Positions 1 through 40,696 of a DNA stretch of 40,696 nucleotides are shown here, piece by piece. Source of the DNA: a virus (taxonomy: Duplodnaviria > Heunggongvirae > Uroviricota > Caudoviricetes); the IMG/VR virus record IMGVR_UViG_3300017792_000001, positions 1-40,696 of that record, one strand, 5' to 3'. Numbering within the stretch: the stretch's first letter is position 1; every line of letters begins with the position of its first letter. The position numbers and the translations under genes are program-made. The notes under the pieces were generated by a model. That model saw only the letters and a list, made by a program, of their open reading frames with translations, was not told where the DNA came from and ran no database searches.

Positions 1-123
1 TACGCGAACGAAGGCGTGGCACAGATGCTGTTCCTGCAAGGCAACGAGCCGTGCCGCGTGTCGTATAAAGATCGTGACGGCAAGTATCAAGGCCAGTCAG
101 GCGTGACGCTGCCAAGGAGTTGA
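1..123 (+). CDS. dcd: dCTP deaminase, C-terminal end (partial, gene starts before the window)
   Basis: Frame 1 reads [40 protein letters not shown], the typical proteobacterial Dcd C-terminus (YANEGxAQ...SY.DR.GKYQGQ.GVTLP); not in the ORF track. Confidence 0.9.
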
Positions 124-124
124 C

Positions 125-400
125 ATGAAAATCACACTCGAAATGGCAATCAAGTACGCCGATGCTGCTGATGACATGGCAGATCGGCTGCGTGAACGGT
201 TGCAGCGTCTTGAGAAGATCCCAGTCACAGGTCGTTCTGGTAAGGCGGGTTACAACACCGTCGCTGATGTCCTCAAGCACCTGGAAATGCGTGAGCAACA
301 GATCAACGAAATGACCGCACGCATCGCTGAACTGGAGTCGTCTGACACCGACAGCGAACAGGTCATGGAGATTGTGGACCGTCTGGGGTTGTCGATATGA
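125..400 (+). CDS. hypothetical protein, coiled-coil
   Basis: Starts 1 nt after the dcd stop; overlaps the next gene by ATGA. Confidence 0.75.
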   Translation: MKITLEMAIKYADAADDMADRLRERLQRLEKIPVTGRSGKAGYNTVADVLKHLEMREQQINEMTARIAELESSDTDSEQVMEIVDRLGLSI

Positions 401-1134
401 GCAGACCTTACATTTTGGTTGAGGCATACCCTGGCGACCTTGCATACGAAGTCACCAAACGTGTCGAAGAAGGTTACGTGCCGGTCGGTGGTCCTATCCA
501 AGGGCGCAAAGGTATCAGCGAGCATTACCTGCTGCAGGCGATGTTCAATGAACGCTATGTCGCGATCACGCGCAGTCCTGTCGGATTGAAGCTGCCCACA
601 ACCCAAGAGCTTGACGAGGCTGTGCTTGAAGCGAATGCTGCGCACCCCGGTTCCGCGACTTCTGGACCTTACGTCTTTGCGAATGCTGTAGAGGAAGAAC
701 AGTGGAAGCGTGACGCCCATGAAGTCCGCGAAGCGCTCGCCCGCGGTAAGGCAGTGTTTACCGCTCGCGACGAAGGCTCAGCCAAAGCCGTGTTGAATGC
801 GGCTTACCGAATGTTTCGGCATCGGGTAGAAGCTCTACGCCAGCTACAGCAGACTCCGTATGTCATGCACCAAGACCCAACCACCAATGCGCAGCGGTTT
901 GATATGATCGCGCAGTACACGCATTGCAGTGCTGGTATCATGGCTGAGATTGCTGCTGGTAAACGAGCACGGGATCCAAAAAGCATTTATCCTGTCCCAG
1001 CGGTTACGGTTTTGTTGCGAGACGCCCAACTTATCGACGCGCTTCTGGAGAGCACCCATGCGCAGTATCCGACAGAGCATCAAGAAGCTGTTCTCCGGTT
1101 TAAACGGGCAGTCCACGACACCCAAGAGTCGTAA
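397..1134 (+). CDS. hypothetical protein with DUF1737-like N-terminal domain
   Basis: N-terminus YILVE...L..EV.KRVEEGYVPVGGP...YLLQAM resembles DUF1737-type domains (recognition only). Confidence 0.6.
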   Translation: MSRPYILVEAYPGDLAYEVTKRVEEGYVPVGGPIQGRKGISEHYLLQAMFNERYVAITRSPVGLKLPTTQELDEAVLEANAAHPGSATSGPYVFANAVEEEQWKRDAHEVREALARGKAVFTARDEGSAKAVLNAAYRMFRHRVEALRQLQQTPYVMHQDPTTNAQRFDMIAQYTHCSAGIMAEIAAGKRARDPKSIYPVPAVTVLLRDAQLIDALLESTHAQYPTEHQEAVLRFKRAVHDTQES

Positions 1135-1198
1135 CACGAACCACGCAACAATGGTTGGTGTGCGTCTGCCAATTCCCGGATCGAGCCGAGGTATTTTC

Positions 1199-1540
1199 AT
1201 GACTTCCAAGTTGAAGTTCCACACAGCGTTCACCATCGCCGAGGCTGAGAATCTTCTGCAACAGGCCGAAGCGAAACGTGACGAACTGGACAAGCAATAC
1301 GGCAGCCTCGTCGAGGGCATCCCGTGGTTCAGCAAGCATGAACTGCAGCCGAAGCGTCCGTACAGAACTGTGGGATTCTACCTGAAGCAATTGCAGAAGG
1401 TGCATGCGGATATCCAGCAACTCGAATACGCCATCGACGAAGCAACCCGTGGCCAAGAAGCGATCACGTCTGAGAAGATGTGGGAACTCGCCGAGCGTAT
1501 GGGCTTGAAGTATCCGCAGTTAGAAGCGCAGCATGAGTAG
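1199..1540 (+). CDS. hypothetical protein
   Basis: GAGG SD at 1188-1191 before ATG 1199 (MTSKLKF...); the track start at 929 overlaps the previous gene. Confidence 0.75.
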   Translation: MTSKLKFHTAFTIAEAENLLQQAEAKRDELDKQYGSLVEGIPWFSKHELQPKRPYRTVGFYLKQLQKVHADIQQLEYAIDEATRGQEAITSEKMWELAERMGLKYPQLEAQHE

Positions 1541-1700
1541 CTTCAAGTGGTATCGAAAATTGCGTGGTGGAACATGGCAGTATTGGATGATCGAGGGTGG
1601 CAATTCGTGTTGGTTTCGATACGACTGCACGCTTTCTCGCCCACGGCCTGAATGCCGAGGAACCCCGGCGATAGAATACTACCGCGCTCTCGTTGCATAG
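1533..1700 (+). CDS. small Trp/Cys-rich hypothetical protein (55 aa)
   Basis: MSSFKWYRKLRGGTWQYWMIEGGNSCWFRYDCTLSRPRPECRGTPAIEYYRALVA*; fills the gap and overlaps the upstream stop; below the track cutoff. Confidence 0.6.
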   Translation: MSSFKWYRKLRGGTWQYWMIEGGNSCWFRYDCTLSRPRPECRGTPAIEYYRALVA

Positions 1701-1716
1701 ATCACCCATGAAGATG

Positions 1717-1726
1717 AACTGTAAAC
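1717..1726 (+). promoter_or_regulatory. AACTGTAAAC motif (putative phage-specific promoter)
   Basis: Exact 10-mer recurring six times on the + strand upstream of starts. Confidence 0.65.
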
Positions 1727-1736
1727 TGGAGTAGAT

Positions 1737-2123
1737 ATGCCCATCGCACTCAACGAAGCACGCGAAATGATTTCGGTTGCCACACGCCGCTACAGCGACC
1801 TTGTGGTTGAACGTGATCAGTTGCTACGGAAGATTTCACCTACTGCACCTGTCGGATGGAGTGGTGTATCCGACTTGCACGACGCCGTTGAGGTGATGCA
1901 GTCTATTCACGAAGCAACCGAAAGGGTCATCTTGGAGATTCAACTCGCCAAAGAGCGACAAGCCCTCAAGTGGCCCGAAGAACACCGCAGTGAAGAAGTA
2001 GCCGAGTTACTCAGCAACAACCTGCATGACCTGGCAAAGCAAATCGAAACGAAATACTCCGCAGTCGAGTTCAGTTCTCGGGCATACACCGATAAAGTGA
2101 ACGCGGCAAAGAACAAGGGCTAG
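1737..2123 (+). CDS. hypothetical protein
   Basis: GGAG SD; phage-like codon usage. Confidence 0.8.
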   Translation: MPIALNEAREMISVATRRYSDLVVERDQLLRKISPTAPVGWSGVSDLHDAVEVMQSIHEATERVILEIQLAKERQALKWPEEHRSEEVAELLSNNLHDLAKQIETKYSAVEFSSRAYTDKVNAAKNKG

Positions 2124-2155
2124 CTCGCAGCAAGCCCATAACAGAGAGAACGAAA

Positions 2156-2746
2156 ATGGCCAAGACTCAACCGAAAGCAAAAGGACGCGGCGCCCCAGTA
2201 GTTGAAAAGCCGAAGCGCGAACGTCCATCGCGTGCCAAGGCTACTGCAAGCGTCGCACTGGAACACAAGCAGGCAATGCGTGACACCAGCACTGCCGATA
2301 AGCCACAGAAGACTGCACGTCTCGACCTCAGTCAGCTTGAACTGGAAGCTGCGGATCCTGCGTCGTTCACTCCTGCGAACAGCCCGATCAATGCGTCGAT
2401 TGCTCAGAACCTGGGCGTCTACCTTCTGGAGCTGGAATACAAGCATTACGAAGACGACAGCAACCCAGTTGCCCAGCTCGTCAAGCGCAATGCTCAGGAC
2501 GCCAGCACTCACCTGGCCACCGTTTCTCTGGTAGTCACCGACGTCACCAAGTACGTGAACGACGGTCGCTCTGCTAGCGGCAGCGGCATCCTCGAAGTTC
2601 AGGACGGCATCAAGCTGACCGAAGAACTGAAATACTACGTCAACCAAGCGATCACCTGCTTCACGCAGTCGGTTGGCAGTCGTATCCATGTAACCCGCTG
2701 TGTCGTGCAACTGTACGCGCTGCCGGGAATCCCGTTTATCATCTAA
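2156..2746 (+). CDS. hypothetical protein with basic N-terminal tail
   Basis: GAGAG-AACGAAA-ATG start; strong codon bias. Confidence 0.8.
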   Translation: MAKTQPKAKGRGAPVVEKPKRERPSRAKATASVALEHKQAMRDTSTADKPQKTARLDLSQLELEAADPASFTPANSPINASIAQNLGVYLLELEYKHYEDDSNPVAQLVKRNAQDASTHLATVSLVVTDVTKYVNDGRSASGSGILEVQDGIKLTEELKYYVNQAITCFTQSVGSRIHVTRCVVQLYALPGIPFII

Positions 2747-2756
2747 GGACCTCACC

Positions 2757-3041
2757 ATGCGCATCGTAGAACATACTGGCATCGTCAAAGAAATCGTGGA
2801 CGCGATCAATGCTGCTTATGCAGATGGGCCTTTGTCCACTGTACGCACCATTGTCATCACCCAGGAAGAAATGGACGAGTTCATTCGCGTCAACCCGTTC
2901 GAAGGCGGTGTTGGTAAATACTACGGCGATGGTGACGTACCTTCTCTGATGAACGTGAAGAATCGGAACGACGGCAAGACTGTCAGCGAGTTTTACCTTC
3001 AGGGTATCCTCGTTGCTACAGCGCCGGTCGGCAAAGCATGA
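2757..3041 (+). CDS. hypothetical protein
   Basis: AAGGA SD before ATG 2757 (MRIVEHTG...). Confidence 0.8.
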   Translation: MRIVEHTGIVKEIVDAINAAYADGPLSTVRTIVITQEEMDEFIRVNPFEGGVGKYYGDGDVPSLMNVKNRNDGKTVSEFYLQGILVATAPVGKA

Positions 3042-3045
3042 CAAG

Positions 3046-3075
3046 ACGGGAGCCTTCGGGTTCCCGTTTCCGTTT
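3046..3075 (+). terminator. intrinsic terminator
   Basis: ACGGGAGCC-TTCG-GGTTCCCGT stem with C(UUCG)G loop followed by T-rich tail. Confidence 0.8.
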
Positions 3076-3086
3076 GAGGTTCCAGT

Positions 3087-4520
3087 ATGATCAATATCAT
3101 AACACGTGGCGGTATACACAGGACGAAGCATGAGTTCGGCCCGTTCAATCGGAAGTACAAGCCGAAGCGCAACAAGAAACGGGCATTGATCGTTCATCGT
3201 GGTGTCTACAGCGAACATGCCTTCTCTTGCGGCACTATGCCTGCACGGTCTCGTGGCATGAAGAACCTGTCACGTCATCCGTTTCTTGCACGTCAAGGAC
3301 TCAAGCGCGCAGCTTGGAAGTGGAGAAGCCTCGGTCGTCTGATCGGTGAACAGGTGCATGAACAGAGCCAGCGCAAAGGTTTCGTGCGCCAGTTTCTTGA
3401 AGTCAAACCTGAAGGCCAGTTGTTCTCGCCAGAAGACTTCATGAAAGCGACCGAAGGTCCTGTACCGCACTTCGAAGTGGACTTCGTGGACGAGAAGTTC
3501 TGCTTCTTGGATATCGTTGAACCAGAAACGATCCTGAAGCTGCACACTGACATCGTGAGTCGTATGCCATTCGGGTTGATACCTCAGAACGGTGACTTCC
3601 TGTCGTTCGATCCCGATGATCCAGAAGGTGAGACTGGCAGTCGCGTGCGTATGCACAACGGCAAGATCGTTGAAGTGCAGCGTCAGCCGACGAAGTGGCA
3701 TGGTCCGTACAAGATGCTTGAGAAGACCGACGAAGTGCGCAAAGGTTGGAACGTTTGGCGGGCAACACCAATGTTCAAGACGCTGCGGGAAGCACGCACT
3801 ATCTCTGGAGTCGCGAGCGAACCGTTGAAAGCCGGTGAAGCAGTGGTCATCAACAAGGACGGTACGTTCTCACCGTTTCGAGGTATGTCGATCAGTATGC
3901 ACCCGGGCGCTCTGAACGAAGACCTTGCTCAGTCTCTGCAAGTCATGTTCGAAGTGCCGGAAGCGTTGCTCAACCCAGAGCCGAGACACAAGAGCATGGG
4001 CTTTGTAGCGCCGGATGGGTTTCTTAGTGGTGATGCTACATACGACACCTCTGAATGGCAGATGCCGCCTATGATGTCTACGTCGGGTCGCACTATTACC
4101 CGCATCAACGACAACACAAACCTGATTACGGACAGCTATCGCGAAACTGTAAACGAGTCAGACACAGAAGAGGAGGTCAATATGACTGACAAGAAGCGTG
4201 ACATCCTGCATATCGTGATCGACGATTCCGATGGCTGGAATCCTACCGAAGACGAAATGCGCCAGCTCAGTGAGTTGTTCCAGGACGTTTTGGAAGACGA
4301 GAAGGGCGGCATCATCGTCACTCGCAGTGGCGTTACTGCTACCGTCCTCAGTGTGAGCGAAGGCTGTGAGGTGAAGGTCACCAAAGCCCAAGTGACGCAA
4401 GACGACATGGCAAAGCGCATCGACAGCACGGTTAGCGAGACTGAAAAGCCTGCGCCGCGCGATGACATCGAATCCACCCTGGCTGACCTGACAGCCGAAG
4501 ATAAAAAGGAAGGCAAATGA
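3087..4520 (+). CDS. hypothetical protein (477 aa), probably with a separately expressed C-terminal part
   Basis: GAGG SD; uninterrupted ORF; internal AACTGTAAAC + AGGAGG + ATG at 4145-4184. Confidence 0.75.
   Translation: MINIITRGGIHRTKHEFGPFNRKYKPKRNKKRALIVHRGVYSEHAFSCGTMPARSRGMKNLSRHPFLARQGLKRAAWKWRSLGRLIGEQVHEQSQRKGFVRQFLEVKPEGQLFSPEDFMKATEGPVPHFEVDFVDEKFCFLDIVEPETILKLHTDIVSRMPFGLIPQNGDFLSFDPDDPEGETGSRVRMHNGKIVEVQRQPTKWHGPYKMLEKTDEVRKGWNVWRATPMFKTLREARTISGVASEPLKAGEAVVINKDGTFSPFRGMSISMHPGALNEDLAQSLQVMFEVPEALLNPEPRHKSMGFVAPDGFLSGDATYDTSEWQMPPMMSTSGRTITRINDNTNLITDSYRETVNESDTEEEVNMTDKKRDILHIVIDDSDGWNPTEDEMRQLSELFQDVLEDEKGGIIVTRSGVTATVLSVSEGCEVKVTKAQVTQDDMAKRIDSTVSETEKPAPRDDIESTLADLTAEDKKEGK
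4145..4154 (+). promoter_or_regulatory. AACTGTAAAC motif inside the 3087-4520 CDS
   Basis: Exact motif 27 nt upstream of in-frame ATG 4182. Confidence 0.6.
4182..4520 (+). CDS. nested in-frame acidic protein (112 aa, MTDKKRDILHIV...)
   Basis: AGGAGG SD at 4171-4176, ATG in frame with 3087, promoter motif upstream. Confidence 0.6.
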   Translation: MTDKKRDILHIVIDDSDGWNPTEDEMRQLSELFQDVLEDEKGGIIVTRSGVTATVLSVSEGCEVKVTKAQVTQDDMAKRIDSTVSETEKPAPRDDIESTLADLTAEDKKEGK

Positions 4521-5308
4521 GCAAGCCGCAAAAGCTGGAAATGATCGCATCGGTAACGTCGCAGTTCTGCGAAGACTACGGCCTGGTGCAGGGTTTCAAC
4601 CACGTTGACTTCGATCACTTCATCGAAGAAGCAACCCCGCATATGTTCCTGCGTCAGCGCGAGTGGCAGGACAACTGCGACAACGGTGAAGACGAACAAG
4701 GCAACAAGCTGCCGCGCGGTGACAAGTATGGTCGTCAACTGCTGCCGTACGTGCCTGTTCTCCAGGAACTCGCAAGCGCCATCAAGATGCAGACCTACCG
4801 TCGTCTGAAAGGCAACGGCGAAGCGCGCATGATCGGTGATGTGTCTGCTGGCTTCGGCGGTCACGCTGACAAGGCTGACGTTCTGGCACCTGCTGTTCAC
4901 CCGCACGGTCTGGTCGTTGACAACCTGTCCAGTATTCCGGACTGGGCTGCAACCATCATGAACAACGCGCATCGCGAAGTGGGCAAGGAAGAACTGGAAT
5001 TCTGGACTCGCGAAACTGGCGGCCGTGAATTCCGTGTAAACCCGACCACGCACCCTGAATACTTCACCTGGAAGTTCGAAGGCCTGATCATCGACAACAG
5101 CAACGACGTTGGCTGGCTGCACCTCGGCATCGTCGTCTCCTGCACCGTGTCTGATCAAGTCGAAATTCGCTCCGGTGAAGTAGACAAGCTGGAACTGCTC
5201 GCGCCGATGACTCCGCGCGAACTGCTCGAAGCTGATCTGCCGCGCGAACCCTGGACCACGATCCTCGCCGAGTACCTCGCCGATGCGCCGACCAAAGCCC
5301 CTGCTTAA
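4517..5308 (+). CDS. hypothetical protein
   Basis: AGGAAGG SD, ATGA overlap, strong codon bias. Confidence 0.85.
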   Translation: MSKPQKLEMIASVTSQFCEDYGLVQGFNHVDFDHFIEEATPHMFLRQREWQDNCDNGEDEQGNKLPRGDKYGRQLLPYVPVLQELASAIKMQTYRRLKGNGEARMIGDVSAGFGGHADKADVLAPAVHPHGLVVDNLSSIPDWAATIMNNAHREVGKEELEFWTRETGGREFRVNPTTHPEYFTWKFEGLIIDNSNDVGWLHLGIVVSCTVSDQVEIRSGEVDKLELLAPMTPRELLEADLPREPWTTILAEYLADAPTKAPA

Positions 5309-5486
5309 AAGCGCGGCTCTGTTCATCTGGAATAAGCTGACATGGGTAGGTGTGATTGCTATCGCTCTATTCATGTTGGTTTATCCGATCTACGAGTCAT
5401 ACCAAGACAACCAGATGATGAAAGCCTGCATGGCTGAGCATCATGTACCGAAATGCAAGATCACTACGGTAGCTGTCCCAGCATGA
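5283..5486 (+). CDS. small membrane protein
   Basis: One hydrophobic segment (LTWVGVIAIALFMLVYPIY); start uncertain. Confidence 0.6.
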   Translation: MRRPKPLLKSAALFIWNKLTWVGVIAIALFMLVYPIYESYQDNQMMKACMAEHHVPKCKITTVAVPA

Positions 5487-5659
5487 AACGTTTCGGTATT
5501 GCCGTATTGAAGTTTGCTGCTCTCGCATTGGTCTGTTTCTGTTTCGTGAGACTGGTCATTGCAAATCCACCGCCGCTAACACCGCAACAGATGGCTCCGT
5601 CAAACGAGAAGCTGTGCAGTGAAGTGCTGCGTATGAAGTGCCGCGTCACCCCGAAATAA
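5483..5659 (+). CDS. small membrane/exported protein
   Basis: MKRFGIAVLKFAALALVCFCFVRLVIA hydrophobic N-terminus; ATGA overlap. Confidence 0.6.
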   Translation: MKRFGIAVLKFAALALVCFCFVRLVIANPPPLTPQQMAPSNEKLCSEVLRMKCRVTPK

Positions 5660-5719
5660 CTGGGCAATACAATTGGTTGTCCAGAACTCCTATCAAGTGC
5701 GTAAAGCACGGAGAACGCT

Positions 5720-6670
5720 ATGCGAATTACAACTGGTCTTGAACTCAACAAGCCAAAATTTGATGTGATGCTGAAAGGGCTCCTTCACGGGTACAAACCT
5801 GCAAAGAACGTTGCGTTCGCCACAGGCGGATACAACCTGATCCTCGTTGGTACAACACAAGACGGCGTGACTGCTACCGTCAAGAACATCCTCAAGGGTG
5901 AATGCCCTGAAAACATTCTGTGCATCGGTGCAGACTACGTGTTCGGTGATAACTGGCACGTTGACTTGCACGGATTCATCATCTACCTGCCTGAACTGCG
6001 TTTCGTTTCCGACGCAGGTATGTCGCAGATCCTGTACTCGCTGGAGAAGATCCACAAAGCGATGACAGAAGAAAGCGACGTGCAGACGTATTACGGTCCT
6101 GGCATCATGCAACACGTTTACGAACACCAGTACAAACGCTGGTTTAGTAATGAAGCTGCGTTCCATGTGTTCGACTACAACACCAAGCCCGAAGGCGACG
6201 TGTTGGTCTTCGACGCCAAGTTGTTCCATGAGTATGGCAATCTGTTCATCAAAGAATCGAATGCCCTGCATCGTCAGACGTACCCTGTGCTGTTCCCTTG
6301 GATCAAGGCAGACGCGGTATTGTTTGACATCGACCTGTCGCAGTTCTCCGACGAGGCGTTTGCGTACATGCTGATGCGCTGTCAGTCTGTGAATCCGAAC
6401 TTGCGCCGCTACGTCCATCGTGACATTGCCAAACGTCAGTTCGAGTATCACAAGTGGTTACTCGACACCAACTTCCACGGATTCCTTGACCGTGAGTTTG
6501 ATGATCGAGACAACGACCGAGACACCTTGACTTGGGTTAACCCCAAGATGCCTACTGCCGAACAAATCGCTGATAGCTGCGTTGGTGGTGGCAAGTCCGT
6601 AGTTGATGTCGGCCCGAACAGTGTCACTATCAACACCCCGGGAAGCCTTGAAGTCAAAGGCAACCAGTAA
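5720..6670 (+). CDS. hypothetical protein, paralog of 6751-7560
   Basis: GGAG SD; shares motifs with the next gene (G.Y.L...G, PE.ILC.GAD, LPE..F, NPN). Confidence 0.8.
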   Translation: MRITTGLELNKPKFDVMLKGLLHGYKPAKNVAFATGGYNLILVGTTQDGVTATVKNILKGECPENILCIGADYVFGDNWHVDLHGFIIYLPELRFVSDAGMSQILYSLEKIHKAMTEESDVQTYYGPGIMQHVYEHQYKRWFSNEAAFHVFDYNTKPEGDVLVFDAKLFHEYGNLFIKESNALHRQTYPVLFPWIKADAVLFDIDLSQFSDEAFAYMLMRCQSVNPNLRRYVHRDIAKRQFEYHKWLLDTNFHGFLDREFDDRDNDRDTLTWVNPKMPTAEQIADSCVGGGKSVVDVGPNSVTINTPGSLEVKGNQ

Positions 6671-6687
6671 AAGAGTAGTAGCTGCAA

Positions 6688-6713
6688 CAGGCGGCGCTAT
6701 TCGGTGTCGCCTG
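6688..6713 (+). other. intergenic stem-loop without U-tract
   Basis: CAGGCGGCGC-TATTCG-GTGTCGCCTG 10-bp stem with two G-U pairs. Confidence 0.5.
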
Positions 6714-6750
6714 AATCTCCTGATAAGCGCATGTGAGCGCGGAGAATGAT

Positions 6751-7560
6751 ATGAGAGTATGTCGCGTGACGACAATCTGGGACCGCCATATCCTGGACAT
6801 GATGATCAGTGGGATCATTCATAGTGCCCGTAAAGACCTGAAGAAAGGTGCCGTAGGTGTTCAAGGCAGATACGGCCTTGTGATCTTTGGCGCAAGCGAA
6901 TCCGGTTGCAAAGCGTTCGTTTCCAACATGCTACGCCATGACGTACCAGAAGGCATCCTCTGCCTAGGTGCAGACAGTGATTCCCGTATTTCCCAAAACA
7001 ACATCGTAACTGGTCTGGTGTTGGTGCTACCTGAAGTTGCGTTCCTGAATCAAGGCGCGTTCGACTTCATCGCAAATCAAATCGACTGGCTGCGTGATAG
7101 TGACGGCAACAACGAAGGCGGTCAAGCTGCCAATCGCGCGCGTGTCATTGCAGACAGTGACACAACCGAGCGTCTGTACAACACCTGGTACGCGAGCTTC
7201 CAAGAGGGGTTTCGTGGTAAGGTGTGGATTGTCGAGCAGAAAGATGCGAAGCTCGCCGACGCCATTACAACCAAGCATATAGAAGCGGTGCTTGACCGTC
7301 CAGGTTACCGTGCAAAGCGCTTCGGCAAAGTGAAGAATGAGTCCATCGTATTCGACGATTACTTCGCTCAGCTCGGCGCTATGGAAATCTGCCAGGTTGT
7401 TGAAGCCGCATTGATTGCAAACCCGAATGTCAGGGTCACAGTGACCGCGCTTGCCATGCGCAAGATGTTTGAGCACATGACCTGGACGGTGACAGTGCGC
7501 GAAGAATATCCGACACTTGAAACGGGTGAAGCACCCGAGACGTATATTATCGGCGACTGA
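6751..7560 (+). CDS. hypothetical protein, paralog of 5720-6670
   Basis: GGAG SD at 6741-6744 before ATG 6751. Confidence 0.8.
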   Translation: MRVCRVTTIWDRHILDMMISGIIHSARKDLKKGAVGVQGRYGLVIFGASESGCKAFVSNMLRHDVPEGILCLGADSDSRISQNNIVTGLVLVLPEVAFLNQGAFDFIANQIDWLRDSDGNNEGGQAANRARVIADSDTTERLYNTWYASFQEGFRGKVWIVEQKDAKLADAITTKHIEAVLDRPGYRAKRFGKVKNESIVFDDYFAQLGAMEICQVVEAALIANPNVRVTVTALAMRKMFEHMTWTVTVREEYPTLETGEAPETYIIGD

Positions 7561-7567
7561 ATAAGAG

Positions 7568-7590
7568 AAGCGGCCTTCGGGTCGCTTTTT
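7568..7590 (+). terminator. intrinsic terminator
   Basis: AAGCGGCC-TTCG-GGTCGCTT followed by TTT. Confidence 0.85.
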
Positions 7591-7603
7591 GTCGTTCTGC
7601 GCA

Positions 7604-7613
7604 AACTGTAAAC
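7604..7613 (+). promoter_or_regulatory. AACTGTAAAC motif
   Basis: Exact motif directly after a terminator, 26 nt before ATG 7640. Confidence 0.7.
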
Positions 7614-7639
7614 TGACTCTATACAGTTGAGGGCTTATC

Positions 7640-7855
7640 ATGATCCTGCATCGCCATCGCGTTTCCACCTTTCTCAATAAAGGCAAAGCTACAGACTGGT
7701 CACTCTGGTACTCGAAAACGCCGACAGTTAGTGGCCCGAACATCGAAGTCGAGAGCAAGGAGTTTGACGTCGCCCAGTTGAAGCGCATCGGTAGCTCAAG
7801 GCAGCTTGGCTCCTTGTACAAAGAGAATATCAGCCGTGAACATATTCGCTACTGA
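7640..7855 (+). CDS. hypothetical protein
   Basis: GAGG SD; follows the promoter motif. Confidence 0.7.
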   Translation: MILHRHRVSTFLNKGKATDWSLWYSKTPTVSGPNIEVESKEFDVAQLKRIGSSRQLGSLYKENISREHIRY

Positions 7856-8396
7856 TCCAGATCCTGTTGTCAGTGCGCGGCACCACTGTGATGTTCACCT
7901 CCGGAAGATGGCCGTCGAGTGCGCGCAGTTACTCAGCGCTGCCCACATCATCTGCGATGACATTCAGGTCGCGTACAAGAAGACGCACCACAACCACCCA
8001 TGTGCTGTCTGGGTCCGTGCGTCGAAAGCAAACTACGTGTGGGGCTGGCAACATCTGCAAGCCCTGCTCGCCGAGTATGAGTACCGTTTCAACAAGCGTC
8101 ACAAGACCGCAGACCACCTCGAAGCGTTGCGAAAGATACCTTCGATGCCTGATATCGGTCTTACCCAGTTCGCTGTCGCCATGCCAGAGCATTTGCGCAG
8201 TGACGATGTATGCGCCAGTTATCGGAAATACCTTCGCGTGAAGTTGCGTGAATGGCGTAGTCGAGAGCGGCAAGTCAACACAGGCTTTACCCGCCGGGAA
8301 GTACCAGAGTTCTTGCTCACGGTCAGCCCGCGCTACTTCCCTCGAATTGATCTTGGAGTTACCAATGTACAACGAAAGTCTCCATGTAACGCTTAA
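7836..8396 (+). CDS. pyrimidine dimer DNA glycosylase / endonuclease V family protein
   Basis: GTG start; MNIFATDPDPVVSARHHCDVHLRKMAVECAQLLSAAH and YKKTHHNHPCAVWVRAS..NY.W match the phage Pyr_excise family pattern. Confidence 0.8.
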   Translation: MNIFATDPDPVVSARHHCDVHLRKMAVECAQLLSAAHIICDDIQVAYKKTHHNHPCAVWVRASKANYVWGWQHLQALLAEYEYRFNKRHKTADHLEALRKIPSMPDIGLTQFAVAMPEHLRSDDVCASYRKYLRVKLREWRSRERQVNTGFTRREVPEFLLTVSPRYFPRIDLGVTNVQRKSPCNA

Positions 8397-9105
8397 CCAT
8401 CCGCTGTATGCAGCACTGGCTCGGCGCAAAGCCTTCTTCCATTCGATCCTCAAGCAACTCGAAATCGAATGGGTATGGCAGTACGTCGAAGAAAACAACA
8501 TTGGGCGTGCCAACACCTACCACCACAACACGCACATGCTGACCATGGCAGTTAACTGCTGGTCGTTCTTCCACGTCGAATGCCCAGACAAGGTGAACGA
8601 CGAAGAATGCAGCTTGGCATTGCTCGTTATCGCTGCGTGCCTGCACGATATGAACCACAGCGGTGGTGAGTTTGACGACGAGGAGAATATCCGTCGTGCG
8701 TGCGAAGCCGTTGAAGCAATCGAAGGCAGTCTGGACAAGCAGTTCTATGACGGCTTCGGTCGCAAAGTGCAAGGTCTGATCCGTGTCACGCAATGGCCGT
8801 TCGTGTACATCCCGAAGACGCGCCTGCAGAAGATCCTTCGTGACTGTGACGCGATGCAAGCCTACGAACCGGATGGCGTTACTGCAATCATGGAAGGTCT
8901 GCGCATGGAAATGCTGCACAAGCTTGGCAAGGTACCAACGTACATGGAAATGTACGAAGGCCAAGTCAAGTTCATGGAAGGTATCGAGTATTACACCGAT
9001 ACTGCCAAGGACATCATCGCCGCGTCGAAAGACGAACTGATCGGTGCGTTCAAAGCCTACGCCAACCTGCGTACCCTGGACGCGGAGACGAAAGATGAAG
9101 CCTAG
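8365..9105 (+). CDS. HD-domain metal-dependent phosphohydrolase (class I PDE-like motifs)
   Basis: NTYHHNTH, AACLHDMNHSG and ILRDCD motifs; GGAG SD before ATG 8365. Confidence 0.75.
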   Translation: MYNESLHVTLNHPLYAALARRKAFFHSILKQLEIEWVWQYVEENNIGRANTYHHNTHMLTMAVNCWSFFHVECPDKVNDEECSLALLVIAACLHDMNHSGGEFDDEENIRRACEAVEAIEGSLDKQFYDGFGRKVQGLIRVTQWPFVYIPKTRLQKILRDCDAMQAYEPDGVTAIMEGLRMEMLHKLGKVPTYMEMYEGQVKFMEGIEYYTDTAKDIIAASKDELIGAFKAYANLRTLDAETKDEA

Positions 9106-9490
9106 TACGATTTCGATTCAGGACACGTTCCTCAGCCACTTGCGTTCGATCATCACTGACCAGACCAACTCACTCGCGAACCAGTGGTCGTCACCTCAGA
9201 TGATGGAGAGTTTCGACTTCCAGCCTGCGGACATCGAGCGTCATCTGCCGCGCTTCACGATTCGTCCAGTGATTGCAGGTGAAGTTGACAACACCTTTCT
9301 TGATCACATCGGTCCGTTCCATGCGACGTTCGGTGCGTTCGACTTGAACGAGAAGAACCCGCAGATCAGCTGCCACATGATCGGCAAGATGTTCTGGAAC
9401 GCGGAAATGAAGACAGAGCTGGTGAGCATCCGCTTCCGCTTCAACCTGTTCTCTGCGCACAAGACCAATGCTTACGTGACGTACCTGTAA
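9095..9490 (+). CDS. hypothetical protein
   Basis: GGAG SD before ATG 9095. Confidence 0.75.
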   Translation: MKPSTISIQDTFLSHLRSIITDQTNSLANQWSSPQMMESFDFQPADIERHLPRFTIRPVIAGEVDNTFLDHIGPFHATFGAFDLNEKNPQISCHMIGKMFWNAEMKTELVSIRFRFNLFSAHKTNAYVTYL

Positions 9491-9849
9491 TGAAGCTGCG
9501 TTCTGATATAACAGCTATGCTCGATGCAATGTCCAGACACAGCCGTAGCATAAGCCAACGATTCATCGAACGTCCATGGATGAAGACGCGACCACACAGA
9601 TGCTGTTCGTTTTGCGCAGCCAGCGCTGACTTCTACATGGCTGAAAACGAAGTCTGGGAGCAGGCTGGATTTAGCAAGAACGAGATTGTGTGCTTGCATT
9701 GCTTTGAACTGCATCTTGGTCGCAAGCTGGCGATAACGGATTTCAGCAACGCTCAAATCAACTTGCCTATCTTATGGGCATTTCGTATGGGAATCGAACA
9801 TGCTTTGCAGACAACCGACAATGAGTCGCCGCCGTCCACACACCGGTGA
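9490..9849 (+). CDS. putative Zn-binding protein
   Basis: TAATG overlap; CxxC...YM.ENEVW...CxxCFE..LGRKL pattern seen in phage proteins. Confidence 0.7.
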   Translation: MKLRSDITAMLDAMSRHSRSISQRFIERPWMKTRPHRCCSFCAASADFYMAENEVWEQAGFSKNEIVCLHCFELHLGRKLAITDFSNAQINLPILWAFRMGIEHALQTTDNESPPSTHR

Positions 9850-10450
9850 GAAAGGACGCTATGGGCTGCCACGTTCATCAGTCACGGTTAGCGGCTTGAA
9901 CGTGAGGGATATTCAGGATGCTTTGATCCGTGCAGCTTGCGCATGTGGTCATGATCCAGATATGGTCGAAAGTGCGAAAGAAGGTGAGAATGCTGCGCTA
10001 CATCGCAACAGCCTGTTCTTGCTGTATGACCTAGACATGGCGGCAGTGCATGATGCTCTCGGGGATGAACTCGAAAAGCTCATGGGTATCTACCCGAATC
10101 TCCAAGGCGTTGAACCAAAGCCCATGCCGCAGCGTCGTGCGACTGATCGTCTCCCAGGTATGTCATCGGGAATGCTCGACCAGAACCTTTCCGAGCAGTT
10201 TGCCGAACGTTGTTTGAGTACGCTACCTAACGAGCGTCCGTATTCATCGCAGACCAAAGTACCTACACGTCGTTTGTCAGATGCGCAGGTTGAGGAGCTA
10301 GCTCAGTCCGATGTCGAGATTGACTCCGAAGGTCGCTACAACGGCTGGACTGAACGAGAGAAGATTCATGGACGTATGCGTGCTCTCGGCATTCCAATCC
10401 CAAACGACAAGCCAAGCCTCTGGCAGCGTTTCTTAAACCTTTTCGGATAA
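9800..10450 (+). CDS. hypothetical protein
   Basis: GGGA SD + CGAAC-ATG start; alternative start 9821. Confidence 0.7.
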   Translation: MLCRQPTMSRRRPHTGEKGRYGLPRSSVTVSGLNVRDIQDALIRAACACGHDPDMVESAKEGENAALHRNSLFLLYDLDMAAVHDALGDELEKLMGIYPNLQGVEPKPMPQRRATDRLPGMSSGMLDQNLSEQFAERCLSTLPNERPYSSQTKVPTRRLSDAQVEELAQSDVEIDSEGRYNGWTEREKIHGRMRALGIPIPNDKPSLWQRFLNLFG

Positions 10451-10466
10451 CTTCGAGAGCCTAAGG

Positions 10467-10922
10467 ATGCAACCTATCAACGGTAAAGATTTACCAAGCA
10501 GACCCGAACTGCGCAAGTACGGTTACGCTCCCGGTAACTACATGGGGTCGTGTCTTACTGGCGATCACCGAATGTACAGCGTAGACAAGCGCGCAACTTG
10601 CTGTCTTGCCTGTGCCGAGAAACTCTACGCTAAGGAGCAACCTATGATCGACCGTGAAACCCCACCGGGTCTTGAAGATCCGAACGAAGACTGCGCAGCA
10701 CCACCGTGTAATCCTCTGTCGCAGTATGTTGGCGGTAAGCTGACTGCCATGAAAGGGACTGCAATCCCGCTGACCATCGAGCGTGTAGGTAAAGACGATC
10801 AGGTGCACACCATGCGCTTCGTTGGTACCGATCTTCGTCGTGAGAAGTACAACCATGACGTGCTGATTGGTGCGGGTGACGAACTTGTTTTCAAAGATGG
10901 CGTTTTCATACGCGCACAGTAA
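10467..10922 (+). CDS. hypothetical Cys-containing protein
   Basis: YGYAPGNYMGSC...C CLAC segment; followed by a terminator. Confidence 0.75.
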   Translation: MQPINGKDLPSRPELRKYGYAPGNYMGSCLTGDHRMYSVDKRATCCLACAEKLYAKEQPMIDRETPPGLEDPNEDCAAPPCNPLSQYVGGKLTAMKGTAIPLTIERVGKDDQVHTMRFVGTDLRREKYNHDVLIGAGDELVFKDGVFIRAQ

Positions 10923-10929
10923 CGCGACG

Positions 10930-10953
10930 AGCCCTGCCTAGTGCGGGGCTTTT
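10930..10953 (+). terminator. intrinsic terminator
   Basis: AGCCCTGC-CTAGT-GCGGGGCT followed by TTT. Confidence 0.75.
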
Positions 10954-10972
10954 GCATTTGGAGTATTCGAAC

Positions 10973-11620
10973 ATGGGCGATTGGTGTACGGGAATTGGAA
11001 GTCGAGATACCCCTAAGGAAATCTGCACACTGATGACACGCTTCGCTCGGTTGCAGCGCCGGCGCATTCGTTCTGGTGGTGCAGAAGCTGCGGATGAATC
11101 GTTTGAGTCGAACTGGAACTTGCTGCCGTATCTACCGGAACCTGCATTCCGTCAGAAGCGAGGCTGGCATCGGTATCGTGAGGAGCATCTTGAGTTTGCA
11201 GACACCATTCTGGCTCAAGTATTCCCGTACCCAATTCGTAAAGCAAAGACGCTGGCATTCTTCCGGCGCAACGTGTTTCAAGTGCTGGGTCTGTGCAGTA
11301 GTGTAAATGAGATTGTGTTGAGCGACTTCGTGATCTGCTGGACACCAGACGGCGCCGTTTGTATGGCTGATTATGAACTCGGTGTCACAGGCGGCACAGG
11401 CATCGCCATCAATATCGCAGACTTGTACAACGTACCGGTCTACAATCTCAGAAGGAATGACCATCATGCAAAAATCAGAAAGTGGTGTCGCAAGCGAGAG
11501 AACCAACTCGGCCTCCGCTTCGAGCACACCTCTGGAGTCCACTTCTACGCCAACACCGGAGAAATCTTCGATCCAGGAACGTTCGGAGAAGGAGCTGGCC
11601 TTTCAATCCTTGCTGGCTAA
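10973..11620 (+). CDS. DprA-like / SLOG-superfamily protein
   Basis: TGIGSR.TP, RSGGA.AADxxFE, DFVICWTPDG, GGTGIAI.IA..YNVPVYNL motifs; GGAG SD + CGAAC-ATG. Confidence 0.75.
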   Translation: MGDWCTGIGSRDTPKEICTLMTRFARLQRRRIRSGGAEAADESFESNWNLLPYLPEPAFRQKRGWHRYREEHLEFADTILAQVFPYPIRKAKTLAFFRRNVFQVLGLCSSVNEIVLSDFVICWTPDGAVCMADYELGVTGGTGIAINIADLYNVPVYNLRRNDHHAKIRKWCRKRENQLGLRFEHTSGVHFYANTGEIFDPGTFGEGAGLSILAG

Positions 11621-11858
11621 GTTCCACAACGCTGTCTGGGAAGAGGCTGAGAAGGGCGGTGCGTTTGACCTCGCAGGTATTGCTGAGGCCAAAGAGTTGA
11701 TCGCGATGTTCAACGGCGTGCCACCGCTGTCTGAACTCCAGGGTACTGCGTTGGTTCTCGACGCCCACCTGACTGCAAAAGAAAGTGGTCGTATCACTGG
11801 TACGTCTAACTGGGCCGGTGATATCTGGCACGCAATCAAACGCGGGTTTGCCAAATGA
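11466..11858 (+). CDS. hypothetical protein (start uncertain: ATG 11466 or TTG 11610)
   Basis: AAGGA SD 10 nt before ATG 11466; the C-terminal part fills the gap to 11855. Confidence 0.55.
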   Translation: MQKSESGVASERTNSASASSTPLESTSTPTPEKSSIQERSEKELAFQSLLAKFHNAVWEEAEKGGAFDLAGIAEAKELIAMFNGVPPLSELQGTALVLDAHLTAKESGRITGTSNWAGDIWHAIKRGFAK

Positions 11859-12202
11859 GTCGACCTACTATAGATGAAGCTGAAAGAATACACGCGCTTG
11901 CGGAAGCGGTATGCGCCAAGCTTCCAGTAGATTGTACATATTCCCTACGAAGCGGCGACCGTTATGAACGTCGCGGCCAAGCTGCAATGATCTACGAAAA
12001 ATCGACGTGCAATGACTTCTTATTCATCAGGATATGGGAGGACGGCGAGTTAGAAGTCACCGATGTTAATGTTGCGAATCCTGAATATGTAGCTATCGTA
12101 AAAGCCATCTGGGCAGAACAACAAGGCCCGGTATCTGACACGCAATCAAACGAGGATCCATCAAATGAGCAACCAAGAACTGATCAAACAACTGACCGAT
12201 GA
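11855..12202 (+). CDS. hypothetical protein, paralog of 12165-12449
   Basis: Shares KLPV, IR.WEDGE.EV and VKAIWAEQ.G with the next gene. Confidence 0.8.
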   Translation: MSRPTIDEAERIHALAEAVCAKLPVDCTYSLRSGDRYERRGQAAMIYEKSTCNDFLFIRIWEDGELEVTDVNVANPEYVAIVKAIWAEQQGPVSDTQSNEDPSNEQPRTDQTTDR

Positions 12203-12449
12203 AATGCAGAAGAAACTGCCGGTCATTCATACCTCGTCTCCGATCGTAGGCAGTAACGACGGTCGTGATTTTGTCGGCGCCCTCGTCGTTGAAACCCAGG
12301 TGCTGGAAAACGGCGCGATGATGATCATTCGTCTCTGGGAAGACGGTGAGTTTGAAGTGCGTACTACCAGCACCGTCGGTGAGCAATGCGCAGATCAGGT
12401 GAAAGCCATCTGGGCAGAACAGCGGGGACTGAGCGATGGACAAGTTTGA
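12165..12449 (+). CDS. hypothetical protein, paralog of 11855-12202
   Basis: GAGGA SD; same motifs; 20-nt identical DNA at 12101-12120 and 12402-12421. Confidence 0.8.
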   Translation: MSNQELIKQLTDEMQKKLPVIHTSSPIVGSNDGRDFVGALVVETQVLENGAMMIIRLWEDGEFEVRTTSTVGEQCADQVKAIWAEQRGLSDGQV

Positions 12450-12936
12450 GAAGGTCTGGGGTCCCGTAACGAAACACGATGGTCCAAGCGCGCTCGACAA
12501 GATCAACGTGCGTCAAGCCATCGACCACATCAAGCGTGAGATTGAACAGCGCCTCGAAGAACAGGTTGAAGCTACCAAGCGCCCTGTGACACGTCGTGGG
12601 TTTGCGATCATCAAGCGTGACGTGCTGTACACCAAGGAGCAATACGCCAAGATTCCTGGCGTTACGGTTGAAGGCGGTATCATCGACCGCTTCACAATCA
12701 CCCGTGTGCAGAATGATCGACGCTGGGTGATTCGTGCAACCATGATGTACGATGATGGTACTGAGGCGTTCGATGCTGAATTCAGCAGTCGCCGGAAAGC
12801 AGGTGCATGGGCACGCCAGATCATCCGCTTGATCTTCATCGACATTGACCTGAACGTCAAAGTAGTTCGCCCAGCAGAACGCATCGACCTGTCTGGTATC
12901 ACTTTCGTCAAGGAGGTTGCCGATGACACCCTCTGA
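12436..12936 (+). CDS. hypothetical protein
   Basis: GGGGA SD; overlaps neighbours. Confidence 0.8.
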   Translation: MDKFEKVWGPVTKHDGPSALDKINVRQAIDHIKREIEQRLEEQVEATKRPVTRRGFAIIKRDVLYTKEQYAKIPGVTVEGGIIDRFTITRVQNDRRWVIRATMMYDDGTEAFDAEFSSRRKAGAWARQIIRLIFIDIDLNVKVVRPAERIDLSGITFVKEVADDTL

Positions 12937-13390
12937 GCAAGCCACAGTTGATTTTGTCAAAGACGGACTCAAGAAGGCGCTGACTGACCTGAACGTCACT
13001 GCGCTTGATCACGCCAATGCCTCAGGTACGACACAGCGCTGGCTGGAAAACTGGATGTCAACGCTGACCGCCGACCCTAATGCGTACAAGATGCCTGTGT
13101 TCGATAGCTACGGTGTCGTGCATTACACCCCGAAAGACGGCGCAAGCAAACCACGTTACGGCTGGCAAGCAGTGCTCAACGGACCCTTGTTCGAGAGTCG
13201 CAAAGAGTTCCGTAGTCTGCGTCTCGCCAAGCGTTGGATCAAAGTGCAGATGAAGTGCAAGTGCTGGCCAATGACGACTGCCTCGGAACCAGACAAGGTT
13301 GATTCGCGTGTGATCAACATGACCATCGACTTCGAGCATGAAGGCCCGCTCGACAAGACCTTCTTGGTGAAGAATGAATCATTCCGATAA
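12923..13390 (+). CDS. hypothetical protein
   Basis: AGGAGG SD at 12911-12916 before ATG 12923. Confidence 0.8.
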   Translation: MTPSEQATVDFVKDGLKKALTDLNVTALDHANASGTTQRWLENWMSTLTADPNAYKMPVFDSYGVVHYTPKDGASKPRYGWQAVLNGPLFESRKEFRSLRLAKRWIKVQMKCKCWPMTTASEPDKVDSRVINMTIDFEHEGPLDKTFLVKNESFR

Positions 13391-13655
13391 AGCAGCGCCT
13401 GATGAAGCCAGCAGCGACAACTTCAACAAGCCGATGACGTATGCGATTGAGCAGCGCGTCCGCATGTTGGACTTTCTGCTGGCGAGTTACGGCTGGGTGC
13501 ACCGCGAGTTCTTGATGAACTACTTCGGCATCAGCATTGCGCAAGCCTCTCTGGACATCAAGCGCTACATCTGGCTTGCACCAGAAAACATTTCGTACAA
13601 CGTGAACTCGAAGCGCTATGAGGTCACAGGGGCTTTCGAGCGATTCTTTCCGTAG
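13374..13655 (+). CDS. stand-alone CapW/BrxR-type winged-helix DNA-binding protein (no WYL domain)
   Basis: QRVRMLDFLL..YG.V.RE.LMNYFGISIAQASLDIKRY..LAPENI.Y..NSKRYE.T.AF matches the N-terminal wHTH pattern of CapW-like WYL repressors; alternative start 13434. Confidence 0.75.
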   Translation: MNHSDKAAPDEASSDNFNKPMTYAIEQRVRMLDFLLASYGWVHREFLMNYFGISIAQASLDIKRYIWLAPENISYNVNSKRYEVTGAFERFFP

Positions 13656-13664
13656 GAGATTTAC

Positions 13665-13871
13665 GTGCCAAACGATCGCCCAATGATTGTCTCGGGTTTT
13701 GTCGTCTATCGCGAGTACGGGTTTCTAAATCCGCACAGCGGTGAGTATGACCTTACCCGGGACGAACACGACTGTATGACGGAAGACGAGGCAAAGAAAA
13801 CCCTCGAAGACCTCAAACAGGAATTCCCAGGAGATACGGTGTACTATGAAGTTGCCAATATCAGTATCTGA
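13665..13871 (+). CDS. small acidic hypothetical protein
   Basis: AGGAG SD, GTG start. Confidence 0.75.
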   Translation: MPNDRPMIVSGFVVYREYGFLNPHSGEYDLTRDEHDCMTEDEAKKTLEDLKQEFPGDTVYYEVANISI

Positions 13872-14337
13872 CCAGACGATGTTCGAAGTTACCAAACAGC
13901 CGATTGATACGCTGGGTAGCTTTGAGCAGACCTCGAACTCGGAGCTCGAAAAGAACATCGGTCAGCAGATCGAATTCCTGGGTGCGCGACTCCAGCTGAC
14001 TGCCAAGAACCCTCAGTGGAAGAAATTCCGCATGATGCTGGTAGACGACGTGATGCGCGCTTACATTGCCCGCAGGTTGATTCGCGTATCGGAGTACAAG
14101 GTTCATTGGTACGACAGCTACCGCATTCAGAAGCATCGTGATGGCAGCGCCACCGTCATCTGGCATGCAAGCGAAACTGGTGCTGAGTGTCGCAAAGAAT
14201 TCAAGCTGCACACCAACCTGCTGCACGCTGTTGGGCGTGATCGTTTGAACCAGTGCCCTGGCGCCGTCGTGTACAAACGCGGTAAGTATGAAATGCACCC
14301 ACACGCCGCTGTATTCCTGCTTGCGAGGCATCTATGA
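13846..14337 (+). CDS. hypothetical protein
   Basis: Fills the gap; start may be 13879. Confidence 0.7.
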   Translation: MKLPISVSDQTMFEVTKQPIDTLGSFEQTSNSELEKNIGQQIEFLGARLQLTAKNPQWKKFRMMLVDDVMRAYIARRLIRVSEYKVHWYDSYRIQKHRDGSATVIWHASETGAECRKEFKLHTNLLHAVGRDRLNQCPGAVVYKRGKYEMHPHAAVFLLARHL

Positions 14338-15245
14338 CTACTCCTCCAGAACCGAAAACCACGTGGGTAGAAAACGGCACGCGCATTGTCAGCACGGTCG
14401 AAGCTATCGTCAACACGAAAGAGAAGGCGCCGCTGCCTGCTATGGTCGTGTATCGCGAAGAAAGCGGCGAGCAGTGCGCAGAGTTTGTGGACAACTTCCT
14501 GGGCAAGCGTAAGCAGTTTGATCCAGAAGTCGGTCACGCTCCCGAAGTCGAAATCATGATGCCTGAGTTTCAGGTGTTCATCGGTACGTTGCCGGGTAAG
14601 ACTCCACCGGGCGTCAACTATTTCCTAGACGCTACCTACGAGTGCGATCCCAAAGAAGCTGAGCTTGAAGCGCGCCGTGTTATTGAAGCGACGTACAAGC
14701 GCGTCAACGGCCCGCCTGCTGGCGTGAAGAATCAACCGATCTTCGGCAAAGATTCCTGCCTGACCTTCGTGCGTCGTCAGAACGTAGACCGTACCGCTTT
14801 GCAAGATCAGTGCGACAAAGCCGGCATCAACTGGGTCGGTATTGTGCAAGGCACTCCGATGATCTGGGGCAATCGTGCGAGTGACGGCTCGTTTATTCAT
14901 CACTGGGTCTGGCTTGCGTCTTGCTTACGCTACGCCTTCCGTTGCACTGCATTCGTTCACGAAGATCCACTGGCAGGTATGAACTGGCAAGCTCACTTCG
15001 GTGACGCCTGGCGCTCCTTCCAAAGCCTTCATTGGGATCGCGCCAACGAGGCATTCCAAATCAATATCATTGGAAACGTGTTGCATTTGCGCTTGAGCGA
15101 CCACTGGTTCCTTAATCAGGCACCTGTGATGATTGTCATGCCTATCATCGGGCCTGATAAAGGCAAGATCAAACTGCCATACGTTATCCAGCAGAAGCTG
15201 CAGGCGATGTACGATATGACCAAGATTACAGGAGGTATCGCGTGA
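14334..15245 (+). CDS. hypothetical protein with degenerate DUF1653-like N-terminal domain
   Basis: GAGG SD; WV...V..IVNT...P.MVVYR..SG......DNFL aligns with the N-terminus of the next gene. Confidence 0.7.
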   Translation: MTTPPEPKTTWVENGTRIVSTVEAIVNTKEKAPLPAMVVYREESGEQCAEFVDNFLGKRKQFDPEVGHAPEVEIMMPEFQVFIGTLPGKTPPGVNYFLDATYECDPKEAELEARRVIEATYKRVNGPPAGVKNQPIFGKDSCLTFVRRQNVDRTALQDQCDKAGINWVGIVQGTPMIWGNRASDGSFIHHWVWLASCLRYAFRCTAFVHEDPLAGMNWQAHFGDAWRSFQSLHWDRANEAFQINIIGNVLHLRLSDHWFLNQAPVMIVMPIIGPDKGKIKLPYVIQQKLQAMYDMTKITGGIA

Positions 15246-16279
15246 GCGAGCTACCGAAAGTCCCCAGCAAGTGGGTGCATTACAAAGGCGCAGAGTACGA
15301 AGTCTACGACCTGCTCAATACCGATGCAGACCCAGGGCGTGAAGTAGACCACCCTGTGATCGTCTGCTATCGTGGTGCCAACGGCAAGAAGTGGGGCAAG
15401 ACCCTCGACGTCTTCCTGAACACGATGAAGCCGAAAGAGTCGGCGTGGGAAGCGCGTAAGCAACGCATTCGCTCCTTGCAGAACCAACCAGACGACAAAG
15501 AAGCGGTGATCCCTGTTGGTCGAGCGACACTCGTACCGCGCGAATTGATCAACGGTGCTTTCTCCAGCACTGAAACTGTCGAGTACCTGGTGCCAGAAAT
15601 CAAACTCTGGAGTCCGTCGCAACCTGGTGCCATCGGAGCGTTCGCGTATATACAACTTACACCAAGCAGCAACGAGACTGCGACTAACGAGGACAAACTC
15701 CAGTTCATTCGCGAACTCTGGGAGAATGGCACTGACCCAAGCAACCCACGATCTGCTTTGCGTGACACTGCGCGGTATGTCGCTGGTCGTTGGGCTGAGA
15801 AGCTCCAGCTAGGCTATTGCAACGAGGTAGCACGCGAGCGCATTCGCAACAGCCCAGTTGCATTCATTGGACTGTATCAAGGTCAGCCAATCGTCAGTCG
15901 CTGGTGTACGAGTTTTGGCGGCGATCTGGTTGAACTCACCACGTTCTTGTCGATTCTTCGACACGTCAGCCTGAAATACGCAGGTGATGTGTACGACGAA
16001 CGCCATCTGCACATGATTGCAGGTGACTTCAACCGTCTGGTACGTACCTCAGTCGCCATGGGTGCGATTCACCCGAGAAACGAACCAGCTGCCGTGGTTG
16101 ATAATCGCCATCTGCGATTCTTGTTGCCGCGTGACATCAAGGGTGATCGGGACGCAGAACCACAGTACGCTGAAACCGAATTCGTCGGCAATACGTTGCG
16201 CATCCTCTTTGATCCAGAGGTGACTGCGCTGATCGTCAACATCTTCGGCGGTGATTGTCTGAACCGGGTGCTGCTATGA
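15242..16279 (+). CDS. DUF1653-like domain protein
   Basis: GGAGG SD, GTG start; WVHYKGAEYEV...VIVCYR...GKKW.K.LDVFL is the DUF1653 pattern. Confidence 0.75.
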   Translation: MSELPKVPSKWVHYKGAEYEVYDLLNTDADPGREVDHPVIVCYRGANGKKWGKTLDVFLNTMKPKESAWEARKQRIRSLQNQPDDKEAVIPVGRATLVPRELINGAFSSTETVEYLVPEIKLWSPSQPGAIGAFAYIQLTPSSNETATNEDKLQFIRELWENGTDPSNPRSALRDTARYVAGRWAEKLQLGYCNEVARERIRNSPVAFIGLYQGQPIVSRWCTSFGGDLVELTTFLSILRHVSLKYAGDVYDERHLHMIAGDFNRLVRTSVAMGAIHPRNEPAAVVDNRHLRFLLPRDIKGDRDAEPQYAETEFVGNTLRILFDPEVTALIVNIFGGDCLNRVLL

Positions 16280-16896
16280 ACAAGCTGTCGGACTTCACCA
16301 AGAAGAACATCATCGACGACAAGACCGGTGTTGAAGGCGGCTACGTCAAGAACGTGAACGACAGCGGCGGTGAAACCAATCACGGCATTACCGCTGCGCT
16401 GGCGAATGACTACAAGAAGCAACTGGTCAACCTGTATTCGTGGGATGGGAAGATGATCAACCTGTCCCTGACCATGGCGTACTATCTGTACGAGACGCAT
16501 TTCTGGAAGCGCATGTACTGCGACGATCTGGCGAAGCGTCACCCGCTGTTTGCCGACAAGCTGTTCGACATGGCAATCAACATGGGCGTGACAACTGCCG
16601 GCGGTTACTTCCAGCAGATCCTGAATGCCAACAACAATCAAGGCGCGCTGTATGCAGACCTGAAAGTTGACGGCTACATGGGTCCGACCACGCTCAAGGC
16701 TCTGGACGCATTTGTTGCGAAACGGGGTGCGGAGGGCATAAATCGCGCTTTGTGTGCTCTGCTTGCTGAGCAAGGACACCACTACCTAAACCTGGTCCAA
16801 ATGCGTGCAAAGGACGAGGAATTCTACTACGGATGGGCAGGTCGGGTGAGCCGTGACATGCTGATCTACATGAACGTGCTGGGGGTAAAAGCATGA
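16276..16896 (+). CDS. glycoside hydrolase family 108 muramidase with C-terminal peptidoglycan-binding domain (putative endolysin)
   Basis: EGGYV.N.NDSGGETNHGIT catalytic motif; FD.AINMGV..A...FQ..LN; LKVDG.MGP.TL.AL. Confidence 0.9.
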   Translation: MNKLSDFTKKNIIDDKTGVEGGYVKNVNDSGGETNHGITAALANDYKKQLVNLYSWDGKMINLSLTMAYYLYETHFWKRMYCDDLAKRHPLFADKLFDMAINMGVTTAGGYFQQILNANNNQGALYADLKVDGYMGPTTLKALDAFVAKRGAEGINRALCALLAEQGHHYLNLVQMRAKDEEFYYGWAGRVSRDMLIYMNVLGVKA

Positions 16897-17333
16897 CAGA
16901 CAAGCCGAAAATAGGAACCGCATGGAAGTTGGGTGACGACACGATCATCGTCATCAGCGTCCAGGTTGCGCAAAACTTCGACGAGCCCGGCTACCCAGAA
17001 GTACCGCTTGTTGGCTTCGTTCGTCTCGGTGGGTGTCCAGAAGGCGAGCGTAAAGAACGCTTCACTACCCTGAAGCGCTTCCACGAGATTGCAACGCCGA
17101 ACAGAACAGCGCGCACTGCATATGCACCGTATCTCGTTGATCGCGCTGACGGATGTAAAGGTCACTATGCTATCGGTCGTTGGAATCCTGGCGGCTACCA
17201 AGAAGTCTGGAATCTACGCGCACATTGCTGGACGGCAGCGAGTGATGAAGTGCTGACACTGGAAGAAGCGACCAAGATGCTGGAGTCGATTAGCTTCCAC
17301 CCAATGACACCGAGCATACGGAGTCCGCAATGA
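16893..17333 (+). CDS. hypothetical protein
   Basis: GGGGG SD, ATGA overlap. Confidence 0.75.
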   Translation: MTDKPKIGTAWKLGDDTIIVISVQVAQNFDEPGYPEVPLVGFVRLGGCPEGERKERFTTLKRFHEIATPNRTARTAYAPYLVDRADGCKGHYAIGRWNPGGYQEVWNLRAHCWTAASDEVLTLEEATKMLESISFHPMTPSIRSPQ

Positions 17334-17758
17334 CTATTCAACGCACGACGCTGCACGGCCACAAAGCCACACGTCGCATCAAGTGGTACAACCCAAAGTC
17401 GATCTGGGATAAAGATGGCGAGCAGTACATCAACGTTTTCGTGATCGCGATCATTGAGGAAAAGGGTTTCGAGTTGTTTGCTGTGACTGCGCAACTCGGT
17501 ATCGACGGTCGTGGTCGTCACGTATTACCGCACAGCATAGTTGCACCGAAAGGTCGCTTTGCTTACGGCGGTAAGAGCGAAGGTACCACAGTGATCTATG
17601 CTGTCGGCGCACCTGTCGGTCGGCTTGAAGAAGCGGGGCGTGAGCTAGTTGCGGGTCTCAACAAGATGACAGTGCGCGATATGTGGATGCCTCCAGTGGG
17701 TGTTAAGCGCGGACAGATTCAAATCCCTTCACCAGAACACATCAGGACTCCAGTATGA
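17330..17758 (+). CDS. hypothetical protein
   Basis: GGAG SD, ATGA overlap. Confidence 0.8.
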   Translation: MTIQRTTLHGHKATRRIKWYNPKSIWDKDGEQYINVFVIAIIEEKGFELFAVTAQLGIDGRGRHVLPHSIVAPKGRFAYGGKSEGTTVIYAVGAPVGRLEEAGRELVAGLNKMTVRDMWMPPVGVKRGQIQIPSPEHIRTPV

Positions 17759-18228
17759 AACAGCAGAACCTGGAAATCGACGCATCCCAAACCTTTCTCG
17801 CCCGTCTGTTTGCGACTGTGCTGGCGCCTTTCTTCGGGCAGCGTGTTGACGACGTGAACCTTCGCGAAATGAACGCGGCTATGGTCAGCGCCAACATTGA
17901 CCCGATCTTCGCAACCAACATCGAAGTAACGGTCAACGACGAATGCATACGCGGTTCGTTTGAAGTCGCGGTATCGTTCACGCACGGCGGCAGTCAAGAC
18001 AAGGCCATGATCTACGTCACCGAAGCTGACTTGGGTCTTGGTGAAGTTAGCGCACTGGACGAGTATGCCGCTGCTATTGAACTGCACGGTGCTCGACTCT
18101 CTGCGCTCATGGACAAAGCGCGTAGCTGCCCGGCTGACCAGCGCATGGTGAGTCTCGCACACACCAATCTCCAGCAAGCGTTCTTCTGGTTGCGTGAAGC
18201 ACACAAGGAGCCGAAGCATGGGTACTGA
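17755..18228 (+). CDS. hypothetical protein with C-terminal Acb2-like helical hairpin domain
   Basis: C-terminal DL...EV...D.....IELHG.RL.AL.DK.R..P.DQR.VSLAHTNLQQAF..L..A..EP resembles Acb2-family sponges; key ligand residues appear substituted. Confidence 0.55.
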   Translation: MKQQNLEIDASQTFLARLFATVLAPFFGQRVDDVNLREMNAAMVSANIDPIFATNIEVTVNDECIRGSFEVAVSFTHGGSQDKAMIYVTEADLGLGEVSALDEYAAAIELHGARLSALMDKARSCPADQRMVSLAHTNLQQAFFWLREAHKEPKHGY

Positions 18229-19090
18229 ATTCTTTCCCGATGATACGGTGCAGTATCGCATCCAGATCATCGTCAACCAGTATCACGATCACCACCTGGC
18301 AGCCGTAACCAAGCAGAAGATTCAGGATCAGCTTAACCGCGACATCCCTGTCTACTGTGCTGCCAAGCTGGTGGTTGCCGACGACGAGGCACTTGAAAGC
18401 CACGGCGCCATTCGTGTGACGTGTGAAGTTCGCGGGGAGAAGCGCAGCTATGAGGTGTTCGCGCAGCACCAAGACGAAATGCCAATGTTGCCTCCGCTTT
18501 CTGTAGAGGAGCTTGCCGAGTCAAGCGCAATCTGGGAAGCAAAGCGCAAGCCGCCCGCGAAAGTTGTGATGATCTTGGCTATCGCTGAGAACAACGTCAT
18601 CGGTAAAAACGGTGCATTGCCTTGGCACATCCCCAACGACCTGAAGTTCTTCAAAGATCAGACCACGGGTCAACCTCTGGTCATTGGTCGTCGCACGTAC
18701 TGGAGCATGCCGAAGTCCGTTTGGAAGACACGCTATGCCAACGTGTTGACCTCCGACATCGAAAGCGTGTGCATGCCAGATGCTGGACAATGGCACGTCG
18801 GCGGCTGCATTCGTTCCATGGTGAACATGGCGAAGGTCAACTACAACGCCGACACCGTGTTCATCGCTGGTGGTAAGCGAGTCTATGAGGATGCGCTGCG
18901 TTACGATCTGGTCGATGAAATCCTGATCAGCCACGTCAAGGGCGACTTCGAAGGCAACGTCAAGCTTGAACTCGATCTGGACTTCCTGGGTTTCAGCGAG
19001 GGTGTCGTCGAACTCGAAGATCCACAGTTCACTGTGAAGCGCTACATTCGCCAGCGCGGCGCCAAGTTTGGAGTAGATACCAATGAATGA
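18218..19090 (+). CDS. dihydrofolate reductase with ~115-aa N-terminal extension
   Basis: AAGGAG SD; ILAIAENNVIGKNGALPWHIPNDLKFFKDQTTGQPLVIGRRTY and FIAGG..VY DHFR motifs begin at ~18563. Confidence 0.88.
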   Translation: MGTEFFPDDTVQYRIQIIVNQYHDHHLAAVTKQKIQDQLNRDIPVYCAAKLVVADDEALESHGAIRVTCEVRGEKRSYEVFAQHQDEMPMLPPLSVEELAESSAIWEAKRKPPAKVVMILAIAENNVIGKNGALPWHIPNDLKFFKDQTTGQPLVIGRRTYWSMPKSVWKTRYANVLTSDIESVCMPDAGQWHVGGCIRSMVNMAKVNYNADTVFIAGGKRVYEDALRYDLVDEILISHVKGDFEGNVKLELDLDFLGFSEGVVELEDPQFTVKRYIRQRGAKFGVDTNE

Positions 19091-19364
19091 AGTTCCACCA
19101 CCAGAGCACGCAGGTAACGAGAACTGGAAGCCCTTGCTCATGTTCACTGACCAGAGCCCATCGTTTGCTTACGGTGCTGAGTTCGGCATGATCTATGAGC
19201 GCCTGTCTTCGAAGACGTTCAAACCTCAGGCCGTGCGTGTCGAGAACCAGGAAGTGCTGAAAGCTGCGGCTGCCCACTTCGGTCACGTAGCAGTGTTCAC
19301 CGAGAGCGAAGTCGAAGGTTGGCTGTTCATGGATCTGGAGCCCTTCAAGCTGTCTGTCGTATAG
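19083..19364 (+). CDS. hypothetical protein
   Basis: GGAG SD; overlap with upstream stop. Confidence 0.8.
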   Translation: MNEVPPPEHAGNENWKPLLMFTDQSPSFAYGAEFGMIYERLSSKTFKPQAVRVENQEVLKAAAAHFGHVAVFTESEVEGWLFMDLEPFKLSVV

Positions 19365-19373
19365 GAGACCGTC

Positions 19374-19727
19374 GTGCCAAAGAAAAGCGAAAAGATCAAA
19401 CTCAACTCCATCTTATTCATCTATGAAGTCTTCGGTGACAGCGCCCTGATCTTCTTCATTCCTGACGGTAACACGCTGGACAAGACGGTGCGTATCGCTA
19501 TGCGGACAGCGCGCAACACATTCAGCAACGGGGATGAACTGACCACAGAGCAAGAACTGGCCCACGACGTTCTCAACGCCGCCATGACCGACGATGAAAA
19601 CGCGAAGGGACTGGATCACATTCACATGCCCTTTGCTGGGCTGCTACTGCCGTTCAAAGTGACAGACCAGAAAAGTTTGCAGTCCAGCGCGAAGCTGAAC
19701 TACGTGCGCTGTGGAACATACGCCTGA
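19374..19727 (+). CDS. hypothetical protein
   Basis: AGGAG SD, GTG start; followed by a terminator. Confidence 0.8.
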   Translation: MPKKSEKIKLNSILFIYEVFGDSALIFFIPDGNTLDKTVRIAMRTARNTFSNGDELTTEQELAHDVLNAAMTDDENAKGLDHIHMPFAGLLLPFKVTDQKSLQSSAKLNYVRCGTYA

Positions 19728-19730
19728 CAG

Positions 19731-19754
19731 AGGGGAGCTATATGCTCCCTTTCT
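19731..19754 (+). terminator. intrinsic terminator (similar to 24363-24387)
   Basis: GGGAGC-TATAT-GCTCCC stem followed by TTTCT. Confidence 0.7.
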
Positions 19755-19769
19755 CAGGTCCCCACAGCG

Positions 19770-19894
19770 AGATACCTGAACTATAAACATAACCGTTAGA
19801 GTGGTTGTACTACTGATTGCAGTAGTGTATAATGAACTTACGAGAGCTAACCCGAGCAGACTGCTTACTGGTTACGCGCTTAGGTTAGGTTACT
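19770..19894 (+). repeat. 125-bp regulatory cassette, copy A
   Basis: Homologous to 24394-24518; end boxes 24/25 and 21/25 identical between copies; the two boxes are imperfect inverted repeats of each other. Confidence 0.9.
19805..19833 (+). promoter_or_regulatory. sigma70 promoter with palindrome in the spacer
   Basis: TTGTAC-17 nt-TATAAT with extended TG; ACTACTG-ATTG-CAGTAGT inverted repeat overlaps the -35 and spacer. Confidence 0.85.
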
Positions 19895-19930
19895 CAATCG
19901 AACATGAACCCCATCAGAGAGACTACGAAC

Positions 19931-20215
19931 ATGACTACTGCAACCGCTCGCAAGACCACCACCGCTACTACCGCTATCAAAACCAAACCAGTTAAGAAGG
20001 TCGTTGCCATGAAGACTGCTGCCAAGAAAGTTGTCGCTATCAAACCAACGGCCAAGAAAGCTGCAAAGCCAGCTCGTGCCAAGAAGCCAGTGGTCAAAGT
20101 CCCACGTGCTCCACGCATGACTAACGATCAGCGTCAGATGGCTGCTGTCAACAAGTTTGCAGCTACCAAGTTGGTCAGCGGCTTGATCGCTACCTACGTT
20201 CGTGAGAGCGGCTAG
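19931..20215 (+). CDS. Lys/Ala-rich histone-H1-like protein; N-terminal part of an amber-interrupted ORF (19931-20935)
   Basis: KKVVAMKTAAKKVVAIKPTAKKAAKPARAKKP repeats; ends in TAG 20213-20215 in frame with the next ORF. Confidence 0.75.
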   Translation: MTTATARKTTTATTAIKTKPVKKVVAMKTAAKKVVAIKPTAKKAAKPARAKKPVVKVPRAPRMTNDQRQMAAVNKFAATKLVSGLIATYVRESG

Positions 20216-20254
20216 AAGATCGTCACCCACGTTGATCAGCCAGAAGTCAAGGCT

Positions 20255-20935
20255 GTGCTGAACCGTGACGTGTTTGTTCGTGACGCGCACACCCAGAAGC
20301 TGGTGAAACTGGGTCGCGTTGAAAGCGCACTGGCTAGCGTTTCCCCGCATCACATGGGCTTGTTCAACATCTACACAGTCTGGGTTGACGATGGCCAACT
20401 GCCTCTGCACCAGATCCGCAAGATCGGTACAAAGTTTGTGTTTGACGCTTCGCTGCCTATGCCGAACAAACGTCAAACTCACTTGGTTGATCGTATCGAC
20501 TTCGACCAGCCTCGCGGCAAGAAGCCACGCAGCAACATTGACCCGCTGGCTACTGTGAAGCAGGAAGAAGACAACCAGTCGCTGGGTTACAAAGCCGCCG
20601 CTGTTAAGCGTGGCATCGCAGCTTCCCGCAAGAAGCCTGGTACTCTGGACGTGCGTGAGCGCAACGACCTGGAAATCGCCAAGTCGGAAGTGAAGCTGAC
20701 CAAGGTTGAAGGCGAGTTGAGCGGTGCAGCAATCGCCAAGGGTACTGCCGTCATCATCGACTCCGAGATTCGCGGTGACGTGATCAAGACGACCAAGATC
20801 CTGATCGAAGGTAAAGGCACCAAGCGCAGCCCGTTCGTGAAGCGTCGTTACATCTTCACCGAGAAAGGTCAGAAGTGCCCAGTTGCTGACCTGAAGATCG
20901 TCCGTGGCAAACTGCGCGACGTTGTTGGCGCATAA
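20255..20935 (+). CDS. basic hypothetical protein; C-terminal part of the amber-interrupted ORF
   Basis: Same frame as 19931-20215, open from 20216; no well-spaced SD before GTG 20255. Confidence 0.7.
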   Translation: MLNRDVFVRDAHTQKLVKLGRVESALASVSPHHMGLFNIYTVWVDDGQLPLHQIRKIGTKFVFDASLPMPNKRQTHLVDRIDFDQPRGKKPRSNIDPLATVKQEEDNQSLGYKAAAVKRGIAASRKKPGTLDVRERNDLEIAKSEVKLTKVEGELSGAAIAKGTAVIIDSEIRGDVIKTTKILIEGKGTKRSPFVKRRYIFTEKGQKCPVADLKIVRGKLRDVVGA

Positions 20936-20948
20936 CTCAAACATTCAC

Positions 20949-20967
20949 AAGGGGCTCCGGCCCCTTT
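20949..20967 (+). terminator. stem-loop / weak terminator
   Basis: AAGGGGC-TCCG-GCCCCTT followed by T. Confidence 0.55.
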
Positions 20968-20988
20968 CACCAATTCTGGAGCACGAAC

Positions 20989-22257
20989 ATGACCACACGT
21001 ACTATTCGCGAGCGCGTTATCGCAATCATCGCCGAACAATTCGGTTTGAAGTTTGACATCATCAAAGACACTGACACCGTAGAGAGTCTTGGTGGTGACA
21101 GCTTGGACGCCGTCGAAACCCTCATGGGGCTCGAAGAAGAATTCGAGTGCCCGGATGTAGACGACGATGAAGCCATGCATTGGATGACTGTCGCCGATGT
21201 CGTGGCATATTTTGAGAAGCTGAGCCAGCCTCAAGTTGAAGCAGCTAAGCCGGCGCGTAAAAAGCCAGTTCACCCGTCCACCGTCAACGCGGTAAAGAAA
21301 GCGCCTAAAGCATCGGCCTTCGACGTGCCGAGCATTGCTGGCTACGCACACCGTGCCGAAGTCGAGTTCAAGCAAATCAAGTTCCGCTTCGGCAATGACA
21401 GCCAGAAGGCTCTCAAGAAGGTCGGTGACGCTGAGCAGAAAGCTACAGACAAGGCACTGGCTGCTGGTGTCAAAGCTGACAAACTCACCACCACGATCGT
21501 GGCTGAGAACAAAGCAACGCCTGCGGCAAAACAGGTTCAACCGCATCTGAGCGCTATTCGCCTGTACCTGGTGCGTAAAGTGCGTGCAACTCAAGAACTG
21601 GTTGCAGGCCCGTTTGCGTTTCGTGAACAAGCGCGTACTGCACTGCGCAACTTCCTAATGGCAAACCATCAGGTCGATCCACGCCAGATGTTCATGCGTA
21701 TGGGCCGCGAACTGAATCACGGCAAGTTCACCGTGGCTAAAGGTCTGCGTCTGCCGAAGGCCAAGGTAATCTCGGTTCGCACTGACGCACGACCAAAGGC
21801 TACTGCCAAGCAGATTGCACAACGCAAGGCGAGTCAAGCTGCAACTAACGCCCGTCGTGCCGTGATTCGCTCAAACCGTTTGATCACTACAGCCATTCGT
21901 ATCAAGTCTGGCAGCCTGTATGTACTCGACAAGCGCGACCGCATCGTTGCAGGTCCTTTCAGCACGTTGAAAGCGGCGCACGAAGTTTGCATGGGTATCA
22001 AAGACCAGTACGTGCAAACGGGTGCGCGCTGCCGTAATGACAACCTGGGTTACATCCTAGGATTCAAACCAGCAACACCCGCCAAAGTCACCGGCGGTAT
22101 GTTTGCAGTCGGTGCTCCAATGATGATCGCCGCTGTTCGCACCAAGATCACCGCATACGATTCGAAAACCAAGACAGTCACGACTGGTCTTGGCACTGTG
22201 CATCCGTGTGCAGACTTCTTCATCAACTACCACAAGGCCATGCTGGCCGTCGCATAA
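20989..22257 (+). CDS. acyl carrier protein domain fused to a ~340-aa basic region
   Basis: Residues 1-77 align with AcpP (IRERV..II.EQ.G......LG.DSLD.VE..M.LEEEF.....DDEA....TV.D...Y); Ser38 attachment site intact. Confidence 0.85.
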   Translation: MTTRTIRERVIAIIAEQFGLKFDIIKDTDTVESLGGDSLDAVETLMGLEEEFECPDVDDDEAMHWMTVADVVAYFEKLSQPQVEAAKPARKKPVHPSTVNAVKKAPKASAFDVPSIAGYAHRAEVEFKQIKFRFGNDSQKALKKVGDAEQKATDKALAAGVKADKLTTTIVAENKATPAAKQVQPHLSAIRLYLVRKVRATQELVAGPFAFREQARTALRNFLMANHQVDPRQMFMRMGRELNHGKFTVAKGLRLPKAKVISVRTDARPKATAKQIAQRKASQAATNARRAVIRSNRLITTAIRIKSGSLYVLDKRDRIVAGPFSTLKAAHEVCMGIKDQYVQTGARCRNDNLGYILGFKPATPAKVTGGMFAVGAPMMIAAVRTKITAYDSKTKTVTTGLGTVHPCADFFINYHKAMLAVA

Positions 22258-22266
22258 GGAGAGAGC

Positions 22267-22599
22267 ATGACCCCGCATTTACCTGGAGACGTCGCTTCGC
22301 CCGAAGAAGGTGAAGCGTGCCAAACGTGTGGTAAACCAGCCACACAGAAACTCTGCTTTGAGGCTGACAGCTTCGGTGCAGACTACGCATACCTGTGTGA
22401 CGAGCACTTTGAGGAAGAACGCGAAGCCATGCGCAACGCTGACACCTCTGGTGCTTGCGACTGGTGCAAGAAGCACAGCGAGAAGCGATTCCCGCAGCGT
22501 GATCTAGAGGAGGGTAGCCACGGTGCAGTGTATGACGTGTGCCGTCCATGTATCGACAAACTTCATGCGTCTTGGCGTGAAGAACTGGAGGAAGACTGA
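22267..22599 (+). CDS. Cys-rich putative zinc-finger protein
   Basis: CxxC...LCDEH and CxxC...CxxC ligand sets; GGAG SD. Confidence 0.8.
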   Translation: MTPHLPGDVASPEEGEACQTCGKPATQKLCFEADSFGADYAYLCDEHFEEEREAMRNADTSGACDWCKKHSEKRFPQRDLEEGSHGAVYDVCRPCIDKLHASWREELEED

Positions 22600-22880
22600 T
22601 GGCTAAGCTACGCGATAAACAGGTTGCACTTTCACTGGCAGAAGCAGTCCTCGCAACCGCGAAAGCGCGTGAGGAAAGTTACGATCAGGTGGGCGCCGAC
22701 ATGGCATCTGTGAGCGCTCAAAACAATAGCATCGGTTTTGACGCCGAGACCTATTACAAGCTCACCATTCAACAGGCTGCTGAGCAGTGCTGCCCCGCAC
22801 CGTTCGTTGAGCCAGTAGCCATGCTGTTGCGCAACAACTGGAACGACAGCCTCGATTGGGCAAAGAACGCTGTACTGTAA
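22599..22880 (+). CDS. hypothetical protein
   Basis: GGAGG SD, TGATG overlap. Confidence 0.8.
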   Translation: MAKLRDKQVALSLAEAVLATAKAREESYDQVGADMASVSAQNNSIGFDAETYYKLTIQQAAEQCCPAPFVEPVAMLLRNNWNDSLDWAKNAVL

Positions 22881-22882
22881 AC
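22873..22882 (+). promoter_or_regulatory. TACTGTAAAC variant of the promoter motif
   Basis: 9/10 match, at the gene end, 48 nt before ATG 22931. Confidence 0.55.
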
Positions 22883-22930
22883 ACTCACTGACAGAGCGTC
22901 TATGTTGGGCGCTCTAACCGAGGAACGAAA

Positions 22931-24346
22931 ATGTCTATCTCTCCAAATCTGAACATGCTTATCGGCGGCATTCAAGTTGCACAACTTCCGGGCGCGGCAG
23001 CGGTATCCGTCTTCAACCTGATTTACGAGAACCGCGAACTCGCGCACACCCACGATGCGTTCGCCAAGATCAGTCAACTCCGTCCACTGGCTCAGGCTAT
23101 CAACATTCGCCTGACTCCGAATGCGCCGCGTCTGGCTGCAGCTGGTGCCAAGACTGAGCTGGCATTCAGCCCGTTCGAAGCGCTGAGCCTGTTCCACATC
23201 ATCGGCGCAAACATCACGCTGCGTCAAGCTGAACTGGCTCTGGTCACTGGCCGTATCGCGGTCGATCAAACCCATGCTGATGACGAGGAAGCTGAACCTT
23301 CCACCACCGAAGAAATCGCGCATGAACTGTGCGACCAACTCGACAGCGCGCAAATCTACCAGATCGTTGCGAAGCTGCCGCTGGACGGTATCGTTGCATC
23401 GCAGACCGCCGACTTCGACCTGGCTATGGCTTTGCTTGAACAGTACGGCGATACCAAGATCCAGATGACGCTGCTGGAACTCGGCATCGACTTCATTCAC
23501 CCGGACGAACCAAGCGAACCTTCTGTTATCGACACCGAAGACAGCGAAGAATTCATCGCCGAAATCCAGGATCAACTGGGCGACGACAAGATCACCAAGC
23601 TGGTCAAGGAATTCATCACCGAAGAAGATGAAGACGACGAGCCGGACATGCTGCTGGACCTGGTTGTCGAGCGCCATGGTATCGAAGCCGTTCACCAGAA
23701 GATCATCGACCTGGGCTTCGAATTCACCTCCGACCTCCTGGAAATGGAAGACCCGGACGAGTTTGAAGCGGAAGATGAAGACGAAGGCCCTGCTGCTCCG
23801 TCTGACTACGCGCTGACTGTACTGCGCAACGATCTGGAAGGCCTGCATCACAACGACCAGGTGATCCTGACCAAAGCTGTCGAGCACTCGGCAGAAGACA
23901 CGTCGGCCATGTCCTCGATGGTTGACTTCCTGATGGAGCACCCGAGCTACACCCTCGAAGCTCTGAAAGAGCACGGCATCCATCTGCAAAACTTCAAGGC
24001 AGTAATGCGCCTGCAGGACGAAGACGAAGACCGCGAAGAACGTCTGCACCGTCTCGACATTCAGGACCTGGAAATCCTGTGCGACGTGCTCGGCATCAAT
24101 CGCGTAGATCAAGACCACGACGATCTGATCGACCTGCTGTGCTGCCGTCCGCAGAGCGAGTTTGAATCTGCCCTGGAAATCACGGACATCGTATTGCCAG
24201 GTCTGGACTACGGCAGCGAAGAACCAACCATCGACGAGTACCGTGCAAACTTCGAACACATCGCCCACCTGACAATGCTGCAATCGGCGGTAGCTGCCTG
24301 CATCGCTGACAGCACGCAAGACCTGGTCCTCAGCTTCACGCACTAA
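22931..24346 (+). CDS. very acidic protein with an internal ~60-aa duplication
   Basis: GAGGA SD; D/E-rich linkers; duplicated unit at 23309-23494 and 23546-23725. Confidence 0.85.
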   Translation: MSISPNLNMLIGGIQVAQLPGAAAVSVFNLIYENRELAHTHDAFAKISQLRPLAQAINIRLTPNAPRLAAAGAKTELAFSPFEALSLFHIIGANITLRQAELALVTGRIAVDQTHADDEEAEPSTTEEIAHELCDQLDSAQIYQIVAKLPLDGIVASQTADFDLAMALLEQYGDTKIQMTLLELGIDFIHPDEPSEPSVIDTEDSEEFIAEIQDQLGDDKITKLVKEFITEEDEDDEPDMLLDLVVERHGIEAVHQKIIDLGFEFTSDLLEMEDPDEFEAEDEDEGPAAPSDYALTVLRNDLEGLHHNDQVILTKAVEHSAEDTSAMSSMVDFLMEHPSYTLEALKEHGIHLQNFKAVMRLQDEDEDREERLHRLDIQDLEILCDVLGINRVDQDHDDLIDLLCCRPQSEFESALEITDIVLPGLDYGSEEPTIDEYRANFEHIAHLTMLQSAVAACIADSTQDLVLSFTH

Positions 24347-24362
24347 CAGCGCAACGCCACAC

Positions 24363-24387
24363 AGAGGGAGCTTCGGCTCCCTCTTTT
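24363..24387 (+). terminator. intrinsic terminator
   Basis: AGAGGGAGC-TTCG-GCTCCCTCT perfect 9-bp stem followed by TTT. Confidence 0.9.
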
Positions 24388-24393
24388 GCGTCT

Positions 24394-24518
24394 AGATACC
24401 TGAACTAAAAACATAACCACTAACCCCATTGTACTACTGATCACAGTCGTGATATAATGAATCACGAAAGCGAAACCGAGACAGCTACATACTGGTTACG
24501 CACTTAGTTAAGGTTACA
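24394..24518 (+). repeat. 125-bp regulatory cassette, copy B
   Basis: See copy A; same 25-75-25 bp architecture. Confidence 0.9.
24429..24458 (+). promoter_or_regulatory. sigma70 promoter with palindrome in the spacer
   Basis: TTGTAC-18 nt-TATAAT; ACTACTG-ATCA-CAGTCGT near-palindrome. Confidence 0.8.
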
Positions 24519-24551
24519 CGCTGACTGAAAAGTTTGCACAAGGAGAACGTC

Positions 24552-24755
24552 ATGACCGTCAAGAACATCACGCAAATTGCCGCTGTCAGCATCAACTACC
24601 GCTGCCCGCACTGCGACTTGGTTATCTCAATGGGTAGTGACGACCTAAGAGTCGGCGTGCCGTTCAAATGTTTCTGCAAGCGCGAAGTTGTAATACCGGA
24701 AGGCACTGAGCTCCAACTGCCTCTGTTGAACATGAACATCAAACTCACCAAGTAA
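24552..24755 (+). CDS. small zinc-ribbon protein
   Basis: AAGGAG SD; CPHC...CFC. Confidence 0.75.
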   Translation: MTVKNITQIAAVSINYRCPHCDLVISMGSDDLRVGVPFKCFCKREVVIPEGTELQLPLLNMNIKLTK

Positions 24756-24766
24756 GGACTACGAAC

Positions 24767-25447
24767 ATGAACAGCACTTTTACCAAACGCCAGGAATTCA
24801 TCACCGCCATCCAGGCTGTCGCCGCAGAAGCGGGTGTGCCGTCATACACCAGCTGCATCATGAGCGACCAGGACGAACTGTTTGACGGCGAGTCGCAATG
24901 GAAGATTCGCTTCAACGACGGTGGCCCAGTGATCAGTATCACCGAGCACCGCGACGAGTACGCGGACGAGGAAGAAGATCGCAGCTACCAGACAGCCGCG
25001 CTTCTCGACTCTGACAAGGCAGACGCCGCATACAGTATGTCGCGCTCCTGGCCGCGCAGCATGTTGTTTGACCTGCGTGAAAAGTTGATCCCCGGCTACA
25101 GCAACGCCGTGGTCGAGACACCAGATGGTTTCGTCTGGCGCATAGTGACTGGTGACGTAGTGCGCGAACTGCCTGTCAAGTTGTACGAGACGGCAATCCC
25201 GAGCAGCGCCGGTGATTACGAGTTCGACCTCGACACCGAAGCCGCGAATGCCTTCTTCGAAGTACAGCCGTGTGTTTACGACAACGGTGATTACATCGAC
25301 TATGAGAAGGCGGTCGAGAAGTCTGCCGAGAAGTTTGTGATCAGGACCTTCTGGTTCTCGGGTGACAGCGACAGCTTCGGTCCGCTGATTCGCTGCGCCA
25401 AGTTCACCCTGGCCAACGGCGTCGTGTTGCACGCCAGTTACGGATAA
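24767..25447 (+). CDS. acidic hypothetical protein
   Basis: AAGGA SD + ACGAAC-ATG. Confidence 0.85.
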   Translation: MNSTFTKRQEFITAIQAVAAEAGVPSYTSCIMSDQDELFDGESQWKIRFNDGGPVISITEHRDEYADEEEDRSYQTAALLDSDKADAAYSMSRSWPRSMLFDLREKLIPGYSNAVVETPDGFVWRIVTGDVVRELPVKLYETAIPSSAGDYEFDLDTEAANAFFEVQPCVYDNGDYIDYEKAVEKSAEKFVIRTFWFSGDSDSFGPLIRCAKFTLANGVVLHASYG

Positions 25448-25453
25448 TTCCTC

Positions 25454-25478
25454 CTGCCCATTCTGAGCGAGTGGGCAG
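25454..25478 (+). other. intergenic stem-loop without U-tract
   Basis: CTGCCCATTC-TGAGC-GAGTGGGCAG 10-bp stem with one G-U. Confidence 0.5.
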
Positions 25479-25514
25479 TGTGAATGAACCGAATTGTTTA
25501 CATGGAGCAAGACA

Positions 25515-25865
25515 ATGATTGTACGGGAAAAGTTTCTGAGCACAGCCCCTGAAATTCTCGATCTGTTCAACTTCGAGTGTCTGGGCTTTGAAGAACAACG
25601 CCGTTCAGTTGACAAGTTTTTCGTCGTGACCGTACGAGCTACCAACCTGCTTGAAGCGCGCTGCATGTTGACCACCAGCTTGCATGGACATGGCTGCACC
25701 TTTCGCAAAATGCTGCGAATGTTTGAACTCGGCCCGGATCGTGGCTGGCTGCAAGGCACCCGGAATTCCTGGGTGAAGGGAAACGGGAATCGTCAAGTTC
25801 CCGAGATTGTCGATGTTCGCATGTACGACCGCGAACTCTACGACCGTCTGCGCAACGCAAACTAA
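25515..25865 (+). CDS. hypothetical protein
   Basis: GGAG SD before ATG 25515. Confidence 0.75.
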   Translation: MIVREKFLSTAPEILDLFNFECLGFEEQRRSVDKFFVVTVRATNLLEARCMLTTSLHGHGCTFRKMLRMFELGPDRGWLQGTRNSWVKGNGNRQVPEIVDVRMYDRELYDRLRNAN

Positions 25866-25901
25866 TCGGCAATCTCGCCGGAATAAGCTAGGAGATACAC
25901 C

Positions 25902-26705
25902 ATGACTACCAAGATCAAAGAACTCGAAACCCTGCTCGTTGCTGCTGCTGACACTTTGGTGAAGCTGCGCTCGCACATCAAAGTAACCAGCGCAGGTAAA
26001 GCTGCCGAAGGTTTGAGCGAACTGCTCGCCACACCAGAAGCCAAGCAAGTGTTTAAGTGGCGTCGTGCTCGCCGTCTTGAACTGAAAGACGTTGACACGG
26101 TGAAGGCAAAAGTTGTCACCTCGTCCACCCGCAAGCCTCGTGTTGACAACCGTCCCGTCGAAGCGCGCACTGTCAAAGGTGCCCCGGCCAAGATGATGAT
26201 CGGCAAGACGATCCAGGTCCGCACCAAGCAGTTCAAGATCAAGGAAGTGTTTCTCCTTGACGTGCAAGGTACGCGTGCCGTATTGCTCGACAACGGCTAC
26301 ATCTACACCATCGACAACATCGAGAAGACGCCGGAAGGCAACTCGGATTGGTCGATCAAGAAAGGTGCGCTGCGTGAGCGCGGCGTGAAGCCACCAGTTG
26401 CAACCGTTGAGAAAGAGTCCAAGGCCGCTCGCGCTAAACGCCACGATCGTGAACTGAAAGTCGTCGGTGATGTTGCAACTAAATCGGCTGCACGCGCTCT
26501 CGCCAAGGCCGAGGCTGATCTTGAACCGAAGTCGGCTCGCGAAGCCAAGGGTACTGCCAAGCGTCGTCGCACTGGCACAGACGGTGTGAAGAAAGCCTCC
26601 GAGAAGGCAGTGCGTGAGGGCTTCAACTCGAATCGCGCTCGCAACACCAGCAAGAACGCCGCACCTAAAAAGACTGTCGGCAAGAAGACCGTCAAGCGCG
26701 CCTAA
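25902..26705 (+). CDS. highly basic Lys/Arg/Ala-rich protein (putative nucleic-acid binding)
   Basis: AGGAG SD; K/R-rich C-terminal tail ending KKTVGKKTVKRA. Confidence 0.8.
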   Translation: MTTKIKELETLLVAAADTLVKLRSHIKVTSAGKAAEGLSELLATPEAKQVFKWRRARRLELKDVDTVKAKVVTSSTRKPRVDNRPVEARTVKGAPAKMMIGKTIQVRTKQFKIKEVFLLDVQGTRAVLLDNGYIYTIDNIEKTPEGNSDWSIKKGALRERGVKPPVATVEKESKAARAKRHDRELKVVGDVATKSAARALAKAEADLEPKSAREAKGTAKRRRTGTDGVKKASEKAVREGFNSNRARNTSKNAAPKKTVGKKTVKRA

Positions 26706-26751
26706 CCAGCGCGTTACAAACATTCTCTCATTACTCTAGGAACATACGAAC

Positions 26752-27183
26752 ATGCTTACTCGCAAATCCTCCGGCTGTGTTGTCTTCCGCTTCGACGAAA
26801 ACGCTCGCATCGAAATCCTCCTGGTCACCAGCTCCAGTGGTAAAGAGTGGGTCCACCCGAAGGGCGGCGTTGAACTGAACCTCACTGAGCGTGCGTCGGC
26901 CGCCAAAGAAGTTTACGAGGAAGCTGGTGTGCTCGGTGATGTCGGTCGCAAACTCGGCGAGTACCGCTACGTGAAGAACGGTCAGATGCAAGAAGTGACC
27001 ATGTTTGCGATGCAGTACACCGAGGACGCAGCCGACTGGCCAGAAGCTGACAAGCGCGACCGCAAGTGGTTCAGCCCGAAGAAGGCAATGAACAAGGTCG
27101 ATCAGTACCTGGCTCCTTTCATCTACGACGTGGTGAGCAACCTCGAAGCCCACTTCCAGCACGAAGCCCGCAAGCTCAAGTGA
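26752..27183 (+). CDS. NUDIX hydrolase
   Basis: PKGGVELNLTERASAAKEVYEEAGV Nudix box; GCVVFR...EILLVTSS...WV.PKGG resembles the DIPP/Ap(n)A hydrolase-like subgroup. Confidence 0.9.
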   Translation: MLTRKSSGCVVFRFDENARIEILLVTSSSGKEWVHPKGGVELNLTERASAAKEVYEEAGVLGDVGRKLGEYRYVKNGQMQEVTMFAMQYTEDAADWPEADKRDRKWFSPKKAMNKVDQYLAPFIYDVVSNLEAHFQHEARKLK

Positions 27184-27192
27184 GGTAGTACG

Positions 27193-27480
27193 ATGGTTCG
27201 CATTATCAGCTCCGCCCAGCTAGCGCTCATGCCAAAAGGTACCCGCGTTTCTTGGGTCAAGATGCACGAAGACGGTTCAATGGACTTCAACATTCAGGGT
27301 TTCCTCAACCTGGGTGCGAAGTCCATCCTGCAATCGGTAGATAGCAGCTTTATCAACCTTGTGGGTGAATTGCCTGATGTGTACATTGAAGAGGGCCGTG
27401 TCGTTACTCGCCCTGACGAACACAGTTACGGGCGCGACGCAAACTTTCCACATCGATTCGTTCTTTGGGACGACGTATAA
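27193..27480 (+). CDS. hypothetical protein
   Basis: GAGGT SD. Confidence 0.8.
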   Translation: MVRIISSAQLALMPKGTRVSWVKMHEDGSMDFNIQGFLNLGAKSILQSVDSSFINLVGELPDVYIEEGRVVTRPDEHSYGRDANFPHRFVLWDDV

Positions 27481-27491
27481 CAGGAGTCGTT

Positions 27492-27869
27492 ATGAAAGTC
27501 CTAGTAGAAGTTAGCGAAGCACTGTCCGCCCGTATTGCGCTTGATCCTCAGACGAAAGACCTGCCTATGAATCAGGCCTTGCTTGCCCTAGTGGATCGCG
27601 CACTGCAAGCCGCAGAGTATGCCCGCAAGCCTGAAGTGTTTGCAGCACAGGGGCTGGAGCACGTCGCGACATTTGAAATCGGTCGTGTGTTCTCATTGGT
27701 TGAAGCGATTCCGCGGAATGCGTCGTATGACACAAACTTTCTGCGGGCGTTGGCAATTGCTTTGCGCAAGTCCCCGATGGTTGAAGTGCTTCCAGAGTCC
27801 GAGCACCAGCATGTGCCTATAGGTCACGGTCATGTACGCCGCGATCTTAAACGCATCCAGGAGGCGTGA
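27492..27869 (+). CDS. hypothetical protein
   Basis: AGGAG SD before ATG 27492. Confidence 0.8.
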   Translation: MKVLVEVSEALSARIALDPQTKDLPMNQALLALVDRALQAAEYARKPEVFAAQGLEHVATFEIGRVFSLVEAIPRNASYDTNFLRALAIALRKSPMVEVLPESEHQHVPIGHGHVRRDLKRIQEA

Positions 27870-28195
27870 TGGAAGAAACCGAATTCGAGCGTTACGAACG
27901 TGAGCTCCGTGAGCAACAGCAACAGGTAGCTCGCGACGAGGCACTTCAAGGCGAACTGCTCGACCGCCAACTCAAAACCGTACCCGACGATGACTTCTTC
28001 GATGAGGACTACGTCGGTGATGACGGGATCTACGTGCCGCCTCTCGACAAGTATTCGCCAAAGATGAAAGAAATCTGGGCGGCAGATGATCCAAACGAAC
28101 GCACTGACCAAGCTGTAACGCTGGACGGTGACTACCAAGTTGTTAGCGAGCCACAAGGCCTGCTGATCGAACATGATGGAGAAGACAATGCCTGA
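27869..28195 (+). CDS. acidic hypothetical protein
   Basis: GGAGG SD, TGATG overlap. Confidence 0.75.
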   Translation: MEETEFERYERELREQQQQVARDEALQGELLDRQLKTVPDDDFFDEDYVGDDGIYVPPLDKYSPKMKEIWAADDPNERTDQAVTLDGDYQVVSEPQGLLIEHDGEDNA

Positions 28196-29396
28196 GTATA
28201 AAATCTCGGTGAACGCAACCCAGATCAAACGAGCCGCGCTTCATATTGTTCGCGACGAAACTAGCCTCACTTGGTTGGTCAAGTTGATCGATACCGCATT
28301 TGAAAACGTGATTCGTCAGGAAGATGCTTTCGATCATATCCGTCGGATGCTCAGTCGTCATGGTTACAACTTGAGCCCTATTGAGCTAATCAACACACCG
28401 CAACGCCGCGTGCTGCCAGTTTTGGATGAAGATGACAGCGACGCGCCCAAGAGCAAAGTACGTACCACTGGTCAAATCATCCGCTCCTTGCGCAGGAAGA
28501 ACAACTGGACACAAGCCGAACTTGCTGCCAAGTTGAACTGGGGACAAAGCACCTTGAGTGAGTTTGAGCACGACCGCAAAATGCCAACCAACCTCGGCTT
28601 GAGTCAACTCGCGAAAGTATTTGGTACCAGTATCGCTGCGCTTGCTGATGTCACCGTTAAGAAACGCAAGTCCAAGAAAACTGCGTACACCGCTCGCGAC
28701 CGTCAGAACGAAGACTCGGATTTGCCGATGTCAATGACACCTGCGCATAAAATGAACCGCGAGCAAATCGTCGGTGAACTCAAGGCGTTGTTTGTAGCAA
28801 ATCCGTGGCTCACCAAGAAGGAGTTGATCAACAACTACGAATTCGGTGAGGATGATTACGAATACATTATGGCGAATGAGCCGATGATGATTCCAGCAGC
28901 CGTACTTGTTGACTACCTGAAAGACGTGCGCGGCGGACTCGTGGAACGTGCAGTCGAAGTTGCAGCTGGTGTTAAACACACCGTCAAGAATCCAGGCCCT
29001 AAACTCACACGCACGCTCAAGGCGTTTGAGATTACGCATTCGGCAATGAGTGCGTTTGAAATGCACAAGGTCGAATACGAACAAATCATGGCTTCGCACT
29101 ACCGTGAAGTTACTGATGGTCAGTTGAACAACTGGTTGCACGCTGTTAGAGGTTTTGTGTTGCAGCCTGCGACAAAGCCGAAAGAGTACGTGCGAGAGCG
29201 CTTACTGATTGACGTTCTCTGGTACGAAGACCTGTTCAACGTCACGCCGGAAGTCTACCTTGAAGCGGGTGTTTCTGCAACTCAACAGGTTTGGATTGAC
29301 GAACGCGAAGCAACCAAATTCTCAGGCCAAGAGCTGTTTAAGGTTCGTGAAGACCTGAAAGCGCTGCTGCTCAAAGCCTACAAGGAAGATGAATAA
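28188..29396 (+). CDS. XRE/Cro-C1 helix-turn-helix domain protein
   Basis: GQIIRSLRRKNNWTQAELAAKLNWGQSTLSEFEHDRKMP...L..LAKVFG.SI..L internal HTH; alternative start 28173. Confidence 0.85.
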   Translation: MPEYKISVNATQIKRAALHIVRDETSLTWLVKLIDTAFENVIRQEDAFDHIRRMLSRHGYNLSPIELINTPQRRVLPVLDEDDSDAPKSKVRTTGQIIRSLRRKNNWTQAELAAKLNWGQSTLSEFEHDRKMPTNLGLSQLAKVFGTSIAALADVTVKKRKSKKTAYTARDRQNEDSDLPMSMTPAHKMNREQIVGELKALFVANPWLTKKELINNYEFGEDDYEYIMANEPMMIPAAVLVDYLKDVRGGLVERAVEVAAGVKHTVKNPGPKLTRTLKAFEITHSAMSAFEMHKVEYEQIMASHYREVTDGQLNNWLHAVRGFVLQPATKPKEYVRERLLIDVLWYEDLFNVTPEVYLEAGVSATQQVWIDEREATKFSGQELFKVREDLKALLLKAYKEDE

Positions 29397-29397
29397 C

Positions 29398-29697
29398 ATG
29401 GCAGACACTAATCGCCGCAAGATTGTTGCAACCATGATGCGAGGCCGTAGCAAAGATCCAATCCTCGTCCGCCACTATATGTACTTCGACACCGCAATGC
29501 CGCGCATGACCCAGCTGGCAATCAGCTATGCCAACGAAGGTGACTTCGTGTCGTTTGTCAGCGCAGACCTGGGGATCGAACTCGGCATTCTGCGTATCAA
29601 GTCCGGTAACCGCTTTGAAATGGAAATGAGCCCGATTGTGAAGTCGAGCCCAAGCCTGCTCAAACTAATGAGCAGCGACAACCCTCTACCTGTTTAA
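29398..29697 (+). CDS. hypothetical protein
   Basis: AAGGA SD; alternative start 29389. Confidence 0.8.
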   Translation: MADTNRRKIVATMMRGRSKDPILVRHYMYFDTAMPRMTQLAISYANEGDFVSFVSADLGIELGILRIKSGNRFEMEMSPIVKSSPSLLKLMSSDNPLPV

Positions 29698-29709
29698 GGA
29701 AATACGAAC

Positions 29710-30090
29710 ATGATCCTCTCCACCACCGCTGTACTCTACGTGACCGGCTTCGCAGTAACCTACGTGCTGACGATGATCCGTGGCTTTCAAAACAAATCGG
29801 TAGCCGGCGGCCATAAACGTCTCGCGTTCCTCGGCGGTGGTGCGATGACTGCACTGGAAAACACGGTGACTGTGTTGCTCGCCACTACTCTCGGTGACTA
29901 CACCCTCATTGCGTTCACCTCTGCAGGGTCAGCGTTCGGTTGGGTGTCCGGCATGTATATGCACGACCGGATGATGCGCAAGCGTCTCAAGGCCATGAAG
30001 AAAGCCAAGAAGACCAAACGTCGCGACCAGATCGAAGCAATGGTTGAAGAACGTTTGATGGAGAAACTTCAAGAGCTGGGGTTGGTATGA
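29710..30090 (+). CDS. multi-pass membrane protein (DUF2179/DUF5698-like pattern)
   Basis: Three hydrophobic segments ending G.AFGW..GMY.HDR, then a basic tail; AAGGA SD + ACGAAC-ATG. Confidence 0.65.
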   Translation: MILSTTAVLYVTGFAVTYVLTMIRGFQNKSVAGGHKRLAFLGGGAMTALENTVTVLLATTLGDYTLIAFTSAGSAFGWVSGMYMHDRMMRKRLKAMKKAKKTKRRDQIEAMVEERLMEKLQELGLV

Positions 30091-30431
30091 CTTTTGACAA
30101 TTCCGTTTTGCGCGTCATGCAAACAATTGATCTGGTCGAATTGCTTGCCAAGGCAATAGTTGCCAAGACAGACATCGACCTGCCTGAATGTATCACGCAC
30201 GCTCTGGTGTTCGATGCGCCTGACAAAGCCGTTGAGTTTGCAGTGCCCTACACCTATCTCGAAGGTGTGTGCGAAGGTGATTCTGTCTGTCGCATGAAAG
30301 TCAGCCAGTGTTTCATCGGTGACGAAAACGGCATTGCGGGTGTTGAAGAACACAAACAGCAATACCCGTACAAAGTGATCGAACTGCGTGCCAAACATAC
30401 CAAGGTCAAGGACGCACATGAACCGACGTAA
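30087..30431 (+). CDS. hypothetical protein
   Basis: ATGA overlap. Confidence 0.75.
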   Translation: MTFDNSVLRVMQTIDLVELLAKAIVAKTDIDLPECITHALVFDAPDKAVEFAVPYTYLEGVCEGDSVCRMKVSQCFIGDENGIAGVEEHKQQYPYKVIELRAKHTKVKDAHEPT

Positions 30432-30858
30432 ACTCTCCGCGATTGCGACACTGTGTCTGGTTGTCATACTTGGTATCGGGTATGCAGCAGCCATGCTGTA
30501 CAAAGAGGGCCAGCGTCGTGACGAGAATGTCATGCGCTATGCCCGCATGATCGACACCAGCGCTGAACACCGCAAATACAAAGGCACGGAGTATTTCAAC
30601 ACCTACGGATACTTCGTGGATCGGGAAACCGGACTGCACTTCACTGACGACATCGGTGATTCGCTCTACCGCCAGTTTGCCCGTGACGGCAACAAAGCAA
30701 TCGAGGTGAGTTGGCGCTACAGCGTGGACAAGCGTGAGCAAACGAGCCTCGGCATCTTCTACATCATCTTTGCAGGGCTGATTTATCTCGGTCTAGCAGT
30801 CGCAACCCTGTTTTTAATCGGGTACATATCCACTCATTGGAAGGGAAAACAAAAATGA
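30418..30858 (+). CDS. two-TM membrane protein
   Basis: AAGGA SD; hydrophobic segments at both ends. Confidence 0.8.
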   Translation: MNRRKLSAIATLCLVVILGIGYAAAMLYKEGQRRDENVMRYARMIDTSAEHRKYKGTEYFNTYGYFVDRETGLHFTDDIGDSLYRQFARDGNKAIEVSWRYSVDKREQTSLGIFYIIFAGLIYLGLAVATLFLIGYISTHWKGKQK

Positions 30859-31190
30859 ACGACCAACCGCGTTACAGTGTACTGAATGCCGAAGCCATGG
30901 CAAAGCTGATCATCGACTCGGGTAGTTTGCGCCGTATCGTTGAACTACCAGACTTTGCGCAACTCATGGTGACGTTTGAGAATACGCCACGTGACTTCCA
31001 GCTCGCATACAAAGTCGAGCGTGACGGCAAGCCTGTATATCAGAAGCTCAGCCTGGAACGCGGTGAAGTGTTGCTGATCAACGTCGCAATGCAGGATGCC
31101 TTGCTGCCTGCGCCGGAGAACTGCGCGTTCAAAATGTTTTACCACCACGTCCGTCCCGTGTATTCGGAAGACAAAGCAACCACTGAATAA
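30855..31190 (+). CDS. hypothetical protein
   Basis: AAGGGA SD, ATGA overlap. Confidence 0.75.
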   Translation: MNDQPRYSVLNAEAMAKLIIDSGSLRRIVELPDFAQLMVTFENTPRDFQLAYKVERDGKPVYQKLSLERGEVLLINVAMQDALLPAPENCAFKMFYHHVRPVYSEDKATTE

Positions 31191-31202
31191 CCGAGGCACC
31201 CC

Positions 31203-31679
31203 ATGATCTTTCTCAGTCTTAACCACGTTGGCGCACACGGCTTGAACGTGCGTCGCATTGACCACGAACAGATGTACGTGTTCTCCGAGTTTCTCGCTGT
31301 CGAGTGCGGCAAAGAACAGCACCAGAAGGCGCACTCTAGCATTACCAACCGCATCAAAGTTTTGGCAGACTATCACAAGCTGCCTGATGACACGATGACG
31401 CCGGTGATCAACATGAATCTGGGTCCAGTTGCACTCATCGAACTTTACCGACTGGCTGCAGCCATCACCGCACGTCTCGCCGCCGTGAGTCAGTCAAACT
31501 GCGCACGCCACTTGAATGATCCTAATCGTGGAAAGTCCAACGTCGTTGCGAGACAGCCCGAATTCGAGAAGTTGATCATCATGATGGACGTGCTCGAAAC
31601 CTTCTCGTTCTGTGTGCAGGTCGGCACAAGCGTGACACTCAGCCAGCAAGCGACTCCGAAACTGGCTCGCGTGCATTAA
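31203..31679 (+). CDS. hypothetical protein
   Basis: GAGG SD. Confidence 0.75.
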   Translation: MIFLSLNHVGAHGLNVRRIDHEQMYVFSEFLAVECGKEQHQKAHSSITNRIKVLADYHKLPDDTMTPVINMNLGPVALIELYRLAAAITARLAAVSQSNCARHLNDPNRGKSNVVARQPEFEKLIIMMDVLETFSFCVQVGTSVTLSQQATPKLARVH

Positions 31680-31686
31680 TGTAAAC
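31677..31686 (+). promoter_or_regulatory. TAATGTAAAC variant of the promoter motif
   Basis: TGTAAAC core, intergenic, 27 nt before ATG 31714. Confidence 0.5.
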
Positions 31687-31713
31687 TGCTACAAACTCAA
31701 CGAGGATGTACCG

Positions 31714-32652
31714 ATGCAGTATCATCAATGGTTGTCATTGAAAACGTTGTTGGGAATGGTCGTAACGAGCCATCGTATCAAAGAGTCTATCGAACTCGAC
31801 GACTACGCGCGTTATGCCATCTACACTGAACACCCGGCCTTGTTTGAAATCGAGGTCGTGTTGAAGCAAGTCGGCGCACCGGGAACGCGCAAGGTCCCAT
31901 TTGTCTTCGATAGCAGCCGTGCCTTGCTGTGTGACGCCGATACGTTCAACGCACTTCGCCAAGCAGATGCACCACGCCGTCGTTTGATCTTCATCGAAAT
32001 CGCTTCCGGTGACGAGGTGTTCAAACAGGTAAAGCAGGAAGCGTTTGTACCGAACGGCGGTAACGCACCACCCACGCTGAAAGAAGCGCTTGAGTCAATC
32101 GACAAGCTGCCGACCAGCACCGGTAACTTCGGAGGTCGTCGTCAAGACGGGTTCACGCCGAATGCCAAGAAGTCGTCGCCAACAAAGTCTCGCCCTGTGA
32201 AGCAGCCTGCAATGATCATGAACACGGCAGCGCACAAGCCAGGGCCGAATGCCGTCATTCCCCAAGGCCGTGCAGTGTTTGACTACCTGAACAAGGGCTG
32301 CTACTGGGAAGAAGGTCAAGAAGGCTTTTGGCGTGCCGGTGGGTTGCGTGAAGTCACCAACAAGCTACCGTTCCCAGTGAAGATGGTTTGCCCTGGGTAT
32401 CGTCGCGCCGAGTTCCTGCAAGCGCTCGACCGTGTGCAGTCGCGTCTCAAGCCAAAGGTATTCCGCGGCTACAGCCCGAACCGCTGGACCGGAGAGTTTA
32501 ACGGTTCTGCCGAATATCAGGTTGACGGCTGGAAGTGGCCAGAAGGCTATCGCACTTACCTCGAAGCCGGCGTACTGCCGAGCCGCGAGTTCTACAAATT
32601 CATCACAGGTCAAGATGTACCCGGCCTGCCATCGTTCGCTAAGCCCGACTAA
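31714..32652 (+). CDS. two-domain hypothetical protein
   Basis: GAGGA SD; low-complexity linker then C-terminal FRGYSP...NGSAEY...GWKWPEGY..YL...V.PS.EF domain. Confidence 0.8.
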   Translation: MQYHQWLSLKTLLGMVVTSHRIKESIELDDYARYAIYTEHPALFEIEVVLKQVGAPGTRKVPFVFDSSRALLCDADTFNALRQADAPRRRLIFIEIASGDEVFKQVKQEAFVPNGGNAPPTLKEALESIDKLPTSTGNFGGRRQDGFTPNAKKSSPTKSRPVKQPAMIMNTAAHKPGPNAVIPQGRAVFDYLNKGCYWEEGQEGFWRAGGLREVTNKLPFPVKMVCPGYRRAEFLQALDRVQSRLKPKVFRGYSPNRWTGEFNGSAEYQVDGWKWPEGYRTYLEAGVLPSREFYKFITGQDVPGLPSFAKPD

Positions 32653-32661
32653 GGAAACGTC

Positions 32662-33108
32662 ATGAGCTCCATCAGTTTTGTTCGCGTTGATACTCAAGAA
32701 GTGATCGGCATCGCTCCAATGGCCGATTGGTGGATGGTAGTCGGTGAGTTGTGCAGCACTATCGTTCGGCTTGAAGACCAGAACACCCGTGCAAAGCTTA
32801 TGGAGCTGATGTCCCTCGGCAACGACTTCCAAAAGCCGCCACGTCGAGTACAACTGAGTGAACTCGACCTCGTTGACTGGAACTGGGCGTGCAGCGTCAC
32901 CATGATCCGCATCCTGAAACAAGTCGGACTGGACAGTCTCTCGTTCATCCAGCACAAAGACCACAGCAGCATTGATATGTCGAAGCTCTGGTCGCACAAG
33001 GCCAGTACGGCATTCGTCGAACTGCTCGCCCTGAACATGGCTTTGATCGAGTGTCGCACAGCCGTCGAAGCCCGAGAAGTTCGCATCCCATTCCTCAAGG
33101 TGATCTGA
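32662..33108 (+). CDS. hypothetical protein
   Basis: AAGGA SD. Confidence 0.8.
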   Translation: MSSISFVRVDTQEVIGIAPMADWWMVVGELCSTIVRLEDQNTRAKLMELMSLGNDFQKPPRRVQLSELDLVDWNWACSVTMIRILKQVGLDSLSFIQHKDHSSIDMSKLWSHKASTAFVELLALNMALIECRTAVEAREVRIPFLKVI

Positions 33109-33311
33109 TGTTTATCTATCGTGGACACCAAATGAATCAGGCACAATGCGACTGCATGACCATTGTGTTGAACGAACAAATGGAAGGCAAGCATCGTGGC
33201 ATGAAGAAGCTGAACGCCGCCTTCGAACGTGTTTGCAAAGAAAAAGGCTGCCCAATTCCTGACGGCATCGGCCCGAAAGGTCCAGATCCAATTCGTAAAC
33301 GGAGTCGCTGA
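33108..33311 (+). CDS. small hypothetical protein
   Basis: AAGGTG SD, TGATG overlap (MFIYRGHQ...). Confidence 0.7.
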   Translation: MFIYRGHQMNQAQCDCMTIVLNEQMEGKHRGMKKLNAAFERVCKEKGCPIPDGIGPKGPDPIRKRSR

Positions 33312-33313
33312 AC

Positions 33314-33937
33314 ATGACTGATACAAAGAAGCGCAGACCGACCAAGAAGGCTCCACGCACTGGTCGTCTGCCGGAAGCACCACGTCGGCTCAACCCGATT
33401 GAGCGCACGAACCCGATGCCTACTCTGGTAGAAGACATCCGGAAAATCCTGGTGGAGCATCACGTACACCACGAGAACCTGAGCGATCTGGCCATCGACA
33501 TTGCCCGCATCGTCCACTTCTCCATTCCGAACGGTGCGATGTACGACAGCAGCGTCAAGCTGGCAGAGTTTGTCAGCAGCATGGCATACAAGCCGCCAGG
33601 TGTGGACGAGAAGACCATCAAGCGTCTGCGCAAGACCGTGAAAGAATGCGGCTTCGACTGGAGCTCGCTGTGCACCAGAGCCGACACAGTGCTGAGCATT
33701 GCAGCTGGTGATCGTCTGCGTGAACTCGACCAGTTGATCTTCGAGGCGAACAACGACCTGATCGCTATCCACGAAATGCAGAAGAAGTACGCCAAGATGG
33801 GCGGTTCAAACATCACTGGCGGTAACGCAATCAAGACCAGCCTCCAGAAGATGGATCTGGAGCGTGAGCAACTGATCACCCGCTTCCCAGAACTGGTCGA
33901 TGATGAACCACGTGAACGCGAGGACACTGACGAATGA
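33314..33937 (+). CDS. hypothetical protein
   Basis: GGAG SD; strong codon bias. Confidence 0.8.
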   Translation: MTDTKKRRPTKKAPRTGRLPEAPRRLNPIERTNPMPTLVEDIRKILVEHHVHHENLSDLAIDIARIVHFSIPNGAMYDSSVKLAEFVSSMAYKPPGVDEKTIKRLRKTVKECGFDWSSLCTRADTVLSIAAGDRLRELDQLIFEANNDLIAIHEMQKKYAKMGGSNITGGNAIKTSLQKMDLEREQLITRFPELVDDEPREREDTDE

Positions 33938-34134
33938 GGGGTTGGGGCGCCGCAGATGATTTTCAGGAGCAGATACAAGCGACAGTGGACGAGCGCGTTG
34001 ATGAGGCTAGAGCCCAACTGTTGGGAGAAGGTTCTGAGGATTGTGAAGACTGTGGTCGCCCCATCCCGCCTGCTCGTCGTGAAGCAATGCCAAGTGCCAC
34101 CCGCTGTGTTGTCTGTCAATCACACTACGAATAA
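33934..34134 (+). CDS. DksA/TraR C4-type zinc finger protein (YbiI-like)
   Basis: GW...D..QEQI..T........R......S..CEDCG.PIP.ARREA.P....C..CQ. Confidence 0.9.
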   Translation: MRGWGAADDFQEQIQATVDERVDEARAQLLGEGSEDCEDCGRPIPPARREAMPSATRCVVCQSHYE

Positions 34135-34143
34135 GGAAAGGCC

Positions 34144-34476
34144 ATGAGCGAAGTTGAAGCACCTGTAAACACCGAAAACCAAGATGCTGCGAAGCTCCTG
34201 GTCCGCACCAAAACGAAGCTCGGCAAAGTTGTCCCGCAGTACGCCAAGGACATCGTTGCTGGCACTCGTACCGCAGGTGATCGCGCTGCAATGGAGTTGA
34301 GCATCATGCTCTGCCAGATGCGTGACACCAACCGCTCCCGACTTCTGCATGACGATGCGGAGCTCAAGACCTGGTTCGAAGCCTACGTCAAGGCGCACCA
34401 GGAAGACAAGCTCCACGTCATCTGCTACCTCTCTGACGCTTACGAGTGGAAGGATAAAAATGGAATCCGAATCTAA
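34144..34476 (+). CDS. hypothetical protein
   Basis: AAGGAAAGG SD. Confidence 0.8.
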   Translation: MSEVEAPVNTENQDAAKLLVRTKTKLGKVVPQYAKDIVAGTRTAGDRAAMELSIMLCQMRDTNRSRLLHDDAELKTWFEAYVKAHQEDKLHVICYLSDAYEWKDKNGIRI

Positions 34477-34822
34477 CATCTGGGTTGAAATCAAAAGCCT
34501 CAGCACCGGTGAATTTGCGCGTGACAGTCTGATCAATGTTCGGCTGTGCAAAGGTACTACCGACGAATTCGCTATTGATTGCCAACTCGGCAGTCATCGC
34601 TCCAGCACAGAGACGAACCGCGCCAGCATCATTGCGTTGCGTGACGCTCTGAACCAATTGCTTGCTGTGACAGAGCCAGAGAAATCTCCAGAACCAGCGC
34701 TGCACATGGAGCTTTCCGACGAGGCATACGATAACTTCGAACGCCAACTTGAACAGCGCCCGATGTCTACCAATCTGTCGCTGCAACGTCTCCTCCGTCG
34801 CAAGCCTACCTGGGAGCAATAA
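34460..34822 (+). CDS. hypothetical protein
   Basis: AAGGA SD before ATG 34460 (MESESNIW...). Confidence 0.75.
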   Translation: MESESNIWVEIKSLSTGEFARDSLINVRLCKGTTDEFAIDCQLGSHRSSTETNRASIIALRDALNQLLAVTEPEKSPEPALHMELSDEAYDNFERQLEQRPMSTNLSLQRLLRRKPTWEQ

Positions 34823-34823
34823 C

Positions 34824-35372
34824 ATGGCAAAGCCTGACGTTATTCTCAAGCACTTCCCGATTCTCAAAAGCAAGATCGGCCCAAAGTCGGTACCTGCAAT
34901 GTTCGTGTATTTGCATGAAGCCCAGTGTGAGCGCAATCATGGTCAGACAGCGAATCGTCTGGCGGAACGCGGCGGCCTGAATTGGAGCGAACTGTTTGCA
35001 GTGCTGCATGACAAGCCGTTTCGTTCCATGCACGAACAAGAAGCGCACGATGGTTGCATGTCATACATGGACTCGCTTGCCGCACAGCGTCATGCCTCTC
35101 AGTATGCTTTCACAGACGAGGGTATTGCGAGACAGGCAGCCCATGATGCAGCGCCCAAGTTAGAGCCGCGCTATCGTTTCGTGTGGTTGAATCTCGCTGA
35201 CGGTTCATTCAGCGAATCGTGGCAAGAAGGTGAACATCCGCCAGAAAGCAGCTTGCACGAAGAAAAGCTGGCAGCCGAAGCGGGCGACAGGGCGCCGTTG
35301 TTCAAGCTGATCAAATACGTCTGCATGAGCGACAGCAACTTCACGTTCGATCACCACATGAAGCTACGGTAA
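34824..35372 (+). CDS. hypothetical protein
   Basis: GGGAG SD; HEAQ..RNHGQT..RLAERGGL motif recurrent in phage proteins. Confidence 0.8.
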   Translation: MAKPDVILKHFPILKSKIGPKSVPAMFVYLHEAQCERNHGQTANRLAERGGLNWSELFAVLHDKPFRSMHEQEAHDGCMSYMDSLAAQRHASQYAFTDEGIARQAAHDAAPKLEPRYRFVWLNLADGSFSESWQEGEHPPESSLHEEKLAAEAGDRAPLFKLIKYVCMSDSNFTFDHHMKLR

Positions 35373-35665
35373 TGGGCGGGTCATTCGGCGGTATGATGAT
35401 GCGTCACGCCAATCGGTTATCTGGTTGGGGCTCGAATGATCCGCGCAATGTCGATGCCAAACCGCGACGCAAGAAACACCCGGACGATACAGCCGCACGC
35501 AAAGAGTTGGATCGCATTCGGGACACGTACATCGAAGCCAAGCGCAATGCGATGAAAGCGTTCCACTTGGGTGTCAGCAAACACTGCGACGATTGGGTTC
35601 GGGCCGGGTTCATCCGAGGTGATGAAAGCGTTCGGGAGCTGGTGCGAATTAGTCGCGAACTGTAA
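35372..35665 (+). CDS. small basic hypothetical protein
   Basis: TAATG overlap; fills the gap. Confidence 0.65.
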   Translation: MGGSFGGMMMRHANRLSGWGSNDPRNVDAKPRRKKHPDDTAARKELDRIRDTYIEAKRNAMKAFHLGVSKHCDDWVRAGFIRGDESVRELVRISREL

Positions 35666-35667
35666 AC
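35658..35667 (+). promoter_or_regulatory. AACTGTAAAC motif
   Basis: Exact motif 29 nt before ATG 35697. Confidence 0.7.
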
Positions 35668-35696
35668 ACGAAGATCAAATCCCAGAGGTTAAAAAC

Positions 35697-37328
35697 ATGA
35701 CAGCGAAAGCAGCAACTGCGGGCACAACGACTCGCGCTAACTCGGACAAGGCATTTGCAACCTGCGCTCACGAAGTGAAGGAAGTCTACGCCGCGAACAA
35801 AGAGCTTCACGGTCCGTTCCCGTTCTACACCGCAGGCCCACTCCTGTTCCAGGCATACGTCAACGCTTTCTCGACCAAGGGTATGCGTGAAGAAGTCAAC
35901 TGCCGCGCGTGCGCCGAGTTCATTGAACGCCACGGCCGTCTGACATTCATCACCAAGAAGGGCGAAGTGATTCCTGCGCTGTTCGACCACACCCGTGTCT
36001 CGGGTCAGTATCGCGGTCCGATCAAAGCAGTCGAGTCCATCGTTCGTGGCTCTGCAATCTCCAGCGTTGCGTTCTTCGACACTGCCGTCTTGGGTCGTCC
36101 TACCGACGGCGGCTGGCAGCATCTGAGCATTCAACACGGTGTACCTCGCCAGCAAGTGAAAGAAGGCGCACACTGGGCTGAAATGACGATTGCCCAAGAG
36201 CATCACAAGAACCTGACCCGCAGCCTGGCCGACTTCAACATCACGATCATCCGCCGCGTCCTCAAGTTCATCCAGAACGAGTCGATGCGTAATGGTGAGA
36301 AGGTCGAAGCGTGGGTGAAGTGGCTGGAACGCATCCACATTGACATCGCCAAGGCTGACGTGCGCCGCGAGAACCGCGAGAACATCATCTGGCGTTACGT
36401 CGCAGAAGCACCTAAAGGCTGGTGTGAAGTTCGTGGCTCGTCTATCGGCAGCTTGTTCAAGAACCTGAAAGAAGGTATGGACGACGAAGATGCCATCGCA
36501 CTCTTTGACGACATCACCAGCGCTGAGAAACACCTGCGTCCGACGGCTGCACCGACCGAAGGCAACATCAACCAAGCTGAACGGTTGATCGAAGCAATGG
36601 GCCTGGCGCCTTCGCTTGAGCGTCGTTTCTGCGGCATCAGCGAATTCCCACACATCTGGGATCCGAAGCCAGTTGAAAGCGCAGCAACTACCGGCGGCGT
36701 GTTTGACTCGCTGCGCACCAAAGCCAAGGGCAAGAAGAACAAGCCGGTCGAGACTGAACCAACGACTGACGCTACCACGATGACCTGGGCGAAGTTTGCC
36801 AAGAAGATTCTGCCGGAAGCACTGTCGATCAGCATGTACATCCCACGTGGCGCCCAGAGCTTTGGTGCGTTCCTGACTGCCGTGAATCCAGATGCGCCAG
36901 CGCTGCTCAAGTGGGACACTGACGAAGATAACCGCAACCCAGTGTCGTCGTATGTCCACACCGAAGGCTCTGTCGCTTCGCAGTGGTCGTTGATCGCTGG
37001 TACATATGTGCCGGTTCTCGCAATCGCCGTGATGCCATGGATGTTGAACCCAAACATCAAAGGTATGGGCGAAGGCATGTTGCTTGTGCTGGAAGACGCG
37101 CAAGATCAGGACGTTAGCAGCCTCGGCCTGTTCCCTGGCGATCTGCTGAACGCATTGCACCAAGTGCGTTCGACCATCGAAGCATTCAGCAACGACGGCA
37201 AGCTCCAGGAATGTCCGGAAGAACAGTTGATGTCCGGGTACATGATCAACAACAAGCGCGCCCAGTGCAAGCTGCGCGTAACCACCAGCCTCGGCGTGTC
37301 CGACTTCATCATCGACCGTTGGGAGTAA
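35697..37328 (+). CDS. conserved phage hypothetical protein (543 aa)
   Basis: GAGGT SD before ATG 35697; LF.AY...F...R...NC..C..FIER.G.L N-terminal motif. Confidence 0.85.
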   Translation: MTAKAATAGTTTRANSDKAFATCAHEVKEVYAANKELHGPFPFYTAGPLLFQAYVNAFSTKGMREEVNCRACAEFIERHGRLTFITKKGEVIPALFDHTRVSGQYRGPIKAVESIVRGSAISSVAFFDTAVLGRPTDGGWQHLSIQHGVPRQQVKEGAHWAEMTIAQEHHKNLTRSLADFNITIIRRVLKFIQNESMRNGEKVEAWVKWLERIHIDIAKADVRRENRENIIWRYVAEAPKGWCEVRGSSIGSLFKNLKEGMDDEDAIALFDDITSAEKHLRPTAAPTEGNINQAERLIEAMGLAPSLERRFCGISEFPHIWDPKPVESAATTGGVFDSLRTKAKGKKNKPVETEPTTDATTMTWAKFAKKILPEALSISMYIPRGAQSFGAFLTAVNPDAPALLKWDTDEDNRNPVSSYVHTEGSVASQWSLIAGTYVPVLAIAVMPWMLNPNIKGMGEGMLLVLEDAQDQDVSSLGLFPGDLLNALHQVRSTIEAFSNDGKLQECPEEQLMSGYMINNKRAQCKLRVTTSLGVSDFIIDRWE

Positions 37329-37331
37329 GTC

Positions 37332-38183
37332 ATGCGTAAACATCCAGCACAAATGGCACGGGTTCCGATCACGAACCCGCACGCCCTCAGCCGGCACTTG
37401 TTTCAACTGACCCAATCCCAGGAAGATCTGGATTTCAATTCGGATCTGGAATACCCGACTGACGGCAGACTCAAACCAGCGATACCATGGGACGAACGCC
37501 TCACCATCGAGATTGAGTGTGACGGTACTTCCGATACTGCTGAGGAAGAAGAAGAGGGCGCTGACTTCTTCGAAAACCTGAAGCTGGTCGTCACCACATA
37601 CAGCGATGGCACATACGGGTACGACCTTGAAGTTAGCACCACCAGTGCCGAGTTCAAGATCAAGGGTGACAGCCTGGACGAAGCGGCGGATAAAGTCTAC
37701 GAGGCCATCTGGTCGCCGACCAAACCTGATGCGCCGGAGGCTCCTATGCCTGCTGCCCGACCGCACATCAAGCTGGTGCAACACGCGCTGACCAACGGTC
37801 CGCAGACAACCTGGTTATCGTGGCTCGACATCACCAAGTTCAATTCGGTGAATGCTCTGACCTCGTTCCAGGTGTCTTGCTCGATGGTCGGGTACGCGGT
37901 GCACATCGCAGACGTTGACCACTTCCTGCGTGCCATCGACTTCGACCTGAACACGTTGAATGCACCGAAGCACGCAATCGCCCAGCGCGTTCTCTCTGCG
38001 TTGAAAAGCGCAGTGAAAGGCAAGGCGAACATCGAAGGCAGTGCCAAGATGAATGACGCTCGGGGTTTGAAGTACCTGACGTTCATGCTTGAACTGCAAG
38101 ACGGCACGGGCACTGTCTTCGGCATGATTGATCTTCGTCCGCAAGACGACGAGGAGGAAGACGAGGACGAGGTGGACGATTGA
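37332..38183 (+). CDS. acidic hypothetical protein
   Basis: GGGAG SD; poly-D/E runs. Confidence 0.8.
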   Translation: MRKHPAQMARVPITNPHALSRHLFQLTQSQEDLDFNSDLEYPTDGRLKPAIPWDERLTIEIECDGTSDTAEEEEEGADFFENLKLVVTTYSDGTYGYDLEVSTTSAEFKIKGDSLDEAADKVYEAIWSPTKPDAPEAPMPAARPHIKLVQHALTNGPQTTWLSWLDITKFNSVNALTSFQVSCSMVGYAVHIADVDHFLRAIDFDLNTLNAPKHAIAQRVLSALKSAVKGKANIEGSAKMNDARGLKYLTFMLELQDGTGTVFGMIDLRPQDDEEEDEDEVDD

Positions 38184-38617
38184 CCAGAATACCTGCTCGC
38201 TTCCGCTACATGGACTTGAGTCAAGGTATGGCGAAACTTGCAAAGGAGGTGGTGCTAGTTCATCACCTCGCTTTCCGCTCCTGTGAGTTTAGTTCGATCA
38301 TGGTTCATGCGAACGGCACTGCGCTGTCGTTCATGCTCCTCAAATGCAACAACGAATGGTGGGTGCGTGACACTTCGACGTTCATCAAGGCGATGCGAAT
38401 CCCTAAGCTGATCATCTGTGAAGCCACTGGCCAGCTCCATGATCTACAGTTGCAGGTGATCGACGCTTGTGCCGCACACGGTATCAGCTTGATTGCCGAG
38501 CCGCACATCGTCTACCACGACACTTTCCCGTACCGTCTGATCTTGGCTCTTTCAGCAACTGTAAACAATAAAGAGCTTCGCTTCTGGGCGTCGATTGATA
38601 TTGAACTGGAAATCTGA
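38180..38617 (+). CDS. hypothetical protein
   Basis: GAGGTGG SD, TTG start overlapping the upstream stop. Confidence 0.7.
   Translation: MTRIPARFRYMDLSQGMAKLAKEVVLVHHLAFRSCEFSSIMVHANGTALSFMLLKCNNEWWVRDTSTFIKAMRIPKLIICEATGQLHDLQLQVIDACAAHGISLIAEPHIVYHDTFPYRLILALSATVNNKELRFWASIDIELEI
38557..38566 (+). promoter_or_regulatory. AACTGTAAAC motif
   Basis: Exact motif near the gene end, 53 nt before ATG 38620. Confidence 0.6.
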
Positions 38618-38619
38618 CC

Positions 38620-38745
38620 ATGCAACAACAGCAAAAGAAACCGCAGCCCCAGCGGCCGCAACCTGCACCAGTGAAGGTGCAACAACCAAAGCAGTCGCAA
38701 GGCTGTGAAGTGGACCGCCTGATGGCGATGTTCGATAAACTTTAA
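38620..38745 (+). CDS. 41-aa Gln/Pro-rich peptide
   Basis: MQQQQKKPQPQRPQPAPVKVQQPKQSQGCEVDRLMAMFDKL*; fills the gap exactly; below the track cutoff. Confidence 0.55.
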   Translation: MQQQQKKPQPQRPQPAPVKVQQPKQSQGCEVDRLMAMFDKL

Positions 38746-38759
38746 AAGGAATCGCAGTT

Positions 38760-39176
38760 ATGCCAATGGTACTCCTCGTAATCGACCGTGACGCAATGGA
38801 AAAGGTCGAGCACGCTGCCGCAGTTGCAGACGTGAAGTTTGACACCCTGCTCAGCGAGCAATTCAACGAATTCCTGGTCAGCAAAGACTTCGCGCCCAAG
38901 TCGATCCTGAAGGTCGCAGCCAGCGGCGTTGCGCAGTCGGTCGATAGCCGTGACGAACTGATGACCAAGATCCTGGCTGCAGCCAGCGACATCAAAGGCC
39001 CGTTCACGTTCAGCGACGTGATCCCTCTGGTGCCAGAGCTGGCTGAAATGCCGAAAGCTGAAACCACTCAGTTCGCCAGCCAGTTTGCGCGCAAGTTTGC
39101 AGACAACAACAGCGGCATCGTCAAGCTCGGCAAGAACAGCAGCAAGGCTACCGAGTACGAAGTCCAAGGAGCCTAA
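38760..39176 (+). CDS. hypothetical protein with possible C-terminal winged helix (DUF1413-like)
   Basis: AAGGA SD; FTFSD......F...F....IVKLGKNSS....Y pattern. Confidence 0.6.
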   Translation: MPMVLLVIDRDAMEKVEHAAAVADVKFDTLLSEQFNEFLVSKDFAPKSILKVAASGVAQSVDSRDELMTKILAAASDIKGPFTFSDVIPLVPELAEMPKAETTQFASQFARKFADNNSGIVKLGKNSSKATEYEVQGA

Positions 39177-39177
39177 T

Positions 39178-39402
39178 ATGGCGCATAAGCAAGAGGGCGT
39201 GAAAGCGCCCTTTCGCATCAAGAAAATCACGGTGATTCAGCAAAGCGGTACGGACGAGATTCGTATCGACACTGACTTGCCGCTTGGTGTGTACCCGTAC
39301 GAAGGTTACCCGCAAGTGCTGCGCATGGAAGTGTCTAAGGGCATGGGTATCGAATACGTGCGGAAGAATTTCAACATTGAGCCAGAGGTCATTAAGGTAT
39401 GA
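39178..39402 (+). CDS. hypothetical protein
   Basis: AAGGAG SD before ATG 39178. Confidence 0.8.
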   Translation: MAHKQEGVKAPFRIKKITVIQQSGTDEIRIDTDLPLGVYPYEGYPQVLRMEVSKGMGIEYVRKNFNIEPEVIKV

Positions 39403-39770
39403 TGCAAGGTCACGAAGTGCTCACCCAGTTCCTCGGTGCGAATGTTGACGGTCGCATCCCAGCAACCCAGAACTGCAACTTCGGACCGATTGCAGTCTAC
39501 TTGCGTGCTGGCGTCTACCACTACGATCACGACACAGGCAAGCGTGAGCCTGCTGTTGGCATCGTCAACATCCAGATTGAAGAAGGGAGCGAGCGCGGTA
39601 AAGGCTTGTTCAAAGAATTCGTACTTGACGTGGAAGAAGCTGCTGCGTTTCGCGGCTACAAGTTTATCCGCTTCGAGCAAGTTCAAGGTGCCCACCTGCG
39701 TGATATGTTGCTCGCCAACGGCTATGTGCCGAGCGTTGCATTCGATGACGTTTTGGTAAAGCGTTTCTAG
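39399..39770 (+). CDS. GNAT-like acetyltransferase
   Basis: IVNIQI...ERGKGLF.EF...VE motif A, followed by I.FEQV....L...L..NGY. Confidence 0.6.
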   Translation: MMQGHEVLTQFLGANVDGRIPATQNCNFGPIAVYLRAGVYHYDHDTGKREPAVGIVNIQIEEGSERGKGLFKEFVLDVEEAAAFRGYKFIRFEQVQGAHLRDMLLANGYVPSVAFDDVLVKRF

Positions 39771-39779
39771 GAGAAGGTT

Positions 39780-40370
39780 ATGGGCGCAGACGTCCACATC
39801 GTACTCGGCAAGATCAACATGCAAGCCATTGAAGACCGCCGCAAGGCAGGCAGTAGCTGCACGGAGATTGCCTTGTTTCGTGATATGCCCGTTGCTGCCG
39901 AAGACTTCATGCTGATGAACGTGCCGGATGAATACGACATAGGTCGCAACTACTCATTGTTTGCGTGGCTTGCGAATGTTCGTGGGAGCCTCAAGCCGAT
40001 TGACCCTGAAGGTATTCGTCAAACTCAGACGTCCGAGTTTCTGCGCTGGCTTGATAAGAAGCGGATCGAGAAGCAGCGAGAGAACGGAGTTTCTAGTCAA
40101 GGACGTGTCGGCTATTATGACGAACTGGAAGACAGCCTGGATCTTGGGGATCACAGCCGCATCATCCACACAGTCAATTACCTGCGCTCGTTCAACTACG
40201 ACCAGATTGCGGAAGTGGATGACGGCTATGATGACGACTTCAATCCTCGATATGCACGCCCTATCGACGGCGAAACGTACCGTGCGTACTTTCCAGCGTG
40301 CTACTTCAAGCTGTTGGATTTCTGTGTCAAAGAGAACTGGCATTTCATCCTGTTTGGTTTCGACAGCTAA
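39780..40370 (+). CDS. conserved phage hypothetical protein
   Basis: AGGAG SD; MG.D.H...RNY.LF..LANVRG motif. Confidence 0.8.
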   Translation: MGADVHIVLGKINMQAIEDRRKAGSSCTEIALFRDMPVAAEDFMLMNVPDEYDIGRNYSLFAWLANVRGSLKPIDPEGIRQTQTSEFLRWLDKKRIEKQRENGVSSQGRVGYYDELEDSLDLGDHSRIIHTVNYLRSFNYDQIAEVDDGYDDDFNPRYARPIDGETYRAYFPACYFKLLDFCVKENWHFILFGFDS

Positions 40371-40379
40371 ACTGTAAAC
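40370..40379 (+). promoter_or_regulatory. AACTGTAAAC motif
   Basis: Exact motif at the upstream stop, 22 nt before ATG 40402. Confidence 0.7.
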
Positions 40380-40401
40380 TGCAATCAGTAGTGAGGGTAA
40401 C

Positions 40402-40626
40402 ATGAATTTCTTGCGTAGACTCTGGACTCGAATTACTGGCGGCAGTATCACCGACACAATCTTTATCCGTGAAGGTGTCATGACCCGTCGTACTGTGATT
40501 AACGGTAAGCATGAGGTTGAGACTCGGCAGATGACCGAGAAGGACTTTATCGTCGCAGATGAAAGCTTTGCTGCAATGAACAACATCCACGAAAAGATGA
40601 TGAAACAGTTTGGGGAGGGAAAATAA
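40402..40626 (+). CDS. small hypothetical protein
   Basis: GAGG SD. Confidence 0.75.
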   Translation: MNFLRRLWTRITGGSITDTIFIREGVMTRRTVINGKHEVETRQMTEKDFIVADESFAAMNNIHEKMMKQFGEGK

Positions 40627-40696
40627 TGGCGTACCTGTTTGCACTATTTTTGATTATCGTGGGCGTTGCCTTCGGCGCCTTCGGGATGTTTCTGTG
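40626..40696 (+). CDS. membrane protein N-terminus (partial)
   Basis: GGAGG SD, TAATG overlap; MAYLFALFLIIVGVAFGAFGMFL runs off the window end. Confidence 0.65.
   Translation, partial: MAYLFALFLIIVGVAFGAFGMFL

Follow-up and report, generated by a model that had tools for sequence, protein, structure and literature searches.

Stand-alone BrxR/CapW-type winged-helix proteins without a WYL sensor form a mostly phage-borne family

WYL-domain repressors are the best-understood switch by which the expression of anti-phage defences is raised once DNA has been damaged or an infection has failed, and a jumbo-phage gene whose product resembles only their DNA-reading head raises the question of what such a head would do in a phage family that has shed the sensor. 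The gene lies in a window of 40,696 nt (the whole stretch of DNA that was analysed), which belongs to a complete 277,601-bp virus record with terminal repeats from a giant (jumbo), PaBG-like phage (Table 1). A first-pass annotation, made from the sequence of the window, had proposed a CapW/BrxR-type winged helix without the WYL domain that might act as a decoy repressor of host defence operons. The ORF behind this proposal exists, with an ATG start and a stop codon at 13653-13655, and the peptide that was quoted corresponds to residues 28-88 of a 93-aa product.

Table 1. Coordinates of the winged-helix gene, its parts and its surroundings (positions in the window)
Feature	Position	Strand	Basis
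Intrinsic-terminator-like hairpin at the upstream end of the gene block	10929..10951	+	9-pair stem, 6 G-C pairs, T tract
Upstream gene, 157 aa, no family	12917..13390	+	ORF list; no Pfam/PHROG match
Stand-alone BrxR/CapW-type winged-helix gene, complete	13374..13655	+	ORF list and sequence, homology, selection
N-terminal tail, ~20 residues, acidic, predicted disordered	13374..13433	+	Model pLDDT, orthologues
Winged-helix domain, residues 21-93 (helices 23-39, 44-51 and 55-68; wing strands 73-76 and 81-84)	13434..13652	+	DSSP on the model, Foldseek
Predicted homodimer interface, residues 34, 38-39, 43, 46 and 49-50 (end of helix 1 and helix 2)	13473..13523	+	Two-copy complex prediction
Putative DNA-contact residues R44, S54, Q57 and S59	13503..13550	+	Alignment to S. 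maltophilia (Sm) CapW
Downstream 68-aa acidic protein, GTG start, AGGAG Shine-Dalgarno	13665..13871	+	ORF list; no family match

Comparison across four diverged jumbo-phage orthologues, carried on syntenic phage contigs, revealed a protein length kept at 93-96 aa and pN values of 0.17-0.32 against pS values of 0.60-0.79 (dN/dS 0.10-0.31, with synonymous sites saturated), and the ORF is a real, intact gene under purifying selection. The conserved length and the dN/dS rule out a pseudogene or a host CapW that was captured and recently truncated, a reading that is also contradicted by the complete lack of a WYL remnant and by the placement of the protein in a clade made up of short forms. A split gene with its WYL domain encoded downstream was likewise rejected, as neither of the two downstream products (68 and 163 aa) has a family match and none of the full-length relatives aligns to the region downstream of the gene. 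All four orthologues also carry a D/E-rich N-terminal tail of 20-23 residues, conserved in character and not in sequence, for which the AlphaFold2 model gave a mean pLDDT of 55 (residues 1-10) and 72 (residues 11-20); this tail is absent from most other family members, in which the protein starts where the domain starts.

By sequence and by modelled fold, the 93-aa protein is a BrxR/CapW-type winged helix. A phmmer search against all PDB chains returned CapW of Pseudomonas aeruginosa PA17 as its best match (7tb5_A, E=5.3e-11, residues 11-93 of the query on 11-92), the remaining matches were 7tb6, 7qfz, 9c5g and 7t8k with no other family among them, and a profile of 20 stand-alone relatives matched 7tb5 at E=4.4e-18. 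This likeness is far beyond chance and bears out the assignment made in the first-pass annotation. The AlphaFold2 model (pLDDT 90.3) contains the three-helix bundle and beta-hairpin wing, superposing on solved PF26109 members; rmsd values were 0.5 A over 71 columns for the winged helix-turn-helix (wHTH) of 7tb5, 0.6 A for 7tb6, and 0.5-1.2 A over 69-75 columns across 7tb5, 7tb6, 7qfz, 9c5g and 7t8k by Foldseek. A Foldseek comparison with CapW and BrxR had been suggested as a check, and all 12 of the best matches belonged to these two groups. PF26109 (WHD_BrxR) was also the precomputed Pfam match on the protein's own cluster and on both orthologue clusters. Searching the protein with hmmscan against Pfam, PHROGs, PADLOC and NCBIfam gave no match at E<=10, which is explained by the absence of the PF26109 model from the Pfam set used and not by a protein without a family.

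The solved relatives are considerably larger. CapW (PA17 7TB5, S. maltophilia 7TB6 and R. leguminosarum 9C5G) is a wHTH-WYL-WCX repressor of CBASS operons, and BrxR (Acinetobacter 7T8K/7T8L and E. fergusonii 7QFZ) is a WYL repressor of BREX and defence islands; their WYL domain, with its RWHVR motif, is a sensor of ssDNA, and ssDNA releases CapW from DNA. The phage protein shares with CapW 7TB5 the N-terminal winged helix (38% identity), but its stop codon comes directly after the wing, so that the two linker helices, the central WYL sensor that follows them and the C-terminal WCX dimerisation domain are all absent. When 19 full-length homologues were searched by tblastn against the 277,601-bp phage, only 13374-13652 was matched, by their residues ~1-90, and no remnant of a linker, WYL or WCX domain was found anywhere in the 277.6-kb genome at E<=10. 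The earlier claim that the sensor is lacking therefore stands, whereas the claim that the ORF stops where the WYL domain would begin does not, as it ends at the wing and the linker helices and WCX domain have gone too.

The loss of the sensor is not peculiar to this phage. After the query's own cluster, the 45 best matches of an exhaustive HMM search were short proteins ending at the wing, with the single exception of a 3815-aa protein showing repeated partial matches, and the first full-length protein appeared at 2e-13; among the 150 best matches, roughly 100 clusters at 50% identity were short forms. A word-based search found no longer relatives, which reflects the limit of that method, since the exhaustive search did recover them. 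A quick tree placed the query inside a purely stand-alone clade of 69 rows (SH-aLRT 92) that included none of the 19 full-length rows and was as diverse as the full-length group; the tree did not resolve how the full-length rows branch at depth. Clade proteins are ~73-130 aa long with the domain at the C-terminus, and share the motif YA[VI]EQR[LIV]R.(I/L)DFLL..YG (YAIEQRVRMLDFLLASYG in the query); in the comparison with CapW, YA[IV]EQR[LIV]R..DFLL..YG stands where CapW has W..RRLEFIDFRL.W.G. Of 67 IMG/VR loci found with a 20-row alignment of relatives, 62 stop 0-11 residues after the domain, two at 32 and 48, and three otherwise. In the ESM Atlas, 20 of the 30 nearest clusters were WHD_BrxR clusters, and the three WHD_BrxR clusters listed are 85-96 aa long and 57-69% viral. 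The clade is carried mainly on viral contigs, by lytic, temperate, jumbo and T4-like phages, and also by prophages. Judged from these sequence comparisons, the clade is old and mostly phage-borne, and the 93-aa gene is not a copy of a host regulator. No description of a stand-alone WHD_BrxR phage family was found in the literature searched, within which the DNA-binding head of CapW/BrxR as a separate phage family is previously undescribed; the family is large and conserved whichever genes it proves to act on.

The residues expected to read DNA have been retained. R44, S54, Q57 and S59 align with R32, S42, Q45 and S47 of Sm CapW (an offset of 12), mutation of which abolishes DNA binding and repression (PMC9122588). 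R44 is nearly invariant across a 116-row alignment, the conserved positions of the family are the DNA-contact residues, and both the S-x-x-Q-x-S recognition helix and the CapW arginine are kept in the 93-aa protein. The protein belongs to the PF26109 domain family, as does BrxR, and its segment DIKRY (residues 61-65) is the same, residue for residue, as the stretch in which K46 and R47 of Acinetobacter BrxR contact DNA; in contrast, R38 of that BrxR, which makes base-specific contacts, is replaced by Ile55, and the sensor and dimerisation domains are absent.

CapW binds as a dimer, and on sequence grounds the phage protein would be expected to bind a palindrome in the same manner. The first-pass annotation had cautioned that full-length CapW/BrxR dimers are held by the domains that are missing here, so that binding might need a partner or tandem sites such as the cassette boxes. 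This concern is answered in part by a two-copy complex prediction, in which the head is predicted to pair with itself through a small interface of 13 contacts. The prediction scored 0.59 against 0.02 for the best control. Among proteins solved as pairs of one chain, 20 of 30 attained this mark, compared with 1 of 23 among those solved as single chains, although the score expresses the model's confidence only and could stem from solved CapW/BrxR dimers that the model had memorised. The runs agreed in at least 85% of contacts, with a partner pLDDT of at least 82.

The reading that we prefer, to which we give a probability of roughly 0.4, is that of a sensor-less, self-pairing DNA-binding repressor, perhaps aimed outside the core programme of the phage. 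The small winged-helix dimer would sit on a two-fold symmetric DNA site of ~20-25 bp, contacting it with the recognition-helix and wing residues that CapW/BrxR also use; binding to DNA as a dimer is the most secure part of this model and appears highly likely. With no linker, WYL or WCX domain, ssDNA could not release the protein, and binding would be constitutive once it is made. That it represses by occluding promoters seems reasonably probable. Our leaning towards a target in the chromosome of the host, or else in a co-resident mobile element, is more tentative, with WYL-controlled defence promoters as one possible subset, and it is unlikely that the target is specifically a CapW/BrxR-type defence operator.

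The genomic neighbourhood bears on where such a repressor would act. The gene lies inside a co-directional block (10973-19727), and its start is overlapped by 17 nt by the end of the upstream gene, so that it lacks a promoter or operator of its own. Neither a promoter-like site nor a palindrome was found upstream of it, and no sigma-70-like promoter lies between the hairpin at 10929..10951 and the ATG at 10973. Neither flanking gene matched Pfam or PHROGs. In the nearest relatives (L002-L007), a 155-156-aa counterpart precedes the gene and the 68-aa gene follows it as a syntenic partner. The surroundings of the site (HD hydrolase, DprA/SLOG, muramidase and DHFR) are syntenic in PaBG, and yet PaBG has no homologue at E<=10, which indicates that the gene is accessory, located in a variable part of a conserved block and dispensable within the phage group.

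An ordinary phage-directed regulator would be a dimer acting on a few imperfect phage sites to time accessory genes, in the manner of the small repressors of the Cro, Ner or Aca type, with no anti-host role. Small HTH/wHTH proteins of phage early regions usually regulate phage genes, and the position inside a long co-directional block fits this, as does the early operon of a temperate member (L100) in which the gene lies downstream of a cI/Cro-like pair. The diversity of the clade, equal to that of the full-length group, would also fit a phage transcription factor that has evolved independently for a long time, and if the family does regulate phage genes, it shows where the DNA-binding module of CapW/BrxR may have originated. 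However, a scan of the phage genome for palindromes (9-bp arms, at most one mismatch, spacer 0-8) found no repeated palindromic operator, only terminator hairpins recurring, and there were fewer sites (208) than in Markov controls (307 and 346), although such a scan would miss imperfect or single operators. The repeated promoter-associated palindrome ACTACTGATNNCAGTNGTG is present in five copies in PaBG; as PaBG keeps this early-promoter element without a homologue, a role as binder of the boxed early promoters or of their spacer palindrome is disfavoured, and with it the proposal of the first-pass annotation that the cassette boxes could serve as tandem sites. Dispensability within the phage group also counts against a phage target. 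So does the absence of any conserved neighbour family or gene set across 60 non-redundant viral loci (blastp clustering, Pfam and PHROGs). In addition, about half of the family members lie within 20 nt of the upstream gene, leaving no room there for an autoregulated promoter. We therefore regard a phage-directed role as possible but doubtful.

The first-pass proposal in its strict form is that the protein copies the specificity of a host CapW or BrxR and holds CBASS, BREX or island genes off despite the presence of ssDNA. The best solved match is a CapW from P. aeruginosa, the species that hosts the type phage PaBG, though perhaps not the phage of the window. The recognition helix is nearly identical to that of 7tb5 CapW (SIAQASLDIKRY in the 93-aa protein vs SVPQASLDITEY), and the CapW-typical arginine (Sm R32) is kept. 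A protein with the Acb2/Tad1 hairpin, a sponge-like candidate for anti-defence, is encoded in the same block, 4.1 kb downstream of the gene (PF24729, 33.3 bits vs a cut-off of 27). WYL-mediated derepression has been found to prime cells against phage counter-defences, which would give such a block a plausible pay-off (10.1101/2025.11.13.688357). Were the family to target WYL promoters, it would be the first counter-defence to lock defence transcription off, acting by silencing transcription and not by inhibiting a protein, and would offer a ready tool to make WYL-controlled promoters uninducible.

Several observations argue against this form of the proposal. The S-x-x-Q-A-S helix is a feature of the whole family and not a mark of common specificity, and the nearest relatives of the protein are other stand-alone phage proteins, not host regulators, nor does the clade track host regulators. 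Five bacterial genomes carry a stand-alone copy in a prophage or on a phage contig. A full-length BrxR-type regulator is missing from three of them, and the full-length regulators of the other two differ from the stand-alone copy in their recognition helices, the Q57 equivalent being among the residues lost, so that none of the five lysogens has a matching full-length regulator. The operators of CapW/BrxR systems differ from one another (sites of 19, 21, 24 and 25-27 bp, the 19-bp site being that of P. aeruginosa PA17 CapW), and one conserved protein of an old, coherent phage clade is unlikely to fit those of many hosts. In the E. coli system tested, protection by CBASS did not need CapW-mediated induction (PMC9122588), and blocking induction may thus bring little benefit. 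Strict mimicry of a host regulator is accordingly improbable in our view, and equally so is the broader extrapolation that many kinds of phage carry a dedicated family of signal-blind repressors, which would occupy promoters of the host or of mobile elements that ssDNA-sensing WYL regulators normally release, and would keep inducible defence islands (CBASS, BREX and others) at basal expression during infection.

Other neighbours are compatible with host take-over or anti-defence, as the neighbours of the gene in other phages include Lar-like proteins, orphan methyltransferases and an MvaT-like silencer. H-NS- or MvaT-like neighbours were seen in three unrelated contexts, including an H-NS-family gene immediately upstream of the member in L010, and integrase or resolvase genes lie at most two genes away in ~7 of the 60 viral loci and in L098. 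Both observations could point to a role other than transcriptional control, either as an architectural or recombination-directionality-type DNA binder, excisionases being small winged helices as well, or as a protein binder, which would either poison the heads of host CapW/BrxR or dock on some other partner by way of the acidic, disordered tail common to the jumbo-phage orthologues. Against this, virulent jumbo and T4-like carriers have no use for an excisionase, the conserved positions are those of DNA contact, and a free head should compete poorly with full-length dimers held by their linker, WYL and WCX domains. We consider such a role very improbable.

The 93-aa protein differs from the host regulators in being phage-encoded, in having neither an adjoining defence operon nor a promoter of its own, and in belonging to a separate clade; CapW/BrxR repressors are encoded next to the defence operon that they repress, and a palindromic operator covers its promoter. 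Aca proteins are anti-CRISPR-associated HTH autorepressors, small sensor-less phage DNA-binding dimers found among accessory and anti-defence genes, and the 93-aa protein resembles them as a small, sensor-less, phage-encoded predicted dimer. Aca genes directly follow an acr gene, behind a strong inverted-repeat promoter that Aca represses, whereas the gene described here has no promoter or inverted repeat of its own, its product belongs to another HTH class and the anti-defence-like gene is 4.1 kb away.

Among cultured phages, megablast of 12-16 kb of the window and tblastn of a 471-aa window protein gave no match, and the only INPHARED match to the winged helix was gp88 of Stenotrophomonas phage Sonora (QYW02189.1, 75 aa), annotated as a hypothetical protein. 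As Sonora gp88 is uncharacterised, this match provides no functional anchor. It is also a stand-alone protein, with 52% identity over residues 23-93, but it lacks the acidic N-terminal tail, and its carrier is a siphophage of 64 kb and not a jumbo phage. The Sonora gene lies in a run of small early genes and overlaps the gene upstream of it, as does the gene of the window.

The product of the wHTH gene was matched by phmmer, across all PDB chains, solely to CapW and BrxR, bar one chance-level match (E=1.6). The best of these was CapW of P. aeruginosa PA17 (7tb5_A, E=5.3e-11, chain residues 11–92 to query 11–93), followed by S. maltophilia CapW (7tb6, 5.5e-5), BrxR (7qfz, 2e-4), CapW (9c5g, 4e-4) and BrxR (7t8k, 2e-3), and a profile from 20 stand-alone relatives found 7tb5 at E=4.4e-18. 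The AlphaFold2 model (pLDDT 90.3) consists of a disordered 20-residue tail, then three helices and a two-stranded wing. The Foldseek comparison with CapW and BrxR proposed in the first-pass annotation matched both, with the 7tb5 wHTH at an rmsd of 0.5 Å (71 columns, 38 % identity), 7tb6 at 0.6 Å and all BrxR chains at 0.7–1.2 Å, the next fold class following from E=1e-2. These results confirm the winged helix of CapW/BrxR type that the annotation had named, and the ORF lies where it was described, with an ATG start, 93 codons and a stop. The protein belongs to the WHD_BrxR domain family (PF26109), which is the precomputed family on its orthologues; it had no match in local Pfam, PHROGs, PADLOC or NCBIfam scans because PF26109 was absent from the Pfam set searched.

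The phage protein has no residue beyond the head. R. leguminosarum CapW has its head at residues 1–70, followed by the linker (71–136), WYL (137–193) and WCX (193–297) (PMC11662680), so that neither linker helices nor WYL nor WCX are present in the phage protein. The WYL sensor is missing, as had been claimed, but the stop comes earlier than the claim had it, ahead of the linker helices. In a tblastn search of the whole phage with 19 full-length relatives, their first 70–90 residues matched 13374–13652, while their remaining parts found nothing credible downstream or elsewhere (scattered E=0.07–10); the two downstream products had no family match. Because it lacks two domains and the genomic setting that define the CapW/BrxR regulator family, we place the protein outside that family.

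The wHTH gene is genuine and belongs to an old clade carried by phages. Other large contigs from phages encode orthologues of 93–96 aa (73, 61 and 55 % identity) with the gene order preserved, and pairwise comparison gave pN of 0.17–0.32, saturated pS of 0.60–0.79 and dN/dS of 0.10–0.31. An exhaustive HMM search returned 876 matches among 1.84 billion representatives, of which the best 45 past the query's own cluster were short and ended at the wing, bar one 3815-aa protein matched in eight partial stretches; the earliest full-length protein in the ranking (291 aa) stood at 2e-13. Many of these short hits have 73–80 aa and start straight with M-x-YA[VI]EQRLR. A quick maximum-likelihood tree of the domain grouped the query with stand-alone proteins only, in a 69-row clade (SH-aLRT 92) that excludes all 19 full-length rows; a few short rows adjoining full-length ones on very short branches may be fragments. 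IMG/VR contains 67 loci with a relative, carried on anything from 7-kb fragments to seven contigs of 228–315 kb; the protein stops 0–11 residues past the domain in 62 and is full length in three. The sole match among cultured phages was the hypothetical gp88 (75 aa) of Stenotrophomonas phage Sonora. When 185 579 species genomes were scanned with a strict pattern, eight loci emerged; the three inspected belong to prophages or to a phage-like contig. In the ESM Atlas, 20 of the 30 nearest clusters are WHD_BrxR, and the three listed, of 85–96 aa, are 57–69 % viral. No description of a stand-alone or phage-borne BrxR/CapW head was found in the literature searched.

A few members carry a fused N-terminal XRE-type HTH. 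One of them, P0005, combines its HTH of XRE type (HTH_3/HTH_19) with a winged helix of BrxR type and so has two heads for binding DNA but lacks a sensor; integrases lie on either side and a large primase beside it, on an element of ~46 kb present in at least 15 contigs. Clustering of ORFs by blastp revealed tandem pairs of stand-alone wHTH paralogues in 6/67 viral loci, which suggests heterodimers as in PafB/PafC.

The residues through which CapW contacts DNA are conserved. In S. maltophilia (Sm) CapW, R32A and S42A/Q45A/S47A abolished operator binding, the equivalent E. coli CapW mutants lost repression too, and the arginine is typical of CapW rather than BrxR (Blankenchip et al., PMC9122588). 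By phmmer alignment the phage protein keeps all of these residues as R44, S54, Q57 and S59, and R44 is nearly invariant in a 116-row alignment. Its DIKRY stretch (61–65) is identical to that of Acinetobacter BrxR containing the DNA-touching K46 and R47, whereas Ile55 stands in place of the base-reading R38 of that protein.

Linker, WYL and WCX hold full-length CapW and BrxR together as domain-swapped dimers, with the heads side by side on a palindrome of about 20–25 bp (PMC9122588, PMC11662680). Complex prediction with two copies of the phage protein scored 0.59 against 0.02 for the best control, a mark reached by 20 of 30 proteins solved as one-chain pairs and 1 of 23 single-chain ones. Contact agreement between runs was at least 85 % and partner pLDDT at least 82, and the predicted interface is symmetric (residues 34, 38–39, 43, 46 and 49–50). 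Because this interface is small (13 contacts) and the score may reflect memory of solved CapW/BrxR dimers, the prediction is read as compatible with a self-sufficient dimer and not as proof of one. The earlier caveat that binding may need a partner is eased to that extent.

The phage protein probably acts like a CapW/BrxR head that cannot be switched off; it would probably be a constitutive dimeric DNA binder and most likely a repressor. We lean slightly towards a target outside the phage (probability roughly 0.4). A target within the phage genome follows close behind, itself a tentative reading, and several searches bear on it. The annotation had suggested the cassette boxes as binding sites, and this link is disfavoured. 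The spacer element ACTACTGATNNCAGTNGTG has five copies in this genome, four in a more distant relative (L013) and five in PaBG, which has no wHTH homologue even at E≤10; this speaks against a role as general reader of the boxed early promoters (25-bp boxes, spacer palindrome). In this phage, its 228-kb relative and PaBG, the host-type early promoters (TTGyAC-ACTACTGATnnCAGTnGTG-TATAATGA) conserve the sequence of their spacer, not merely the spacing. As PaBG has no wHTH gene, this spacer must be read by another factor or by RNA polymerase itself. A whole-genome palindrome scan (9-bp arms, at most one mismatch, spacers 0–8) gave 208 sites, fewer than the 307 and 346 of Markov controls, and no recurring family but a terminator hairpin. 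No promoter or inverted repeat of the wHTH gene's own was found, and in other phages, too, about half of the members lie within 20 nt of the upstream gene. CapW, BrxR and Aca proteins differ in this respect, as each regulates its own promoter.

The proposal that the protein is a decoy, a putative repressor of host defence operons, appears unlikely. The S-x-x-Q-A-S helix common to the phage protein and P. aeruginosa CapW is family-wide, and known operators differ between CapW/BrxR systems (PMC9122588). Of five bacterial genomes with a stand-alone copy that were searched for all BrxR-type heads, three have no other such head, and in the other two (Dechloromonas, Paraburkholderia) the recognition helices of the further heads differ, e.g. 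SMPQATNDIRTY versus SEPAATKDLSMY. This argues against strict operator mimicry as what the family does in general, although members in prophages may serve interests other than those of virulent ones.

The virus record is complete (277 601 bp, 123-bp direct terminal repeats, 53.6 % G+C; the window is its first 40.7 kb), and synteny with PaBG around the wHTH site includes an HD hydrolase, a DprA/SLOG protein, a muramidase and DHFR. The wHTH gene lies within a co-directional block that also carries a GH108 endolysin, DHFR and an Acb2/Tad1-hairpin protein. The latter, whose N-terminal 100 residues had no match, is encoded 4.1 kb downstream and is syntenic in the L002–L005 relatives. The wHTH gene shares its first 17 nt with the end of the upstream 157-aa gene, and 10 nt after its stop follows a 68-aa gene with a strong Shine–Dalgarno sequence. 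Both in the window and throughout the L002–L007 relatives, this 68-aa gene stands at a fixed distance past the wHTH gene, whereas a 92-aa gene takes that place in L013. The acidic 68-aa product could be a partner of the wHTH protein. Between 7.5 and 19.7 kb on the + strand, no upstream sigma-70-like promoter was found bar a weak match at 7613. Five copies of the 12-mer AACTGTAAACTG are present in the 277.6-kb genome (about 0.03 expected), the three in the window lying 9–28 nt upstream of a start codon. It is a candidate promoter or leader element specific to the phage, and its second window copy, which comes after a terminator, may promote transcription in the direction of the block.

Features of the wHTH locus and of related loci
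Feature	Position	Strand	Remarks
wHTH gene	window 13374–13655	+	ATG, 93 codons, stop
Co-directional block	window 10973–19727		
Terminator-like hairpin bounding block	window 10929–10951		
Second bounding hairpin	window about 19733–19754		read by eye
68-aa acidic protein	window 13665–13871	+	no family match
Acb2/Tad1-hairpin protein, 157 aa	window 17755–18228	+	PF24729 on residues 106–146, E=5.6e-8, 33.3 bits (cut-off 27)
12-mer AACTGTAAACTG	window 1717, 7604, 40370		
12-mer AACTGTAAACTG	genome 220362	+	
12-mer AACTGTAAACTG	genome 153449	-	
Promoter spacer, this phage	window 19809–19827, 24433–24451; genome 42303, 54415, 207942		
Promoter spacer, PaBG (KF147891)	4453, 5160, 20624, 116542, 255137		
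P0005, 145 aa	L008:2565–3002	+	
H-NS-family gene, 101 aa	L010:4684–4989	+	
ParB-HTH-H-NS fusion, 800 aa	L098:4209–6611	+	
Flanking genes of 157, 163, 303 and 345 aa	window 12917–13390, 13846–16279	+	no Pfam family
146-aa product	window 16893–17333		

No neighbour was common to the 60 non-redundant viral loci. Annotated neighbours were integrases, resolvases, orphan DNA methyltransferases, two Lar-like restriction-alleviation proteins and one MvaT-like silencer domain. Such surroundings fit an accessory gene that moves among early or host-interaction regions rather than a fixed module. H-NS- or MvaT-type domains lie beside or near a stand-alone wHTH in three unrelated phage or prophage contexts, possibly by chance: the MvaT_DBD neighbour, the H-NS-family gene directly upstream in L010 and the fusion gene three genes upstream in L098. 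Around the wHTH gene itself, the 303-aa, 345-aa and 146-aa products match different parts of phrog_4767 (505 positions), as if one ancestral gene had been split or shuffled, and the 345-aa protein has only a DUF1653-like N-terminus in common with PaBG gp43.

Follow-up and report, generated by a model that had tools for sequence, protein, structure and literature searches.

Two promoter cassettes and the genes they precede

The window analyzed here is a stretch of 40,696 nt, the first 40.7 kb of the 277.6-kb genome (G000) of a PaBG-like (Baikalvirus-like) jumbo phage whose nearest isolate is Pseudomonas phage PaBG (Baikalvirus). Its longest repeat, located by repeat search, is a 124-nt direct repeat (19770–19893 and 24394–24517, 73% ungapped identity) that corresponds to two promoter cassettes, A and B. 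All of their features lie on the + strand. Cassette A follows an intrinsic-terminator-like hairpin (GGGAGC-TATAT-GCTCCC with a T-rich tail, 19733–19755, read directly) at the end of the upstream gene (19374–19727). Its left box spans 19770–19798, with ACCT at 19774–19777, CTA at 19781–19783, AACC at 19791–19794 and TTA at 19796–19798. The core promoter (19805–19833) comprises a -35 hexamer TTGTAC (19805–19810) and a -10 hexamer TATAAT (19828–19833), with a dyad, ACTACTG-n4-CAGTAGT (19809–19826), lying inside it. The hexamer position predicts transcription to start at about 19840. The right box (19866–19894) carries the left-box motif inverted, with TGG at 19869–19871, TAG at 19881–19883 and AGGT at 19887–19890. 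The first gene under the cassette (19904–20215, alternative start 19931) encodes a 103-aa Lys/Ala-rich basic protein with a weak histone-H1-like Pfam HC2 match (E = 1e-4, under the curated cutoff).

Cassette B has the same layout. An intrinsic-terminator-like hairpin (AGAGGGAGC-TTCG-GCTCCCTCT with a TTTT tail, 24353–24378, also read directly) follows the gene at 22931–24346. The left box (24394–24422; ACCT 24398–24401, AACC 24415–24418, CTA 24420–24422) precedes a core promoter at 24429–24458 with -35 TTGTAC (24429–24434), spacer dyad (24433–24450) and extended -10 TGATATAAT (24450–24458). The dyad axis of the two boxes falls at 24456, or -9 relative to a predicted start at about 24465. The right box (24490–24518; TGG 24493–24495, AGGT 24511–24514) is followed by a gene at 24552–24755 with its own AAGGAG ribosome site, encoding a 67-aa Cys-rich protein of unknown function (phrog_21581). 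Terminator-like hairpins also precede the copy orthologous to B in the related contig G002 and several cassettes of other relatives.

The original prediction described A and B as a duplicated cassette, each copy behind a terminator, with inverted boxes exactly 75 bp apart. Its measurements were reproduced: identities between A and B of 24/25 for the left boxes, 21/25 for the right boxes and 2/10 for the linker; matches between the reverse complement of the left box and the right box of 16/25 in A and 17/25 in B; and a 75-nt gap in both copies despite -35/-10 spacers of 17 and 18 nt, the difference being offset downstream. When the reverse complement of left box B was compared with every 25-mer of the window, 16 or more matches occurred only at the two right boxes (mean 5.9). 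Searching with the left and right box patterns at up to three mismatches gave no further sites in the window outside the cassettes, and no occurrences in 100 shuffles.

A family of boxed promoters in PaBG-like phages

Duplication proved too narrow a description. Profile searches with nhmmer found eight cassettes in the 277.6-kb genome, all on the + strand, and 22 across four related genomes, PaBG among them. Adding other IMG/VR contigs brought the number of distinct cassettes in PaBG and related viral contigs to 35. A search of 50,697 phage records gave cassette matches in PaBG alone. Every cassette points in the same direction as its downstream genes (35/35). By sequence, A and B are thus members of a conserved family of early promoters in PaBG-like jumbo phages and not a mere duplication. 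Inverted boxes bracketing an early promoter have not been described in this group of phages; promoters are not analyzed in the PaBG genome paper, and the PaBG GenBank record has no regulatory features annotated in the stretch examined.

The core is of sigma70 type and, to judge from its conserved hexamers, a strong early promoter for the host polymerase. TTGnAC, a 17–18-nt spacer and TGnTATAAT are kept across the 35 copies, with TAGAC as an alternative -35, a T at -18 and an extended -10. The -35 hexamers of PaBG cassettes are weaker (TAGAC, TATAC, TCGAC). Most copies have a dyad with 7-bp arms between -35 and -10. Usually a terminator precedes the cassette, and the genes after it form a block of small early or DNA-metabolism genes with little conservation.

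Both boxes are versions of one motif of about 28 bp, ACCTnAnCTA-n4-CnTAACCAnTA, placed in mutually inverted orientation. Positions are about -70 to -43 for the left box (center about -57) and about +25 to +52 for the right box (center about +39). Both are present in 27 of the 35 cassettes and the right box alone in the other eight, so that the right box occurs in 35/35. In a position weight matrix scan, high-scoring boxes were nearly confined to cassettes, and a left box without a right box was never found. When left boxes were pooled with reverse-complemented right boxes, 17 of 30 positions were at least 70% conserved. Over the 27 two-box cassettes, mean pairwise identity was 0.68 for the left and 0.72 for the right box, the same degree of conservation as the -35 hexamer (0.70). 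The -10 reached 0.87, the leader 0.38, and the flanks were at random level (0.25 over the 20 nt 5' of the left box, 0.24 3' of the right box). The central 6 nt differ systematically, being A-rich in most left boxes and G+C-rich in right boxes. Reverse strands of several cassettes match the family profile (E = 9.8e-6, 6e-4 and 7e-4), including that of cassette B (E = 7e-4).

Box geometry is fixed although linker and leader sequences have diverged. Measured as in the original prediction, the gap of 75 nt is the mode (16 of 27 cassettes) and not a strict rule, with 74 nt in six and 73 nt in five. The left box lies 36–37 nt from the -10 and the -10 lies 38–41 nt from the right box, giving sums of 75–77 nt. 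Totals made equal by offsetting changes do occur (36+41 and 37+40), as the proposed compensating indel would have it, but compensation is not statistically established, as 36+39 and 36+40 also exist. The genome and its relatives, which the prediction had proposed searching for copies with variable spacing or random boxes, yielded spacings that vary within 73–75 nt and boxes that are conserved. Symmetry between the boxes centers within the -10 hexamer: the axis is at -9 in 17 of 27 cassettes and varies between -9.5 and -8 overall. Center-to-center distances of about 92–96 bp correspond to no obvious integral number of helical turns.

The proposal that the boxes are under selection was borne out by comparison between phages. 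For seven of the eight copies in this genome, PaBG or contig G002 has a copy at a clearly syntenic position; support is weak for the eighth. The proteins neighboring syntenic cassettes are only about 35–65% identical. The A/B pair with its 4.6–4.9-kb module is among the syntenic positions. Modules between successive cassettes vary greatly in size and content, measuring 0.66 kb in contig G004, 4.6 kb here and 4.9 kb in G002, where PaBG has a single cassette. Two PaBG cassettes have no cassette counterpart in the present genome, where another promoter type occupies those positions.

Putative protein sites gating early transcription

The boxes most likely bind a regulatory protein. The shared motif, its fixed positions and its conservation are observed; binding, looping and the sign of regulation are inferred. 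They would be recognition sites of a sequence-specific double-stranded-DNA-binding protein. With both sites occupied, the roughly 95 bp between the boxes would be bridged or wrapped and the promoter gated; the buildup of an early product of the phage would thereby shut early transcription off. A negative role is favored because the cores are near consensus and should need no activator. Overall, we assign a probability of about one half to a family of early promoters bracketed by paired protein-binding boxes that gate transcription in the manner of the gal repressosome. Among the devices that the original prediction put forward, looping or wrapping appears the best fit, and its assignment of the boxes to the DNA level agrees with a single inverted motif that lacks base-pairing covariation (see below). 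Looping would not be obligatory, because eight of the 35 cassettes carry the right box only. In these cassettes the right box must act by itself, at about +39, whether as a roadblock or through the RNA.

In the E. coli gal repressosome, GalR binds OE at -60.5 and OI at +53.5, together with HU. The geometry here resembles it: one recognition motif recurs at about -57 and about +39, and in both systems two sites some 100 bp apart bracket the promoter, one 5' of the -35 and one transcribed, which would place the loop apex over the core. In contrast, the gal operator is a 16-bp palindrome bound by a dimer, whereas the box here is asymmetric and the pair is inverted, and the element recurs 8–10 times per phage genome. 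Shut-off of early promoters by phage DNA-binding proteins is known from the phi29 p4/p6 nucleoprotein complex and SPO1 TF1. The mechanism proposed here would be analogous, in that a lytic phage's own DNA-binding proteins would switch off host-type early promoters, although the site sequences and geometry of those systems are unlike the present ones.

One protein, P0001, is a candidate, and only a candidate, for the box binder. It is a conserved protein encoded outside the window (genome positions 50795–51334), and each of the three complete genomes has it in the early operon. Its structure model (pLDDT 82) contains two beta3-alpha AP2-like domains, the PfSIP2 tandem-AP2/DNA complex 6sy0 is among its top, weak PDB matches (probability 0.75–0.82, E about 1e-2), and it has a weak Pfam AP2 match. 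Among the 50,697 phage records P0001 occurs only in PaBG, as does the cassette; such co-distribution is expected for most clade-specific genes too. We advance only tentatively the fuller picture of a genome-wide early-promoter clamp, in which a phage early protein, possibly tandem-AP2, would bind the mirror-image 28-bp boxes around the -10 and loop about 95 bp over the host polymerase, already bound or arriving. If true, early shut-off would depend on a sequence-specific switch for which lytic phages offer no described precedent.

Early-gene timing is poorly understood in jumbo phages transcribed by the RNA polymerase of the host. The family supplies a precise regulatory grammar: each genome has about 8–10 predicted early promoters whose start regions are defined and whose two conserved boxes keep fixed positions. 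As the cassettes mark operon boundaries, they can also improve annotation of the PaBG-like clade. Should a phage protein read the boxes, it would offer a compact orthogonal repressor-operator pair for Pseudomonas and a rare example of a tandem-AP2 regulator from a bacterial virus.

Other roles for the boxes

The same motif, geometry, conservation and scan results would equally suit protein sites with a positive or architectural role. A host or virion-delivered factor would then wrap the promoter, for efficient firing on freshly injected, relaxed DNA or for insulation from upstream read-through. The left box occupies a classical class I activator or UP-element position and is mostly A-rich at its center, and the weaker -35 hexamers of the PaBG cassettes are in keeping with this reading. 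We consider it unlikely: with -18T and an extended -10 the cores approach consensus unaided, and +39, the place of the right box, is not among known activator positions. Visual inspection of the cassettes gave no match to the E. coli-type IHF or Fis consensus sequences, which also counts against a positive role.

Equally unlikely, in our judgment, is that the right box acts at the RNA level. As part of the 5' leader, spaced constantly from the start site, it would load an antitermination factor (nut-, put- or ops-like), serve as a ribosome standby site or stabilize the transcript. The left box would then be an upstream promoter element in its own right, and the resemblance between the boxes would be historical. 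The right box is transcribed, 5–35 nt 5' of the first start codon, and copies C, D, E and F have no Shine-Dalgarno-like sequence other than its AGG(T); together these would allow a role at the RNA level. Its presence in all cassettes, including the eight lacking the left box, its fixed distance to the -10 hexamer and not to the start codon, and a small 5' hairpin ahead of it in many leaders (mean z = -0.94, p = 0.004) point the same way. This leaves unexplained why the left box, although untranscribed, shows the same 17 conserved positions in mirrored order and at the mirrored location across diverged phages. RNAalifold found no consensus structure involving the right box, and Rfam gave no match.

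A bidirectional promoter is decidedly improbable. Here the -10 would be used both ways, with divergent starts 18 bp apart, and the left box would be the same leader element on a short antisense RNA. According to the account of Warman et al. 2021 given in PMC10268837, bacterial bidirectional promoters have a symmetry center at -9, with -7 of one strand coinciding with -11 of the other, and initiate transcription at sites separated by 18 bp. The cassettes share the center at -9 of the -10 element and the conserved -18T (PMC10268837), and this model also predicts conservation without pairing covariation. Their symmetry, in contrast, is confined to distal boxes about 48 bp off the axis and does not extend to the core. 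On the bottom strand the hexamer is CATTAT or CAGTAT, whose C at -12 departs from consensus. Neither an antisense -35 nor a TG extension is conserved, their region being the 38%-identity leader, and the antisense side has no conserved ORF or terminator.

The original prediction also offered an invertible promoter or a mobile cassette analogous to the PeSL elements of the T4-type phages RB49 and phi1 (Arbiol et al. 2010, PMC2839356). As architecture the analogy stands. Both are repeated strong sigma70-like early-promoter modules, as predicted here, with adjoining terminator stem-loops, a stem-loop between -35 and -10 in some PeSL subclasses matching the dyad here, and a position heading small, ORFan-rich modules in variable regions (PMC2839356). 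It does not extend to homology or lineage: PeSLs have an AT-rich upstream region without paired, conserved, inverted boxes of about 28 bp (PMC2839356), they belong to unrelated phages (T4-type versus PaBG/Baikalvirus), and the present cassettes are mostly syntenic across diverged phages. Terminal inverted repeats or recombination sites of a MITE- or PeSL-like unit would suit inverted, protein-read ends lacking covariation. Such a unit would also fit the variable size and content of inter-cassette modules (0.66 to 4.9 kb) and the two PaBG cassettes that correspond here to another promoter type; recombination between PeSLs produces indels, replacements and mini-circles and so shuffles modules (PMC2839356). 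Against recent mobility of a MITE/TIR type stand the synteny of 7/8 copies, the A/B pair included, and the lack of target-site duplications, no consistent 2–9 bp direct repeat being found at eight symmetric boundaries across 27 copies. Evidence against a fimS/hin-type switch comes from the single, ON orientation of all 35 cassettes, with no inverted copies among them, and from the unlike central 6 nt of the two boxes, bad for strand exchange. Length is constrained although the interior has diverged. Such a unit is very improbable.

Pairing of the boxes as nucleic acid, whether as a long imperfect stem in read-through transcripts (an RNase III-type processing site) or within single-stranded DNA, is the least credible reading: 16–25 of 34 positions per cassette are complementary, but matches at variable positions within a cassette (3.3/13) are at the chance level of 25% and no more frequent than between different cassettes (3.46; p = 0.75), no pairing ever involves the central 6 nt, the left box usually has a terminator directly 5' of it, a loop length needs no fixing to within 1–2 nt, and neither an RNAalifold consensus structure nor an Rfam match supports an RNA stem. 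Two PaBG cassettes each carry one rare change in both arms (ACGT/ACGT and CAAT/CAAT) that preserves complementarity at otherwise invariant positions (p = 0.026 at conserved positions), a coupling that a pure protein-site model does not predict.

Extent and architecture of the cassette family

Cassettes A (19770–19894) and B (24394–24518), which constitute the longest direct repeat of the window (124 nt, 73% identity ungapped), each comprise a sigma70-type extended -10 promoter bracketed by left and right boxes and lie directly downstream of a terminator-like hairpin. Every count made for the two copies in the original prediction was reproduced. Neither box pattern was found elsewhere in the window at ≤3 mismatches, or in shuffles. 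The reverse complement of left box B, compared with all window 25-mers, matched only the two right boxes (16–17 matches; mean 5.9). A generic promoter scan overlooked both cassettes, as TTGTAC scored under its cutoff.

A profile built from the cassette copies was used to search this genome, its closest named relative, Pseudomonas phage PaBG (Baikalvirus, 258 kb), related metagenomic contigs including G002 (228 kb) and G004 (31.7 kb), and other IMG/VR contigs. Eight cassettes were found in the 277.6-kb genome, at 19.8, 24.4, 42.3, 54.4, 207.9, 211.8, 214.9 and 230.1 kb, all on the + strand. With the same profile, PaBG yielded nine cassettes, G002 four and G004 two, and other IMG/VR contigs added many more. 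What had been taken for a duplicated cassette is thus a genuine repeat, but one belonging to a family of 35 distinct sequences rather than a two-copy duplication. Sensitive blastn of the cassette against 50,697 phage records gave PaBG as the sole match.

The cassettes share a common plan. Most upstream is the left box (consensus gATACCTnAnCTAnaaacaTAACCnTTA), followed by a variable linker of ~10 nt, a -35 hexamer, which reads TTGnAC in the present genome and often TAGAC in PaBG, and a spacer of 17–18 nt in which a T at -18 and the dyad ACTG-n4-CAGT are found in most copies. The extended -10 (TGnTATAAT or TGnTATACT) precedes a leader of ~30 nt of free sequence, the right box (aTAnTGGTTACGnnnTAGnTnAGGTtA) and, 5–35 nt further on, the first start codon. 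The right box is present in all cassettes; the left box is missing from eight, including the 214.9-kb copy, where the upstream gene extends into that position, and the 230.1-kb copy and its orthologues. The motif AGTTTGCA recurs 3' of many right boxes; in many cassettes of relatives it precedes the first start codon by 10–25 nt. It was dropped as a cassette element because it is enriched ~4-fold on both strands genome-wide (20 and 17 copies vs ~4 expected; e.g. window 19674 and 24531), with most copies within genes.

The whole virus record is 277,601 bp long (window, bases 1–40696), with a GC content of ~54%. Its ends (1–123 and 277479–277601) are identical over 123 bp and were classed as direct terminal repeats; they look like, and probably are, overlap from assembling a circular or permuted genome rather than true terminal redundancy. 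A 585-aa window protein shares 35% identity with its PaBG match, and many other proteins share 40–85%. Megablast of the 4.9-kb region gave no match among phage records. The window contains no Rfam match at gathering thresholds and no tRNA detectable by ARAGORN.

No phage early-promoter cassette flanked by a putative operator pair has been described for the PaBG-like clade. The PaBG genome paper (PMC7412058) reports sigma factors but no RNA polymerase for the phage and offers no promoter analysis; the PaBG GenBank record carries no regulatory features in the stretch examined.

Symmetry and spacing of the boxes

At 17 of 30 positions, conservation was ≥70% in the pooled set of left boxes and reverse-complemented right boxes, whose common consensus is ACCTnAnCTA-n4-CnTAACCAnTA. 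The reverse strands of several cassettes matched the family profile significantly (E 9.8e-6, 6e-4 and 7e-4). Mean pairwise identity across the family was 0.68 for the left box and 0.72 for the right, comparable to the -35 hexamer (0.70); it reached 0.87 in the -10 hexamer and fell to 0.59 in the spacer, 0.38 in the leader and 0.24–0.25 in both outer flanks. A PWM scan of four genomes found high-scoring boxes almost confined to cassettes. The central 6 nt differ systematically between the boxes: left boxes are A-rich there, right boxes G+C-rich. By eye, the boxes resemble neither the IHF nor the Fis consensus of the E. coli type.

Box spacing is tightly constrained yet variable. From the A of the inner ACC of the left box to the -10 hexamer is 36 or 37 nt, and from the hexamer to the right box 38–41 nt. 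Among 27 cassettes, the distance from inner ACC to TGG was 77 nt in 16, 76 nt in six and 75 nt in five. These values equal 75, 74 and 73 nt in the measure of the original prediction, which was right to see a constraint but not an exact 75 nt throughout. The compensating indel noted between A (36+41, as in three PaBG copies) and B (37+40) does occur, although the association is not significant across the family, where 36+39 and 36+40 also exist. The distances place the dyad axis at -9 in 17 of the 27 cassettes (range -9.5 to -8). Taking an inferred transcription start 7 nt after the hexamer, the left box spans ~-70 to -43 and the right box ~+25 to +52.

Pairing of the arms, as RNA or single-stranded DNA, would be expected to make the two arms of one cassette match each other better than arms taken from different cassettes. 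Match counts over all 30 positions were indistinguishable (18.19 for own arms vs 18.17 between cassettes, p=0.49). For the 13 variable positions, own arms scored 3.3 vs 3.46 between cassettes (p=0.75), with complementarity at chance level. A small excess of own-arm matches at conserved positions (p=0.026) arose from two PaBG cassettes bearing an identical rare change in both arms. Of these cassettes, at 108.9 and 4.5 kb, one has ACCT changed to ACGT in both arms and the other CTA changed to CAA (both arms reading CAAT), which suggests either occasional arm-to-arm correction, presumably of the quasipalindrome template-switch kind, or chance. RNAalifold found no consensus structure for leader plus right box. 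Many leaders contain a private small 5' hairpin at ~+7 to +25, built on a semi-conserved AGC...GCT, with a mean z against shuffles of -0.94 (p=0.004). The hairpin (window 19840–19865 and 24465–24489, with equivalents in relatives) could serve as a 5' stabiliser.

Proposed operator function and a candidate binder

The motif is conserved in both orientations, is read as sequence rather than through pairing, lies partly outside the transcript, is restricted to promoters and keeps a fixed distance to the -10 hexamer. The boxes are therefore best explained as paired binding sites of a dsDNA-binding protein; these putative sites lie at ~-57 and ~+39, on either side of the polymerase footprint. The gal operators OE and OI lie at -60.5 and +53.5, and the boxes of the PaBG-like cassettes likewise flank their promoter. 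With cores that are extended -10 promoters close to consensus, a negative role is favoured. An early phage product could bridge both boxes and so close the early promoters; the eight cassettes that have only the right box would be blocked by it less strongly. Protein binding, looping and negative regulation are all what we infer from sequence. The DNA-level device envisaged originally is supported in this protein-site and looping form by a mirror-image conserved motif that lacks pairing covariation.

The right box may alternatively act in RNA, either by loading a factor at a set distance from the start site or as a ribosome standby site, but such a role does not account for the mirrored left box. 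We rank low a bidirectional promoter with an antisense leader. The match of the dyad axis to -9, about which bidirectional bacterial promoters are symmetric (PMC10268837), is striking; however, the symmetry is confined to the distal boxes, a C occupies -12 of the antisense hexamer, and an antisense -35 or TG extension is not conserved. An invertible promoter is argued against by the orientation of the cassettes, all 35 of which face downstream genes.

A candidate reader of the paired boxes is P0001, a 179-aa protein encoded outside the window at 50,795–51,334 of the genome. It is conserved in all three complete genomes and stands out among such proteins. Its gene belongs to the early operon that is bounded by the 42.3- and 54.4-kb cassettes, and orthologues occupy the equivalent place in PaBG (257249–257773) and G002 (63–65% identity). 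P0001 has a weak match to Pfam AP2 (E 0.0066). Its structure model (mean pLDDT 82) contains two modules of a three-stranded sheet plus helix, a disordered linker and a small helical tail. The top PDB matches, all weak, include apicomplexan AP2-domain proteins and the tandem-AP2 domain of PfSIP2 on a bipartite DNA site (6sy0, prob 0.75–0.82, E ~1e-2). P0001 models as a tandem AP2-like DNA-binding protein, a type unusual among bacterial viruses. Sequence similarity between its N- and C-terminal halves was not detected, and a homodimer prediction scored 0.00, which carries no weight for or against self-association. A reader with two domains would fit the layout of a box whose two half-sites, both centred on ACC, lie 18 bp apart. 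Like the cassette, the P0001 family is confined to PaBG-like contigs, with PaBG the sole match among 50,697 phage records; this co-distribution is a lead rather than evidence, since most clade-specific genes are distributed likewise. A Pfam and PHROGs search of the first genes after the eight cassettes and 10 conserved early-region proteins gave no clear sequence-specific regulator, with matches to NUDIX, 5'-3' exonuclease, RecA-like, weak Rho_N and weak HC2.

Synteny and neighbouring genes

Most cassettes have syntenic counterparts in relatives. Cassette A corresponds to copies at 72.3 kb in G002 and 20.7 kb in PaBG and to one in G004, and B to G002 77.2 kb. The 54.4-, 207.9-, 211.8- and 214.9-kb copies correspond to PaBG 255.2, 102.2, 98.5 and 95.7 kb, respectively, and the 230.1-kb copy to G002 9.1 kb and PaBG 81.4 kb. 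Synteny is weak for the 42.3-kb copy (PaBG 4.5 kb, G002 95.4 kb), with flanking proteins at 21–25% identity. G002 carries the same A/B pair 4.9 kb apart, and the genes between are ≤33% identical to those here, indicating that the pair is old. Target-site duplications were absent from every boundary tested, which together with synteny speaks against a recently mobile cassette.

The modules behind the cassettes differ in content and size, from 0.66 kb in G004 to 4.6–4.9 kb here and in G002, with a single cassette in PaBG, and orthologues are missing for many downstream genes. The analogy drawn with PeSL elements (PMC2839356) holds for the architecture, a plastic early region divided up by units of terminator plus early promoter, but the inverted boxes have no PeSL counterpart and nothing points to recent mobility.

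At the positions of the PaBG cassettes at 108.9 and 12.8 kb, this genome instead carries another recurrent motif, AACTGTAAAC (202,042 and 31,677), probably the promoter for a phage sigma factor. Promoter type thus appears to have been exchanged between relatives. The genome has 15 + strand copies of the pattern [AT]A[AC]TGTAAAC; besides 202042, they include window positions 1717, 4145, 7604, 22873, 31677, 35658, 38557 and 40370. In the related contig L023, ACTGTAAAC lies near 5522 within the spacer of a cassette that retains its right box.

A strongly preferred start-codon context, ACGAACATG, lies between Shine-Dalgarno and ATG of many genes (18 + strand copies vs ~1 expected; window 19896–19904, 19923–19931, 20985–20993 and 24763–24771), and is also enriched in PaBG and G002. 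The first gene after A (19904–20215) specifies a basic protein of 103 aa, rich in Lys, Ala and Thr, that has a weak histone-H1/HC2-like match, and the equivalent G002 and G004 cassettes likewise begin a Thr/Lys-rich ORF. Within the A–B module, 20989–22257 encodes a 422-aa protein whose N terminus carries a phosphopantetheine-attachment (acyl-carrier) domain (Pfam PP-binding, E 4e-9); the G002 orthologue of this protein is 33% identical.

Follow-up and report, generated by a model that had tools for sequence, protein, structure and literature searches.

Why does a phage carry an acyl carrier protein (ACP) as the head of a large basic protein, and what might the two halves do in one chain? We addressed this question by computational analysis of the window, meaning the whole stretch of viral DNA examined (40,696 nt), which takes up the first 40.7 kb of a virus record that is complete, at 277,601 bp, and has direct terminal repeats. 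The large terminase of this virus shares 77% identity with its counterpart in Pseudomonas phage PaBG (Baikalvirus) and about 50% with those of Lu11 and HRDY3; the source phage is therefore classified as an uncultured PaBG-like jumbo myovirus. The gene in question, which encodes the protein designated P0001, and its initiation site are as follows.

20989..22257, plus strand: whole gene of the ACP-core protein P0001, 422 aa (ATG at 20989, TAA at 22255-22257; eight syntenic relatives)
20978..20981, plus strand: Shine-Dalgarno sequence GGAG, with the ATG 7 nt further on (read from the sequence)

A sequence-only reading of the window had described an AcpP-like domain with an intact GGDSLD motif (Ser38, codon at 21100) whose reading frame extends for about 340 K/A/R-rich residues, and both parts of this description were borne out, the former by the Pfam match given below and by the sequence itself, the latter by a tail of 342 aa with a net charge of +39, a pI of 10.6 and a K+R+A content of 34%. 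The ACP head has a net charge of -14, leaving the whole protein at +25. P0001 is one protein that consists of a complete bacterial-type acyl carrier domain, a flexible linker and a folded, strongly basic scaffold, referred to below as the core.

A 29-nt repeat (TCACCAAnTnnGGAnnACGAACATGAnCA) lies at 20967-20995 and again at 24745-24773, covering the ribosome-binding site and start codon of two genes, and agrees with the CGAAC-ATG start signature given in the sequence-only reading.

The head is a divergent AcpP-like carrier

20998..21225, plus strand: AcpP-like acyl carrier domain, residues 4-79, a four-helix bundle with a net charge of -14 (Pfam, PHROG, Foldseek, phmmer)
21100..21102, plus strand: Ser38 codon AGC within GGDSLD, the predicted phosphopantetheine attachment site (kept in 8/8 ACP-bearing members)

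Residues 8-74 matched the Pfam PP-binding family PF00550 at 36.9 bits (cut-off 20.8), covering positions 1-66 of the 67 in the profile, and a six-frame search of the genome with the same profile gave 40.9 bits for the head. It also matched PHROG 5934, annotated as 'acyl carrier protein', with an E-value of 3e-12. The modelled head (pLDDT about 80; predicted helices at residues 6-18, 38-52, 59-63 and 68-79) aligned in Foldseek with E. coli AcpP chains at a TM-score of 0.91 by target and 44% identity, with Ser38 placed at the N-terminus of helix II within the DSL motif. In the HMMER alignment (phmmer against the PDB), the acidic helix-II residues of E. coli AcpP were all retained (DSLDaVE..M.LEEEF). 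The score against the AcpP equivalog model TIGR00517 was 56.5 bits, below the cut-off of 70.45 bits, indicating that the head is a divergent AcpP-like carrier and not an AcpP orthologue or a copy of a host gene.

The motifs LGGDSLDxVE and LEExFE were retained in 8/8 ACP heads of the family described below. Comparison with close relatives gave dN/dS values of 0.16-0.18 for the ACP and 0.13-0.23 for the core; on these estimates (about 0.17 for the ACP) purifying selection acts on the head, whose serine is never lost.

A profile search of the genome revealed no second PP-binding domain, the head of P0001 being the sole one. No match was obtained anywhere in the phage genome for phosphopantetheinyl transferases (PPTases) of the ACPS/Sfp type (PF01648), nor for AMP-binding enzymes (PF00501), ketoacyl synthases (PF00109) or PlsC acyltransferases (PF01553), all four profiles giving matches in control genomes. 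It follows that attachment of the cofactor and the partners of the head would have to be host-derived, or belong to unrecognised families.

The basic tail is a folded core of an orphan family

21226..21330, plus strand: flexible Pro/Ala/Lys-rich linker, residues 80-114 (pLDDT 31-38; alignment gaps; recombination junction)
21331..21507, plus strand: long basic helix 1, residues 115-173, with invariant A148, E149, A152 and A156 (alignment, AlphaFold2)
21562..21735, plus strand: module 1, residues 192-249, a beta-hairpin, GPF, a helix and two strands, net charge about +10 (pLDDT 83-87)
21805..21894, plus strand: basic helix 2, residues 273-302, net charge +7 (AlphaFold2, charge)
21916..22059, plus strand: module 2, residues 310-357, a duplicate of module 1 (pLDDT >90; hhalign)
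22078..22254, plus strand: C-terminal small beta-barrel, SH3/Tudor/KOW-like, residues 364-422 (predicted structure)

AlphaFold2, run on an alignment of 15 sequences, gave residues 108-422 a mean pLDDT of 79, rising above 90 over the last 150 residues. Predicted disorder in P0001 was confined to about residues 81-114 and two short linkers, and the main linker varies in length and sequence among relatives. Modules 1 and 2, both in the order beta-beta-alpha-beta-beta, are homologous to each other (hhalign probability 95%, E 3.8e-8). The family is marked by a helix with AExxAxxxA, two GPF modules and the C-terminal barrel, all of which P0001 possesses, and its members have a pI of 9.4-10.4. Five core residues are invariant, namely A148, E149, A152 and A156 in helix 1 and P208 in the GPF of module 1, with G207 nearly so.

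We searched widely for relatives of the core. It has no significant family match in Pfam, PHROGs, NCBIfam or PADLOC, and nothing significant was returned from the PDB (by sequence profile and by Foldseek) or BFVD (by Foldseek), the query being the core and not its single modules, within which a known fold is possible. The ESM Atlas, searched by features and by shape, likewise gave nothing significant, nor did a wide structure alignment of the core (VIA-align), in which the long helix dominated the matches. Across sequence and fold libraries, no nucleic-acid-binding family, motif or fold was found in the core at significance, and the tail had no match to PF07382 (HC2). The idea that the tail is an H1-like, low-complexity basic arm was rejected, as it is mostly folded (pLDDT 80-95), conserved and non-repetitive, with only residues 80-114 fitting such a description. 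Of the nucleic-acid-binding-like basic tail proposed from the sequence alone, the basic character thus stands; the tail itself is predicted to fold into a core of three parts, in which no DNA-binding family was detected. Its positive charge is by itself weak evidence that it binds nucleic acid.

The structure of the chain bears on a reading in which P0001 is a covalent carrier, its holo-ACP, loaded by a host enzyme or an unrecognised phage enzyme, carrying an acyl group, or another bound as a thioester, to whatever target the core binds, for example so as to modify DNA, RNA or a protein bound there. The strict retention of the serine in 8/8 heads, the purifying selection on the head and the flexible leash, typical of carrier domains, all agree with this. 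However, profile searches found no PPTase, adenylating enzyme, ketosynthase or PlsC-type acyltransferase in the phage, the invariant residues of the core are mostly Ala, Gly and Pro, with a single Glu and a near-invariant Tyr besides, a set unlike that of an active site, and relatives without an ACP retain the same core and neighbours. We consider covalent delivery improbable.

The C-terminal barrel resembles, weakly and in fold, the translocation-signal domain of TraI (4l0j), the Tudor domains of PHF1 and SMN, and Spt5 KOW. Tudor, KOW and SH3 folds are often binders of nucleic acids or proteins. In fold the barrel also matches uL2 and EF-P domain I weakly, as it does Spt5 KOW; single members match KOW (E 0.31) and LYRM2-like (E 0.17) families, and the charge and long basic helices are like those of ribosomal proteins. 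All this is consistent with an explanation in which rRNA or ribosomes are bound by the basic helices and the KOW-like barrel, which would place the ACP on the translation machinery. In mitochondria, the MALSU1-L0R8F8-mtACP module brings an ACP to the large ribosomal subunit, an arrangement that serves as an analogy. We give ribosome binding a small probability.

Several members also showed faint resemblance to envelope proteins. SPOR (PF05036) scored 16.8-18.1 bits in module 2, below the cut-off of 21, with 2/15 members matching at E up to 1; RodZ_C appeared below threshold in a few members, and DUF6316 below threshold in module 1 of six. These sub-threshold SPOR and RodZ_C matches could be taken to place both modules with SPOR or RodZ_C domains, as binders of peptidoglycan in the cell envelope. 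Against this, P0001 has no signal peptide or membrane segment and begins with the ACP, and the modules run beta-beta-alpha-beta-beta, whereas SPOR domains have the order beta-alpha-beta-beta-alpha-beta. Phosphopantetheinylation is cytoplasmic, which also counts against an envelope location. Membership of the core in the SPOR family was rejected on the score, the lack of a hydrophobic segment and the N-terminal ACP, and envelope binding is very improbable.

Exchangeable heads on a constant core

Word-indexed and exhaustive HMMER searches recovered 14 further protein clusters, giving a core family of 15 clusters in four architectures.

Core alone: P0009, P0011, P0014, P0015
Orphan N-terminal domain (about 90 aa) and core: P0003, P0004, P0012
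N-terminal domain, ACP and core: P0002, P0005, P0006, P0010, P0013
ACP and core: P0001, P0007, P0008

A scan of IMG/VR with the core alignment added no further members. In 50,697 phage records, searched by blastn with the gene and by tblastn with P0001, P0009 and P0015, the core was absent and only stand-alone ACPs matched, through the ACP domain; among cultured phages the core is not found. As far as these searches reach, the core family is a small orphan family restricted to PaBG-like jumbo phages. PaBG itself has neither a member of the core family nor any of the DHFR-NUDIX module in which the gene lies, so no experimental data can be transferred from the nearest cultured relative.

The ACP is joined in frame to the core in 8/15 proteins, which come from independent samples and share as little as 26% core identity. 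When all fetched loci were searched locally with an HMM, no separate ACP gene turned up in the vicinity of the ACP-less cores, and a set of 5.8 billion proteins contained neither a close stand-alone ACP like the head of P0001 nor any other fusion partner for that head. Separate genes for ACP and tail in related phages, which the sequence-only reading had named as the outcome that would make the fusion an artefact, were accordingly not seen. For the suspicion that two genes were joined by misassembly or frameshift, or that the frame is non-coding, no evidence was found beyond the metagenomic origin of the record and the in-frame stop in the gene just upstream. The in-frame join recurs in seven other proteins whose samples are independent, the linker runs through in frame and free of stops, both halves are under purifying selection, the related loci yielded no separate ACP gene and the 5.8-billion-protein set no close stand-alone ACP. 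Eight independent in-frame ACP-core proteins show that the fusion is no artefact, and an artefactual origin of the P0001 frame retains next to no probability.

In a maximum-likelihood tree of the core, two tight clades with good support each contain several architectures, {A, NA, N, N} and {N, NA, none} (A, ACP; N, N-terminal domain), a distribution that requires repeated loss of the heads. Head and core also differ in their history. P0007 is 75% identical to P0001 in the ACP and 23% in the core, while P0002 is 54% identical in the ACP and 80% in the core; this disagreement shows that the P0001 gene is a recombinant, with the junction in the linker. The ACP heads nevertheless share family-specific residues (Cys/Thr after VE, and Trp65), which points to a single origin. 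On this pattern, we describe the ACP and the 90-aa N-terminal domain as exchangeable accessory heads and the core as the constant part. Since the ACP has been lost repeatedly, it would modulate the job of the core and not define it, and since several lineages lack it altogether, whatever the ACP recruits would not be needed for the role of the core.

The orphan N-terminal head, of about 90 aa, carries the conserved pattern IRSQFxGxRK...SRFGGIxFDY (for example L004:10001-10270, residues 1-90 of P0002) and stands before the ACP or in its place in P0002, P0003, P0004, P0005, P0006, P0010, P0012 and P0013. It has no match in Pfam, PHROG or the Atlas and is not present in the genome of the window. 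That it might be a degenerate ACP was rejected (hhalign probability 0.2%; the N-head is not acidic-helical). Complex prediction of the N-head with the ACP head, run without controls, gave a score of 0.00, which speaks neither for nor against binding.

The exchange of heads also bears on the possibility that the ACP serves as an intramolecular acidic cap, in which a head of -14 would mask or solubilise the +39 core in a DNA-mimicking or chaperone-like manner, its cofactor being irrelevant. The opposite charges of head and core fit such a cap, and so does a head that is dispensable and replaceable by the N-terminal domain. A cap, however, needs neither the serine nor the full recognition helix for AcpS and partners, both of which are kept in 8/8 heads at a dN/dS of about 0.17, and the alternative head is neither acidic-helical nor related to the ACP (hhalign probability 0.2%). 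This explanation is in our judgement unlikely.

At all placeable loci the gene order is conserved: DHFR, small genes, a basic gene (314-490 aa), the core gene, a zinc-ribbon gene (86-111 aa), an acidic gene (410-485 aa) and, after further genes, NUDIX. The zinc-ribbon gene always lies directly 3' of the core gene, with or without an ACP. The DHFR gene of the window (18194-19090) encodes 298 aa, with the DHFR domain at residues 124-258 behind an N-terminal extension of about 120 aa; the long form is common to close relatives (286-289 aa), and the enzyme is short (176-182 aa) in PaBG and two relatives further removed.

A probable transcription unit of oppositely charged proteins

The gene lies between two copies of a 124-nt repeat, cassette A (19770-19893 and 24394-24517, 73% identical), among the following elements.

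19805..19833, plus strand: sigma-70-like promoter TTGTAC-17 nt-TATAAT in the first cassette copy (from the sequence; promoter scan silent, -35 box 3/6)
19904-20935: basic gene, net charge +21 and +16 in its two parts
20949..20966, plus strand: GC-rich 7-bp hairpin with a UCCG tetraloop, followed by three T (from the sequence; terminator scan silent)
22267-22599: zinc-ribbon protein, phrog_15864 (E 1e-24), 110 aa, Cys-rich, net charge -14
22599-22880: 93-aa protein, net charge -4
22931-24346: acidic protein, 471 aa, pI 4.15, net charge -75

The cassette promoter is likely to be the start of a five-gene block, 19904-24346. The genes between the cassette copies are tightly spaced on one strand, and the block is probably one early transcription unit driven by host RNA polymerase. 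The sequence-only reading had placed an early gene under cassette A; the cassette repeat and the promoter-like site are indeed there, the early timing deriving from that site alone. It had also named a histone-like neighbour. A basic gene does lie upstream, but its first part, the ORF at 19904-20215, matches HC2 (H1-like) at 22.9 bits, below the cut-off of 40.

The basic gene at 19904-20935 is one frame broken by a single in-frame TAG at 20213-20215, where four read-through relatives (314-458 aa) have Glu or Ala (VREQGEKIVTH against VRESG*KIVTH); the TAG could have arisen by nonsense mutation or sequencing error, or it could be suppressed. The C-terminal two thirds of this gene are more conserved than the ACP gene. 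Between its stop (20933-20935) and the ACP gene lies the hairpin at 20949-20966, which may be an attenuator or RNA-stability element modulating read-through into the ACP gene.

The acidic 471-aa protein, which has no Pfam or PHROG match, is conserved 3' of the core gene at every related locus and is a candidate DNA mimic, or a candidate chaperone for both basic proteins of the block. The genome-wide ranking of proteins by charge was greedy and is rough, overlapping antisense ORFs having pushed out some real genes.

A tentative role for the tethered carrier

The reading that we put forward, tentatively, is that P0001 is a polyanion-bound scaffold presenting a holo-ACP bait that docks host clients of AcpP. 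A host-type promoter would drive the gene together with those for H1-like basic, zinc-ribbon and extremely acidic proteins, all in one block. The protein would be anchored by its basic core to a polyanion, of which DNA or the nucleoid is the most likely, and host AcpS would convert the head to holo-ACP. Swinging on its leash, the head could dock host proteins that normally bind AcpP, which would thereby be recruited or sequestered at the site of the core. The ACP head would tune the function of the core without being essential to it.

Another version makes P0001 a site-specific ACP tether that sits on phage or host DNA with the H1-like protein. Its head would either capture a host factor that depends on AcpP, such as one of the stringent response or of chromosome organisation, or deliver a thioester-bound group. 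The notion of a tethered ACP gains from the recurrence of the fusion and the selection on it, the retained serine and recognition helix, the strongly basic partner encoded in one operon-like block with an H1-like protein and the lack of matches for a PPTase or ACP-using enzymes in the phage, and loses from the dispensability of the ACP within the family; we regard the site-specific version as doubtful. The remaining probability falls to something other than the bait-presenting scaffold and its five rivals (covalent delivery, ribosome binding, envelope binding, acidic cap and artefact). Phage Paride, with its dependence on ppGpp, was considered as a lead and dropped, the Paride papers listed making no mention of PaBG.

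Comparison with known carriers

The head of P0001 resembles E. coli AcpP (PDB 1l0i, 4etw_B) in its four-helix fold (TM 0.91, 44% identity), its DSL serine and its acidic helix II (DSLDxVE...LEEEF), which in AcpP is used by AcpS and partner enzymes. Unlike AcpP, a free protein of 78 aa, it is the head of a 422-aa phage protein, whose gene belongs to no fab cluster and whose genome gave no match for carrier-using enzymes. Phage ACPs as such are already known. The stand-alone proteins of PHROG 5934, as in Ralstonia phage phiRSL1, Pseudomonas phage HRDY3, Burkholderia phage BCSR5 and Brevundimonas phage Bajun, are AcpP-like domains from jumbo phages of the same broad group, with 37-44% identity to the head, but each is encoded by a gene of its own, is about 80 aa long and lacks the basic core.

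Carrier domains are found on Ala/Pro-rich linkers in other multidomain proteins, namely the lipoyl domains of the E2 subunits of 2-oxo-acid dehydrogenases and the ACPs of type I FAS and PKS. By analogy, P0001 has a small carrier, a predicted disordered Pro/Ala/Lys leash and a structured core; unlike those scaffolds, its core has no enzyme-like invariants or known catalytic fold, and no partner enzymes were found in the genome. A literature search returned no account of an ACP fusion of this kind and no explanation of phage ACPs. What is new is the ACP-core architecture on a new orphan core family.

Phage ACPs have often been annotated and their function never explained. In P0001 the carrier is fused in frame to a partner that is defined and conserved, and that is itself a new protein family with a confidently predicted structure and no known relatives found. 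With its cofactor serine kept under selection in a genome where no carrier-using enzymes were found, the protein offers a concrete handle on the role of phage ACPs. If the head does engage the host clients of AcpP, this would mean that a phage can take over its host in a new way, via the ACP interaction hub.
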